64,000 nt of DNA from Eledone cirrhosa (GCA_964016885.1 OZ024742.1:255502001-255566000); one strand, 5' to 3'; positions 1 through 64,000 are shown, counted from the stretch's first letter. Notes: generated by a model not told the origin, from the letters alone. Numbers and translations are program-made.

Positions 1-3000
1 GGGCAAGCGTTCAGGCTAGTGGCCGTCTATGCCCCGACAGGAGCAGGGCGGCCTGATTTCTTCCGGCGTCTGGAGACCTTTCTTGGAACGTCCCGCTCTT
101 TAGTGATAGTGGGCGACTGGAACGGGATCTTAGATGCACGCTGGGACTGTGTGGGATTAGCGGATAGGGGTGGAGGGTGCAAGAGCCTCACCAACCTGCT
201 CAGGCGTTTTGAACTGTCTGACAGGTACCGATTGGATTTCCCGAATGTGCCAATGTGGACTTGGACAAACCGCATAGGGTCATCCAGATCATATCTAGAT
301 AGAGTATTTTGTAGGGAAATAGATAGGTCTAGCATAGGCTGTCCACAATTCAAGATAGTCAGCTACACGGACCACAAATTCGTGACCTGTGTGCTTGACT
401 TAGATAGGCTTCATAGACGAGGACCCGGCTACTGGAAGCTAAACGCGTCCTTACCAGCGCGCAAGGCCTACAGAGACCGGATTAGCGAACTAGTTAAGCG
501 GGCGTTGACGGGGGCCATCGTCAACAACAAGTGGTGGTTTGCTCTGAAAAGAGCGATTAGAATAGAATCGATTAGGTTTAGTAAGGCTTTAGCAATAGAG
601 AAAAATAGAGCAGAGGGAGAACTAGTTAGAAAATTAGACGAGGCGCTTAGCAAAGGCATTGCGACCGACGTGCTTGCGGCGAAATTGGCCCTTGACCAAT
701 TCTTCAATGCAAAGCACGAAGGCTGCGTTGTCAGAGCTAGGGTGCGTGCTCTCAGACACGAGGGGACGAAAGCCGTTCAATGGGCCCGAGTGGCGGAGGC
801 GCGTCGTGGCAACAAAGTCACGATCCGGTCTTTGGTGGACCACGACGGGCGCATGCTACTCGATCCCAGGCAAATGTGTGAAGCTTTTCAGCGACACTTC
901 GCTCAGCTGTTCGGGGGCAGCGGGGGGCCGGGTAGAGGGATGGACTTTAGTGTCTACCTCGACGGACTGCCGCGGCTCTCGGCCACTGAGGCGAAGTGTT
1001 GCGAAAAGCCGATAACAGCCGCTGAAGTAAGGGAGGCAATGACTGGCTGCACAAGGGGTAAATCGCCTGGTTTGGATGGTCTGCCCTATGAACTTTACGT
1101 ACAGATGCCAGACTTGTTCGGAGGCCTCTTGGCGGACGTCTACTGCAACTGGCAACAGAACGGGAGAATTCCCAGTTCTGTGAGCCGAGGAGCGGTGGCA
1201 CTGCTGAGAAAGGATCCGAACAAGGGGGATAACATAGACAATTTCCGGCCCATAACTCTGCTAAACACAGAGTTCAAGATTTTGGCCAAGGTGCTAGCAA
1301 AGAGGTTGGCGCTTGTCGTTGGTGGTCTGGTGGGAGAGGCGCAGACATGCGCCATCCCCGACAGATCCATCCACGACAACCTCCACCTCATGCGATACAT
1401 CATAGAGAGGGTAGCTAAGGAACCTGGCACGGGTGGGTCCTTGATCAATTTAGATCAGTCGAAAGCTTTCGATAGGGTCGACCATCGTTACCTAGCGGCA
1501 GTCCTGAGGGCGGCTGGCTTTGGGCCCGTCTTCAGAGGCTGGATCGCTGCCATGCACAGCGACATCTGCTCTGTGGTGAGAGTGAACGGTCACCTGTCGG
1601 AACCGTTCAACATCATGCGCTCGGTCCGCCAAGGATGTCCCCTCTCGTCCCTCTTGTACGTATTGACTCTCGGGCCATTACTGCACAAACTGGAGACGTT
1701 GAGGGGAGTCCCGCGCGAACTAGGATGCGGAAGATCCGTGTCAGCATATGCGGACGATGTCACCGTAGTGGTGTCGAACGCCAAACATATCGAGGCGATC
1801 GGCACTACACTAAGAGAATACGAAGCGGTGACAGGAGCAATGATCAACCAGGAAAAGTCAGTGGGCCTGCAGCTCGGCACCTGGAGAGGCAGGTCCATGC
1901 CGTCCAACAGCGTCGTCGGGCGCTGGACGGACGGACCGGTTAAATTGCTAGGGGTCTGGTTCGGTCCGGACCTCCAGACGGACAAAAACTGGGACGAGGT
2001 GACGAGCAGGGTGGCTTCTCTCACCCAGAAATGGGCGGAGAGGAAGCTATCCCTGAAAGGTCGAGCGGAGGTGGCTAACGCGTACATCGCGTCTGTCATC
2101 TGCTACCGCCTAACCGTCGTACCTTGTCCTAAGCCTCGCCTGACTGCGCTGGAGCGTTTGCTCTTTCGCTTTTTGTGGAAGGGACGTGCTCCGATGGTCA
2201 GGCGGTCCATCTGTTGTCAACACCCGCTACGTGGAGGGCTGGGCATGCCGTGGCTGATGATGCGCAGGCACGCGCTCAGGCTACGACATCTCCACCTCTT
2301 CCTCGACGATGATCAGGTGTGGTCGCCGTTTGCTAGACGCGTTTTTCCCCAGCTCGTTTCCTTGACGGAGCTGCAGTCCTGGGCCAAGCGAAGACCGAGA
2401 GGGAGCGCCTGGAGACTGGAATGTCTTCAGGCGCTCACAGCCCTCGACCAATCGGGCAATGTGATCGCTGGAAACTCCACCTCGGCGTTCTATAGAGGAT
2501 TAGTGGAGGGGAAGAGCGACGACGTACTTGGGGAAACTCTAGGCGTCGACGAAAATCAACTAGCCAATCTCTTCGGAAGAACTTTCGGGCCAGGGCCTAT
2601 GGACAACTTCCAGAAATCTCTGGCCTGGCAGTTCTACCGAGGAGCCTTGCCAGTTCGAGATAAACTCTACAGGCATGGTGGTGCCGTCAGCCGGGCATGT
2701 CCGAGATGCGCGCAGGGCGACGAAACCGTCCTGCACGCACTCGTCCAGTGTCAGAAAATTGCTGACTTGTGGGTTTATGTCGAACACCTGCTGTCGCGTT
2801 TAGGACGGATCCGGCTATCATCTGAGGCCATCGTGAGGATTGCCCCGCCCTCCTCCTTTATCCGGGAAGGGCAGGCAGTTTTTATCTGCCTGGTGGCCAT
2901 GGTGAAAGAGATAGTATGATGGACACGTTTGAAAGGGCTGAAGACGAGCACTTACCTCTTCGGTGATGCTCTGATTGACTTTTTCAAATTTCATTTGAAA

Positions 3001-3114
3001 AGGAAAATCAGAGTAGAGAGGGAAGTGCTCTCTTCCCAGCATTTTGTTGAAAGATGGGTGAGAGAAGCAAGAATGGCCCGAGTGAATGGGCCTACTCTGA
3101 GTATATATCTGTAA
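1..3114 (+). CDS. LINE ORF2: APE endonuclease (C-terminal part) + reverse transcriptase + C-terminal Cys/His zinc finger; one premature TGA at 2917-2919
   Basis: Frame open from base 1 (GQAFRLVAVYAP). APE motifs GDWN, SYLDR, TDH; GYWKLN; RT motifs KSPGLDG, FRPITLLN, DQSKAFDRVDH, VRQGCPLS, YADD; CPRC..ETVLHALVQC. The same frame continues after IV*WTR to TAA at 3114. Confidence 0.92.
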
Positions 3115-3362
3115 ATTAAAGGTGGAAAACTGGGAGAGGGGACTTGCCTTGGTGGTCAGGGTCATTGTGGCTTTTTACTGGGCTTTCTCCACAAATGTCC
3201 CTCCGAAGTCTGCCCCCTATTGGGGAATTTTTCATTGTTATTTTTTGTTACATCCTCTGTTTTTGTTTTTTACACGCAGAAATGCCCATTTGTACCGTCC
3301 TGCATTGTCCTGCACTGTCCTTAATGTCTACTTTATGTAAACCCTTGTGGTTAATAAAGAAA
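1..3362 (+). mobile_element. Tx1/L1-clade non-LTR retrotransposon (5' part outside window), with 3' UTR and AATAAA ending at (ATT)n
   Basis: ORF2 motifs (next feature); T-rich 3' UTR 3115-3360; AATAAA ~3353 directly before the (ATT)n tract; GC/CpG-rich block in AT-rich surroundings. Confidence 0.92.

Positions 3363-3403
<41 letters not shown>
3363..3403. repeat. (ATT/TAA)n tract between two retroelement 3' ends
   Basis: Direct reading. Confidence 0.95.
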
Positions 3404-4064
3404 GTTCTTTGAGTCTCAGTCATTGATGTTAGTTAACTGGAAAGTTTGTTGAAATGAATATCAAGCCACTACCTGCAGCCTCAGATATTCAGGACGTATC
3501 GGAGGGTTCTTGCTGTTCCCAGCAAGCATGCCTTTTGAAGCGTTCCAAAAAGCGTGGCGGGGCCAATTTTCTTTAACCATCCCTGGAAACTTTTTGAGAT
3601 AGTACCTTGTGCGCCTATGACAATCGGGACCACTTTAACTTCATGGCAGTTCCAAATCCTTTTTACCTCCCACTTTATGTCCTGGTATCGGTTAATTTTC
3701 TCCCTCTCCTTCTCTTGCACTCTCGTGTCGAATGGGCAGGCCACATCCACATGATCTTTTTTCCTTGTCCAAAACCACCAGGTCAGGTCTATTGTGTTCC
3801 AGTTTCTTGTCCGTCTGTATCCTAAAATCCCACAGCACCTTCACCTGATCGTTTTCTATCACCAACTCTGGCTTATGCTCATACCACTTGTCAGAATGTG
3901 GTAAATTGTTTACTTTGCATAGGTGCCAGTGGATCACCCTGCCCATCACATCATGTCTCCAACCCTTATAGTGGGTCTGGGCTAGGTGTTTACACTCGGA
4001 TACAATGTGAGCCACATTCTCCCCTCTCTCTCCACAGGTCCTGGACAGTGGGCTAGCCTACTCC
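3404..4064 (-). mobile_element. 5'-truncated RLE-type non-LTR retrotransposon (R4/Dong-like): zinc knuckle + restriction-like endonuclease, frameshift near 3750
   Basis: HIVSEC..Y..RHD, WDFRIQTD, RPDLVVLDK, DVACPFD, EKINRY, VVPIVIGAQG (PD-D/ExK RLE); short 3' UTR; (TAA)n on both sides, the known Dong target. Confidence 0.85.
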
Positions 4065-4094
4065 TTTATTAATATTATTATTATTATTATTATT

Positions 4095-4300
4095 GGGTGG
4101 TGGATTGGCAGTATCGGTAGAGGGTCGGACGCCATGCTTTCCAGCATAGTTACGTCCCTTTACGATCTGAGTTCCCTTTACGATCTGAGTTCAAATCCCG
4201 CCGAGATTGACTTTGCCTTTCATCCTTACGGGGTCGATAAAATAAAGTACCAGTAATGCACTGGATATTTGCTGGCCTTGTGCCTAAAGTTGAAACAATT
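4095..4300 (+). mobile_element. tRNA-derived SINE with Meta-type central domain; internal ~18-bp duplication
   Basis: A box TGGCAGTATCGG, B box GAGTTCAAATCC, domain GACTTTGCCTTTCATCCTTACGGGGTCGATAAAATAAAGTACC, (ATT)n tail; ~12 related copies in the window. Confidence 0.85.
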
Positions 4301-4504
4301 ATTATTATTATTATTATTATTAGTATTATTGCGTGCAATTTGATTACTGATCACAGCTCTGTACAACTGAGGTATGTGCAGTGTTGTTTCTTTTGTATAG
4401 AAAGTACTTTTTGTAACATGTGTGCAGTGATTAGGAGTGCTGTTTTCTATATGTTGAATACATTTCTAAGTCCTAGTGTTTTGTTTATGCGCATTGTTGT
4501 TGGT

Positions 4505-4522
4505 ACAATAACAACAACAACA

Positions 4523-4576
<54 letters not shown>

Positions 4577-4586
4577 GCTGTTGCTG

Positions 4587-4643
<57 letters not shown>

Positions 4644-4713
4644 TTTTTATTATTATTATTATTATTTTTATTATTATTGTTGTTGTTGTTGTTATTATGA
4701 TTATTATTATTAT
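4505..4713. repeat. Compound trinucleotide microsatellite (CAA/CTA/TTA/TTG)
   Basis: Direct reading. Confidence 0.95.
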
Positions 4714-5129
4714 TCCTTATACTCTTTCCATCGTATATGTTTTGCTTTTCTTAATATACAATATAGCTTACATTCTGTGTTTTCTTATAGTTTATTATGT
4801 ACATTTTTAATAGAATCTATTCCCGCCTAAGGTAAGTTGTAAAGTTAATTGTACAAGGTAAATAGCTTGTTTCCAGCTGGTAAAGAGTTTTCCACCATTT
4901 TGATTAGATATTTAAATACATTGTGTATAGCATATACATATTCCGTTTGAAAACCAAATTCCTTATTATACATGTTAATGATATCCCCATCATTTTCATT
5001 ATATGAATTATTTCCGTTCGAAGTCCTGGAGACTGCAAAACAAAGTAGTATTCACTGTATTCTATGTTGTAAAATAGGTCCAGATCCAACGGCAGGCACT
5101 ATCTCTTTTAAATCACCGACGAAGTTTGA

Positions 5130-5620
5130 TAACCAGTTGGAAAGGTATAACACACCATTGCTCATAAAACATGTTGCAAATCATTTTTTCTTCCAAATCT
5201 AAAAATATTTCCCGAATGGCCATAAATCCCTCTAACTGCTTAACAAAAACCTCTTAAATATAAACTATAGCTGCATGCAAAACATTTTCCATCCATCAAG
5301 AGCAGCATTGCCAAAATATTGCAACCAAATCTCAAGTGAAGTGAACTAGCATGCAGTTGTTGAAACATAGAACTTTTCCATCTGGTGGGCAAATGTTTAG
5401 AGAAAAGCTATGTATACCTGAAGTATAACATTCCCTTAGGGCACATCAATAAATTACACAGAGCTTACATAGCAGGTTTTCAAGAGTTGTCTATAGCAGC
5501 ACAACTCGTTTCCTCGTCGCTATCTGAAGAACACTGCAACACACCATTTTAAAGCATATTGGAAATAGAAAGTTAAAGAACAAACTACCAAGTCTCCTCC
5601 TGCACAATGTGAGTTAATCC
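5130..5620 (+). mobile_element. Decayed Naiad-type PLE fragment (thumb, linker, GIY-YIG)
   Basis: Remnant peptides YNTP, FPNGHK, NKN..INYSCMQNI, CSC*..GKCLEKSYVY, collinear with the 30479 ORF. Confidence 0.6.
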
Positions 5621-6139
5621 ACTTGAGCCCGTCTCCAGTGGTACTTCACCCGATTTTCTGAACTATAGTTATTGACAGTATTTATGGACATTTGCGTTGG
5701 AACGCATACATTTGAAGTTTCAAAATGTTCCAATGCTTTGTACGTCAAGTGCTACGTTTGCACACAGACACAGACACACCCACATCCACACACACGCAAG
5801 CACACGCACAAATATGGCTGTCAATTGACTTAACTTAAACAGAAATAAATCGACACCAAACGAACGCAATCCATAAACCTATACTCAACTATACTTACCA
5901 GGTATATTCTACACAAGATATAAAGTAAATCCAATCAAGTCTTATAAAATCACTTACAAACGTTCACAGCGTAACCACAAACAAACTACCCCAATTACAG
6001 ATAACGGGGTGTAACAGACATCATCAGGCTTCAACCGATGTCTTACATGGTTTTTATATATACCACTCTCCAGCTACCATAAATCCAGTCACAGAGAGAG
6101 AGAGAGAGACACACACTCATATATACATTCATATATATA

Positions 6140-6330
6140 ATTGTTTCTACTTTTGGCACAAGGCCAGCAATTATCCCAGTGCATTACTGGTACTTTATTT
6201 TATCGACCCCGTAAGGATGAAAGGCAAAGTTAACCTCGGTGGGATTTGAACTCAGATCATAAAGGGAGGTAACTCTATGCTTCAAAGCATGGCGTCCGAC
6301 CCTCTACCGATACTGCTAATCCTACCGCCC
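6140..6330 (-). mobile_element. Meta-domain tRNA-SINE copy
   Basis: Reverse complement of the 4095-4300 family. Confidence 0.88.
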
Positions 6331-6891
6331 TATATATATATTCATTCATATATATAATTCATATATATAATAAATACATAATAATACATTCATATATATA
6401 ATAAAACCCAATATGATCTACCCGCTCTTGATTATCAGCTGAATTTAGAGCAATTCGTTATTGAATACTACTATAGATCTATATCCCGATTCCACACTTT
6501 CGTCGTCAGAGTTTGTATACATAGTGAGATAAAAGCAGACGACAAACGAAAGAGCTGCAGGGATTTTCCAAAATAACTAAATGAATAAATAATTGAAAGA
6601 GTGAGGTAGAAAGTGGAGAGAGAGAGCGAGAGAGAGAGGGGGTGGTAGTGAGAAGGAAAAATATGGTGAACGAGAGAGAGAGAGAGAGAGAAAGAGGGAG
6701 AGATTGGTAGTGAGAAGGAAAGAGATGATGAACGAGAGAGAGAGGGAGAGAAAGAGAGCAAGTGCGAGTGAGAGAGAGTGAGAGAGAAAGTGAGGGAGTG
6801 GCGGAAAAGAAGAAGAAAGGAAGAAATATAAAAGGAAGGATTCTTTTATATGCTGACATATAATGAAGATTTTTTATTTGATATATATATA

Positions 6892-6946
<55 letters not shown>

Positions 6947-7362
6947 GTAGCTTTATCTTTATATAATATCTATGTTATATGGAAAATTAGAATTGTTCGT
7001 GATATTTCAAAGAATCATATAAATTCCGGCTAAAGTGGGAAGCCCTGAGTTGATTTGAAATAAAAATATATCAAAGTGCATTGATATGGAAGCATTTATG
7101 TGTAATGAAAGTCGTGCTATTTTATATAACCTTTTCTGTTAATACATTTGAACATATATCATTATGATTGCCACTCGTCAAACACATAAAAACTATGATG
7201 CGTTTCATCTACGGTAGCCTTTTACAATATTATAGGAATATTGTTTTTATATATTTATATATTTTTTCATTATAATGCTTTTCTTTGCTCTTTTCGTTAT
7301 TTATGTTGTTGTTATGTCGGTTTTATGATTACAATTCCTTTTGTCTTTATATATATATATAT

Positions 7363-7410
<48 letters not shown>

Positions 7411-7809
7411 GTGCATTATACAATAGATATATGGACTACTTGTGGCTTTGAAGTTCGTTAGCCATTATATTGTATTGAAGTTTATCGATCTGTTATTGTG
7501 GTTGCTATTCTTATTGCTGCCAGTAACACTAAGGATAGAGATAGATTCAGTGGTTTTTGCTGCTACTGTTGCCGCTGAAGATAATGTTACTGCTGTTTAT
7601 GCTGCTGTTAGTGCTTCTGTAAGTAAAACACTACTTGTGATAATAATGTGGTTATATAAAGAGACAAAAGCAGAAGTGGTTGTGGTGGTACCGATAATAA
7701 AAGCCTAGATATTCTTGTTGTTCTAGCATCATACTTCTATGGCAAAGATAAGAATCGCAACCATTATCATATTCATCATTGTTATTGTTATCAGTATTTT
7801 AATCCTTAA

Positions 7810-8026
7810 CGTCCTGTACCACATAAAACTACTTTAACAAGACATTCTTTAAAAGTACAAAAGAATAAACAAAAACAAAACAAAAAAGATTGCATGGCAT
7901 TAATAGACTATTTGATATAATATTAGAAATGTTCACAACGATCTGTTCACTTGTGAAGATAATTTAAACATTTGAATTAAAAAAAACTTCCTTTTTAGAT
8001 ATTTTGTAATAAAACACTACAGAATG
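7810..8026. mobile_element. Short MITE-like element with ~9-bp TIRs in a TTAA-like site; same family as 20692-21203
   Basis: TTAA|CGTCCTGTA...TACAGAATG|TTAT; both ends are homologous to 20692-21203. Confidence 0.5.
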
Positions 8027-8353
8027 TTATGAGTTAATTAGTAATATTAAGGCTTTCTAAATTAAGCTCAAGGAAGAAGGAGGAGAGAAGAAGCTCGATT
8101 ATATCGATCCAAGTACATGACTAACTGGTACTATATATTAATACAAATCATTAGTCAAGGAGAGGCTATGGTTGAAGAGAATAACCCACATGGCTGTATC
8201 GTGAGCCTGAATCCGAGACCACGCGCTCATGCACTTTTACGCAGTTTCGTTTACATCTGTACTGTAGACATACAGATATAGATTTACCCTATATTTCGGC
8301 TACTTAGCCTGCAATACAATATAACATAATATAATATAATATAAGTATTTATA

Positions 8354-8504
<151 letters not shown>

Positions 8505-8878
8505 ATATATAGAGAGAGAGAGAGAAGGGGAGATTGGAAATAGCACGGAAAATATATTTAAGGGTCTGTTTATCATTTTTTACTTTATTTGATTCGTCAA
8601 AATGACATCATTATTGATAAAATGAGAAGGACAATTATTTTAAAAAAGAGTTTTATAATGTATATAAAGTATATAAAGTATTACCGCTTTCGATGTATTA
8701 TTAAAATTCATCTTATCAAATGTTGAGTATAACAATTAAAACGAATTAATAAGAATTAAAATCTAAAAATTAAAGATTTAAAATTAAGTGTTGAGACAAT
8801 TGTTTTCATCTACCATGTTGAGAAGGAGACCGGAAAAATGAACTCTTGTGTATATAGAGAGAAGTGTATATATATATA

Positions 8879-8992
8879 TATTGGTAAATGGAAAAGAAAA
8901 TGGTGACAAATTTTTCACTGTGAACAATTTGTCAGCATTTTCTTTTCCACTTAGCAATATATCATAACTTGTGTGTTACACCTCTATTCTTT

Positions 8993-8998
<6 letters not shown>
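8879..8998. mobile_element. Mini fold-back PLE end (~40-bp arms plus tail), same family as 10657-11783
   Basis: TTGGTAAATGGAAAAGAAAATG..CAAATT inverted to AATTTGTCAGCATTTTCTTTTCCACTTAGCAA; tail is the reverse complement of 10657-10690; (TA)n flanks. Confidence 0.7.
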
Positions 8999-9024
<26 letters not shown>

Positions 9025-9029
<5 letters not shown>

Positions 9030-10638
9030 AAAGTTTGTCCTTCATCAGTGATCTTCCAACTATCATAGGCATTTCATCGCTTTAAAGACCATATACCTCC
9101 GGTTGGTGCGAGCAACGGCTAAAAAAAGTCGTTGGGACACGTAAATAAAGGGGACGCGAGGGTAAACAAACAAAATGGTGAGGCAACAGAAAGTGAGGAA
9201 GAAGGAGACAAGTCCCAGATTTCTATGAATTTAAGTTCGGTGAAATCGTGAACGAGAGAATAAAGACCATCAAACCTGGTTGAAATGTGAGCAAGGAAGG
9301 AATTTCGCACAGGTCTAACGGGAGGAAGAAGGGGTCTGGTCTGCGAATTCGGTAAACATAAGTTCTGTGAAATCGTAGACGAGAGAGAAAAAAATTCCGA
9401 CCAGCTGGGCAGAGAATGTGAGAGAAACGAGTTACTCACAGGTCAAACGGGAAGAAAGAGGAGGAGGAGGAGAGGTAGTGACAGAGAATGAGTGAGTGAA
9501 GGGTGAGGTGAGTAAGAGGCTAACAGAGAGAGAGAGACTGCTAGAAAGGGTAAAGATACATAGAGCGAAAAAGACGGTGTAGCAGCAGAGGAAAAAATAT
9601 GTGTAAATATGATCTCTCGTCTACGATTTCACAGAACTTATGTTTACCGAATTCGCAGACCAGACCCCTTCTTCCTCCCGTTAGATCTGTGCGAAATTCC
9701 TTCCTTGCTCACATTTCAACCAGGTTTGATGGTCTTTATTCTCTCGTTCAAGATTTCACCGAACTTAAATTCATAGAAATCTGGGACTTGTCTCCTTCTT
9801 CCTCACTTTCTGTTGCCTCACCATTTTGTTTGTTTACCCTCGCGTCCCCTTTATTTACGTGTCCCAACGACTTTTTTAGCCGTTGCTCGCACCAACCGGA
9901 GGTATATGGTCTTTAAAGCGATGAAATGCCTATGATAGTTGGAAGATCACTGATGAAGGATAAACTTTTTTCATATGTAACCCATTTGCAACTCCGCAGC
10001 GCCCTTATTATCATATTTACACATATTTTTTCCTCTGCTGCTACACCGTCTTTTTCGTTCTATGTATCTTTACCCTTTCTAGCAGTCTCTCTCTCTGTTA
10101 GCCTCTTCCTCACCTCACCCTTCACTCACTCATTCTCTGTCACTACCTCTCCTCCTCCTCCTCTTTCTTCCCGTTTGACCTGTGAGTAACTCTTTTCTCT
10201 CACATTCTCGGCCAAGCTGGTCGGAATTTTTTTTCTCTCTCATCTACGATTTCACAGAACTTATGTTTACCGAATTCGCAGACCAGACCCCTTCTTCCTC
10301 CCGTTAGACCTGTGCGAAATTCCTTCCTTGCTCACATTTCAACCAGGTTTGATGGTCTTTATTCTCTCGTTCACGATTTCACCGAACTTAAATTCATAGA
10401 AATCTGGGACTTGTCTCCTTCTTCCTCACTTTCTGTTGCCTCACCATTTTGTTTGTTTACCCTCGCGTCCCCTTTATTTACGTGTCCCAACGACTTTTTT
10501 TAGCCGTTGCTCGCACCAACCGGAGGTATATGGTCTTTAAAGCGATGAAATGCCTATGATAGTTGGAAGATCACTGATGAAGGACAACCTTTTTTCATAT
10601 GTAACCCATTTGCAACTCCGCAGTGCCCTTATTATCAT
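9025..10638. mobile_element. Non-coding PLE/retrozyme-like element: 624-bp unit present as an inverted copy plus ~1.6 direct tandem copies
   Basis: 9025-9613 is the reverse complement of ~10011-10600; GTAACCCATTTGC recurs at 9977 and 10601 (period 624); (TA)n flanks. Confidence 0.75.
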
Positions 10639-10656
10639 ATATATATATATATATAT

Positions 10657-11779
10657 AGTTAAAAGAATAGAGGTGTAACACACTAGTTATTATATATTGG
10701 TAAACGGAATAGAAAATGCTGACAAATTGTTCACAGTTGAAAAATGGTTTAATTAGGAATAAAAGAGTATTAGTGATTGTATGGGTTAGTATTCAGTTGT
10801 GGTTTTAAGTTTTTAAGTTTTTACCGGTTGCGCATTTCTAAATGCTTTTCAAAAATAATTTTGAGATAGAGTGTCCGTGCTGTTTGCTCTGATCTGATTA
10901 GTTTTGGGAATTCTACCTGTTTTTATGTTAAAAAAATGGCTCCAGCGTTATTTTTGTGTTGCAAAAATGCTTGTGGTCAAAACAATTTTGATTGGTCGGT
11001 AGAGGTCATGTGAATGTAAAAAGTTGATTTTGCGCCAAGACTGTTTTTATGTTAAAATGTTAGAAAAGTGGCTCCAGCAAAAATTATGGTCAAAACAATT
11101 TTGATTGGTCGGTAGAGGTCATGTGGATAAAAAATGTGGATATATGCACATATATTTTTTTGTATTGCACCATAGAGCATGTGTGTTTACGTGTGTCATT
11201 GTGTTTATATGTGGGTAGAGATGTGTGCTGGTGTAGGTATGTATGTTGACGTGTGTATGTTGTGGGTTCGTCTTAGGGAGAAGTGTTTAGACGGGGTCCG
11301 TATTTGACTAAATACACACTCCCACACATACACACACAAAACCAATTTTTTATCCACATGACCTCTACCGACCAATCAAAATTGTTTTGACCATAATTTT
11401 TGCTGGAGCCACTTTTCTAACATTTTAACATAAAAACAGTCTTGGCGCAAAATCAACTTTTTACATTCACATGACCTCTACCGACCAATCAAAATTGTTT
11501 TGACCACAAGCATTTTTGCAACACAAAAATAACGCTGGAGCCATTTTTTTAACATAAAAACAGGTAGAATTCCCAAAACTAATCAGATCAGAGCAAACAG
11601 CACGGACACTCTATCTCAAAATTATTTTTGAAAAGCATTTAGAAATGCGCAACCGGTAAAAACTTAAAAACTTAAAACCACAACTGAATACTAACCCATA
11701 CAATCACTAATACTCTTTTATTCCTAATTAAACCATTTTTCAACTGTGAACAATTTGTCTGCATTTTCTATTCCGTTTA

Positions 11780-11783
<4 letters not shown>
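10657..11783. mobile_element. Fold-back non-coding element: ~440-bp inverted arms, ~200-bp spacer, tail on the left
   Basis: ~10695-11135 inverted at ~11345-11783; ~118-bp internal duplication in each arm; (TA)n flanks. Confidence 0.8.
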
Positions 11784-11863
<80 letters not shown>

Positions 11864-12377
11864 AGTGTGTGTATGAGTGTCCGCGTGTGTGTCCGTGTTT
11901 GTGTGTCTCTGCGTCTCTCTCTCTCTCTCTATATATATATACAATTAATGCAACTGATATCAACCAATTAATAAATAGATTCAATTAATATAAACTATGA
12001 AAAATACTGATATATACCTAAACCAGCGCCGGTTTCACGAATGCAAAATTGCTAGAATCAGTCATGTAAATATGTACATTTCCGACAGTATATTGCATAA
12101 CAATTCGGAATCAGCATAGGATCTTCAATATGCTTACCCAGTAAACAATACAGAGAAAATAGAATATTTTTCAGTCACTCGACATTCTAGCCGTAGTTAG
12201 CTATGTTTTCGTGTGTCTGCCACCAAATATCGACTAAATACACACTCCCACACATACACACACAAATCTATATATATTACGAACTTAATTGGTCATTGAG
12301 TGGATGATGAAACGACCGAAACTATGTCCGATCTAATCGACATGCTTCGTATATGTATGCAAATGTACTTATATATA

Positions 12378-12524
12378 ACTAAGATAGTGTGGTAAGATTC
12401 CAGGTGGACCATAACGCACCAGAGTACTCAATACTTAGGGTAGTAGAGTGGGTAATAGGTAAAGTTCGGATCTAGCTGTCGAAACAGCCGGAGCTTAGCC
12501 GCCGGGGTCCCGACTCTTTCCCTA
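12378..12524 (-). mobile_element. Mini terminal insertion of the Naiad family seen at 62399
   Basis: Shared tail (GTGGTAAG..CATAACGCACCAGAGTACTCAATACTTAGGGTAGTAGAGTGGGTAATA) plus inverted hammerhead 3' half; TA flanks. Confidence 0.75.
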
Positions 12525-12559
12525 TATATACATATCGCTTGCTCTGATCGATCATTCAT

Positions 12560-12760
12560 TCACTTGCCGAGTGGAGTGGACCTCATCAACATGTTTCCAT
12601 TATTCTTTCCATTGGTGATACTATCTACCGATCACAACTCCTGGCAGAATGAGAAATGTGAATAAGGTGTCTTGCTCAAGGAAAACATATCACCGGTCCG
12701 ATAATTGAACTCTCATCCTCATGATTCTGAATCCAACTCTCTAACCACTAAGCCACGTGC
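12560..12760 (-). mobile_element. Old tRNA-derived SINE head (second family)
   Basis: Reverse complement reads GTGGCTTAGTGGTTAG (A box)..GAGTTCAATT (B box)..CCTTGAGCAAGACAC. Confidence 0.6.
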
Positions 12761-12939
12761 TTTCTCACACAAACGTACACACCCAAAGATATATGTAAAC
12801 AATTTGTTCCAATATGATTCTCTAGATCTGAAAGGGTTGAGATAGCGTTCATTCTTGTGTGTGCTATACAATGTCAACCACCAATATACTGGAGGTAAAA
12901 TCACAATCTGCTGAACGAAGTGATCTTAAGCATGTATTA

Positions 12940-13225
12940 GAATGGGTTAATGGTTAAGATGTTTGATTCATTTCGTTGCATCATGAGCAAGTCATTTACC
13001 ATTGCCTCGGTTCGACCCAATTATTGTGAAGTTGTTTGTTTGGAAGCCCAATGGATGGACTGACTGTAACCGTAATTGAAGGAGGTAGCTTTGTCACATA
13101 CTGTATCACATTGAATCTCCTTCAGAATTACGTTATAGGTACACATGTTTGTAGAATGCTCAGCCGCTTATAGGTTAGTTTCACGAGTCGGTTGTTCAGT
13201 TGATCGTAAAACTGGTTCACTTATC
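12940..13225 (+). mobile_element. Old SINE (second family), diverged
   Basis: Homologous to 13697-14000, 16085-16395 and 19090-19430. Confidence 0.55.
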
Positions 13226-13696
13226 GTTGAATTCGACGGAAATCCATTTCAGAAAGAAATCAATAATTGGATTAAATGAAAGAGATTTCTATTCCTGACT
13301 GAAGCCAGATCATTTGGTACGCCTCAAGCAGTTTATAACTTCATGTGATATACATGAAAGTTAAACTTCTTATTCCCTTATTCACTAAATAAAATAAACC
13401 AATTTTCTGGAATAGGTCCAAGAGCGTGATCCAAAAAGCTAAAAGAAAATCTTTTGGCGCTTAAAATCGACGATATGTTTATCGATTCAAACGTGTCTGA
13501 AGGTATAACCAAAGGCATTTTGAGGAATATACTACTACATTATCTCTCTACATAGACAAGGAGGTTGTATCTGTCTTAGGAAAAATTATTTAGTAAGAGC
13601 TGCTAGCAGAACAACTAATCCAAACTCTTATTGCTATACATTGTACTCTCACAAGTAAAATCACACTTCAATTAGACACAACTATATATATATAAC

Positions 13697-14000
13697 TGGC
13701 AATCCGTCAGTTACAACGATGAGTTTTTCAGTTGATAGGATCTGCGGAACACTCTGCTCATAAAATTACACGTTAAGCATTCCAAAGACACGTGTACCAT
13801 TAACGGAATACTATGGAAGATTCAGCGTGACATCATATTAGGAAGCTGGCCGTTTGAATTATATTTACAACTCCTTTTCGTCAGCTGAGTTGACTGGAGC
13901 AACGTGAAATTAAATGTTTTGCTCAAGTATCCAACGCACAAAAGGGAATTGAACTTAGGACCTTAGAAACTTGAGCCATAGAGCACTAAGCCACATGCCT
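13697..14000 (-). mobile_element. Old SINE (second family), near full length
   Basis: tRNA-like head at right end (GTGGCTTAGTG..AGTTCAATTCC); body shared with other copies. Confidence 0.65.
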
Positions 14001-14126
14001 TCACACAAACACATACTCACACATATATGTGTGAGCGTGTGTGTGTGTGTGTGTGTGTGTGCGTATGTGTGAAGACATGTGGCTTAGAGCTGTTTGGCTC
14101 ACCCCAAACACAGACACACGCGCACA

Positions 14127-14164
<38 letters not shown>

Positions 14165-14171
14165 CACACAC

Positions 14172-14224
<53 letters not shown>

Positions 14225-14235
14225 CAACTTTACAG

Positions 14236-15392
14236 TGTTGGGGCTGATGTGCTTGGTATTAACAAGACAGAACACAGAGACTGGTTTGATGATAATAATG
14301 CTGCAATCACTAAGCTCATTGAAAAGAAGCACTAGCTGTATGAGAAGTGCCTTGTTGAGGAGGGTCCAATGAAGACAACTTCTGAGAAAGCTCCCAAAGA
14401 AACAAAATCAAAACTGGAAAGTAAAACACGGAAGATAAAAAATAACAGGTGGTCTGAAGTTTCAGCAGAGATGCAGAGGGCTTATAACTGCAGCGACGTG
14501 AAGGCGTTATATTGCACAATAAGGCAAGTGTTTGGTCCACAGACCTCAAAAGTGGCACCAATCAAGTTAAAAAACGGGAACGTCCTCATCAAAGATCCAG
14601 CAGAAATCATGAGTCGGTGGACTGAACACTTTAAAGATCTGTTTGACAACCCATCTGTAGTTGATGAAGAAATTATTTATGGACTGTTGCAAAGGATACT
14701 GAAACAGATGTTGAATTATTCAACATTTGATGAGATAAGGTCAACTACCAAAGAGTTAAACATAGGGATAGCTCCAGATTTGGATGGAATACCTGTTGAG
14801 CTGATCCGCTTTGGAGGAGACAATGTTGAAATGGTCATTTATGGGCTAGTCTTATCTGTATGTCATGGTGAGACTGTCCCGCAAGACTGGGTAGAAGCAA
14901 TTTTGCTCTTGATTTATAAAGGCAAGGACACCAAGTCGGAATGCGGGAATTATCATTATATAAGTGGCACAAGTGTTATCCAAGGTCTTGCTGAATCGTA
15001 TAATAAAATGGATTTGCCCTGGTGTCATCTCTGAGACTCTGTGTGGATTCAGAGTTGGGTGGGGCACTATGGGCGTGATTTTTCCAGCTTATCGGCTTAT
15101 GGAGAAGTGTGTTGTGCAGCAAGTGCTACTATATCAAGAACTTGTGGATCTTACCAAAGCCTTCGACACAGTTAATCATAGTGCATTGTGGGTCATATTG
15201 GGGATACTTGGATGCCCTCATGTGTTTGTTGGAATATTCAAAAAGCTCCACCAAGATATGAAAGCAAAAGTGAACTTCAATGGGACACTTTCAGAGCCAA
15301 TTTAAGTGAAAAAGGGTGTCAAGAAAGGTGACATAACTGCATCCACTCTGTTCTCCAACTGCTTTGTTGTGCTGTTGATATATGCCTTCCAA
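14236..15392 (+). mobile_element. Decayed RTE-clade LINE fragment (tether + N-terminal RT)
   Basis: DWFDDN, RWTEHFKDLF, APDLDGIPVEL, VPQDW, IYKGK..CGNY, CGFR, DLTKAFDTVN, GVKKG; stops and frameshifts. Confidence 0.9.
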
Positions 15393-15474
15393 GTAAGTAT
15401 GTATGTAAAACTAAAATGCCGAAACTGTTTTCTTAAATTCTCGTAAAAAAATTTATGGAAAGTGGATTGTTTGA

Positions 15475-15586
<112 letters not shown>

Positions 15587-15926
15587 ATGTGTGTGTGTGA
15601 AGGTGTGTGACGTATGAATAAAACATTTAAAGTGTCATATTGGTGGTTGTTTCTAATTCTACTGTGGAATTTCCACTTGGTCAGCTCGTTTTGTATTAAA
15701 ACACGGACAACAGTTTCACCTGAATAAAGTATGTAACATTCCCACTCTTAAGATTCTGCAATTTCAACACGTTATTCGAGTTCGGTGTAATTTATTTCAT
15801 AATGTAAAAGGGCGTAACAAATACCACAGGGTATTTTGTTCGATACTAACGATTCCTACTCCTCCCCCTCCTCCCCCGTTCTCCTCCTCCTCCTCCTCCT
15901 TCTTCTTCTTCTTCTTCTTCTTCTTC

Positions 15927-15975
<49 letters not shown>

Positions 15976-16084
15976 TCTTCTTTTTCCTCTTCCTCTTCCC
16001 CCTTCTCCTCCTACACCCCATCATCCTCATTATCACCATGACCATCTCGTATGCATTAGCGATATCACAAAATCATGGACGTAG

Positions 16085-16395
16085 ATTGGCTTAATGGTTA
16101 AGAAGTTTATTTCGCAATCATTCGCTCTCTACTTCGATTGTACTGCATGGTATCTTGTGCAGGGGTCATTTACAATATGTACGTGTCAACCCATGGCATG
16201 TCAAGGGAATATTGTAGACGCAAATTATTTGGAAACCTGGCGAATGGTCTGTAGCCGTAATTCAATGCAACAGACTTGTTACACCTATAACGCTGAATCT
16301 CAGTGAGCATGTTCAAACAGATACACGTTAATTTCACGGGCAAGCTTTTCCATTGACCGAACACCTAGAACATTAATCGTTGAAACCCACAGAGG
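16085..16395 (+). mobile_element. Old SINE (second family), diverged
   Basis: TGGCTTAATGGTTAAG head; body similar to 19090-19430. Confidence 0.55.
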
Positions 16396-16459
16396 CTTAT
16401 CTTATCCCTAACTGCAGGATTTGTACTAAAGGCCGTATGTTGGGGTCATATAGCATATG

Positions 16460-16912
16460 TTTGTATATACACAATGTCTCCCTGCATGTATATATATATT
16501 ACACTTAACAATTAACCTAGGCTACACATCTCACTGTGTGTATATGTGTTATACATAACATTCATTTAGGCTATACAATGTCTTATTGTGTATGTATATG
16601 TATTATACATAAAATTGATCAAGGCTACACAACGTCTCGCTGTATTAAACATAACATTGGCCTAGGCTATGCAATGCCTTACTGTGTGTACATATTTATT
16701 ATACAAAACAATTGACATGGGATATACAACATCTTGCTGTATGCGTATATTCATTATACATAACAAGTGACAAGGGCTATACAACAGCTTGCTGTGTGTA
16801 TATATTTGTTTTACATAAAAACTGTCATGAGTTATGCAACAACAGATATATATCTATATATTAGTTTCGTTGAGGGTTTATATGTATTATACAGTTGACA
16901 AGGGTTATACAA
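16460..16912. repeat. Degenerate ~57-bp minisatellite, ~8 units
   Basis: Recurring TATTATACATAACA..GGCTA(T/C)ACAA..CTGTGTGTA. Confidence 0.8.
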
Positions 16913-17854
16913 GGCAAACAAATAAAACAATAATGATATAATGTTATTATTGTTTTGATTTCTTGTTCTTTTAAGACATCATTGAATGAGATCATATCGA
17001 CATAGACTGCATGATACGGGCAATAACACATTTTGATATAAGAATGAAAAAAAAAGAAAGATTTTTGCCGATCTGCAGAAGTTTAAAAGTTTAGGTCTCA
17101 ATGGGGTAAGTGCGAGTATATTATATTGTTGTTCTATAAAAGCAATATGGTTTGAGGCAACATCGGCGTCAATATCCATTCTCTTGGCTCTCAGATAGTT
17201 ATCTTAACTCCATTTCTTTTTATGTGATTTGACTGGTGACTTGCACAGTACAGTAGTGCACAACGTACACCAACACCCGACACACAATATAAATGTTACA
17301 CAGACACACAGCACAGTATATATATAAATGTAACGCATTTACAAATATATAACAAATAAACACAGATACAACAGATACACGACGCTCAATATTTACGTTA
17401 CACACACAAAATAAATGTTATGCATAAATGCACACATGCATACATGCAAATTGCACACACACACACACACACATTTGTACACGCAAATATGCTTGAATAA
17501 GGCTAACGCCATGTTGTATTTCAGGAAGTGTTAGATATATATAGTTTTATTTACTTGAGTGCCAGAAAGTTAAACTGTGAAACCAAATAATACCTTATAA
17601 CATTTAGTTTCCTTACTATCATTTTAAATCCCGCCAGATTAAGGTAAACATTGTTATTTATTCCAACAAAAAAATCGATGTTATATTTGGATCGATACAA
17701 TTGACCATTTTTCTACTCAAAGAGTTCCATGCACTGCAAAAAAGGAAAGAGCTGACAATGTTAATACCCTGCCGTAGCACACCCAACACATCTAAAATCG
17801 AAGCTGAAACGAAATTTACAGTTCACACCTATGTACGTTTATCTGTACCGCATA

Positions 17855-18412
17855 AGTGATTTCTTGGGTGCTTTAATGACAGAGTCCCAGATCTATGGTG
17901 TTGTTGGCGTTACAGTTTACACTTATGCAAATTTCGCTGCTCTCCACGAGGTTGCTCCTCATAAAGGGTTTCTTTGGTGCTTTAATGACAGAGGCCCCAG
18001 TTCAATGATGTTGTTGGCGCTACAGTTGACACTTATGTAAATGTAGCAAACCTCCTACGAGCTTGCCCCTCATAAAGGGTTTCTTTGGTGCTTTAATGAC
18101 AGAGGGCCCAGTTCGTTCATGATGTTGGCATTATAGTTCAGACATATGAGAGTTTAGCTGCCTTCCTAAATGGTTGCTCCTCATACGGAGATTCTTGGGT
18201 TTTTTATGACAGGGTCCCCAGTTCTATTATGTTGTTTTTGGCGTTACAGTTCATACTTATGTAAGTTTAGCTGCCCTCCTACGAAGTTGCTCCTGGCAGG
18301 AGGTAGGTTTCTTGGGCGTTTTAATGATAGGGGCTGCAGACCTATCATATTCCTTTCGTTACAGTTCACACTTTTTTAGTCCTAGCCTCCTACTGGGTTG
18401 TTTCTCTTGGGT
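17855..18412. repeat. ~110-bp tandem repeat, ~5 diverged units
   Basis: GTGCTTTAATGACAG at ~17868, 17977 and 18088, with variants at ~18198 and ~18316. Confidence 0.88.
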
Positions 18413-18721
18413 ACGTTTATATCATATGAATGAATACTAACGCGAAATTAAGAGTATTACTCAAGAACAAAAGACGCCATCCGATCCAGCTTTTAAACTC
18501 TCGGTTTTATGGTTTTGATCCTCACGCTCTAACTTCCAAGCCATGTACATTCACCTCTGCTGTTCAAGTTAGACGAATGAACTTTTCAGAGTTCAGAAAA
18601 GTCTTGTTCGTTCATGGCCATCACCGGTCGCAGCTTGTACACTACACAACCCTCAACATCTCTACTATACCAAATATGATCTATGAAAATTCTTGATCAT
18701 TTTCAAAATTATTTGAATATC

Positions 18722-18995
18722 ATAAGCAGTGTCGTTCATTAGAAATATGGTCAAGAAAGAATTAAACAGACAAAGCTTTTCTTTATAAATATGGTAATCA
18801 ATGGGCTACACATAGGCAACAGTGTCTTTGTTTGGAAATATGGTAACCAAAGGGTTAAAGATAAGCAGTGTCTTTGTTTAGAAATATGGTAATGAATGGG
18901 TTAAACATAGGCAGCGTCTTTGTTTAAAAATATGATAACCAAATGGTTAAACATAGACAGTACCTTTCTTTAGAAATATGGTAATGAAAGTGTTA
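18722..18995. repeat. ~46-bp minisatellite, ~6 units
   Basis: Recurring CAGTGTCTTTGTTTAGAAATATGGTAA..GGGTTAAACATAG. Confidence 0.85.
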
Positions 18996-19018
18996 ATACG
19001 CAATAATATAACATGAGT

Positions 19019-19089
<71 letters not shown>

Positions 19090-19430
19090 GGCGCAATATG
19101 GTCAAATGGTTAAGATGTTCGCGTTGCAATCTTTAGGTCCCATCTTCGATCCCACTGCACGGGTATCAATTACCATAGTCTCGAGCAGACCCTTGCCTTG
19201 AGTGTAAAATTGTGTAGACGGAAACTAATGGTAGACCCATCAGACTGACTGTACCTGTAATTCAATGGGCCAGCAATAGCACTCACTGTGCAACGTAGAA
19301 TCTCCCTGAGAATTATATTAAAGGTACACATGTCTCTGGAATGCTGGGCGACTTAAGCATTAATTACACAAACAAGCTGTTCCATTGACTGAAAAACTAG
19401 AACACTCATTGTCGAAACCGACGGTGGTCA
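19090..19430 (+). mobile_element. Old SINE (second family)
   Basis: tRNA-like head and shared body (AATCTCCCTGAGAATTA..GGTACACATGTCT). Confidence 0.6.
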
Positions 19431-19509
19431 ATTTCGTGACCACACGAGCTTGTGTGTGGAGGGTAATTACGAATAACTCTTCAATTTATCATTATTTTTG
19501 TTGGTGATT

Positions 19510-19770
19510 TCCCGTCTGTTCCGATGACGAGTGTCTGAACAATGGAACAGCAAGCGAAAGTAATTAACGGAAAAGTGGCTGAGCATTACACAAAAGGAGA
19601 TTTAGTGTGGCACTCTGTGAGAAAATGGTAGCCCTTTGAATTCTAAGTTTTGTCAGCTGACTGAACTGGGGAAACATGAAATAAAGTGTTTAGCTCAAGG
19701 GCACATTGCGTCGATGCAAATTGAACTCACAACCTCATGATCATGCCGTCACGCGTCATCACTAATGCTT
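19510..19770 (-). mobile_element. Old SINE (second family), tail-to-tail with the previous copy
   Basis: Similar to 13697-14000 (CAGCTGACTGAACTGG..GCTCAAGG..ATTGAACTC). Confidence 0.55.
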
Positions 19771-19994
19771 TTGTCTACAATCCAATCGCCTTTTAATAAA
19801 TTTAGTAAATGTCAAAGGTCAGTCAGAGGAGTTACTGAAGGAATCTTCAAAATCAGTTTTTAAAAATACTTCATTCATTCATCGATTCATCGATTCATCG
19901 ATTTTTATTTTTATGATTATTTGTCACAATTCATTATTGCAATGCTGGATTACAAATAATAAACAAATTAATGCGCGTTAAAGAAAGAAAGAAA

Positions 19995-20107
<113 letters not shown>

Positions 20108-20691
20108 TGACTGAGAAAGACAATAAGAAAAAGTGAGTGAGAGATCATGCAAAAAAGAGGGCGAGAAATAGAAAGAGAGACACCGGATGTGATAAAGATA
20201 AGAAGATTCTAGGATAATATATAATTACAATAAAAATGATTAATTGTAAAGAGATAGAAAAACAAGTTTAAAAAAATGGAATTTTTTGTCGCTGAATTTG
20301 AAAAATAAAACTATCAAGATTGTAGAAAAGTCATTGAAATGGTATCTGTGGGGCGGGGAAATGATAGCCCCCCTCTGCCACCTCTGTCCTTTTAATTATT
20401 ACTATTATCATTGACAATATCATGTTTTAGGACTGCTGAAAAATTTCGATTTCTTCCATTTAATTCGCCATCTTGATTTACAGCAGCATAACAAAAGAAT
20501 AAACGAAACAGAAGAGAACATCATCCAACACCAGAGAAAAAAACAAACAAACACACGCACACAAAAAAACCCCGTAAAAGCACTGTGATGTTTTTAAAGA
20601 TGCCATGTATTACATTCGAAATAGATTGTCAAGTCAAATATAATACAACTGACAAGATATCATGTCAGGTTTTAAACACATTAAATCTTAA

Positions 20692-21203
20692 TGTCCTGTA
20701 CCACAAGAAACTACATTAGCAAGACATTTTGGGATGGTATGACGGCATCACTATGAGGGCATCACATTGAAAAATAAAATATTTTCTTTAATGCCGCAAC
20801 AATCTATCCAATAATAAATATACTATAAACATTTGAATTTATGAACTACATGAAACAGCATTTTGAAGGCACATCATAAAAAAGGTAAAGTATTTTCTCT
20901 AAGACTGCATATCTTTCACAAAAAAGCTGTCGTGCATTAAATATACTATAAATATTGGAATTAACAAACTACGTGAAAATGTATTAGCAAGACATCATTG
21001 GAAATATAAAACAGCACAATGAATGCACAATGAATGCACAATGAATGCGTCATACCTTTTCTCTTTGTAAATTTTCATTGCTTTTGTAAATTTTCTTTGC
21101 CTTTGTATATTTTCACAAGGATCTGTCCACTATTAAAAATGGTATAAATATTTGAATTAATAAACCTGATTTTAGACATTTTCTGCTAAATTATTACAGG
21201 ATG
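20692..21203. mobile_element. MITE-like element, internally expanded relative of 7810-8026
   Basis: TTAA|TGTCCTGTA...TACAGGATG|TTGA; repeated internal module TACTATAAA(C/T)ATTTGAATT..ACTAC. Confidence 0.5.
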
Positions 21204-21366
21204 TTGATGTTCCCAATCCGACCTCTAGAGAACAGAAACAAATTGACATGTCTTGAATATATTCAACTAGAACTCGGGAAAGTTTCATTACGCATTGCTG
21301 ATGCGTGGTTTGTGTATTATGTGCAGGATATCAATTTATCTATGATAGCTCATTGAAATACCAATT

Positions 21367-21520
21367 GGGTTTAAAGTTTAAAAATGCATTATCAAGGCAG
21401 TAGTAACCCAATGAGAGACTTAAAATATCGAGAGATTGGAGATCCAAACAAGCAAGTCAATCTGATGGATTTTTAAAGTCTCTTATAGGGTTACTTCCTT
21501 GATAATGGGTTTTTAAACCC
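21367..21520. other. Long imperfect hairpin in otherwise unique sequence
   Basis: Pairs: GTTTAAAAA/TTTTTAAAC, CATTATCAAGG/CCTTGATAATG, AGTAACCC/GGGTTACT, GAGACTTTAAAA/TTTTAAAGTCTC, AGATTG/CAATCT. Confidence 0.75.
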
Positions 21521-23254
21521 GAAAATATTTGGGATCGTTAAATTTGCTAAGGTAAGATTATTTTGTTATCTTGACAATTTAGCATTCTCCCTAATGCATC
21601 GTTTGGCTTTCAACATTTAAATTTGTGTTTCCTATTCAACAATGCTTCAAGCAAGCTACAAAACTCTGTTTTATATATATATATGGCGTTTCTCGAAACG
21701 TAACAGCCTCCTGTATTGAACTAAAGAACACCAGACTACGATCTCTAACTGGATTGTCGTGGATTATGTGAAGGGCATATAATCGAAAAATACACTCCCC
21801 TGACCATGAAAATGCCGAAGTACATGAAATACTTGACATCCCTTCGCTGTGCATCTCCAATACTTTTAACACTTTTAATGCTTGCACTATTTTTAATGCT
21901 TATAATATTTCTCCACACACAGACTTCAATCATATAAAGAATATGCCACCAGATCTACCAACCTAACACTCTTGTTTACCTACCTAAGTGCCTCTACCAC
22001 ACATATCGCTCTGCCACACTATATAAACAAGACGCACATGCGTGCCACACATATAACATTTGCACTATAAAACCGCTTATCTTCATGTTGTATTTTAACC
22101 TGTATTTTTGATTTTTGATTGTACCTCTTAATATAAATGTAATCTCGAAGTGTGTACTGCCACTCTAAATTCTGTAATGAATGTTGACCCACAATGTTTG
22201 AATATGTATCAATGTTTGAATATGTATCGGTATGTCTCTCGGCTGAAAAGGAGGTCATATAACTGTCCATGCATTAATAAATTGCTCCGAAGAATCCAAA
22301 CCTCGGTTTGGAGGGAACAGCTGTAAGCACAATAATGTTTTGAACAGTTCTTTGATTCTTATATTTCATATAACTGCTCTGTAAATCATCTGATGTTTTT
22401 ACATTGAGCTACTTAACTTACTGGTAATAAGGTAGTAATACATTACTGCCTACCACTATTTAGGGTGTGTGTAAAATACTTATAACTGCATAAGGTTTTG
22501 TATTTACATAACCATAAATAGTATAACTAATACTATATATATATATATAAATATATATATATATGCATATATTGTAAAGTTTTATCATCGTCTCTCCTGC
22601 TTGGATCCAATCAAAAATACGCTACTATATAGTATCTGATGTGCTACATTAATTTTTGATCTACTATATATTTATATGTTTATCATATTATATATTTATC
22701 ATCATCTATATATTTATATGTCATACATGAGTTTTACTAAGAACTAAATTTAATGGTACACGTCTCTATTGCAATGCCCTGTCAGTTGCATATTAATTTC
22801 ACGAGCAAATTGTTCCGTTGAACGAATCAATTGCAACATTGTTGTCAAAACCTTCGGAGGTCGAACACACATTATCTATTTAAAGGCCCCAATCAATTAT
22901 ATTAATACATTAACATCTAAAATCTATGACTGATTTACAGAAGCCAAGCTTTTCTTACAATGGGTGAAAGCAGTTGCTGCATCAATAATACCCAAGTATG
23001 TGCATATCAAATTAATAAGTTGACTCGATATTGGTATGTGAACGTAAATTAAAGGCTTCTTATATCACAAGAGAAATGCTAAGATGCCAATGCTCGGCTC
23101 TCCTTTGATGGAATCAAGCATATAGCGTTAAATATATCCTTTGATACGACGCTAATCTATTATAACTACAATTTCTTCAGGAATGGTTACAACTTCGTTA
23201 CGATTTAAGCAATACAAAATAAAGTGGACTGCTCGAAAGTGTACGACTTCCCTC

Positions 23255-23460
23255 ACTTACGTCGATGAGTTATCCAGTTGTACAAACAATGAAACAGTCA
23301 GCTAGAGAAACGAACGTGCCAGTGACTGAACAGTCCACGGATATGTGTCCGCTTTGAATTACAGGTAAAACTCATTTTTACCAGCTGAGTGAACTGGAAC
23401 AATGTGAAATAATTGACACAACATGCTGTGGGGAATCGAACACACAAGCTTTCCATCTTT
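23255..23460 (-). mobile_element. Old SINE (second family), deleted copy
   Basis: CCAGCTGAGTGAACTGGAACAATGTGAAAT..GGGAATCGAAC. Confidence 0.5.
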
Positions 23461-23938
23461 AACAGAGGGGTATAATTTCTAAACTAAGCAACTTTAATGT
23501 GCAATTTATACAGAAACAAAAAGAACGTTGTTGAAGCAAAACAAAATCACACACACATAAAGGTAGATACAAACGAACGCCTTTACATACTCCTCATACA
23601 CACTTAAATATATACACATATAAAAATAAATATTCCGCCCGTTGTAATACCAAAATATTCACAGTCACACACAAAATAGCAAACACACACACACACACAC
23701 ACAGACACACACACACACACATACGCATACACACATATATATACAAACACAGAACACAGCACGATAATATATACATACATATCTATATGTATATATATAT
23801 TCATATATATGTATATATATATATATATATGCGTACCCACACACACACATACACACACACATACACACATACACACATACACACATACACGCATACACAC
23901 ATACATATAAATAAATATATTTGTGTGTGTGTAATTAT

Positions 23939-23981
<43 letters not shown>

Positions 23982-24963
23982 CATGAGAATGCAGTTACAA
24001 AATTAATTATATAGAGAATAAATAGAACATCAAAGGGATAGCCTATTAATTGTGAAAATATAGTAACTCTCAGTAAATAAGCGTTCACACACACACACCA
24101 AAGCACACATGCAAAAAGAGATACACATATACCCGCTAGCATTCATAGTGAGGATATAGTTGTTAGTATTTACAATACACATACATACACACCCACCCAC
24201 AAACACACACTTGCACACACACACACACACATATATGCATATATACATTCATGTCTGTCCTGACTTCCTTTAACGCATGCGCAATGTTATACGATATATA
24301 ATCGACACTAGACAACAGCTTATGTGCAGCGGCAAAATTACGCCATTTTCCAGTGTTTACATTTATACATTGTCTTTCACTTGGAAACCTTTCTGTCGCA
24401 TTCTGTCTGTCTATCTTTATAGAATCTAATCATTATTGCAATATAAATGGTGAAAAGCAAACATGCTTAAATACTTACGAAGGTGGATTTTCTAAATGGT
24501 GTCAGACGTTAATTCACTGACCGTTGTCTAAAGGATGTACGGAATTATAATAGATATATTCTTTAAAAGACTGGAAAGTCAAAGCCGAGATGAATAATCA
24601 AAGTCATTCCCGTTAGACATGTTTCAAATATCACACAATTGATGTTTAAAATGAAGATAGCACTAACTAACCAACGGACCTACCACCCTCCACTAACACC
24701 ACTAACCCTTCCCCATCTCACCGGATAACTACCTTCGCTCCCTATCACCTATACAGACACACCCAGTACTCCCTTTTACTAACAACCTCTACTACAGCCT
24801 TCCCCTCGGACTTACTACACACACAAACACACGCTACGATCAAAGCTCCCTTTCAAATCGCTTTCATTCTGCTTGCGCCACCACCCCTACCCCACTTCAG
24901 CCCTGACCAAAACATTTCTGGACATCGTACACCTCACTGGACCGGATTATACGGGTATATTCC

Positions 24964-25038
<75 letters not shown>

Positions 25039-25603
25039 TCACCCGCACACACGTGCACAGAAAATATTTCCGCTACTGACAATATACATAACTACAGTGC
25101 TCAAGCGGATACAAACATACACACACGCAGTCATCTGACACACAAGGGAAAATACACACACACAAACGTAGACAATCCCTTATCCGAGACACACGCAAAA
25201 ATACACACTCACATGCATAGAAACGATAAAAAAGTGACATTCGCACAGACACACACACACACACACACACTACATACCCAAACATAAAAACACACACGCA
25301 CATCAAAGTTTCCCCCTACAGATAATACAAAATAACCAACATACACACACCCATCCATCACACACTTGACAATACACACACAATCGTACACACTCATATA
25401 CATAGAAATAATAGGAAAAAGTCACATGCACGCACTCATCCGACAATAAACACATACACACAATCGTACGCAATCATGTACATAGAAACTATAAAAATAC
25501 CCCATACATACACACGCAAACACACACACGCACAGAAAACAAAGAACTCACGAACTAACACACATAAACATCACTATCATAGTGATGTTTATGATAATGA
25601 TAA

Positions 25604-25899
25604 TAATTGCTTCTACTTTTGACACAAGGTCAGCAATTACCCTGTGCATTACTGCTACTTTATTTTATCGACAATAATAATAATTATTATTATTGATAGT
25701 ATCGGTACAGCATCGGACACCTTGCTTTGCAGCAGAGAGTTACGGCCCTTTATGTTTTGAGTTCATATCCCACCGAGGTTAGCTTTGCCTTTCATCCTTA
25801 CGGAGTCGATAAATAAAGCACCAGTAACGCACTTGGGTCGATTTAATCGTTTCCCCTCTCCGTCAAATTGCTGGCCTTGTGCCTAAAGTAGAAACAAAT
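25604..25899. mobile_element. Meta-SINE 3' fragment (-, 25604-25672) plus Meta-SINE (+, ~25693-25899)
   Basis: Matches the SINE family consensus. Confidence 0.8.
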
Positions 25900-26511
25900 A
25901 GTATTTTATTTGTTGTTGTTATTATTCGGACGTAGGAGGAAACAAAACGTCTAACTACACACAAACACACACACATACATGCACACACATATATATATAC
26001 ACATACATAACAAAATTCCTGTACTCTTGAATTTTTGGATTGCCACAAAAATAATACCTCCTTTCCTTGACTATTGAACACACGAAAAATAGTCATGGAA
26101 TGCTACTGTCCACATTCATTAAAACATGACACTCCTGTTTTTTAGCACGAAAGTATCACAAAATTCGGTGCCTAATGATGCGATCAACATCACCTATCGA
26201 ATTATAATTTAAACTTGGCCCACCTTACTGCATAAAATTGAAAGAACCGTAACACTCCCAATTTTTGGCGCGAAAGTACCAACAAATTCCTCAACTCATC
26301 TAATTGTACTTCAAACATATAGCAATACACATCTCTTTTTATTTTTGGAAAAAACTGAAAGAAATTTCCAACATCAGTCAGATGCGAGAGACAAGTCAGC
26401 ATAGCTATACATCTCTTCATCTCTGTTAGATTTTGAAAATCATGAAACTTGTGCAACCGGTAAAGTTAAAAGCTATTGTAAAGACACCAATTGCATTTTC
26501 AAATTATTTTT

Positions 26512-26549
<38 letters not shown>

Positions 26550-26551
<2 letters not shown>

Positions 26552-26732
26552 AGGAACTGTGGTAAGGAACCAGATGGATCATAACGCACCAGAGTACTCA
26601 ATACTTAGGGTAGTAGAGTGGGTAATATGAAAATGTTGAACCCCGACGGCAGAGCTCAAGCCGTTTCGACGGCTATTTCTGGAGTCCAGAAAACGGCTTG
26701 AGCTCTGCCGTTGGGGTTAAACATTTTCATAT
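26550..26732 (-). mobile_element. Mini fold-back insertion of the 62399 Naiad family (tail + hairpin)
   Basis: Tail 26550-26625; arms GAAAATGTTGAACCCCGACGGCAGAGCTCAAGCCGTTT / AAACGGCTTGAGCTCTGCCGTTGGGGTTAAACATTTTC. Confidence 0.8.
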
Positions 26733-26917
26733 ATATATATATAATTGAATATACAAGGGAGATGAACACTAATATAAACATACATGTGTTCGAATCGTAA
26801 GGACCAAGTTTGCTAGGGTGAAAAAATACTAACTACAGCAATATGGTTTGCCAGACTTAATTTAAAGTACTAAATTAAGAAAAATAATAACAAACCTATA
26901 TTGGGCAACTGCCTGAA

Positions 26918-27000
26918 AACACCTAGACAGTTATGGAAACTGTTTTGCAAAATCATATTAAGCGAAGTCATCACCATTTCTCTGCTCATCAGTAGGTGTT
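26918..27000 (-). ncRNA. Type I hammerhead ribozyme (8-bp stem I; GAAA mutated to AAAA)
   Basis: Reverse complement: AACACCTA-CTGATGA-GCAGAG..TTTTGC-AAAA-CAGTT.tccat.AACTG-TC-TAGGTGTT. Confidence 0.7.
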
Positions 27001-27009
27001 GAGAATTTA

Positions 27010-27082
27010 CTACTGATGAGCAGAGAAATGGTGATGACTTCGCTTAATATGATTTTGCGAAACAGTTTCCATAACTGTCTAG
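27010..27082 (+). ncRNA. Type I hammerhead ribozyme (intact core, stem I truncated to 3 bp)
   Basis: CTA-CTGATGA(27013)-GCAGAG..TTTTGC-GAAA(27059)-CAGTT/AACTG stem III-GTC(27077-79)-TAG. Confidence 0.8.
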
Positions 27083-27332
27083 GTGTTTTCAGGCAGTTGC
27101 CAAATATAGGTTTGTTATTATTTTTCTTAATTTACTACTTTAAATTAAGTCTGGCAAACCGTATTGCTGTAGTTAGTATTTTTTCACCCTAGCAAACTTG
27201 GTCATTACAATTCGGACACATGTATGTTTATATTAGTATTCATCTCCTTTGTATATTCAATTATATTACACGGCTATTTAATTGTAAGAGACAACTTTGA
27301 GTTTCTAACACAGAATATATATATATATATAT

Positions 27333-27491
27333 AGGAAAAGAGTCAGGACTCCGACGGCTGTGCTCCGGCCGTTTCAACAGCTAGATCTGGCAGTTCGAAG
27401 TCCTGTCTCATTTCCTATTACCCACTCTACTACCCTAAGTATCGAGTACTCTGGTATTATGATCCACCTGGTATCTTACCACACCTTCTTT

Positions 27492-27496
<5 letters not shown>
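27333..27496 (+). mobile_element. Mini insertion of the 62399 Naiad family; a further arm-only fragment lies at ~27731-27778
   Basis: Inverted hammerhead 3' half plus tail CCTATTACCCACTCTACTACCCTAAGTAT. Confidence 0.75.
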
Positions 27497-27529
<33 letters not shown>

Positions 27530-27660
27530 CAAATAGTTACATGCCAACAGAAGAACGAGAATGACGGGTTCATTCTACTGACATGGCTTATAGAGGCTGT
27601 GTGTATAATTGCAAACGAATCGAATATTATTATTAATATTCGAAAAACTCAGATTACACA

Positions 27661-27732
<72 letters not shown>

Positions 27733-27816
27733 AGAGTCGGAACCCGACGGCTGAGCTCTTACCGTTTCAACAGCTAGTATATATATATATCTGTATATAT
27801 ATATATATATATATTA

Positions 27817-27874
<58 letters not shown>

Positions 27875-27898
27875 CTACAGGATTAGTCTATATAAACT

Positions 27899-27973
<75 letters not shown>

Positions 27974-28096
27974 GGAGGTGAGTTTTATTGTAGTACAATA
28001 AAGCAATGCAGATATCGGATAAGAAGCACTCTACAGTTTGTGGGACTGGAGTATGCATAATATAAGATCAAAAGATGGTTAAAGGAGTTCAATATA

Positions 28097-28163
28097 TTTT
28101 ATTATGCGCATTTCAAAAACAAACATCATCAAACAATAATATTTGTGTTTTCATCAGATAAAA
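28097..28163 (-). ncRNA. Minimal type I hammerhead ribozyme (mirror copy)
   Basis: Reverse complement of 33135-33201. Confidence 0.85.
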
Positions 28164-29388
28164 CAGGAGAACATGATATGAAGGCTAAAAAAACACTTGT
28201 TGATAGTGCAGTTTTAAATCAACATATGAAAAGTGGTTTTAGATTGATGTGTGATATTGGGAAAAATATTTTATTTAGAGAGGGGGGGAGAGAAAAGGAT
28301 GAAAAGGGAAGGAGATGAGAGGGAGAGATGGGTGATAGAGAGAAAGAGATAGTTTTTATAACAGAGAGGAGATATATTTTATATAGAGGGGTTGAAAACC
28401 GTTGGAAGATACTGTATAAATTAAAAATTTTGAAAATTAACGAAGGGAGGATATGTGCGAGGAAAAAATATATTATATTTAGGGAGGGGTGGGGGTGGAA
28501 AGGATGAAAAAAAGGGAGGAGATGAGAGTGAAGGTGGAAAGGGAGAGATGGGTGATAGAGAGAAAGAGATAGTTTTTATAACTGAGAAAAAGATATAATG
28601 TTTTAATATAGAGAGGTTGGGAACCGTTGGAAGATAATGTATAAATTAAAGGAATTTGAAAATTAACGAAGGGAAATTATGTATGGAGATAGAGAGAAAA
28701 AAATAACGAAGGGAGATTATGTATGGAGATAGAGAGAAAAAAATAATAATTGTGGGTGAATATTCAAAAGGAGAAATGTAGGAATCTTAAAATTAGCAAA
28801 GAGAAAAAGTTTATGTATAGGATTTGAGAAAAATTTATATTGAATTCATATGTATTAATAATGAGTTCGTTGATGGGGAGAAAAAAATAATAATAATAAA
28901 TTAAGGATGAAATTGAGATTAAAAAGATTTATGATAGAGAGAAAAAATAATAATGATTGCGGATGAATACTCAAAATGTCAAAAACAAATGTTATTGTTT
29001 TACGAAGAGATATAATGAGGGTGATGAGTAAACGGGTATTATAGAGTGTATAATGCCCTTTAAAGTAAGGTAGATGGGTATATTTTAAAGAATATATGAG
29101 TATATATTAAAAAAAATATATATAATAATAAATTAAGGATGAAATTGAGATTAAAAAGATTTATGATAGAGGGAAAAAAAAAAAAAAAATAATAATGATT
29201 GCGGATGAATATTCAAAATGTCAAAAACAAATGTTATTGTTTTACGAGAAGATAGGATGAGGTAAATGAATAAACGAGTACTATAGAGTGTATAATGCCC
29301 TTTAAAGTAAGGTAGATGGGTATATTTTAAAGAGGTGTATGTATATGTGCCTTTGAGAAAAGATTCTAAATTGATAAAGAATTGAATA

Positions 29389-30528
29389 TTAACTGTATAC
29401 TTTGTGAAAAGTTCTATGGAATTTATGAAGGCAGATGGAAAACAAATCCGAGCGTCTATTTATTATGGATTCTAGGTTAGAGATAATGGTAAATTTTTCA
29501 TTTAGGCAGAGATTACAGATTTTAGATAGAGAACTGTTCAAGTACGAGGATGCAGAAGAAATCTTTTTCCAAAAGATGTTATATTTAATGTTTTTGTCTT
29601 TTAAGGACCATATGAGTTCTGAGAGAGCAGTGTTAGTTCTTTTAAGTTTGTATTTGAAAGATGAATGATGATTATAGAGACGAGCTTTAAAAGAGGTGGA
29701 AGTGGAGCCAAAATAGGTGAAGGAGTTGGTGCTAGTTATAATTTTACATTCATAAATTAAGTTTTTATCGAGGCAATGGTTGTTGAGAGGACATTTATTT
29801 TTAATGCGGCAGTTGCAATTAGAGAGATTATTAATGAGTGATCTAGTGTTATCTATAGAAGGAATTGGATTGGAGAAGTTGTTTGCGATAGGAATAATAG
29901 GAATAATAGTTTCTTGATTTAGAGTTGGATTATGAACATTTAGCGAAGTTGTGTTTGACGTTGCATTTGGGTTTACAGAAGTTAGCCTAGGGTTTACAAT
30001 GACGTCAGGAGTACTATTATTGTTATTATGAGATTCAATATTGGAAGGAAGAGATTTAGTATTTAATATTTTGTTGTTGTGTTTAGAAATGATGTTGGAA
30101 ATATTGGAGGATGTAGAATACGAAAATTTAATGGTGTGTTTGTTAAATATTTTACTATAGATATGTGAGGGAGGGAAGCATTTATTTAAGGCACTAAAAA
30201 ATAATTTAGGAATATTGTTATTAATAGAGATGGAGAAAGGAGCATTATACCAGATTATGTTTTTGTATCTAGGTCTTTTATTAAAATTATTGGAATGGTT
30301 ATGATTAAATATTCTACTGTAAGTTTTCCTAGAATTTGTTTCTTTATTATATTTGATTTTATCTGGATAGCCAGCTTTAGAAAGTGCGTTATTCATCCTC
30401 ACCGCACGTAAAACCATCCTAGAGTTCAACAACGAATATTGGACCAGAGCCGATACCTCTAACAACTTCGACATCACAATGGGAGCATCCGATTCATCCC
30501 AATTGACTGATTTAATTGGTATCTTCAT
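29389..30528 (-). CDS. Inverted-arm ORF: RT thumb, linker and GIY-YIG endonuclease fused to antisense spacer sequence
   Basis: Identical to the + ORF from NNALSKAGY onward; the junction creates an in-frame ATG at 30396-30394. Confidence 0.7.
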   Translation of the reverse strand: MKIPIKSVNWDESDAPIVMSKLLEVSALVQYSLLNSRMVLRAVRMNNALSKAGYPDKIKYNKETNSRKTYSRIFNHNHSNNFNKRPRYKNIIWYNAPFSISINNNIPKLFFSALNKCFPPSHIYSKIFNKHTIKFSYSTSSNISNIISKHNNKILNTKSLPSNIESHNNNNSTPDVIVNPRLTSVNPNATSNTTSLNVHNPTLNQETIIPIIPIANNFSNPIPSIDNTRSLINNLSNCNCRIKNKCPLNNHCLDKNLIYECKIITSTNSFTYFGSTSTSFKARLYNHHSSFKYKLKRTNTALSELIWSLKDKNIKYNIFWKKISSASSYLNSSLSKICNLCLNEKFTIISNLESIINRRSDLFSICLHKFHRTFHKVYS

Positions 30529-31909
30529 TTTGAACTCTTTGAGTCGGAAAATTCCTCAACTTCGCGGTGGAATTTATCGTGACGATGGACTCTTTACTAT
30601 CCTAAATTGCAATATAGTTAAACTTAATATTATTAAGAACAATATACGTAATCTCTTTAACCAACATAACCTAAAAATTGAATTTGATAATAGTACCAAA
30701 CTAGCTAATTTCTTGGATGTATCTCTTAATCTTGACACTGGCCTATATTACCCTTACCATAAAAACAATGAGAATCTTAATTATGTTAACTTTAAATCTA
30801 ACCATCCTACCAATATCAAGAATGCTATAGTTAATAATATTGGAAATAGAATATCTAACATATCTTCTAATAAAAACATCTTTGATGCTAACGCCAATTA
30901 CTATAATAACGCACTTTCTAAAGCTGGCTATCCAGATAAAATCAAATATAATAAAGAAACAAATTCTAGGAAAACTTACAGTAGAATATTTAATCATAAC
31001 CATTCCAATAATTTTAATAAAAGACCTAGATACAAAAACATAATCTGGTATAATGCTCCTTTCTCCATCTCTATTAATAACAATATTCCTAAATTATTTT
31101 TTAGTGCCTTAAATAAATGCTTCCCTCCCTCACATATCTATAGTAAAATATTTAACAAACACACCATTAAATTTTCGTATTCTACATCCTCCAATATTTC
31201 CAACATCATTTCTAAACACAACAACAAAATATTAAATACTAAATCTCTTCCTTCCAATATTGAATCTCATAATAACAATAATAGTACTCCTGACGTCATT
31301 GTAAACCCTAGGCTAACTTCTGTAAACCCAAATGCAACGTCAAACACAACTTCGCTAAATGTTCATAATCCAACTCTAAATCAAGAAACTATTATTCCTA
31401 TTATTCCTATCGCAAACAACTTCTCCAATCCAATTCCTTCTATAGATAACACTAGATCACTCATTAATAATCTCTCTAATTGCAACTGCCGCATTAAAAA
31501 TAAATGTCCTCTCAACAACCATTGCCTCGATAAAAACTTAATTTATGAATGTAAAATTATAACTAGCACCAACTCCTTCACCTATTTTGGCTCCACTTCC
31601 ACCTCTTTTAAAGCTCGTCTCTATAATCATCATTCATCTTTCAAATACAAACTTAAAAGAACTAACACTGCTCTCTCAGAACTCATATGGTCCTTAAAAG
31701 ACAAAAACATTAAATATAACATCTTTTGGAAAAAGATTTCTTCTGCATCCTCGTACTTGAACAGTTCTCTATCTAAAATCTGTAATCTCTGCCTAAATGA
31801 AAAATTTACCATTATCTCTAACCTAGAATCCATAATAAATAGACGCTCGGATTTGTTTTCCATCTGCCTTCATAAATTCCATAGAACTTTTCACAAAGTA
31901 TACAGTTAA
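30395..31909 (+). CDS. 5'-truncated PLE (Naiad) RT + GIY-YIG endonuclease
   Basis: Frame open from 30395 (ILTARKTILEFNNEYW); FDITMGASDS, GIYRDDG, NFLDV, SNHP, WYNAPFS, CNCRIKNKC (CxCx5C), LIY..YFG, FKARLYNH, CNLCLNEK, CLH. Confidence 0.92.
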   Translation: MLTARKTILEFNNEYWTRADTSNNFDITMGASDSSQLTDLIGIFILNSLSRKIPQLRGGIYRDDGLFTILNCNIVKLNIIKNNIRNLFNQHNLKIEFDNSTKLANFLDVSLNLDTGLYYPYHKNNENLNYVNFKSNHPTNIKNAIVNNIGNRISNISSNKNIFDANANYYNNALSKAGYPDKIKYNKETNSRKTYSRIFNHNHSNNFNKRPRYKNIIWYNAPFSISINNNIPKLFFSALNKCFPPSHIYSKIFNKHTIKFSYSTSSNISNIISKHNNKILNTKSLPSNIESHNNNNSTPDVIVNPRLTSVNPNATSNTTSLNVHNPTLNQETIIPIIPIANNFSNPIPSIDNTRSLINNLSNCNCRIKNKCPLNNHCLDKNLIYECKIITSTNSFTYFGSTSTSFKARLYNHHSSFKYKLKRTNTALSELIWSLKDKNIKYNIFWKKISSASSYLNSSLSKICNLCLNEKFTIISNLESIINRRSDLFSICLHKFHRTFHKVYS

Positions 31910-33134
31910 TATTCAATTCTTTATCAATTTAGAATCTTTTCTCAAAGGCACATATACATACACCTCTTTAAAATATACCCATCTACCTTACTTTAAAGGG
32001 CATTATACACTCTATAGTACTCGTTTATTCATTTACCTCATCCTATCTTCTCGTAAAACAATAACATTTGTTTTTGACATTTTGAATATTCATCCGCAAT
32101 CATTATTATTTTTTTTTTTTTTTTCCCTCTATCATAAATCTTTTTAATCTCAATTTCATCCTTAATTTATTATTATATATATTTTTTTTAATATATACTC
32201 ATATATTCTTTAAAATATACCCATCTACCTTACTTTAAAGGGCATTATACACTCTATAATACCCGTTTACTCATCACCCTCATTATATCTCTTCGTAAAA
32301 CAATAACATTTGTTTTTGACATTTTGAGTATTCATCCGCAATCATTATTATTTTTTCTCTCTATCATAAATCTTTTTAATCTCAATTTCATCCTTAATTT
32401 ATTATTATTATTTTTTTCTCCCCATCAACGAACTCATTATTAATACATATGAATTCAATATAAATTTTTCTCAAATCCTATACATAAACTTTTTCTCTTT
32501 GCTAATTTTAAGATTCCTACATTTCTCCTTTTGAATATTCACCCACAATTATTATTTTTTTCTCTCTATCTCCATACATAATCTCCCTTCGTTATTTTTT
32601 TCTCTCTATCTCCATACATAATTTCCCTTCGTTAATTTTCAAATTCCTTTAATTTATACATTATCTTCCAACGGTTCCCAACCTCTCTATATTAAAACAT
32701 TATATCTTTTTCTCAGTTATAAAAACTATCTCTTTCTCTCTATCACCCATCTCTCCCTTTCCACCTTCACTCTCATCTCCTCCCTTTTTTTCATCCTTTC
32801 CACCCCCACCCCTCCCTAAATATAATATATTTTTTCCTCGCACATATCCTCCCTTCGTTAATTTTCAAAATTTTTAATTTATACAGTATCTTCCAACGGT
32901 TTTCAACCCCTCTATATAAAATATATCTCCTCTCTGTTATAAAAACTATCTCTTTCTCTCTATCACCCATCTCTCCCTCTCATCTCCTTCCCTTTTCATC
33001 CTTTTCTCTCCCCCCCTCTCTAAATAAAATATTTTTCCCAATATCACACATCAATCTAAAACCACTTTTCATATGTTGATTTAAAACTGCACTATCAACA
33101 AGTGTTTTTTTAGCCTTCATATCATGTTCTCCTG

Positions 33135-33201
33135 TTTTATCTGATGAAAACACAAATATTATTGTTTGATGATGTTTGTTTTTGAAATGCGCATAATAAA
33201 A
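33135..33201 (+). ncRNA. Minimal type I hammerhead ribozyme with palindromic stem III, AUA cleavage site
   Basis: TTTTAT-CTGATGA(33141)-AAACACAAATAT..ATGTTTGTTTTT-GAAA(33184)-TGCGCA-TA-ATAAAA; 6-bp stem I. Confidence 0.85.
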
Positions 33202-33268
33202 TATATTGAACTCCTTTAACCATCTTTTGATCTTATATTATATATATATATATACATATATATATATT

Positions 33269-33361
<93 letters not shown>

Positions 33362-33363
<2 letters not shown>

Positions 33364-33800
33364 AGTTTATACAGACTAATTAATCCTGAAACATGCCATG
33401 TTGGTGTTGTTTCTGGTGGCAGGATAGAAATATTTCAGTGTTCTTCTGGAACAGCCGGAATAAAACTACTACAAAGTATGAACACACTAATGGATCAGCC
33501 GAAATATAACTACTACATATTATGAACAGGCTACTGGATCAGCTGAAATATAACTACTAGACTGTATGAACAGCGGTATATATATTCATGCAAAGGGAAA
33601 AGAGTTCCATATGTATAGAATAAGTGAATCTGTCGTTTCTTCCAAGAATCCTTTGAAGTAAAACCAACTTGATGATAAAGCTTATCGTAAATCCGATTAA
33701 CTGTAAACAACGCAATATTGATAATCTTTTTACCCTGGAGGAAAACAGTTCTTCTAAAGTTTTTGGAGGAAGTATAAAGAAAATATTACACATACATATA
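33362..33800 (-). mobile_element. Decayed PLE 3' end (GIY-YIG C-terminus) with three 44-bp repeats at ~33447-33578
   Basis: Remnant [17 protein letters not shown] resembles RE..WI..L.TL.P.G.N; the terminus recurs inverted at 27878-27900. Confidence 0.45.
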
Positions 33801-33820
33801 CAGATGTCAAGATATATAAG

Positions 33821-33944
<124 letters not shown>

Positions 33945-34882
33945 CATATATACATATATACATACATATATAAATATATATTTATATATATATATATACA
34001 TATACGTATATATATATATACATATATACATATATACATATATACATATATATATATACGTATATATAGATATAGATATTTGGGTGTGTGTGCTTGTGTG
34101 TGTGTGTGCGTGTGCGTGTGTGTGCGTGTGTGTGTGTATGCGTGTGTATGTGTGTATATACGCGTGTGGGTCTAGTGTTTGGGTTGTTGAAAACATGACT
34201 ACTTTTCAGTTTGGATTTCTTCAGTAGAATTTTCTAATATTTTCTAATATCAAACTTATTCAATTCATAATATTACCTTGGTCTTATTTTACAGCCTCTC
34301 ACTCTACCGTCATTAGGTGTGTTGGAATAATTTTACTATTTCATTCATTATAGACAAATGTATTCCTCATGAAGTTATATTAAAATTTCAGTTCCCCATC
34401 ATTCTATGTTATACTTAACGGAATTTGAACCTTAAACGTCATAAAACGTAACACAAAATGCATAACACCAAAAAACAAATTAGCAGTAACAATTTACTAA
34501 AATAGAAACTAGAAAATTGAACGCCCTCGAAGCATAGACATCTAAGGACAAGCTACAAATGACTGATGTTATTTACTTATTTGATGAAAACGCAAAGGTT
34601 AAAACGTCACAAAAGCAATAGATCATCGGCCCTTTAATATATTATAAATATGATCAAATATTTACATAGTAAACTTGCAACACAAAATAACGTACACAAC
34701 AAAACAATGTTATATAGGAGAACTTAAACAATATTTGATGGGAACCGAAAATAGTTCGAAAATCAATTCAAGATATTTATGTATTTATTAACAATTTCCA
34801 GGGAAATACGTCAAAATTGACATGTGTCTCCCAAACTAACTAACTAAGCCCTCTCTCTCATCCCCCCTATCTCTCTCTCTCT

Positions 34883-34959
<77 letters not shown>

Positions 34960-34960
34960 T

Positions 34961-35902
34961 GTTATACTTTGAGAGGGTCATGCTGCCAATAAGAATCACA
35001 CGCACCAGTTGCTTTCACTCCAATTTATTATAAATAAAAAAATAAAAAATAAACATTTTTTTTTTTTAAATTTAAAAAATAAAATTTTTTTTTCAAAAAA
35101 TGTATAAATTTCCAGTTGGTTGGCTGGTTCCACAACCGGACGTTTGTTCATATATTGTCAAAGTTCTTTCGTCACACATTCTGTGACCTCTTCAGTGACT
35201 GGGATTCTTTACTTTGTTTTATGCCTCTCCTTTGTTCTGTCCTACGCCATCTTGTTTTTGTGTGTGTTGTGTGCTTAGTTTGCGCATGTGTTAAATCCGG
35301 GTGTCTGTGTGTGTTTTTATTTGTTTATTTATTTGCTTATTCACATGTTACTGGTTGTTTGTTTGTTTTATGTGTGTGTGTTTTCATTTTGTCCTTAATT
35401 GTAAGTTGTGATGTTGCTATTCCATTCATGTTTTCTATTTAATTATGGTTGGAGTTCATTTATGTTTATTGCCTCTGTGATTTGTCTAAACATTGCGTCT
35501 TTTCTGTGTGTAGATTATATTTTTATTTCTATGTTCTTTAATTTGCCCTTATGTTCTATTTTAGCATGTTGGTGGAGTATTGATGATTCTTTTCTATCTT
35601 GAAGCTCTCGCCAGTGTTCATTTAACAGTTCTCCTATACTACGAGCTGTCTCACCTTTGTACACTATATTCTTATCTTTACATTGTCCTTCAGTTCATCT
35701 TATGCTATATACTATGTTTCTAGTTTTACAGTTAATATGGGGGCTTAGTGTACAGATTATGCATTTCTTATCTATACAGGGAGTGAAAGTAACTGGTGCT
35801 TGTGTTTCTTATTGGCAACATGACCCTCCCAAAGTATAACAATATCGGTTTCAACACACGTTTTCAGATAATGAATCTTGCTAAACAAATTCAGAAACGA
35901 AA
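34961..35902 (-). mobile_element. Decayed Nematis-like PLE 3' part with ~60-bp inverted ends and a right tail
   Basis: CIIC..CKTRNIVY, YKGETARSIGE..NEH, SILHQH, DAMFRQITEAINI, LNRKHEW; 34961-35020 inverted at 35779-35840; related end at ~40095-40195. Confidence 0.8.
35157..35199 (-). ncRNA. Degenerate minimal hammerhead
   Basis: Reverse complement: GTCA-CTGAAGA-GGTCACA.gaatg.TGTGAC-GAAA-GAAC-TT-TGAC. Confidence 0.6.
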
Positions 35903-36124
35903 TATATATATATATATATATATATTCATATACATACATGGATATATGTGTGTGTGTGTGCACGCGATTATTTTTATTTAATATACTAGACACTTAATTC
36001 CTTAATTTTCGATGTTTTACAAATGTTAAAAAATAGATAGAGACTATCATTGAGTGGGCATAGAAATGTACATACATATCTCCATCCACACATACATACA
36101 CACACATACATTCATCCATATATA

Positions 36125-36731
36125 CAGTGGCGGATCGGGTCTAAAAATATTGGTTTCCAGGAGGAGACAAATGGGTCCGTCCACCCACAAGAACAATACT
36201 CTCATTTAGTTTTTATAACGAATAAATGAAATTTTCAAAAATATCCTCTCTATTTCAGGGAATGCAACTGACCGTAAAATTGTAAAATAAAAATTCGGAT
36301 TATAGACTTAATTAAAAATGTCCTACCTTTTCCAATAAAAAAAGATCATTGTGAAATATACGCACACACAAAATGTATATATATATATATATATATACAC
36401 ATTTACATGCACGCTCACATATGCGCGCCCGCGTGCACACACACACAGACAAGCACACACACACACTTATATATATATACAGACACTGAATTCTGTCTCC
36501 ACTCATTTTCCCTAGGGTCTTTGACTGTAGAACTAAGCAATCATCGTTGGCAATATCGGTAGAGGGTCGGACGCTAAGCTTTTCAGCATAGACTTACGGC
36601 CCTTTACGGTCTCAGTTCAACTCCTGCCGAGGTTAACTTTGCCTTTCATCCTTATGGGGTTGATAAAATAAAGTACCAGAAAATAAAGTTAACTGGGATA
36701 ATTGCTGGCCTTGTGCCAAAAGTAGAAACAG

Positions 36732-36824
<93 letters not shown>

Positions 36825-36937
36825 AATATATATATATATATAATTACATAATAAAATTAAATAGCTCTGTCCAATACATAGAGCACTCTTCTTGTCTTTA
36901 CGTTTTTTACGAAAATACTTAGTACACACACAACCAT

Positions 36938-36979
<42 letters not shown>

Positions 36980-36985
36980 AGAGAG

Positions 36986-37037
<52 letters not shown>

Positions 37038-37286
37038 AGATAAATAAATTTTCTTTTGTGTAGGTCAAAATGAAGTACTTTTTTTGTGTGACTGTATTGA
37101 TTCTGGCTACCCGAAGCATTATTATATTTTGACCAACTGCGTTTCTTAATTGTTTTATTTGTTTTAAAGGACTTTTGGTGTTTTCTTTGAAAACAAGGTT
37201 TTTGCATTGGCCTCTATAATAATATGTGGGCCCCCAAGGAGCCGACTGCCATCTTGCAAGCGGAGGACCTGGCTAGTCTGCCATTG
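36125..37286. mobile_element. Non-autonomous hAT-like element containing a nested SINE and microsatellites
   Basis: TIRs CAGTGGCGGA / TCTGCCATTG; 8-bp TSD CATATATA / CATACATA (7/8). Confidence 0.6.
36547..36730 (+). mobile_element. Meta-domain tRNA-SINE copy
   Basis: Family match. Confidence 0.85.
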
Positions 37287-37339
37287 CATACATACATACA
37301 TCTATGAGTGTATATGAAAATATATACTATATGTTTATA

Positions 37340-37517
37340 TAATTGTTTCTACTTTTGGCACAAAGCCAGTAATTACGTCCAGTGCATTACTGGTTCTTTA
37401 CTGACCCTGTAAAGATGAAAGGCAAAGTTAACTTCGACGGATATTTGAACGCAGGCCGTAAAGGGCCGTAAGTCTATGCTGAAAAGCATGGTGTCCAACC
37501 TTCTACCGATACTGCCT
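37340..37517 (-). mobile_element. Meta-domain tRNA-SINE copy
   Basis: Family match. Confidence 0.85.
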
Positions 37518-37939
37518 ACTTATAACATATGAAGCTCTCATATGTTTACTGTATATAAACATATAGTATAAGCTTTCATAGACACCACTATTATCCTCTA
37601 TGCTATCTTAGTGCCACTGTCAGTACATACGCACATGCATACAATCATTGGTGTACTTGGATATGTATCTAACTGTCTCAGCACAAATATTTAGAAGCTG
37701 AGCTTCACAAAACCAGAAAGAGCACGGCTAGTTAGCAACTTGCAAGAAGAACTAACTAATGAAACTAATGGAACAGTAAAAATATGTAAAACTGTCCAAA
37801 AAGTTGGCAAGTGATAACTGCATACCCACTGGTATAGATATAGAAACATATTTATTTATGTACATATAACTCAAAACAACCAAACCCACTCATGCATTGA
37901 CGTTTATAGGTAAATTCAGGTATACATATATATATTTAC

Positions 37940-37998
37940 CTAGTTGGTGTTCAAATTCCAATGAAAGAGTCTTGTCTCTGTAATAGAACTGTCTCTCT
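37940..37998 (-). other. Candidate 59-bp host exon (ERQFYYRDKTLSLEFEHQL)
   Basis: Pyrimidine-rich acceptor ..TTCTCTTAATTTTCACCAACCCAG, donor AG|GTAAAT, open frame, non-repetitive sequence. Confidence 0.3.
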
Positions 37999-38241
37999 CT
38001 GGGTTGGTGAAAATTAAGAGAACATAAAACCAGAAGAATATATATACTTACATACAAATATACATACGTAAGTATATACTTAGATAGATTCATGCATACA
38101 TAGATACGTACATATCTAAACTAATATAAATAATGTATCCATCCGTAGACAAAGACAGACACCTCACAACATAAACAAACGTACGCGCACACACGCGCGC
38201 GCGCACGCACACACACACACACGCACACACACACACACACA

Positions 38242-38291
<50 letters not shown>

Positions 38292-38483
38292 TATATATAT
38301 ATGTGTGTGTGTGTACATCTAGATACATACATACATAAACACGTAAATGCATACTCAGATAGATGCTTGCATATAGATATACGGACTTATCTAAACTTCT
38401 ATCAATAATATATCCATACACACACATATATGTACCTGCATACTAGCATACATACGTACACATACACACACACACACACACAC

Positions 38484-38548
<65 letters not shown>

Positions 38549-39004
38549 CATATATATATATATCATAAACAATATATTTTGAACATGTATATATATATAT
38601 TGGAACGTAGAAATATTATACTTATCGTATAAATACATAATAGTGAGTGAGGGTGTCAACATATAAACGCAATAACACACACAAATACACTTATCTACAT
38701 GCGTACATATAACTATATAAATATAATAGGCCTACTTAGACTTAGTGTATATTTTGGTATATAGGGGAATTATTAGTATAAACCTATTGAGGTAAATTAT
38801 TTGAATACTTATCTTGAAATACTTTTTATTCACGTTGAACGGTATTTTCCGAGATTAACATCAAGAACTGTAAAACCTAACAGTAATTTTATTATTTTTT
38901 GCTTACTGTTTGCACTAATACGAACGAAAAATATCATTCCCCCAGATAATATATTTATATGTATACATGCATATAAATATATAAATTAAGGGGGGTTACA
39001 CCTT

Positions 39005-39056
<52 letters not shown>

Positions 39057-39102
39057 GGTATGTATAGGTATATATATATATATATATACACAGGTATGTA
39101 TG

Positions 39103-39157
<55 letters not shown>

Positions 39158-39202
39158 GTATGTATAGGTATATATATATATATATATATACACACAGGTA
39201 TG

Positions 39203-39249
<47 letters not shown>

Positions 39250-39304
39250 ACGTACAGTTGTATAGATGCACACACGCTCACACACACAGGCATATGTATA
39301 TATA

Positions 39305-39775
<471 letters not shown>

Positions 39776-39784
39776 ATATATATG

Positions 39785-39815
<31 letters not shown>

Positions 39816-39903
39816 GTGTATATATATAATTATGTATATATATATATAAAAGTATATATATGTTTATATACTTATATATATGCGTGCATGTGTATTTATA
39901 TGT

Positions 39904-39978
<75 letters not shown>

Positions 39979-40203
39979 CTGTAATTTTGACCGTTGGTCA
40001 GTCAATGGCAACATTGACGACCGAATAAATTAAATTAACCGATATAAAAGATACAGAAGCGACAACCAACCAAACAGTGAGTGTGTTCTGTTATTAATTC
40101 TGGCAATATTACACAAATATGACCCTCCCCAAGTATAACAATATTTGTTTCGACACACGATTTCATATAAAAAAACCTCGCAAAACTGTAAACTATATAT
40201 ATA

Positions 40204-40316
<113 letters not shown>

Positions 40317-40631
40317 TATAACAATAATTGCTGAATCGTTCACACACAAGCATTGTCTTGATATATAGATTATTTTGAGTTATTTTCTGCTGTTTGCATC
40401 ATTGTGATAAAGCAATGGTAGATTAGGCCAGGGAACACTTGCACTATGTAATACATATATAACAATTGATCGATTAGTATTATTTCCTCAGTTTATTTGT
40501 TTGCACAACTGCTCCACTTCACTGGTAATCACAAACATTCTCAGTATACTATAAGTCTTGTAACTATAATACATAATATGCATAAGCTTTATACATATAT
40601 ATAATGTAGTTAGCACGGTGAAATATAGATA

Positions 40632-41523
40632 CGAGGTGTGTCAGAAAAGTTCCAGGACTGATGTCACAAAAGATTTATTTCAAACCCAAACTTCACACTA
40701 AGGGTTTTCTCCTTCAAAGTAACCCCCCTGGAGTATGTAACTGTAATCTTAGCTCTCTGCAGCGATCAAACTTTTTTGTTCATAATTTTATATACATGTC
40801 CTCTGTTTCAGGTCGTCAAGCAGTGAGCATAGAACAACGAACAAACTTGAAAACTCCCTCAGAAGCACTGGGATTGCTGCAGCAAGTTTATGGAGATGAG
40901 ACGATGTCACACTCACGTGTTTTGAGTGGTGCAAGAGGTTTAAAGAAGGGCGCGAGGACGTGGAAGATGACCCCAGAAGCGGAGGTCCTCAACAACCAGG
41001 ACTGATTAACGTTGAGCGCGTCAGGCAGATGGTGCGTAGCGATCATCGGCTGACTGTTCGATTAATGGCAAATGAGCTGGGCATGAATCGGGACAACGTC
41101 TGGAAGATTCTCACTGAAGATTTGGACATGCGGAAAGTCTGCGCCAAGATGGTGCCAACACTGTTGAACGATGACCAGAAGGGTTGACGCATGCAAGTGT
41201 GCGAGAACATCCCCGAGCATCTTGAAACCGAACCAGACTTGCTAGGCACAGTCATCACCGGTGATGAGTCATAGATCTTCGAGTACGACCCGGTGGGGAC
41301 CCGTTTTGAAGACGTGGACGACATCAAAAAGGCCGTGACGACGGAATTGCGGAAGATCCCGGAAGAATCCTTCCAGGAGTGCATGCAAGCGTGGCAGAAA
41401 AGTATGGAAAAGTGCATTAGACTCCAGGGGGATTACTTTGAAGGAGAAAACTCTTAGTGTGAAGTTTGGGTTTGAAATAAATCTTTTGTGACATCAGCAA
41501 TGGAACTTTTCTGACACACCTCG
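40632..41523 (+). mobile_element. Internally deleted mariner transposon, ~102-bp TIRs, TA TSD
   Basis: TA|CGAGGTGTGTCAGAAAAGTTCC...GGAACTTTTCTGACACACCTCG|TA; LQQVYGD, EDDPRSG, KVCAKMVP, VITGDES, YDP joined directly to GTRF..KCIRLQGDYFE; most of the DDD core is missing. Confidence 0.93.
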
Positions 41524-41584
41524 TATATATATATATATATACATACACACACACACACACACACAACGCACACACACTACGCAC

Positions 41585-41617
<33 letters not shown>

Positions 41618-41627
41618 TACACACACA

Positions 41628-41730
<103 letters not shown>

Positions 41731-41732
41731 GT

Positions 41733-41767
<35 letters not shown>

Positions 41768-41769
<2 letters not shown>

Positions 41770-41965
41770 GGAACAAGTAAGACTCCGATGGCTGAGCTCA
41801 AGCCGTTTCGACGGCTAATTCTGTACTCAGTACAGAATTAGCCGTCGAAACGGCTTGAGCTCAGCCGTCGGGGTCTTACTTGTTCCTATTACCCACTCTA
41901 CTACCCTAAGTATTGAGTACTTTGGTGCGTTATGGTCCACCTGGTTCCTTACCACATTTCCTTCG

Positions 41966-41968
<3 letters not shown>
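41768..41968 (+). mobile_element. Mini fold-back insertion of the 62399 Naiad family (~60-bp arms + 80-bp tail)
   Basis: Near-perfect palindrome centred at ~41828; tail 41889-41968; TA flanks. Confidence 0.85.
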
Positions 41969-42014
<46 letters not shown>

Positions 42015-42238
42015 CTAGTTAGTACGGTGAAATATATATATATATATATACAATTCAATACATAAACAGAGAAAGCCTTAAGCGATACTCCGATCAACTC
42101 CATCTCACTCAACAAACATTAGGATATACTTAAGTATTATCCCAATTTACTGTTTGGGGTGCTAACTAATCAGTATTTCGTGGATAGTTGGTTGTATTAT
42201 TTTATATGAGACATTATTAAATAAATATCTCTTTCCTA

Positions 42239-42361
42239 CCAGACGGCCGTTTCGTTATAAGATTTCTACAACTTTGGGATAAATAATTTCCAGGTTATGT
42301 AGAAACTTGTACATAATTCATAGTTTTATACACAAGCGGGCTCTTATAAACTCATCAGTGG
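42239..42361 (-). ncRNA. Hammerhead ribozyme with branched ~100-nt stem II domain, within a probable PLE end (~42050-42570)
   Basis: Reverse complement: CCA-CTGATGA-GTTTATAAGA..TCTTATAAC-GAAA-CGGCCG-TC-TGG. Confidence 0.72.
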
Positions 42362-42585
42362 ATGCCCAAATAATATCGATATAAGAATTATATCGACATT
42401 AATAGAATGGTGATGGTCTCCCTCAGCACTAAGAGAATGGTAGATTAGAAAATCCAGCAGTCCTCTCAAAGAAAAAATACACGCTGTCCCCAAAAGGGTA
42501 AAGGGAGGTCATCGTAAAATAAAACAATATACACGCTGGTCATTTAAACCTGTTAGGTATTAACCACGTGTATACACACACACGC

Positions 42586-42642
<57 letters not shown>

Positions 42643-42718
42643 CACACACTTCTGATTATGTATGATACATACATTAATCTCGCAGTGTGCGTTTTAAGTT
42701 GTAATTATTTCACAGCTA

Positions 42719-43184
42719 GGGCGGTGGATTGGCAGTATCGGTAGAGGGTCGGACGCCAAGCTTTGTAGCACAGTTACGTCCCTTTACGGACTGAGTTCAA
42801 ATCCCGCCGAGGTTAACTTTGCCTTTCATCCTTACGGGGTCGATAAAATAAAGTACCAGTAATACACTTGGATAATTGCTGGCCTTGTGCCAAAAGTAGA
42901 AACAGCTACGTTGATATTCATCTGTGAGTGCTCGATGTGTAATTTAGAAAATATGATCTTTACATCCGCAAACCTTTTCTTACTGCGTGATATTAATAAT
43001 TGTTTCTACTTTTGGCACAAGGCCAACAATTATTCCAGTGTATTACTGCTACTTTATTTTATCGACCCCGTAAGGATGAAAGGCAAAATTAACCTCGCCG
43101 GGATTTGAACTCAGACCATAAAGGGTCGTAACTCTATGCTGCAAGGCATGGTGTCTGACCCTCTACCGATACTGCCAATCCACC
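42719..43184. mobile_element. Tail-to-tail pair of Meta-SINEs (+ 42719-42904, - 42997-43184)
   Basis: Family match. Confidence 0.88.
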
Positions 43185-44194
43185 TAGATATTAATAATAT
43201 TTTCTCATATATGGCTTATGAATAATCTTTTTTTTTTTAAAGTTAATTTATATGTGGCCAGTGTTGATTACTAATACTGTGTTTATAGTCCCATAAACAA
43301 TATTGTTATGTATAATAAACATATATTTCAACTTCCTGTAAGTATTTTAAAGAGTGACCATACCCCAGATAATGATATCCATGTCGCTGTGATAATGCCT
43401 CAGCTACCGATAACGAGGTCGCTGTCATCATATATTAAAACGTGTTCAGACCACGGCTACCGACACCCAGGTAGCTCTAATGAAATGTTCAGAAATGATC
43501 ATAATATAGCTACATATATCGAAATATCTGTGATGTGATCACAGCTACTTCGGTATTTATCGTGAGATCAAATGTATGTTTATTGTACATAAACATATTT
43601 AACATGGGTTTATATAATCCTTTTTTCATAACAATAATAGAAAATGGAAATAAGTACAAGGGAGCAAAAAGGAGGAAAAAGAATCGTTTGTTTTGATTCT
43701 ATAATATAATTATTCCTTATGTAAATTTATCCAACAACTAAACACAACAAACCCAAACTAACAAAAACACAGCACACAGAATACAATAACTGACTTAAAT
43801 AGAATTACGGCGAGAATGACTAGGAGCTTGGAATTTGAATGATGTTTCAACTTACACATATAATAACGTTGGTATCGATCTAGCGTTCAATTCATATTGA
43901 TCACCAGTTCATATGAATATTTGGTGGTTAGTACAATATGTTAATAAATATGCACTTTTAGTCAATATTCCTTATATGATGTAGTTAGATTTATTTGTAA
44001 AATATCTAGGATATTGGATTAACTAAAGAAAATACCTATAAGTCAATCAAGAAAATGCCTATAAGGTAGCCCTTGATGTGTGGTTAAAAGTTCAATTCAC
44101 AAACACACTGTTCTGGTTTTAGTCCGATTGCGTGGAGTCTAGGATTAGTGAGGGAAATTGGCAGACAGTAACAAAAAATATCGAACAGCACCAT

Positions 44195-46920
44195 CTATTC
44201 AACGTTGTGCTGAACGACCATGAGCCGGCAATTGACTCCACAAACCTGCCTCGCTCCTGCATATTGTTTTACAGATGTGACACACACGAGGCTCTCTGAC
44301 AGTCCTGAACATAACTTCCTCCTTATGCACTCTCATGTGCGGTTTGAGTCCATCAGCATCAGACCTTATAGCAAAAAAAACGACATAAATACCCCGCAAC
44401 ATAATCGGCCCCAGACTGCTGATTATTGTGAGCTCTTAATTGATTTGCAACCCTGGTACGAAAAAGAACAATCTTTCGGGAGATGTTAAAAATATACTCC
44501 GAACGGACTGAGTATACAACACCTTTCATGAGTGTTCTTTTAGATACCAAATTGTCCATCCTTTTGATCGCAAAACGATCACAACCATCATAAACCAGAC
44601 TTCTCCAGCAAGATCTACTCTCTGCCTTGTCTTTCCATCCTCAACACTAATAGCAAGTGACTTCAAGTGGCTTTTGACATCGGCCCTGAAACGTTTCTTG
44701 GATTTGTGTTTGGAGTGTTTACCAAGACTTAATTATCCATACCAAATTCGGCAAGGAAACATTCCATATCCCATCCGCCGTAAATGCGCTGCCCAACGCA
44801 GTTGGTTTCAAATGAGTCGTTTTTCTAAGCTGGCTGTATTGGTCCACTGCAGAACAACGGTGTCAGGTGTAAATGACTGCCACTTAATTTTCAAAATACA
44901 CCTTAGGCACTTTTGGTTGAATCTTTCCACTGTCCTCATATGATGTTGGTATGTGGTCCAAGTCTCAGAAGAGTACAAGAGATCAGTCAGGACATAGGAT
45001 TGTTAGACACTTATCGTAGTGCCAAATATGATAACTCTATTCACCCAGACCCGTCCCTCCAACCTACCAAATGTTTGGCTGACTTCTGCGATCCTTAGTT
45101 CGATTTTGGAGTCCAATGAACCATCTCTGGAGAGAGCAGCACTACCAAAGTAGACAAATGCATCAACAACCTTCAACCTCAGATTCTGAATAAAGACGTT
45201 GGGCTCAGCATAATGTTGCTCAGGAGGTGGTGTGTACATGACCTTGAGCTTTTCTGTATTGATAGTAATCCCGAAAGCGGTGCATGCCTAAAAAACACAG
45301 GCCCATGATTGCCTCCATGTCCTCCCCGGTATGAGCAACAAGGTTTGCATTGTCAGTATTGACCAACTCTCTGATGACAGACTGGAAAGTATTTGATTAG
45401 GCCCTAAAACGTGTCAAGGTAAAAATCTTAGCTGTGATCTTGTAACGGTGATACACACAAACATCGCAATTCAGAAATGCCTACGTGAGAGTCATGGCAA
45501 CGAAGATAAAAGAACAGAGTTGCTGTTGGAATGCCCTCTTGCATAACTCCATTATCGATGGATATGTGTTCAAATAGAGAACCATTGATGTTAAACCCGC
45601 CTTTCATACCTCTATGTAGATGTTTGAACTAGCTCACAAAATCCTGAGGGCTTTCCACCTTATCAAGAATGTCAACAGGGCATCTCTACTTACAGAGTCA
45701 AACATTTTGGTGACGTCAACAAAAAACCTTGTACAAAGCCACGCGATGTTCTAGACGTTTTTTTCTGTAGCTGGTGAGCCGAGAAGATCATGTCCATTGT
45801 AACCCTGCTCGACCTGAAGCCTCATTGTGTCTCCAGAATCAATCAAGGGAAAATCCACTTGATAAGCCTATTAAAGAGAGGTTTGGCAAAGCTTTTACCC
45901 AAGAAGGCTTATTCCCCCATATTTTCCACAAACTGACTCCTTTCAATTGAACAAGGAAACAAGGATCGTATCAATTCAGTCTTGAGAAACAAAAGTACCC
46001 GACCAAATATTAGAAATCAAATGATAAATCTCCACAGCAATTTTGTCACCTATGTGAAACAAGACCTCGACAGGGATACCATTACAACGCGGTGCCTTCC
46101 CAGTATTACTCTCCCCTGCAGCCTGTTGGATCTCTGGCAGAGAAGGATTATCTGACATCTCATGAGTTATATCCAATTGAGGCAAGTTACTGATGATATC
46201 TGCATTAAACTCCGATGGATTATAAAAGAGATCATTAAAATGCTCGCTTCAGCGTCCCCTTACACTGTTGGAGTCTTTGAAAATGACAGATCTATCCTTG
46301 AACTTGCGTGGCATCACGGACGCAGATTTAGGGCCAAAGGCCTGATTTATCATATGGCACAATGCTTGAAGTTCTTTTGATCATGGGCAATCTGAATCCG
46401 CATTGAAATATTTGCACCATAAATTAATTTTCATCTGACAGATTACACGCTGGAGTAAAAATGTTGCATCCTTGAAGGACTGAATCAAGACAGAACGGTC
46501 TTTATCTGAAGCATTCAAAAACGTTTGGTGAGCATCATTATGTTCCTTCAATGGCTGGTTGATCTAAGAATCATTTCCATCAAACCAGTCACGACGTTTC
46601 TTTTTCTTGGGACATAGGACTTCAACACTAGTGTTGTAGACCGCACTTTTATGTGCCGTCACATTCAGTTTCTTCAATGCCCCCTTCAGATCCTTACAAA
46701 CCGCCGGTTCCTGCAATCAATACACGTCTACGAGTCAAGGCAGCCTTATCTCATTAGATCTTATTTTACATTTGATGCGAAATTTCATTTTGTCATGTAC
46801 TAGAGTATGATCTGTCCCACACTCAGCGCTTCACATGGCCCGGACAGTGCAGACACGCTGAAGATCTTGTATACGACAGATGACATAATGAAGAATATGC
46901 CCATGTTTGGAACTTCGGTG
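44195..46920 (-). mobile_element. Decayed RTE-clade LINE (end of APE through RT to C-terminal zinc finger)
   Basis: AECGTDH, DWFD, GKAPRCNGIPVE, VVDAFVYFGS, CHICKTICRSEAGLWSQLPAH; many disablements. Confidence 0.9.
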
Positions 46921-46929
46921 ATTCCTACG

Positions 46930-47610
46930 GTCTTTAAAAACTTCGTTAAAAAAGAGCACTAGGATTTCTAATCTTGCTTCTAACAAGACCATGTTTAACA
47001 GAGCGGAACCTTACTATGATAAACTTTCTCACCCCCTCCTAATCACACTACCAGTGGAAAGAAAAATAGAAATGAAAAAAATAATTTGGTTCTGGCCACC
47101 ATTCTCGCACGGTGTTAGAACTAGTGTAGTTAGGACATTCTTGGCACTCCTAGAAAAGCACTTCACTATAGGATATACAATCCTTCATTAGACACAGGAT
47201 GAAACTCGAATATTCCTGTGCCAAAAAAATACGAAACCCCACATCACCATCAATCCCAAGAGCTCTCAGATTTTTTTAGTCACTGACCCTATGCTGCGAA
47301 GTTTCTTCTTTCGCCACTGGAAGGACTCAGGATAACCAAAGTTTTAACCCAGACTGAACCACCCACACCCACATTATTTCCTTCCCCTGACCCTTAGCCT
47401 GTTTAGATACACTTACCTTAATCCTCCCCTTATTTCATCTTCCCCCCACCGCAGCTTACCACCATGACAAATCTGACCTTAGCACAACCATGTCAACTAA
47501 TGACCTATTTCACACACTGCAAAAATTCCAACGGCCTTAAAAAGGCTTCCTGAACACAAGCCGAAACTGCATGGTGCTACGGTCGGAATTATACCCTCCC
47601 CTTTCTCTCT
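46930..47610 (+). mobile_element. Decayed Naiad-type PLE fragment with a degenerate hammerhead at ~47533-47590
   Basis: FNRAEPYY, IIWFWPPFS..VRTFLALLEKHF; GGCTT..AAGCC-GAAA-CTG..CGG-TC-GG with a decayed CUGANGA box. Confidence 0.7.
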
Positions 47611-47615
47611 CTGCA

Positions 47616-47963
47616 TATATATTGGGCCATCAAGTATGACATTTGTAGAAAAAACATATGACCATATGCCTCATTACAAATTTCATACTTGACGACCCAA
47701 TATATATAGTGTTATCAATATCTATTTACGTGATGGTATGTGGGATTTCCGTTGGCACTCTTTAAGTCGGTAGTATGTATCCAAAATTAATTTGGGATCA
47801 CGTGTAACACAACGGAGTATTGTTATATGAATAAACGTTAATGCAGGTTTGTGTAATTATATAATTATATATATTAGTTATTATGCGCATTTCTGGAACG
47901 CCAGCGTATAAGACATAATGTATATAATTATAATTATGTAATTACACAAACCTGTCTTAGCGG

Positions 47964-47968
<5 letters not shown>
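47616..47968. mobile_element. Two small fold-back elements (47616-47707 and ~47832-47968) with tail sequence between them
   Basis: ATTGGGCCATCAAGTATGA / TCATACTTGACGACCCAAT; CAGGTTTGTGTAATTA / TAATTACACAAACCTG with TATGCGCATTTC (hammerhead 3' half, antisense) near the turn. Confidence 0.6.
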
Positions 47969-48001
<33 letters not shown>

Positions 48002-48990
48002 TCATTTAATGCATCTATCTATCTATCTAACTATCTGTGTATGTCCCCCCCTCTCTCTCTGTCTATCTATCTAGCTTGCTAGCTATGTGTTTGTGTGTTA
48101 TGGGTGAGTGTCTATGGGCATGTATGGATTTTGTTTGCGTGTGTGTGTGTGTGTGATGAGTCGAGTTGCTGAGCAAAACAAGACAATTGACGTTTCACAA
48201 AACCCCCTCGCAACACTCCATTTGTTTCTTTACTTATTATTCTCATATCGTTTCATTCATTCAACTGTTGCAACTATAGGTGTTCATTGTTTCATTATAG
48301 GCTGAAATCATAGAATTCACTTGTATTCATTCCTTCAGTCAGACATTATTTCATTCATTTATTCACACGTTAGTGGTGACAGAATGCATTCTATCTAGTT
48401 GTCTTCAATACAATAGATGGAAGTTATATGTCGAAGTCGTTTGCTGTATATGTCTGTTATAGATGTCTTGCGTTTATTCGAATATTCTATCTAAGCTTGT
48501 CTGCTTATGCAGAGATCAGATGAATAACCTCAAAATTTCGTCATATCTCTAATCACTTTTATTTTCCTCTAATGAATCAATAAGTTCGCTTAGAAAACAA
48601 TGGCCGCCTTTTTCAAGATGTCTCGGCACATATCTTGCTGAGATGGAGGAGAAATTGATTGCTTCTGTAATGAAATAAGAAGAAGCCTCATTTTGATTAA
48701 TGAGGTAGTAACTGAAGTAGGTTTTTCTTTTCCGAACAGATTATATAAATTGGCCACAATATTTCAGTTTACGACGTGATGACGAATGATTAATATTTAA
48801 AGACATAAATGCTAGAATAAAAAAACAATTTCACAACACATTGATTCTATATTTTTTCTGAAAAACCACAAACAACAGCAACAATAACAACAAAAACAAC
48901 ACAGATATATAGTTGCATATATATATATATATGAAACATTAGCTGCACCCACAACTCGTTACCATTCGGTAAACACACGCACGCACGCAC

Positions 48991-49069
<79 letters not shown>

Positions 49070-49179
49070 CGCGCACGCACACACACACGCACACACGCAC
49101 ACACGCACACACGCACACACACACACACACACACGCACGCACACACACACGCACACATGCACACACGCACACGCACACA

Positions 49180-49220
<41 letters not shown>

Positions 49221-49364
49221 ACACACACACCAACACACACACACACACGCACATTTATGCCAATGAAAGTAAACACATGCGGCTCGCAAAAGATTTGCTT
49301 CGAGATTAGTTGGCATCATTTTTATTTTCAGGTAATGTGAATGTGTGAGTGTATAGTGTGTGTG

Positions 49365-49422
<58 letters not shown>

Positions 49423-49546
49423 CCTGTGTATGTATGTGTGTATGAGGGCTTTTTAGTATAAATATTTATTATACATACATACATAGATACATACATACAT
49501 AGATACATACACACACACACACACATACACACATACACACATACAG

Positions 49547-49645
<99 letters not shown>

Positions 49646-49799
49646 TATATAATATATCGAAGCGGTCGAAGGCGACTTTTTTCCGTTTGTCAATGTCTTC
49701 ACTCTGTTTTTTAAGCTATTTTATAACATTTCCGCGCATGAGCACACCGCTCTTTATATCAAATATATATATATATACAAGGTGAGAGAGAGAAAGGAA

Positions 49800-52170
49800 A
49801 TTCAAAGAGGGATTAAATTTAAGAAATTGTGAGAATTTGAATTCTCGGCAGATGTTCTGTCAGAGAACAGATTGCAGCTGTCAGATAGTGAAAAGGCCAC
49901 AAGAGATGATGGTTAGTTTCGGTATAAGCGGCTTCCTGTCGGCGGAATAAGAAAATCTGGACCAAACAGAGATAAAACAAGTAGTAGTGATCGCGAAATG
50001 GATGACACTGTTTAGCTCCCAAGAAAACTCTTACAACTTTGTGATGTAGGTACGATGAGGTGAGTAAAGATCACCTCTAAACCAGCTTGTTTTCGCGGAT
50101 CTGAGTAAAGTACCAAATAGGTGACTGGTGCTAATAATAAACCAAAGCGCTGCAATATGGCGAGACATAACAAAGGCCGTCAATACAACATTATCTTTTG
50201 CGCGGCTAAACAAGGGACGTGTTCAGACCCTTGACAGAGAGGCCTGTTCGAAAAAATATATTGCAGTCTCTATCCAATGTTGTAAGAACTGGCGATGGGC
50301 CTGGGATCTGTCTTGGGAGGCGTAGGATGGAAGCACAAAGGTTACGTATCCTGAGACAACAAAGAGGGTCGGAGGGGGCAAACCTTGACAATGTGTAACT
50401 CGAAATTTACAGCTTTTACAAACAAGAAGCAGGAACTAGTGGTGGAGCCTACACACCCTGCAGGTCCAGATCGAGATAAAGGATATAGTGAGAGGTGCTG
50501 GCAGATAAGGAAGTAAGGAACTGTTCTGCAGATACTATTGTATCCAAATTCAGAGAACTCTCCGACAAACGTGAAGACGTTGAAACAAAGTGGAGGCTGT
50601 TCAGTTCGGAAGTTTCTGCTTCTGCGGGCGATTCAGGTTTGTTGTGGACCCGGGTGGCAGGAGGAGCCCCTTTCTTCAATCAATGGGGTAAAGATACCAA
50701 AGAAGGAAGCTTAAAAATCTTGGCTTGGAAAAATATCATAAACAGTACAAACAGCAGAGACAGTTAAAGTGTCCAATGTTAAGACTTTGGAAGACTTTAG
50801 GGTTAAGCTGGAATCCAAATCCAGCTCAGAAAATAAAGTGTTCTGGTAGACCAATTGTCAATTCCGTAATAAATCCTCCACGCCTGCTATCAGGAACGCG
50901 TCTTTGGCTCTCCTCTCTTCAGAGTGTGCATTCTCGAGAGATGGAAAAATACTTATGTGATCTATTAAACTCTGTCACAACGGCATCTTCTGATGTCCAT
51001 GAGATACATCTTGGAGCGATAATTTTCCTCTCGTAGGCCTAAGTCTAAAGAGCAATTAAAGAGCTCAAATGTGGCAAGGTCGCTGGTATGGATGAAATAC
51101 GGCCCTAGATGTTAAAGTCATAATTAAAAGAAGGTACTCTCTGACTGACTGCCGTGTGCCGGGTGGCCTGGATGTTTGAAAGTCACCTAAGCAATGTCGA
51201 TCAGTAGTGATAAAATCTCAATTTTCAAAAAGAGGGATCCCTTTGTTAAGCCTCACCGGAAAAGTCTATGCTATGTGTCTAGCATAGAGATGTAGGGATA
51301 TATTTGTGCCCAAGTTATCCGATGAACAATGTGATATATGCCCCAGACTTAGCACAGCTGACCAAATATTCACACTTCGGTAGGTTGAGAAATCGTGGAA
51401 GTATTGCAAAGTTGTGTATGCTTGTTTCTTGAATCTCGAAAAGACCACGTTCCACGGGATCTGCCGTGGAAGGTTCTGCAGAAGTATAGGATCGAGGAAA
51501 CGACTTCTCCATTCTATCTGCCGGGGCCGTAGGGCGGCCAGCACGCGGGACCACGTTTTCTCATAATACAGAGAGATGGGGAAGGCTAGAGAGATGGAGG
51601 AGATGACAGTAGGGATTTCGGCTCTTCCGTGTTCGGACACATTTATCAATTCTATGTTATTATTATTATAGACAGCGGTGGATTGGCAGTATCGGTAGAG
51701 GGTCGGACGCCATGCTTTGACGTATAGAGTTACGACCTTTGCCATTCTGAGTTCAAATCCCGCCGAGGTTAACTTTGCCTTTCAACCTTACGGGGTCGAT
51801 AAAATAAAGTACCAGTAATGCACTGGGTAATTGCTGGCCTTGTGCCAAACGTAGAAACAATTATTATTATAGAGAGCTTGTCGTTGCCTTGATGTCTCTA
51901 TTGGAATGCCCTATTATTTGTGTTCGGATAAATGTTGCTAAATCGAAACCATTAATGTAGTTGTTCGATTCCACCAACAGTCCATACTGTTCACAATCTA
52001 CATGGACAGCATTGGCATGCGTAACCGGGTTGGAAGTGGTATCAAGATCGATATATGTAGGGTCAGTTGGCTGGAATTTGCGGACGACATGGTATTACTT
52101 CACTTGTCAGAAGATGATCTCCCACATTCACTTGATATATCTGCTGCCGAGTATTGCCCGACAAAGGGAA
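49800..52170 (+). mobile_element. Decayed RTE (Expander/Rex3-like) LINE interrupted by a SINE
   Basis: KYLCDLLN, GKVAGMDEIRP, SLTGKVY, DQIFTL, ACFLNLEK, LEFADDMVLL; left boundary approximate. Confidence 0.75.
51675..51862 (+). mobile_element. Meta-domain tRNA-SINE copy
   Basis: Family match. Confidence 0.88.
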
Positions 52171-52464
52171 GTGAACCAACGCCCCCATAACACTTTATTT
52201 CTCTGAAGTGCGCCATAACTAGCACAATGTCAAACAAAATAAAGATTATCTGATTCGGACATGTCAACGTTTCAGAACTCTTATTGAAATCAATGCAAAT
52301 TGCGGATTCATTGATTAGATGCGTTAGAATGAGTCGCAAGATTATTCATGTCAATAGTTTTCTTAAATATATCTATTCTTTCAGACATATGCGTCTTTTA
52401 CTAAATTCATGCAAATGTTCTCAAAGAATTAAGAAACCCTATAATAATTCATAAATTGTTTCTC

Positions 52465-52516
<52 letters not shown>

Positions 52517-52737
52517 TCTCTTTCTCCCCATTTCTGCATTCACTCCACCTCTGGCTTTGAATATGAGGGTCGGCTGAAATATTTATAGGTTGACCAAGAT
52601 ACTCTCATGGGGCGACTAAATGAGGTTTATTTTTTAACATAGTACATAGAAAGAAACAATACATGTCTGCCAGAAACATTTTCACACTCGTAATGATGTT
52701 GGTTGGTTGTTGTAATCATTTTGATCATGATGATTAT

Positions 52738-52836
52738 CTTCTTCTTCTTCTTCTTCTTCTTCTTCTTCTTCTTCTTCTTCTTCTTCTTCTTCTTCTTCTT
52801 CTTCTTCTTCTTCTTCTTCTTCTTCTTCTTCTTCTC
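52738..52836. repeat. (CTT)n microsatellite
   Basis: Direct reading. Confidence 0.95.
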
Positions 52837-52839
52837 GGA

Positions 52840-53300
52840 TGCCATTCTCTCTAGCAATTTTGACTTAGATATTCTAACCACATGTCCGTAGTATCTGAGC
52901 AGTCATCCCTCGAAGCGGGGAAGTAGCATCTCTACCTGGAGCGACTCCCTGCTCTGCAAGCTACGCACTCTATCGAGTATTGTCACTCCAAAGACACTTC
53001 GGAGGAGCCTCACTTCGGCTGTTTGTATTTGAGTCATTACCTAAGAACCTAAGATTCATGACCATAGGTAAGGTTAGGCTCGAATAACAAATTGAAGATT
53101 GCGGGTTAGGCTTTTACAAAAACCACCATTCTTCGGATGTCCGAATGCCGAAGCTGTCTTATTTCTGCACCAGCTCCTGCAATTCTTGCCTTTAATTCAG
53201 CCTTCTGCCTTCCATCACTCATGAAAATGGCCCCAAGATATATGAATCTTTCCCCCAACGTCAGTGTAACTCCACTCCTATACACAATGCAATTTATCAA
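52840..53300 (-). mobile_element. RTE LINE C-terminal fragment
   Basis: ERFIYLGAIFMSDGR..ELKARI, LTYGHES, IQTAEVRLLR..GVTILDRVRS. Confidence 0.8.
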
Positions 53301-53563
53301 ATTTGAAATTGAATTATTTTTTGTGCAAAATAAGATGTCTTATCATTACACATATACTACTGCTACTATTAATGCCACTGCTGTCGCTGCTGCTGCTGTT
53401 ACTACTACAACTACTACTTATGGTGGTCATGTTGATCATGATGATGATGGAAGTGATGCTGTTGCTGTTGTCCATCGTAAAAACTACTTCATGCCATAAT
53501 TTTGTTTTACGATTTCTATAGACTTAAATTACAGATAATTCATCAGAAAACTTATTATTTGAA

Positions 53564-53651
<88 letters not shown>

Positions 53652-53674
53652 ACACCCACACCCTCTCTCTCTCC

Positions 53675-53718
<44 letters not shown>

Positions 53719-53749
53719 TATATATATAATATATATATATATATTGCAA

Positions 53750-54680
53750 TCATAGAATATTGCAATCATAGAATTAGAAAAATCTTCAAATATTATAAAC
53801 CTAATTAATATACACCTTACACTTATATTTTATATATTATTATAATTAGTTTTTTTTTATCTAGTTAACATATAATTAGTACTTTACTACAGAGAACTTC
53901 ATAATTTTATTTCCCTCTTACAGCTCTCTTTTCCTAAAATTAATACCTAAAAGTATACCTATAAATTAATTTAATTTCCTGTTATGAATCTAGATTCCTT
54001 CTAGTTTATATAAGATTGGTATTTCTAACTACTACCCTTATCACAAAATTTTACTTTTCTTCGTTTTTAATTCTTATTTATCACATTCATATGAATTAAT
54101 ATAAATTTATCCTTATAAGTATACCTATCAATTAATTTTATTTCTTGTTATAGATCTAGATTCCTTGTGGTTTAAATAATATTGGTATTTCTCACTAATA
54201 CCCTTACCCTAAAATTTTATTTTCCTTCGTTTTTAACATTATTCTTTAATAACATCGTGTATCCTTCACTGGCTTGACCTCTTTTAATCCCCAAAGTATT
54301 CTTTTCATTCAAAGTATTCTTTTCATTCAAAACATAAGTCTGCACTCCTCTACCCCTAAATTAAATTTCTACTACCACTATTCTATCAACTTGGCCTCTA
54401 ACTGCTTTTCTATTGGTCAATTCAAAACCTGTTTCCAAACAGACCTATTACATTAAATCTTTGTTGTTTTTTTTCAATAAACAAATTTCATCATTTCTGA
54501 AGACAGCATGTATATGTGAATGTATGTATATTTCCTCTGATAATTTGTAATATTTTTACATATATCTATATGATATACATACCAACACACATATACATCC
54601 AAGAAACGATCGTAAAATGATGAATTTTTTAAAGGAACTTGTTCTTTGTTTGTATTTAATTGTTTTTATTAATTTATATA
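53750..54680 (+). mobile_element. PLE 3' end (AT-rich UTR with ~170-bp duplication) carrying a hammerhead
   Basis: YCNHRIRKIFKYY* resembles the Naiad C-terminus; TA flanks; hammerhead near the 3' end. Confidence 0.55.
54487..54624 (+). ncRNA. Type I hammerhead with 10-bp stem I and ~100-nt stem II
   Basis: TTCATCATTT-CTGAAGA(54497)..ATGTATATGTG/CACATATACAT..GAAA(54603)-CGATCG-TA-AAATGATGAA. Confidence 0.75.
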
Positions 54681-54844
54681 TATATATATATATATACATA
54701 TGTGTGTGTGTATAATAGAAATAAAATACCCATACACACACACACATGTGCAACATTTAAAATAATATCAAAATATCGACAGTTATTTTATAAGGGAAGC
54801 TTTATTAATGAAGCTCTAGCTTCATATTGAAAACAATTGCACCA

Positions 54845-55070
54845 TTAATTCGTCTTAAACAATTACATTTTAATGGCGGCAACCGACAGAAAACAGTTTT
54901 GTTGTTAATTCATCGTAATCTTTATATTTTAATGGCAGCAACTCACTAAAAACATTTCGCTGTTAATTCTTCTTAAACTATTATTTTAATGCTGACAACC
55001 CACTAAAAACTGTTTTGTTGTTAATTTGTCTTAACTAATTATTTTTTTAATGGCGCGCCAATCAACGAAA
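54845..55070. repeat. ~58-bp minisatellite, ~4 units
   Basis: Recurring TTTTAATGGC..CAAC..AAAAC..TGTTAATT. Confidence 0.75.
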
Positions 55071-55299
55071 AATAATCGCTTTCAGATTTTAGCTAAATGT
55101 GAATACAAATAACATTGAAGTCTCACATGGACAACAATCGTTTAATGAGCCTCAATGGGGTCACTTAACGCTTTAGAAATAGCATTAACAAATCCGTGAA
55201 ACAATACAAACAAATGTAAACCTGTATATGTGTGGCTACGCTGGACCTCATTCGGTTCATGCGTCGTATGTTCCAGTAGAACATGTCGCAAATATCATT

Positions 55300-55840
55300 T
55301 ACCATCGCATCATATCGACCAAAGTCTCCGGCGGGAATCTAGATTTTGAGAAATTATTTGGAAGCGCATCAGATGGACTGTTGTGTATTTGAAAGAACCA
55401 GCCTTATCATACACTTTGTTACACTGGATCTCCTTATGTGTAAGGAATATTCAACCACCTGCCATTTAATACAAGACTAACTCGTGATATTAAGGTACGA
55501 TCGGGAAATTCATCGTGACATGGTTGACACTTGGAATTACAGGCACAGCGCATTTTTATCTCAACTGAGTGAACGGGCCTAAAACGAAATAATGTTTTGC
55601 TCAAGGGCCCAACGCGGCGTCATCCGATCCCAAAATCAAACTCATGACCATACAATTGCCTGTTGAACATCCTAACACTCTATGCTACGCATATTCAGAA
55701 CCAAACTCCACAAATACTGCAGTTAATTAATTCACTCAGTGTTTCATTACATGTATTTGTCGTTTCTTGCTGGGATGGAAATTGAACTCACGACCTTATG
55801 ATTGTAAGCCGAACAAGCCTAACCACCAAGCCAGGCGGTT
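55300..55840. mobile_element. Cluster of old SINE fragments (second family)
   Basis: CAACTGAGTGAAC..GCTCAAGG; ATTGAACTCACGACCTT..CTAACCACCAAGCC. Confidence 0.45.
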
Positions 55841-56092
55841 ATGCTACTGTAAAGAATAACAAGGTGTTTAGGAGGTGAAACAGTGTAACTGCAGTGGGAT
55901 TCATTCAGCTAAACAGTGAAATTCCTTTTGACAAGGTCGCTCAACGCTCAACTGGTGCAATCATGCAAATTCAACGTGCCTTCACTTGTAATCAGCATCA
56001 GTTTTTCACGTTTTTCCAGTATAATACAGTTGGTTTGGTTTTGTAATTACACAATCATTCTCATGCATGTATTTAATACCTTACTGCCGTTA

Positions 56093-56176
56093 ATACTACT
56101 GCTACTGCTGTTGTTGCTGGTGCTACTACTGTTGCTGCTGATATTGGTGATGATGGTGGTTGGTGGTGGTGCTGCG

Positions 56177-56224
<48 letters not shown>

Positions 56225-56261
56225 GCTGTTGCTGCTGCTGCTGCTACTACTACTGCTGCTG

Positions 56262-56344
<83 letters not shown>

Positions 56345-56348
56345 GCTG

Positions 56349-56418
<70 letters not shown>

Positions 56419-56470
56419 CGATGCTGCTACTACTGCTGCTGCTACTACTACTACTACTACTACTACTACT
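56093..56470. repeat. Compound (CTA)n/(CTG)n microsatellite
   Basis: Direct reading. Confidence 0.95.
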
Positions 56471-57044
56471 ATATTTTATTGCCTTCTGTAACATGAGGAA
56501 ATGTTATTTAAATATTTGCTAAAACAATAAACCTTGTACATTTCCTCTTAAAACACCGGGTTTTCTTCTTAACGACTTAACACCTTTCCTAACGAACTAC
56601 ACTCTACCTACAACACGATTTCTCAAAGTGGTATACAGACCACTAGGGAAGGAGGTAATATTTTGGCAGGCTATATATTTAGGGGTTCCTAGGTAGTGAA
56701 TTTACTAGATTGTATTTATTCTTTCTATAACCGGAGAGCAAAAGAGTGCTGTATTATATAGACTGACTGCCAGCTACCGTAATGCTAGCATTAAAGGTGT
56801 GTTTTTATTTATAATTCACCGATTTCTCCTCATGTAAGTTGCATTAAACACTGGTAAATTAATTATTTTTTAAATAATTTTATAATCCATTTATTGTTTA
56901 CGAATTGCGTTCTCTTATAAGTTGCATTCAGACTGGTAAGTTAATTTTTGTAATTTTATATCCGACTAATTTGTTTGGGAGTGAATAGAAAATAAATTCT
57001 CTTACAAGGTGTCTATTAGCTAAAATACTTCAGAAGCTCCGATC

Positions 57045-58725
57045 TCCACAAACACGAACACTAACACCAACATCACACCAACATCAACACCACCACCAAC
57101 ATAAACACCAACATCAACACCAACACCAACACCAACACCAACACCACCAACACCAACACCAACACAAAAACCAACACAAAAACCAACACAACACCAAAAC
57201 CAACACCAACACCAACACCACCATCAACACCAACACCAACACCAACAACAACATCAGCACCAACATCAACACCAACACCAACATCAACACCAACACCAAC
57301 ACCAACATCAACACCAACACCAACACCAACACCAACACCATCACCAACACCAACATCAACACCAACACCAACACCACTACCAACACCAACATCAACACCA
57401 ACATCAACACCAACACCAACACCAACATCATACCAACATCAACCCCAACACCAACACCAACACCACTACCAACATCAACACCAACACCAACACCAACACC
57501 AACACGAACACCACTACCAACATCAACACCAACACCAACACCAACACCAACATCATACCAACACCAACACCAACACCAACACCAACATCATACCAACACC
57601 AACACCAACACCAACACCAACACCACTACCAACATCAACACCAACACCAACACGAACACCACTACCAACATCAACACCAACACCAACACCAACACCACTA
57701 CCAACACCAACACCAATACCAACACCAACATCAACACCAATACCAACACCATCACCACCATCAACACCAACATCAACACCAACACCAACACCACCACCAA
57801 CATCAACACCAACACCAACACCACCACCAACATCAACACCAACATCAACACCAACACCAACACCAAACCAACACCAACATCAACACCAATACCAACACCA
57901 TCACCACGATCAACACCAACATCAACACCAACACCACCACCAACATCAACACCAACACCAACACCACCACCAACATCAACACCAATATCAACACCAACAC
58001 CAACACCAAACCAACACCAACATCAACACTAATACCAACACCATCACCACCATCAACACCAACATCAACACCAACACCAACACCACCACCAACACCACCA
58101 CCAACACCAACACCAACACCAACACCAACACCAACACCACTACCAAGACCAAGACCAACACCAACATCAACACCAACACCACTACCAACACCAACACCAA
58201 CACCAACTTCAACACCAACATCAACACCAACACCAACACCAACACCAACACCAACACCAACGCCAACACCACTACCAAGACCAAGACCAACACCAACACC
58301 AACACCAACACCACTACCACTACCAACACCAACACCAACATCAACACCAACACCAACATCAACACCAACACCAACACCAACATCAACACCAACACCAACA
58401 CCAACACCATCACCACCACCAACACCAACATCAACACCAACACCAACACCACTACCAACACCAACATCAACACCAACATCAACACCAACACCAACACCAC
58501 TACCAACATCAACACAACACCAACACCAACACCAACACCAACACCAACACCAACACCAACATCAACACCAACATCAACACCACCACCACCACCAACACCA
58601 ACACCAACACCATCACCAACACCACCACCAACATCAACATCAACAACAACACCACCACCACCACCAACACCAACACCAACACCACCACCACCACCACCAA
58701 CACCAACATCGACACCATAAACACC
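57045..58725. repeat. 1.7-kb (CACCAA)n hexamer satellite with CATCAA/CAC/CTA variants
   Basis: Direct reading. Confidence 0.95.
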
Positions 58726-59236
58726 GTGCGTAATTACTGATTCTCCATCTTTGTCGACATCAAGTATTCCAGATGTTCGATCAACTCAACAGCGTGCTGG
58801 TGAAACTACTCTCTAAGTTGTTGAACATTCTATAAACATATGTCCACTTAAATTAATTAAGAAGATGCAACGTAACAATGAGTGACAAGGCTAGCTTTTG
58901 AATTCCAAATACTGCCTATGCAACAACCTTCCCAAGAGTTTCAGTCGATCTCTACATCAAGTTTCACGCTCGTGACTTGCGACCCCTGTTTATGTCAAAT
59001 AGCACATGCACAAACTTCCAGACAATAACTTATACACACACACACACATATATACAGTATATATATATGGTCCGTTCTTGTTCGTCAATCTGTAATTGTC
59101 CCCCCCCCCCCCCAGTTGAACGTATTGATCAACAAATAGTTGTAAACGCAGGTTTTCGCACTCGACATAGTATACTTTTCAGAATGTCATGTAATCATGT
59201 AATAATGCAGGTTTATGAAGGACGGGGTTCGGTATA

Positions 59237-59685
59237 ATAATTGTTTCTACTTTAGGCACAAGGCTAGCAATTAGCCAGTGCATTACTGGTACTTTATTTT
59301 ATCGACCCCGTAAGGATGAAAAGCAAAGTCAACCTCAGCGGGATTTGAACTCAGATCGTAAAGAGACATAACTATGCTGGAAAGCATGGCGTCCGACCCT
59401 CCACTGATACTGCCAATGAAGACTAAGGCACTTCATTTCATTTATTACTCCTCTGGGTAATTAATACAATGATGTAAGATTCCAGCATACAGCTTTACTC
59501 TTCATTATCTATAAGTGTATATGAGGGTGGTGATTGGCAGTTTCGGTAGAGCGTCGGACACCATGCTTTGCAGTTAGCTTTGCCTTTCATTCTTACAGGG
59601 TCGATAAAATAAAGCACCAGCAATGCGCCGATTTAATCGACTTTCCCCTCCTCCAAATTGCCTTGTGCCGTTAGTAGAAATCATT
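59237..59685. mobile_element. Head-to-head Meta-SINEs (- 59237-59417; + 59525-59685 with a deletion)
   Basis: Family match. Confidence 0.82.
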
Positions 59686-59778
59686 ATCTATAAGTAACAA
59701 TTATCTATAAGTACACACACACATATATATCTAAAAATATTAAAAACATTTTTTAAATCTTGGAGAGTACCAAACCTA

Positions 59779-60295
59779 CAAAGCCGGCCATTAATCGCTC
59801 GTATACTGACTGGCCAGTTTGCTGATCTACTAATATGCAGATCTGACTGATCAACCAGTATGTTAATATCCAAATCAGGCTGATCAGTCACTGTATATTT
59901 TAGAAAATACCATATATTTTCACTAACTCTGACAGTTGGCAGGTGAACACTGAACTGCACTCATGAAGGGTAATACCCAGAAACATTAGTGTCTGCATTT
60001 CTGTTTACATGCCAACATAAGAGCAAGAACGAGGGGCTCATTCTACTGACATGGCTTTAAAAAAGAGGCTTGTTTGCATAATTGCAAACGAAATATTATT
60101 ATTAATATTCGAAAAACTCAGATTACATTTATTGTATTTAGCCATGTAGAGCGAAATTTTTATCATTATTTTATTTGAATATGGCAAAGCCGGCCATTAA
60201 TCGCTCGTATACAGAAAACTGACTGGCCAGTCTGCTGATATGCAAATCTGGCTGATTAGTGATTCTGCTAATATGCAGATCTGACTGATCAGCTG
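59779..60295 (+). mobile_element. ~406-bp partial tandem unit with a hammerhead (retrozyme/pLTR-like); 60008-60127 is homologous to 27538-27657
   Basis: CAAAGCCGGCCATTAATCGCTCGTATAC at 59779 and 60185. Confidence 0.6.
59956..59997 (+). ncRNA. Minimal hammerhead with a mutated core (CTCATGA)
   Basis: TGCA-CTCATGA-AGGGT.aat.ACCCA-GAAA-CATTAGTG-TC-TGCA. Confidence 0.65.
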
Positions 60296-60734
60296 CAAGC
60301 AGCACCTATTGAAACAGATTGCGGAAATATTTAACCAAATAGACAATAAATCAACGCACTATTTGTCTACAAATAATTCGATCATTATATCTATCATTTT
60401 ATTATTTAATAGGGAAAGGCAACAGTTGTCTTAGGCCTCGTGCCTATGTTGAAAGAGGTCGTGTCGTGGATAAGTCGAAAAAGACTGACAACAGATTCAT
60501 TCCTTCTCGGTCGGGCTCTTACTGGCTTTTTCAATTTTAATCTGAAAAGTATGGTGTCGGTGGAGGGGAGGATCTCTTCTCCAGTAAATGCACGTGAAGA
60601 TGGAGGAAAGTAGCACAGCATGTAAGAGCGAATGTGTTTAATCTCAGTATAAATACTTCTAGATAGGACAATTACAGCTAAGTGCTTACACTTGCTCTTT
60701 GTGGTTAGGGTAGTTGTAGATCTGTGAGATCACA

Positions 60735-61140
60735 GGCTTCCGAAACAGCTGATGTATGGGGAACTCTGTTCGGGGAAACGAAAGCAGGGCAGGCCTCTCA
60801 AGAGGTTCACAGACTGCGTGAAGTCCGGCATCAACAACACTGGAATCGCCGCCCCAACACAACTCGAGTCCCATGCTCAGGACAGGACTGAGTGGCGAGC
60901 CCTTACCAGACGCGCCAAAGACTCTTTTGAAGAGAAGAGAGGGGTAGAGGTCTCTGAGGCCCGTGAAAGGAGGAGAAAGGCATCAGCAGCTGCCCCAGGT
61001 AACCCCGGTCACTTCCTCTGCTCCCACTGTCCCTGGACCTGCAAGTCAAGGATCGGCCTCCCCAGCCACCTTCGTGCCCACGGCATACGGGAACTAAAAT
61101 AAAGATGTCATCATCGTTTACGATGGACAATCAACAGATA
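60735..61140 (+). mobile_element. 5'-truncated RTE LINE 3' end
   Basis: YGELCSGKRKQGRPLKRFTD, AQDRTEWR, CSHCPWTCKSRIGLPSHLRAH; 3' end TCATCATCG..CGATGGAC. Confidence 0.9.
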
Positions 61141-61334
61141 TGTGCTATTCCTCAGTTAGTCTTAGGCATTCACTACTCTTTACGAGTAGGATTGAATGCC
61201 TCATTTAATTGCATACTATGTATAGTTTTTACCCATTTGCAAAGTTCTGCATAAACCCTAACTTCAAGTTGCGACTTGTCTTTGTAATGACACCGTCCCC
61301 CAATGCCTTTGTATCAAACAAAAATATAGTCGTC

Positions 61335-61411
<77 letters not shown>

Positions 61412-61417
61412 CTTCTT

Positions 61418-61447
<30 letters not shown>
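61335..61447. repeat. (TTG)n(TTC)n microsatellite
   Basis: Direct reading. Confidence 0.95.
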
Positions 61448-61451
<4 letters not shown>

Positions 61452-61696
61452 ATTCATAGGTGGGTCGTGGGGCAGAATCCTCAGATAAGCTTAGTAGAAT
61501 GTCTTACCAAATCACGGCCCAACCTAATATTTCGATACTCTCTATATCTAAAACAACCCACCGCATGTATTTCTTATAATATCTCAAACAGACGGCTAGC
61601 AAAACATTCTGACTAAATGACATATATCTAAATATATATATATAAATATATATATATAAATATATATAGGAAGATATATATCTGATCGAATGTGAA

Positions 61697-61814
<118 letters not shown>

Positions 61815-62109
61815 CGCGTGCGTATGTGTGTTTCTGTTTATGTGTGACGATGGCGGAGATTGTTGGTTTGGTGTGAAGGCGATTCAGATAAAACGAATCG
61901 TTTATGGAATATAACATGTCATGAGGTCGTGGAAGTTATCCAGTTTGGCTGCGTGAAATAAATGCTAGAGGCAGTTTATAGGAAAAGGTAGAGAGATATT
62001 GAAATATTCAAATATAATATATAAAAAAATAAAAAAATAAAATACTGAACAATGAAGAAGAAGTAGTTATAAGTTGAATTATAGGAAGAGGGAGATAGTA
62101 AAGCAGAAT

Positions 62110-62296
62110 ACGGATTGGAAGTATTGGTAGAGGGTCGGACGCTATGCTTTGACGCATAGAGTTACGGCCCTTGCTATTCTGAGTTCGAATCTCGCCGAGG
62201 TTAACTTTGCCTTTCATCCTTACGGGGTCGATAAAATAAAGTACAAGTAATATACTGGATAATTACTGGCCTTGTGCCAAAAAGTACAAACAATTA
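62110..62296 (+). mobile_element. Meta-domain tRNA-SINE copy
   Basis: Family match. Confidence 0.88.
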
Positions 62297-62338
62297 TATA
62301 TACATATATATATATAAAATATGTATATATATATATAT

Positions 62339-62398
<60 letters not shown>

Positions 62399-62401
<3 letters not shown>

Positions 62402-64000
62402 AACAAGTATGACCTCGACGGCAGAGCTCAAGCCGTTTCGACGGCTAATTCTGGACTAAATAAGAATTTTTAGCCAGGTAAATAAATAGCCGAACTTCTC
62501 AGGGGGTAATTCCATTTATGGGAAGAAAGTAATTGTCAAAAGGATTGGTCAATAATTTGTTGTAAAGACCTATGATTCTATCATGGCATTTAGTGGAAGG
62601 TAGGGGTAGTTGAGCTTGCTGGTAGAATAAAGAGGGAGTGGGTGAACCCAGTCAAGTGTTGAAAGTGAAATCTATACAGCAGATTCTAAGGATAGTGTAA
62701 AAATGAGGAAATAAATATATAAAAAATATAAAAAACAATTTCTGGTTACTACTCCATCCCCACAATCACCAAATCTCTCATTGGTATTGCTAAGCTATAG
62801 AAAAGTTTAATAGGTGGAGAAGAATCCTAAATACAGATTGTAGTGAAAGAATTTTATAAAGCCATCTTTACAGACAATTTTATAAAGACATCTTTACACT
62901 GATATAGTTAGTAGTAATCAGCCAATGCTATCTTACAATGACAGGTTAATAAATTGAGGACAAACATACTAAAAAACTAATACGAAATATTAATTCAGAA
63001 AGCTAATACATAAATACTAATACAAGAATACTAATGCAAAAATACCACGAACAATTTTATAAAGCCATCTTTACAGGGGATCTAACGCCACTACTATAGT
63101 TAGTAGTAATCAGCCAATGCTATCTTACAATGACAGGTTAATAGGTTGAGGACAAACATACTAAAAAACTAATACGAAATATTAATTCAGAATACTAATA
63201 CATAAATACTAATACAAGAATACTAATGCAAAAATGCCACTATGAAATTTAGAAATCACGGAAATGAAGCAGCAACCAGAAAGAAAGCAATTATCTGGGG
63301 TCTAACACATCTGCCATAAAAAGCGTAATCGGCCAATTCTATCTTAAAATTGGGGGTACTGAGGCTACAGAGGACCGATGAACTGCATCGGGGTGGGCGA
63401 AAAGGCCGCCTTGGACTTTGCCGAAACACTCGCGCCCATCACCGACCAGGAAAGAAATATCATCCTCCACGACAGGAAGACAGTCCTACTTTTAAAACAA
63501 CTCCAAATGGACAAATATAGCTTTTGACTCCCCCTTTGACGTTAGTATGGGCGCGGCGGATTCGGCTGAGGTCTCAGATCTTATAGGATTATTCCTACTA
63601 TTTAAACTCACCAAAATGTTTCCTGCATTCGGTGGTGGATTGTACCGTGATGATGGGCTCCTTACCCTCAAAGGGTACAACCCCAGTAGTACAGACCGGG
63701 TCCGTAATTAATCAGCTTCTTCCGCGACTGGGGATTTAAAATAACCCTACAAACGTCCCTAACCCGAGTAAACTTCCTGGACGTTCCCTTAACCTCGATA
63801 ATGATCTGTACTACCCATAGAGGAAACCAAACGACAACCTGCATTATATCCACCGCCGGTCGAACCATCCTAGAAACATCACCAATTACCTGGTTAAAAA
63901 CATCCCCCTCCGAATATCTCGCTTGTCCGCTAATGAGCAGATATTCGATGAACTTATTACAACCAGGCCCTCAAGCGGAGTGGCTTCCGGGAGGAAATAT
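62399..64000. mobile_element. Second Naiad-type PLE: inverted 3' arm (62399 to ~63400) followed by a + strand 5'-truncated, frameshifted RT that runs off the window
   Basis: ALDFAE..IILHDRKT, FDVSMGAADSAEVSDLIG, GGLYRDDGL, NFLDV, SNHP; the left end matches the mini elements; ~190-bp duplication at 62850-63250. Confidence 0.85.
62412..62507 (-). ncRNA. Hammerhead with extended stems II and III; first box variant CTGAGAA
   Basis: Reverse complement: ACCCC-CTGAGAA-GTTCGGCTA..TAGCCGTC-GAAA-CGGC..GCCG-TC-GAGGT. Confidence 0.6.

Follow-up and report, generated by a model that had tools for sequence, protein, structure and literature searches.

A young palindromic Penelope-like insertion in Eledone cirrhosa and its probable origin by paired priming at two fixed sites

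How does a retrotransposon come to lie in a genome as two inverted copies of itself, with identical arms and a short tail on only one of them? The question is raised by a locus in a 64,000-nucleotide stretch of the Eledone cirrhosa genome (GCA_964016885.1 OZ024742.1:255502001-255566000; hereafter the window, with positions counted from its first nucleotide). A sequence-only reading had described it as a 5.3-kb Naiad palindrome with no indel between its arms, and alignment confirms the mirror symmetry: the arms at 28057-30393 and 30905-33241 match as reverse complements along all 2,337 bp, with 0 mismatches and 0 indels, and even a T/A homopolymer is 16 nt long in each. The 511-bp RT spacer and the one-sided 86-bp tail described earlier are likewise found, the spacer between the arms at 30394-30904 and the tail at 27971-28056 on the left arm alone; the element adjoins (TA)n at either end. 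The features of the locus are as follows.

27873-27900, minus strand: 28-bp island between two (TA)n arrays, an imperfect inverted copy of the right flank at 33362-33388 (1 mismatch, 4-nt deletion)
27901-27970, no strand assigned: left (TA)n target array, 70 nt
27971-28056, minus strand: PLE tail from end A (u3805) to end B (u3893), 86 nt, or 88 nt with the AT that is common to the array
28057-30393, minus strand: left arm, an inverted 5'-truncated copy from u1477 to end A, then the tail
28096-28163, minus strand: type I hammerhead ribozyme motif of the left copy
28227, minus strand, and its mirror 33071, plus strand: putative transcription start u3635, outward-facing
29389-30393, minus strand: left ORF remnant, residues 476-809 (end of the thumb, asparagine-rich insert, GIY-YIG endonuclease)
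30393-30394, no strand assigned: head-to-head junction with 1-nt microhomology, unique in the genome
30394-30904, plus strand: spacer, holding the RT core in the right copy only, with YRDD at 30575-30586
30394-31909, plus strand: right ORF remnant, residues 306-809 of 809, without RWT, DKT and RT motif A
30905-33241, plus strand: right arm, with end A at its terminus and no tail
31253-31471, plus strand: asparagine-rich insert (aa 592-664), predicted to be disordered and gapped in most of 36 homologues
31481-31909, plus strand: CxCX5C linker and GIY-YIG-type endonuclease with CxxC..E and CxH, without CCHH
31910-33241, plus strand: 3' UTR or pseudo-LTR of 1.33 kb with internal 220-242-bp duplications
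33135-33201, plus strand: type I hammerhead ribozyme motif of the right copy, with a predicted cut after 33195
33242-33361, no strand assigned: right (TA)n target array, interrupted

The RT-GIY-YIG frames had been called uninterrupted, and both are indeed open from stop to stop (30371-31909 on the plus strand and 30555-29389 on the minus strand), but both copies are 5'-truncated. Specifically, the right copy begins in codon 305 of 809, past RT motif A, whereas the left copy begins at codon 476, so that the last part of the thumb and the endonuclease remain but the RT core does not. Neither copy has RT motif A; the insertion cannot encode a working RT and cannot move by itself. A 27-mer spanning the central junction is unique in the 3.0-Gb genome, and the motif of the 28-bp island occurs genome-wide only at 27873-27900 and 33362-33388.

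The label Naiad is not supported, because Naiad PLEs are described as carrying their GIY-YIG endonuclease at the N-terminus, with two Cys of the CCHH motif within its core, and as having DKA but lacking a canonical hammerhead (PMC8557442). None of these holds here: the endonuclease is C-terminal, no Cys pair lies between LIYECKI and TYFG and CCHH is thus absent, the motif reads SDKT rather than DKA, and a hammerhead motif is present. A Naiad identity was accordingly rejected, although the (TA)n target, inverted and tandem insertions, a one-sided tail and a comparable unit length are all shared with that group (PMC8557442). Judged by its motifs against the clade descriptions in the same paper, the element fits the Hydra clade of Penelope-like retrotransposons, for which a C-terminal GIY-YIG domain, CxCX5C, DKT, RWK, CxxC and CxH flanking E and N, a hammerhead, (TA)n insertion and the absence of CCHH are given (PMC8557442). 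These are found here, with RWT in the place of RWK. Full copies carry one ORF of 809 aa in which the RT core precedes the GIY-YIG domain, and the family has the (TA)n preference. The linker C668-x-C670-x5-C676, CNLCLNE and CLH follow patterns seen in 28, 36 and 36 of 36 homologues, respectively. SDKT corresponds to a DKT motif kept in 34/36, and at the aligned place of RWT 23/36 have RWK and 33/36 have RW-x.

The element also departs from that clade in several respects. Its unit of 3,893-3,896 nt (3.9 kb) exceeds a Hydra-clade length that is typical rather than strict ('generally <3 kb'; PMC8557442), the excess being a 1.3-kb 3' UTR and the asparagine-rich insert of ~73 aa. RWT replaces RWK, copies number in the thousands, and the tail measures 86-88 nt as against the 30-40 bp stated for PLEs (PMC8557442). 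Pfam returned no match for the window ORF or for the full 809-aa ORF, and one homologue (P0003) has a weak GIY-YIG match below the cut-off (E 0.012). The best matches to the predicted fold of the 809-aa ORF are telomerase RTs; 70 homologues, at 31-40% identity, are nearly all unnamed. By these comparisons the element is a new Hydra-clade member, unusually long and abundant, whose palindrome type is already known: Penelope-13_HM of the same clade likewise carries an inverted 5'-truncated copy (PMC8557442).

A ribozyme had been noticed near each outer end, and each arm does contain a candidate type I hammerhead, with cores CUGAUGA...GAAA-UGCGCA-UA at 33141-33195 (plus strand) and 28157-28103 (minus strand), in sense to each copy. 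An Rfam scan of the window at gathering thresholds gave no match. Across 45 distinct copies the core and three stems are kept, with 97% of cells paired vs 38-63% in slid controls, and covariation in the same copies is not above that of shuffles. Hammerhead cleavage was considered as the source of the main RNA 5' end and rejected, since no more than 1-3 of the sampled arms end near u3760. The loci L075, L085, L103, L110, L126 and L136 also contain a second, shorter repeat with a hammerhead whose stem II is different.

The family to which this insertion belongs is large. In the genome, end B (tail-to-TA) is matched exactly at 7,930 junctions and the tail-less end A at 5,585; a 30-mer of the endonuclease has 1,369 exact copies, and a young subfamily has 45 exact tandem junctions. 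A search for a full-length master copy, which the sequence-only reading had proposed, yielded intact 809-aa ORFs in full 3,893-3,896-nt units elsewhere in the genome. For a sample of insertions, exact A and B ends were listed in the first 45 Mb of contig C1, giving 78 stretches. Two outward ends are present in 57 of these: 52 are A/B, 3 are A/A and 2 are B/B. Among the others, 18 have no partner end within ~7.5 kb, 2 are interrupted by TA arrays within them, and 1 was unscored. The sampled insertions span 95-5,286 bp, and 2/57 exceed 4 kb. Thus, the palindromic shape seen in the window is the normal product of the family, and inverted insertions with a one-sided tail are known for PLEs in general (PMC8557442). 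The commonest product is a non-coding A/B palindrome of ~420 bp with both arms ending at u3634-3635 (for example L112 7170-7595 and L128 404-829), and this short-copy stop accounts for 795 exact junctions in the genome. In a sample biased to long copies, 5' truncations cluster near u590-660 (L033, L038, L048, L055, L059, L065), possibly at an RT pause site.

The pairing of ends departs strongly from chance. Independent end choice would make half of the two-ended loci A/B, as against the 52/57 observed (p 3e-11; first 45 Mb of contig C1). In a set of 31 long A/B loci, with coordinates entered by hand, arm A reaches farther 5' in 12, arm B in 16, and the two are within 50 nt of each other in 3. 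The tail can therefore be on either arm, the longer in 16 of 31 and the shorter in 12, which is not what a single fold-back predicts. A literature search, outside which lay most subscription papers and older Penelope reviews, returned no statement of one-A-one-B coupling or of shared arm haplotypes.

The two arms also share source variants. In 48 young insertions, family-polymorphic variants are present in both inverted arms in 71/71 cases, compared with 2,069/19,196 (11%) between insertions, and arms differ by 0.46/kb as against 3.03/kb between insertions; the pairs in both comparisons are not independent. Poly-T expansions occur at the identical site in both arms, often at unequal lengths, which fits what separate copying would give. 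Substitutions private to one of these 48 insertions are one-sided in 32 cases and shared in 24 in inverted pairs, whereas an earlier 18-locus set gave 21 shared and 8 one-sided, an excess that shrank with more loci; tandem units of one insertion have 38 shared and 31 one-sided. We read the one-sided private substitutions as RT errors plus later mutation. Of 30 arm junctions tried, 25 were resolved, most with 1-6 nt of microhomology or a short insert.

Some arms appear to preserve the start of the RNA itself. An extra non-templated G precedes 15/34 arms that stop at u3634-3635, and a non-templated G in this position is a signature of cap copying. We infer a capped RNA start at u3635, with outward-facing promoters. 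Long copies in the sampled tandem loci show no pile-up at this putative start. Two further loci, L157 4002-5360 (C13 ~36.27 Mb) and L149 4159-4984 (C2 ~216.01 Mb), are A/B palindromes built of mini-units of 185 nt and 204 nt, respectively. Each repeats a locus-private mini-unit junction in both arms, with a period found in no other tandem-junction locus of the young subfamily, and their appearance suggests rolling-circle copying of small circular RNAs.

A biochemical precedent exists in a Poseidon PLE, which in vitro cuts and extends both strands, uses two internal starts that bound the tail, and is predicted to act as a dimer (PMC11167929). Priming of both ends on one RNA, separate copying and the joining of cDNA ends, as we infer here, would extend that result. 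On balance, we regard it as reasonably probable that the window holds a young, doubly 5'-truncated Hydra-clade PLE insertion into (TA)n, in which both target ends were primed on one RNA at sites 88 nt apart. The GIY-YIG endonuclease would cut both (TA)n strands; one 3' end would prime at site A (u3805) and the other at site B (u3893), and the tail would be on one arm only because the ends prime at A and B, respectively. Two reverse transcriptases would then move along the same RNA in the direction of its 5' end; one would displace the cDNA of the other, and each would stop independently. Stops at u965 and u1477 in this case would give the 511-bp spacer. Finally, the cDNA 3' ends would join head-to-head by microhomology, and each would be filled in on the other.

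Several observations sit poorly with priming on one RNA. The A/B rule needs coupled starts, while the available text on Poseidon reports no start-site difference between strands (PMC11167929). The 5/57 A/A or B/B loci and the 18/78 stretches lacking a nearby partner end count against it, as does the preponderance of one-sided over shared private substitutions, and it leaves the 28-bp inverted flank island unexplained. Moreover, source variants common to both arms would be seen whether the template was one RNA molecule or two RNAs of one source locus. An alternative in which the same element and A/B priming are retained, but the cDNAs come from two such RNAs held by an asymmetric dimer, explains the 71/71 shared variants and the unequal poly-T lengths and suits most of the data just as well, and with only 45 exact tandem junctions in the young subfamily, few sources may be active per cell. 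Nevertheless, many source haplotypes exist and yet no arm pair is discordant, and the mini-unit junctions in both arms of L149 and L157, with their private periods, point to a one-off shared template; we think this alternative unlikely. A single template, probably circular, is favored by the same mini-units.

We give slightly less credence to fold-back or self-priming, in which one cDNA, or an antisense template (PMC3846280), serves as its own template and one end is shortened or lengthened afterwards. Inverted flank copies do accompany 3/5 of the same-ended sampled loci (L116, L132, L135) and L147, a short island that repeats the opposite flank in inverted form lies between two (TA)n arrays in the window and in L090 (left flank), and a palindromic junction is common in the family. 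However, two cDNAs ending in ATAT would form the same common junction, the junction in the window is not palindromic, and under fold-back the ends should be equal or the tail should always be found on the longer arm, whereas the tail in the window is on the shorter arm, as in 12/31 long loci. Inverted flank copies are found at 4/61 insertion sites vs 15-16/504 background TA arrays at scores of 28-32, and a hand-curated count (5/62 vs 10/504, p 0.017) is only suggestive. Same-ended loci whose flanks are duplicated, which are rare, do fit fold-back, as the 28-bp island in the window may. We consider it very improbable, by contrast, that the locus is an artefact of assembly or of a fold-back read, a possibility the sequence-only reading had raised while noting that the asymmetric tail fits PLE biology. 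The one-sided tail is indeed a PLE hallmark. Ends and flanks would be duplicated in symmetry if this were a fold-back read, whereas here the ends are B and A and the flanks are unlike beyond 28 bp, and the same anatomy is found in 52/57 sampled loci, most with diverged arms. In favor of an artefact are the full identity of the arms and four other runs covering 30000-30900, in which no record among the matches listed crosses the 30393/30394 junction and only normal continuation of the element is seen. Those runs are probably from other individuals or species because they carry other alleles of the family. Run X2 has the right flank in one contig (1 difference in 439, depth 3.9) and contigs with other letters at 30032, 30088 and 30696, hinting that the insertion is absent from it, at a low depth and with contigs that drop rare variants.

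Arm identity might instead reflect gene conversion in an older palindrome, and some loci with several private substitutions do have them in both arms. Against this, the window is without private substitutions and agrees with the most frequent young haplotype, and older palindromes have arms that are 83-99% identical, with 4/40 free of mismatches; of all the readings, this is the one we find least credible. The earlier proposal of a recent insertion from an active family agrees with the intact ORFs and the one-sided tail, and with the best 18 of 40 scored genome matches, which are 100% identical over 1,516 bp. The identity of the arms, although real, is not special. Among 16 scored young arm pairs there are 8 substitutions in 30.9 kb (~0.26 substitutions/kb), and zero differences in 2.3 kb are therefore expected about half the time. 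Nor is the instability suggested earlier evident in the genome: given the 83-99% identity of older arms, each arm ages on its own, and older palindromes of several kb survive with 92-99% identity between their arms.

Paired priming may have a wider reach. We advance only tentatively the idea that PLEs insert by dimer paired priming at A and B on one RNA that is often circular and is sometimes copied for more than one round. Priming of this kind on circular RNA would yield the one-sided tail, palindromes, pseudo-LTRs, multi-unit tandems and retrozyme-like mini-arrays from one process. In its favor are the private junctions found in both arms of L149 and L157, the private substitutions that tandem units of an insertion have in common (38 shared, 31 one-sided), and the lack of a pile-up of long copies at u3635 in the sampled tandem loci. 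Multi-unit read-through transcripts or DNA-level duplication remain as alternatives to the circular-RNA reading.

The surroundings of the insertion contain no host coding exon among the 97 of 122 candidate window ORFs that were scanned, which gave only an RT at 1-2916 and an HTH match. The RT belongs to an open 972-aa LINE ORF2-like frame (endonuclease, RVT_1, zf-RVT) that is cut by the window start. Elsewhere in the window are a hairpin with 257-bp arms at 96% (26739-27266), a complex nested inverted set (8910-11844), and a 1.7-kb low-complexity tandem array with long open frames (57047-58725). Because the putative starts at 33071 (plus strand) and 28227 (minus strand) face outward, the element would not transcribe its own hairpin, and dsRNA, as a putative source of siRNA or target of editing, would need read-through from the host.

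As one of many such insertions, the locus is ordinary alone, and it is the statistics of the family that carry interest. The origin of tandem and inverted PLE structures has been called unresolved (PMC8557442). Because this family is young, has thousands of insertions in the assembly, uses two fixed priming sites, and offers both intact ORFs and variants specific to a source, the question becomes countable genome-wide and testable in vitro. The family also leaves near-perfect inverted repeats throughout a 3-Gb animal genome; hundreds of them are likely to be multi-kb, judging from the 2/57 sampled insertions longer than 4 kb, and the repeats could give rise to dsRNA where transcription of host genes runs through them. 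Some insertions lie at the center of inverted duplications of host DNA. In the same-ended loci L135 with L165/L166 (C1 ~35.31-35.32 Mb), L116, L132 and L147, host flanks are inverted-duplicated, over ~4 kb at 99.3% in L165/L166.

Among known systems, Poseidon PAc of Anolis resembles this element in having two reverse-transcription starts that bound the tail, an AT-rich target and a hammerhead, but it belongs to another clade and is reported with no strand difference in start site, in passages that touch neither on one-A-one-B coupling nor on the joining of inverted arms (PMC11167929). The Penelope elements of Adineta vaga likewise show head-to-head inverted pLTRs with a tail on one, and Pen2a carries an asparagine-rich insert between the RT and the endonuclease; unlike the family described here, they have a low copy number, and their structures are ascribed to self-priming on an antisense template (PMC3846280). 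Finally, the mini-units of L149 and L157 recall non-LTR retrozymes, short tandem units derived from PLE pLTRs and thought to be copied from circular RNA (PMC7761336; bioRxiv 10.64898/2026.07.22.740005), although the mini-units are without a hammerhead core and lie inside A/B palindromes.
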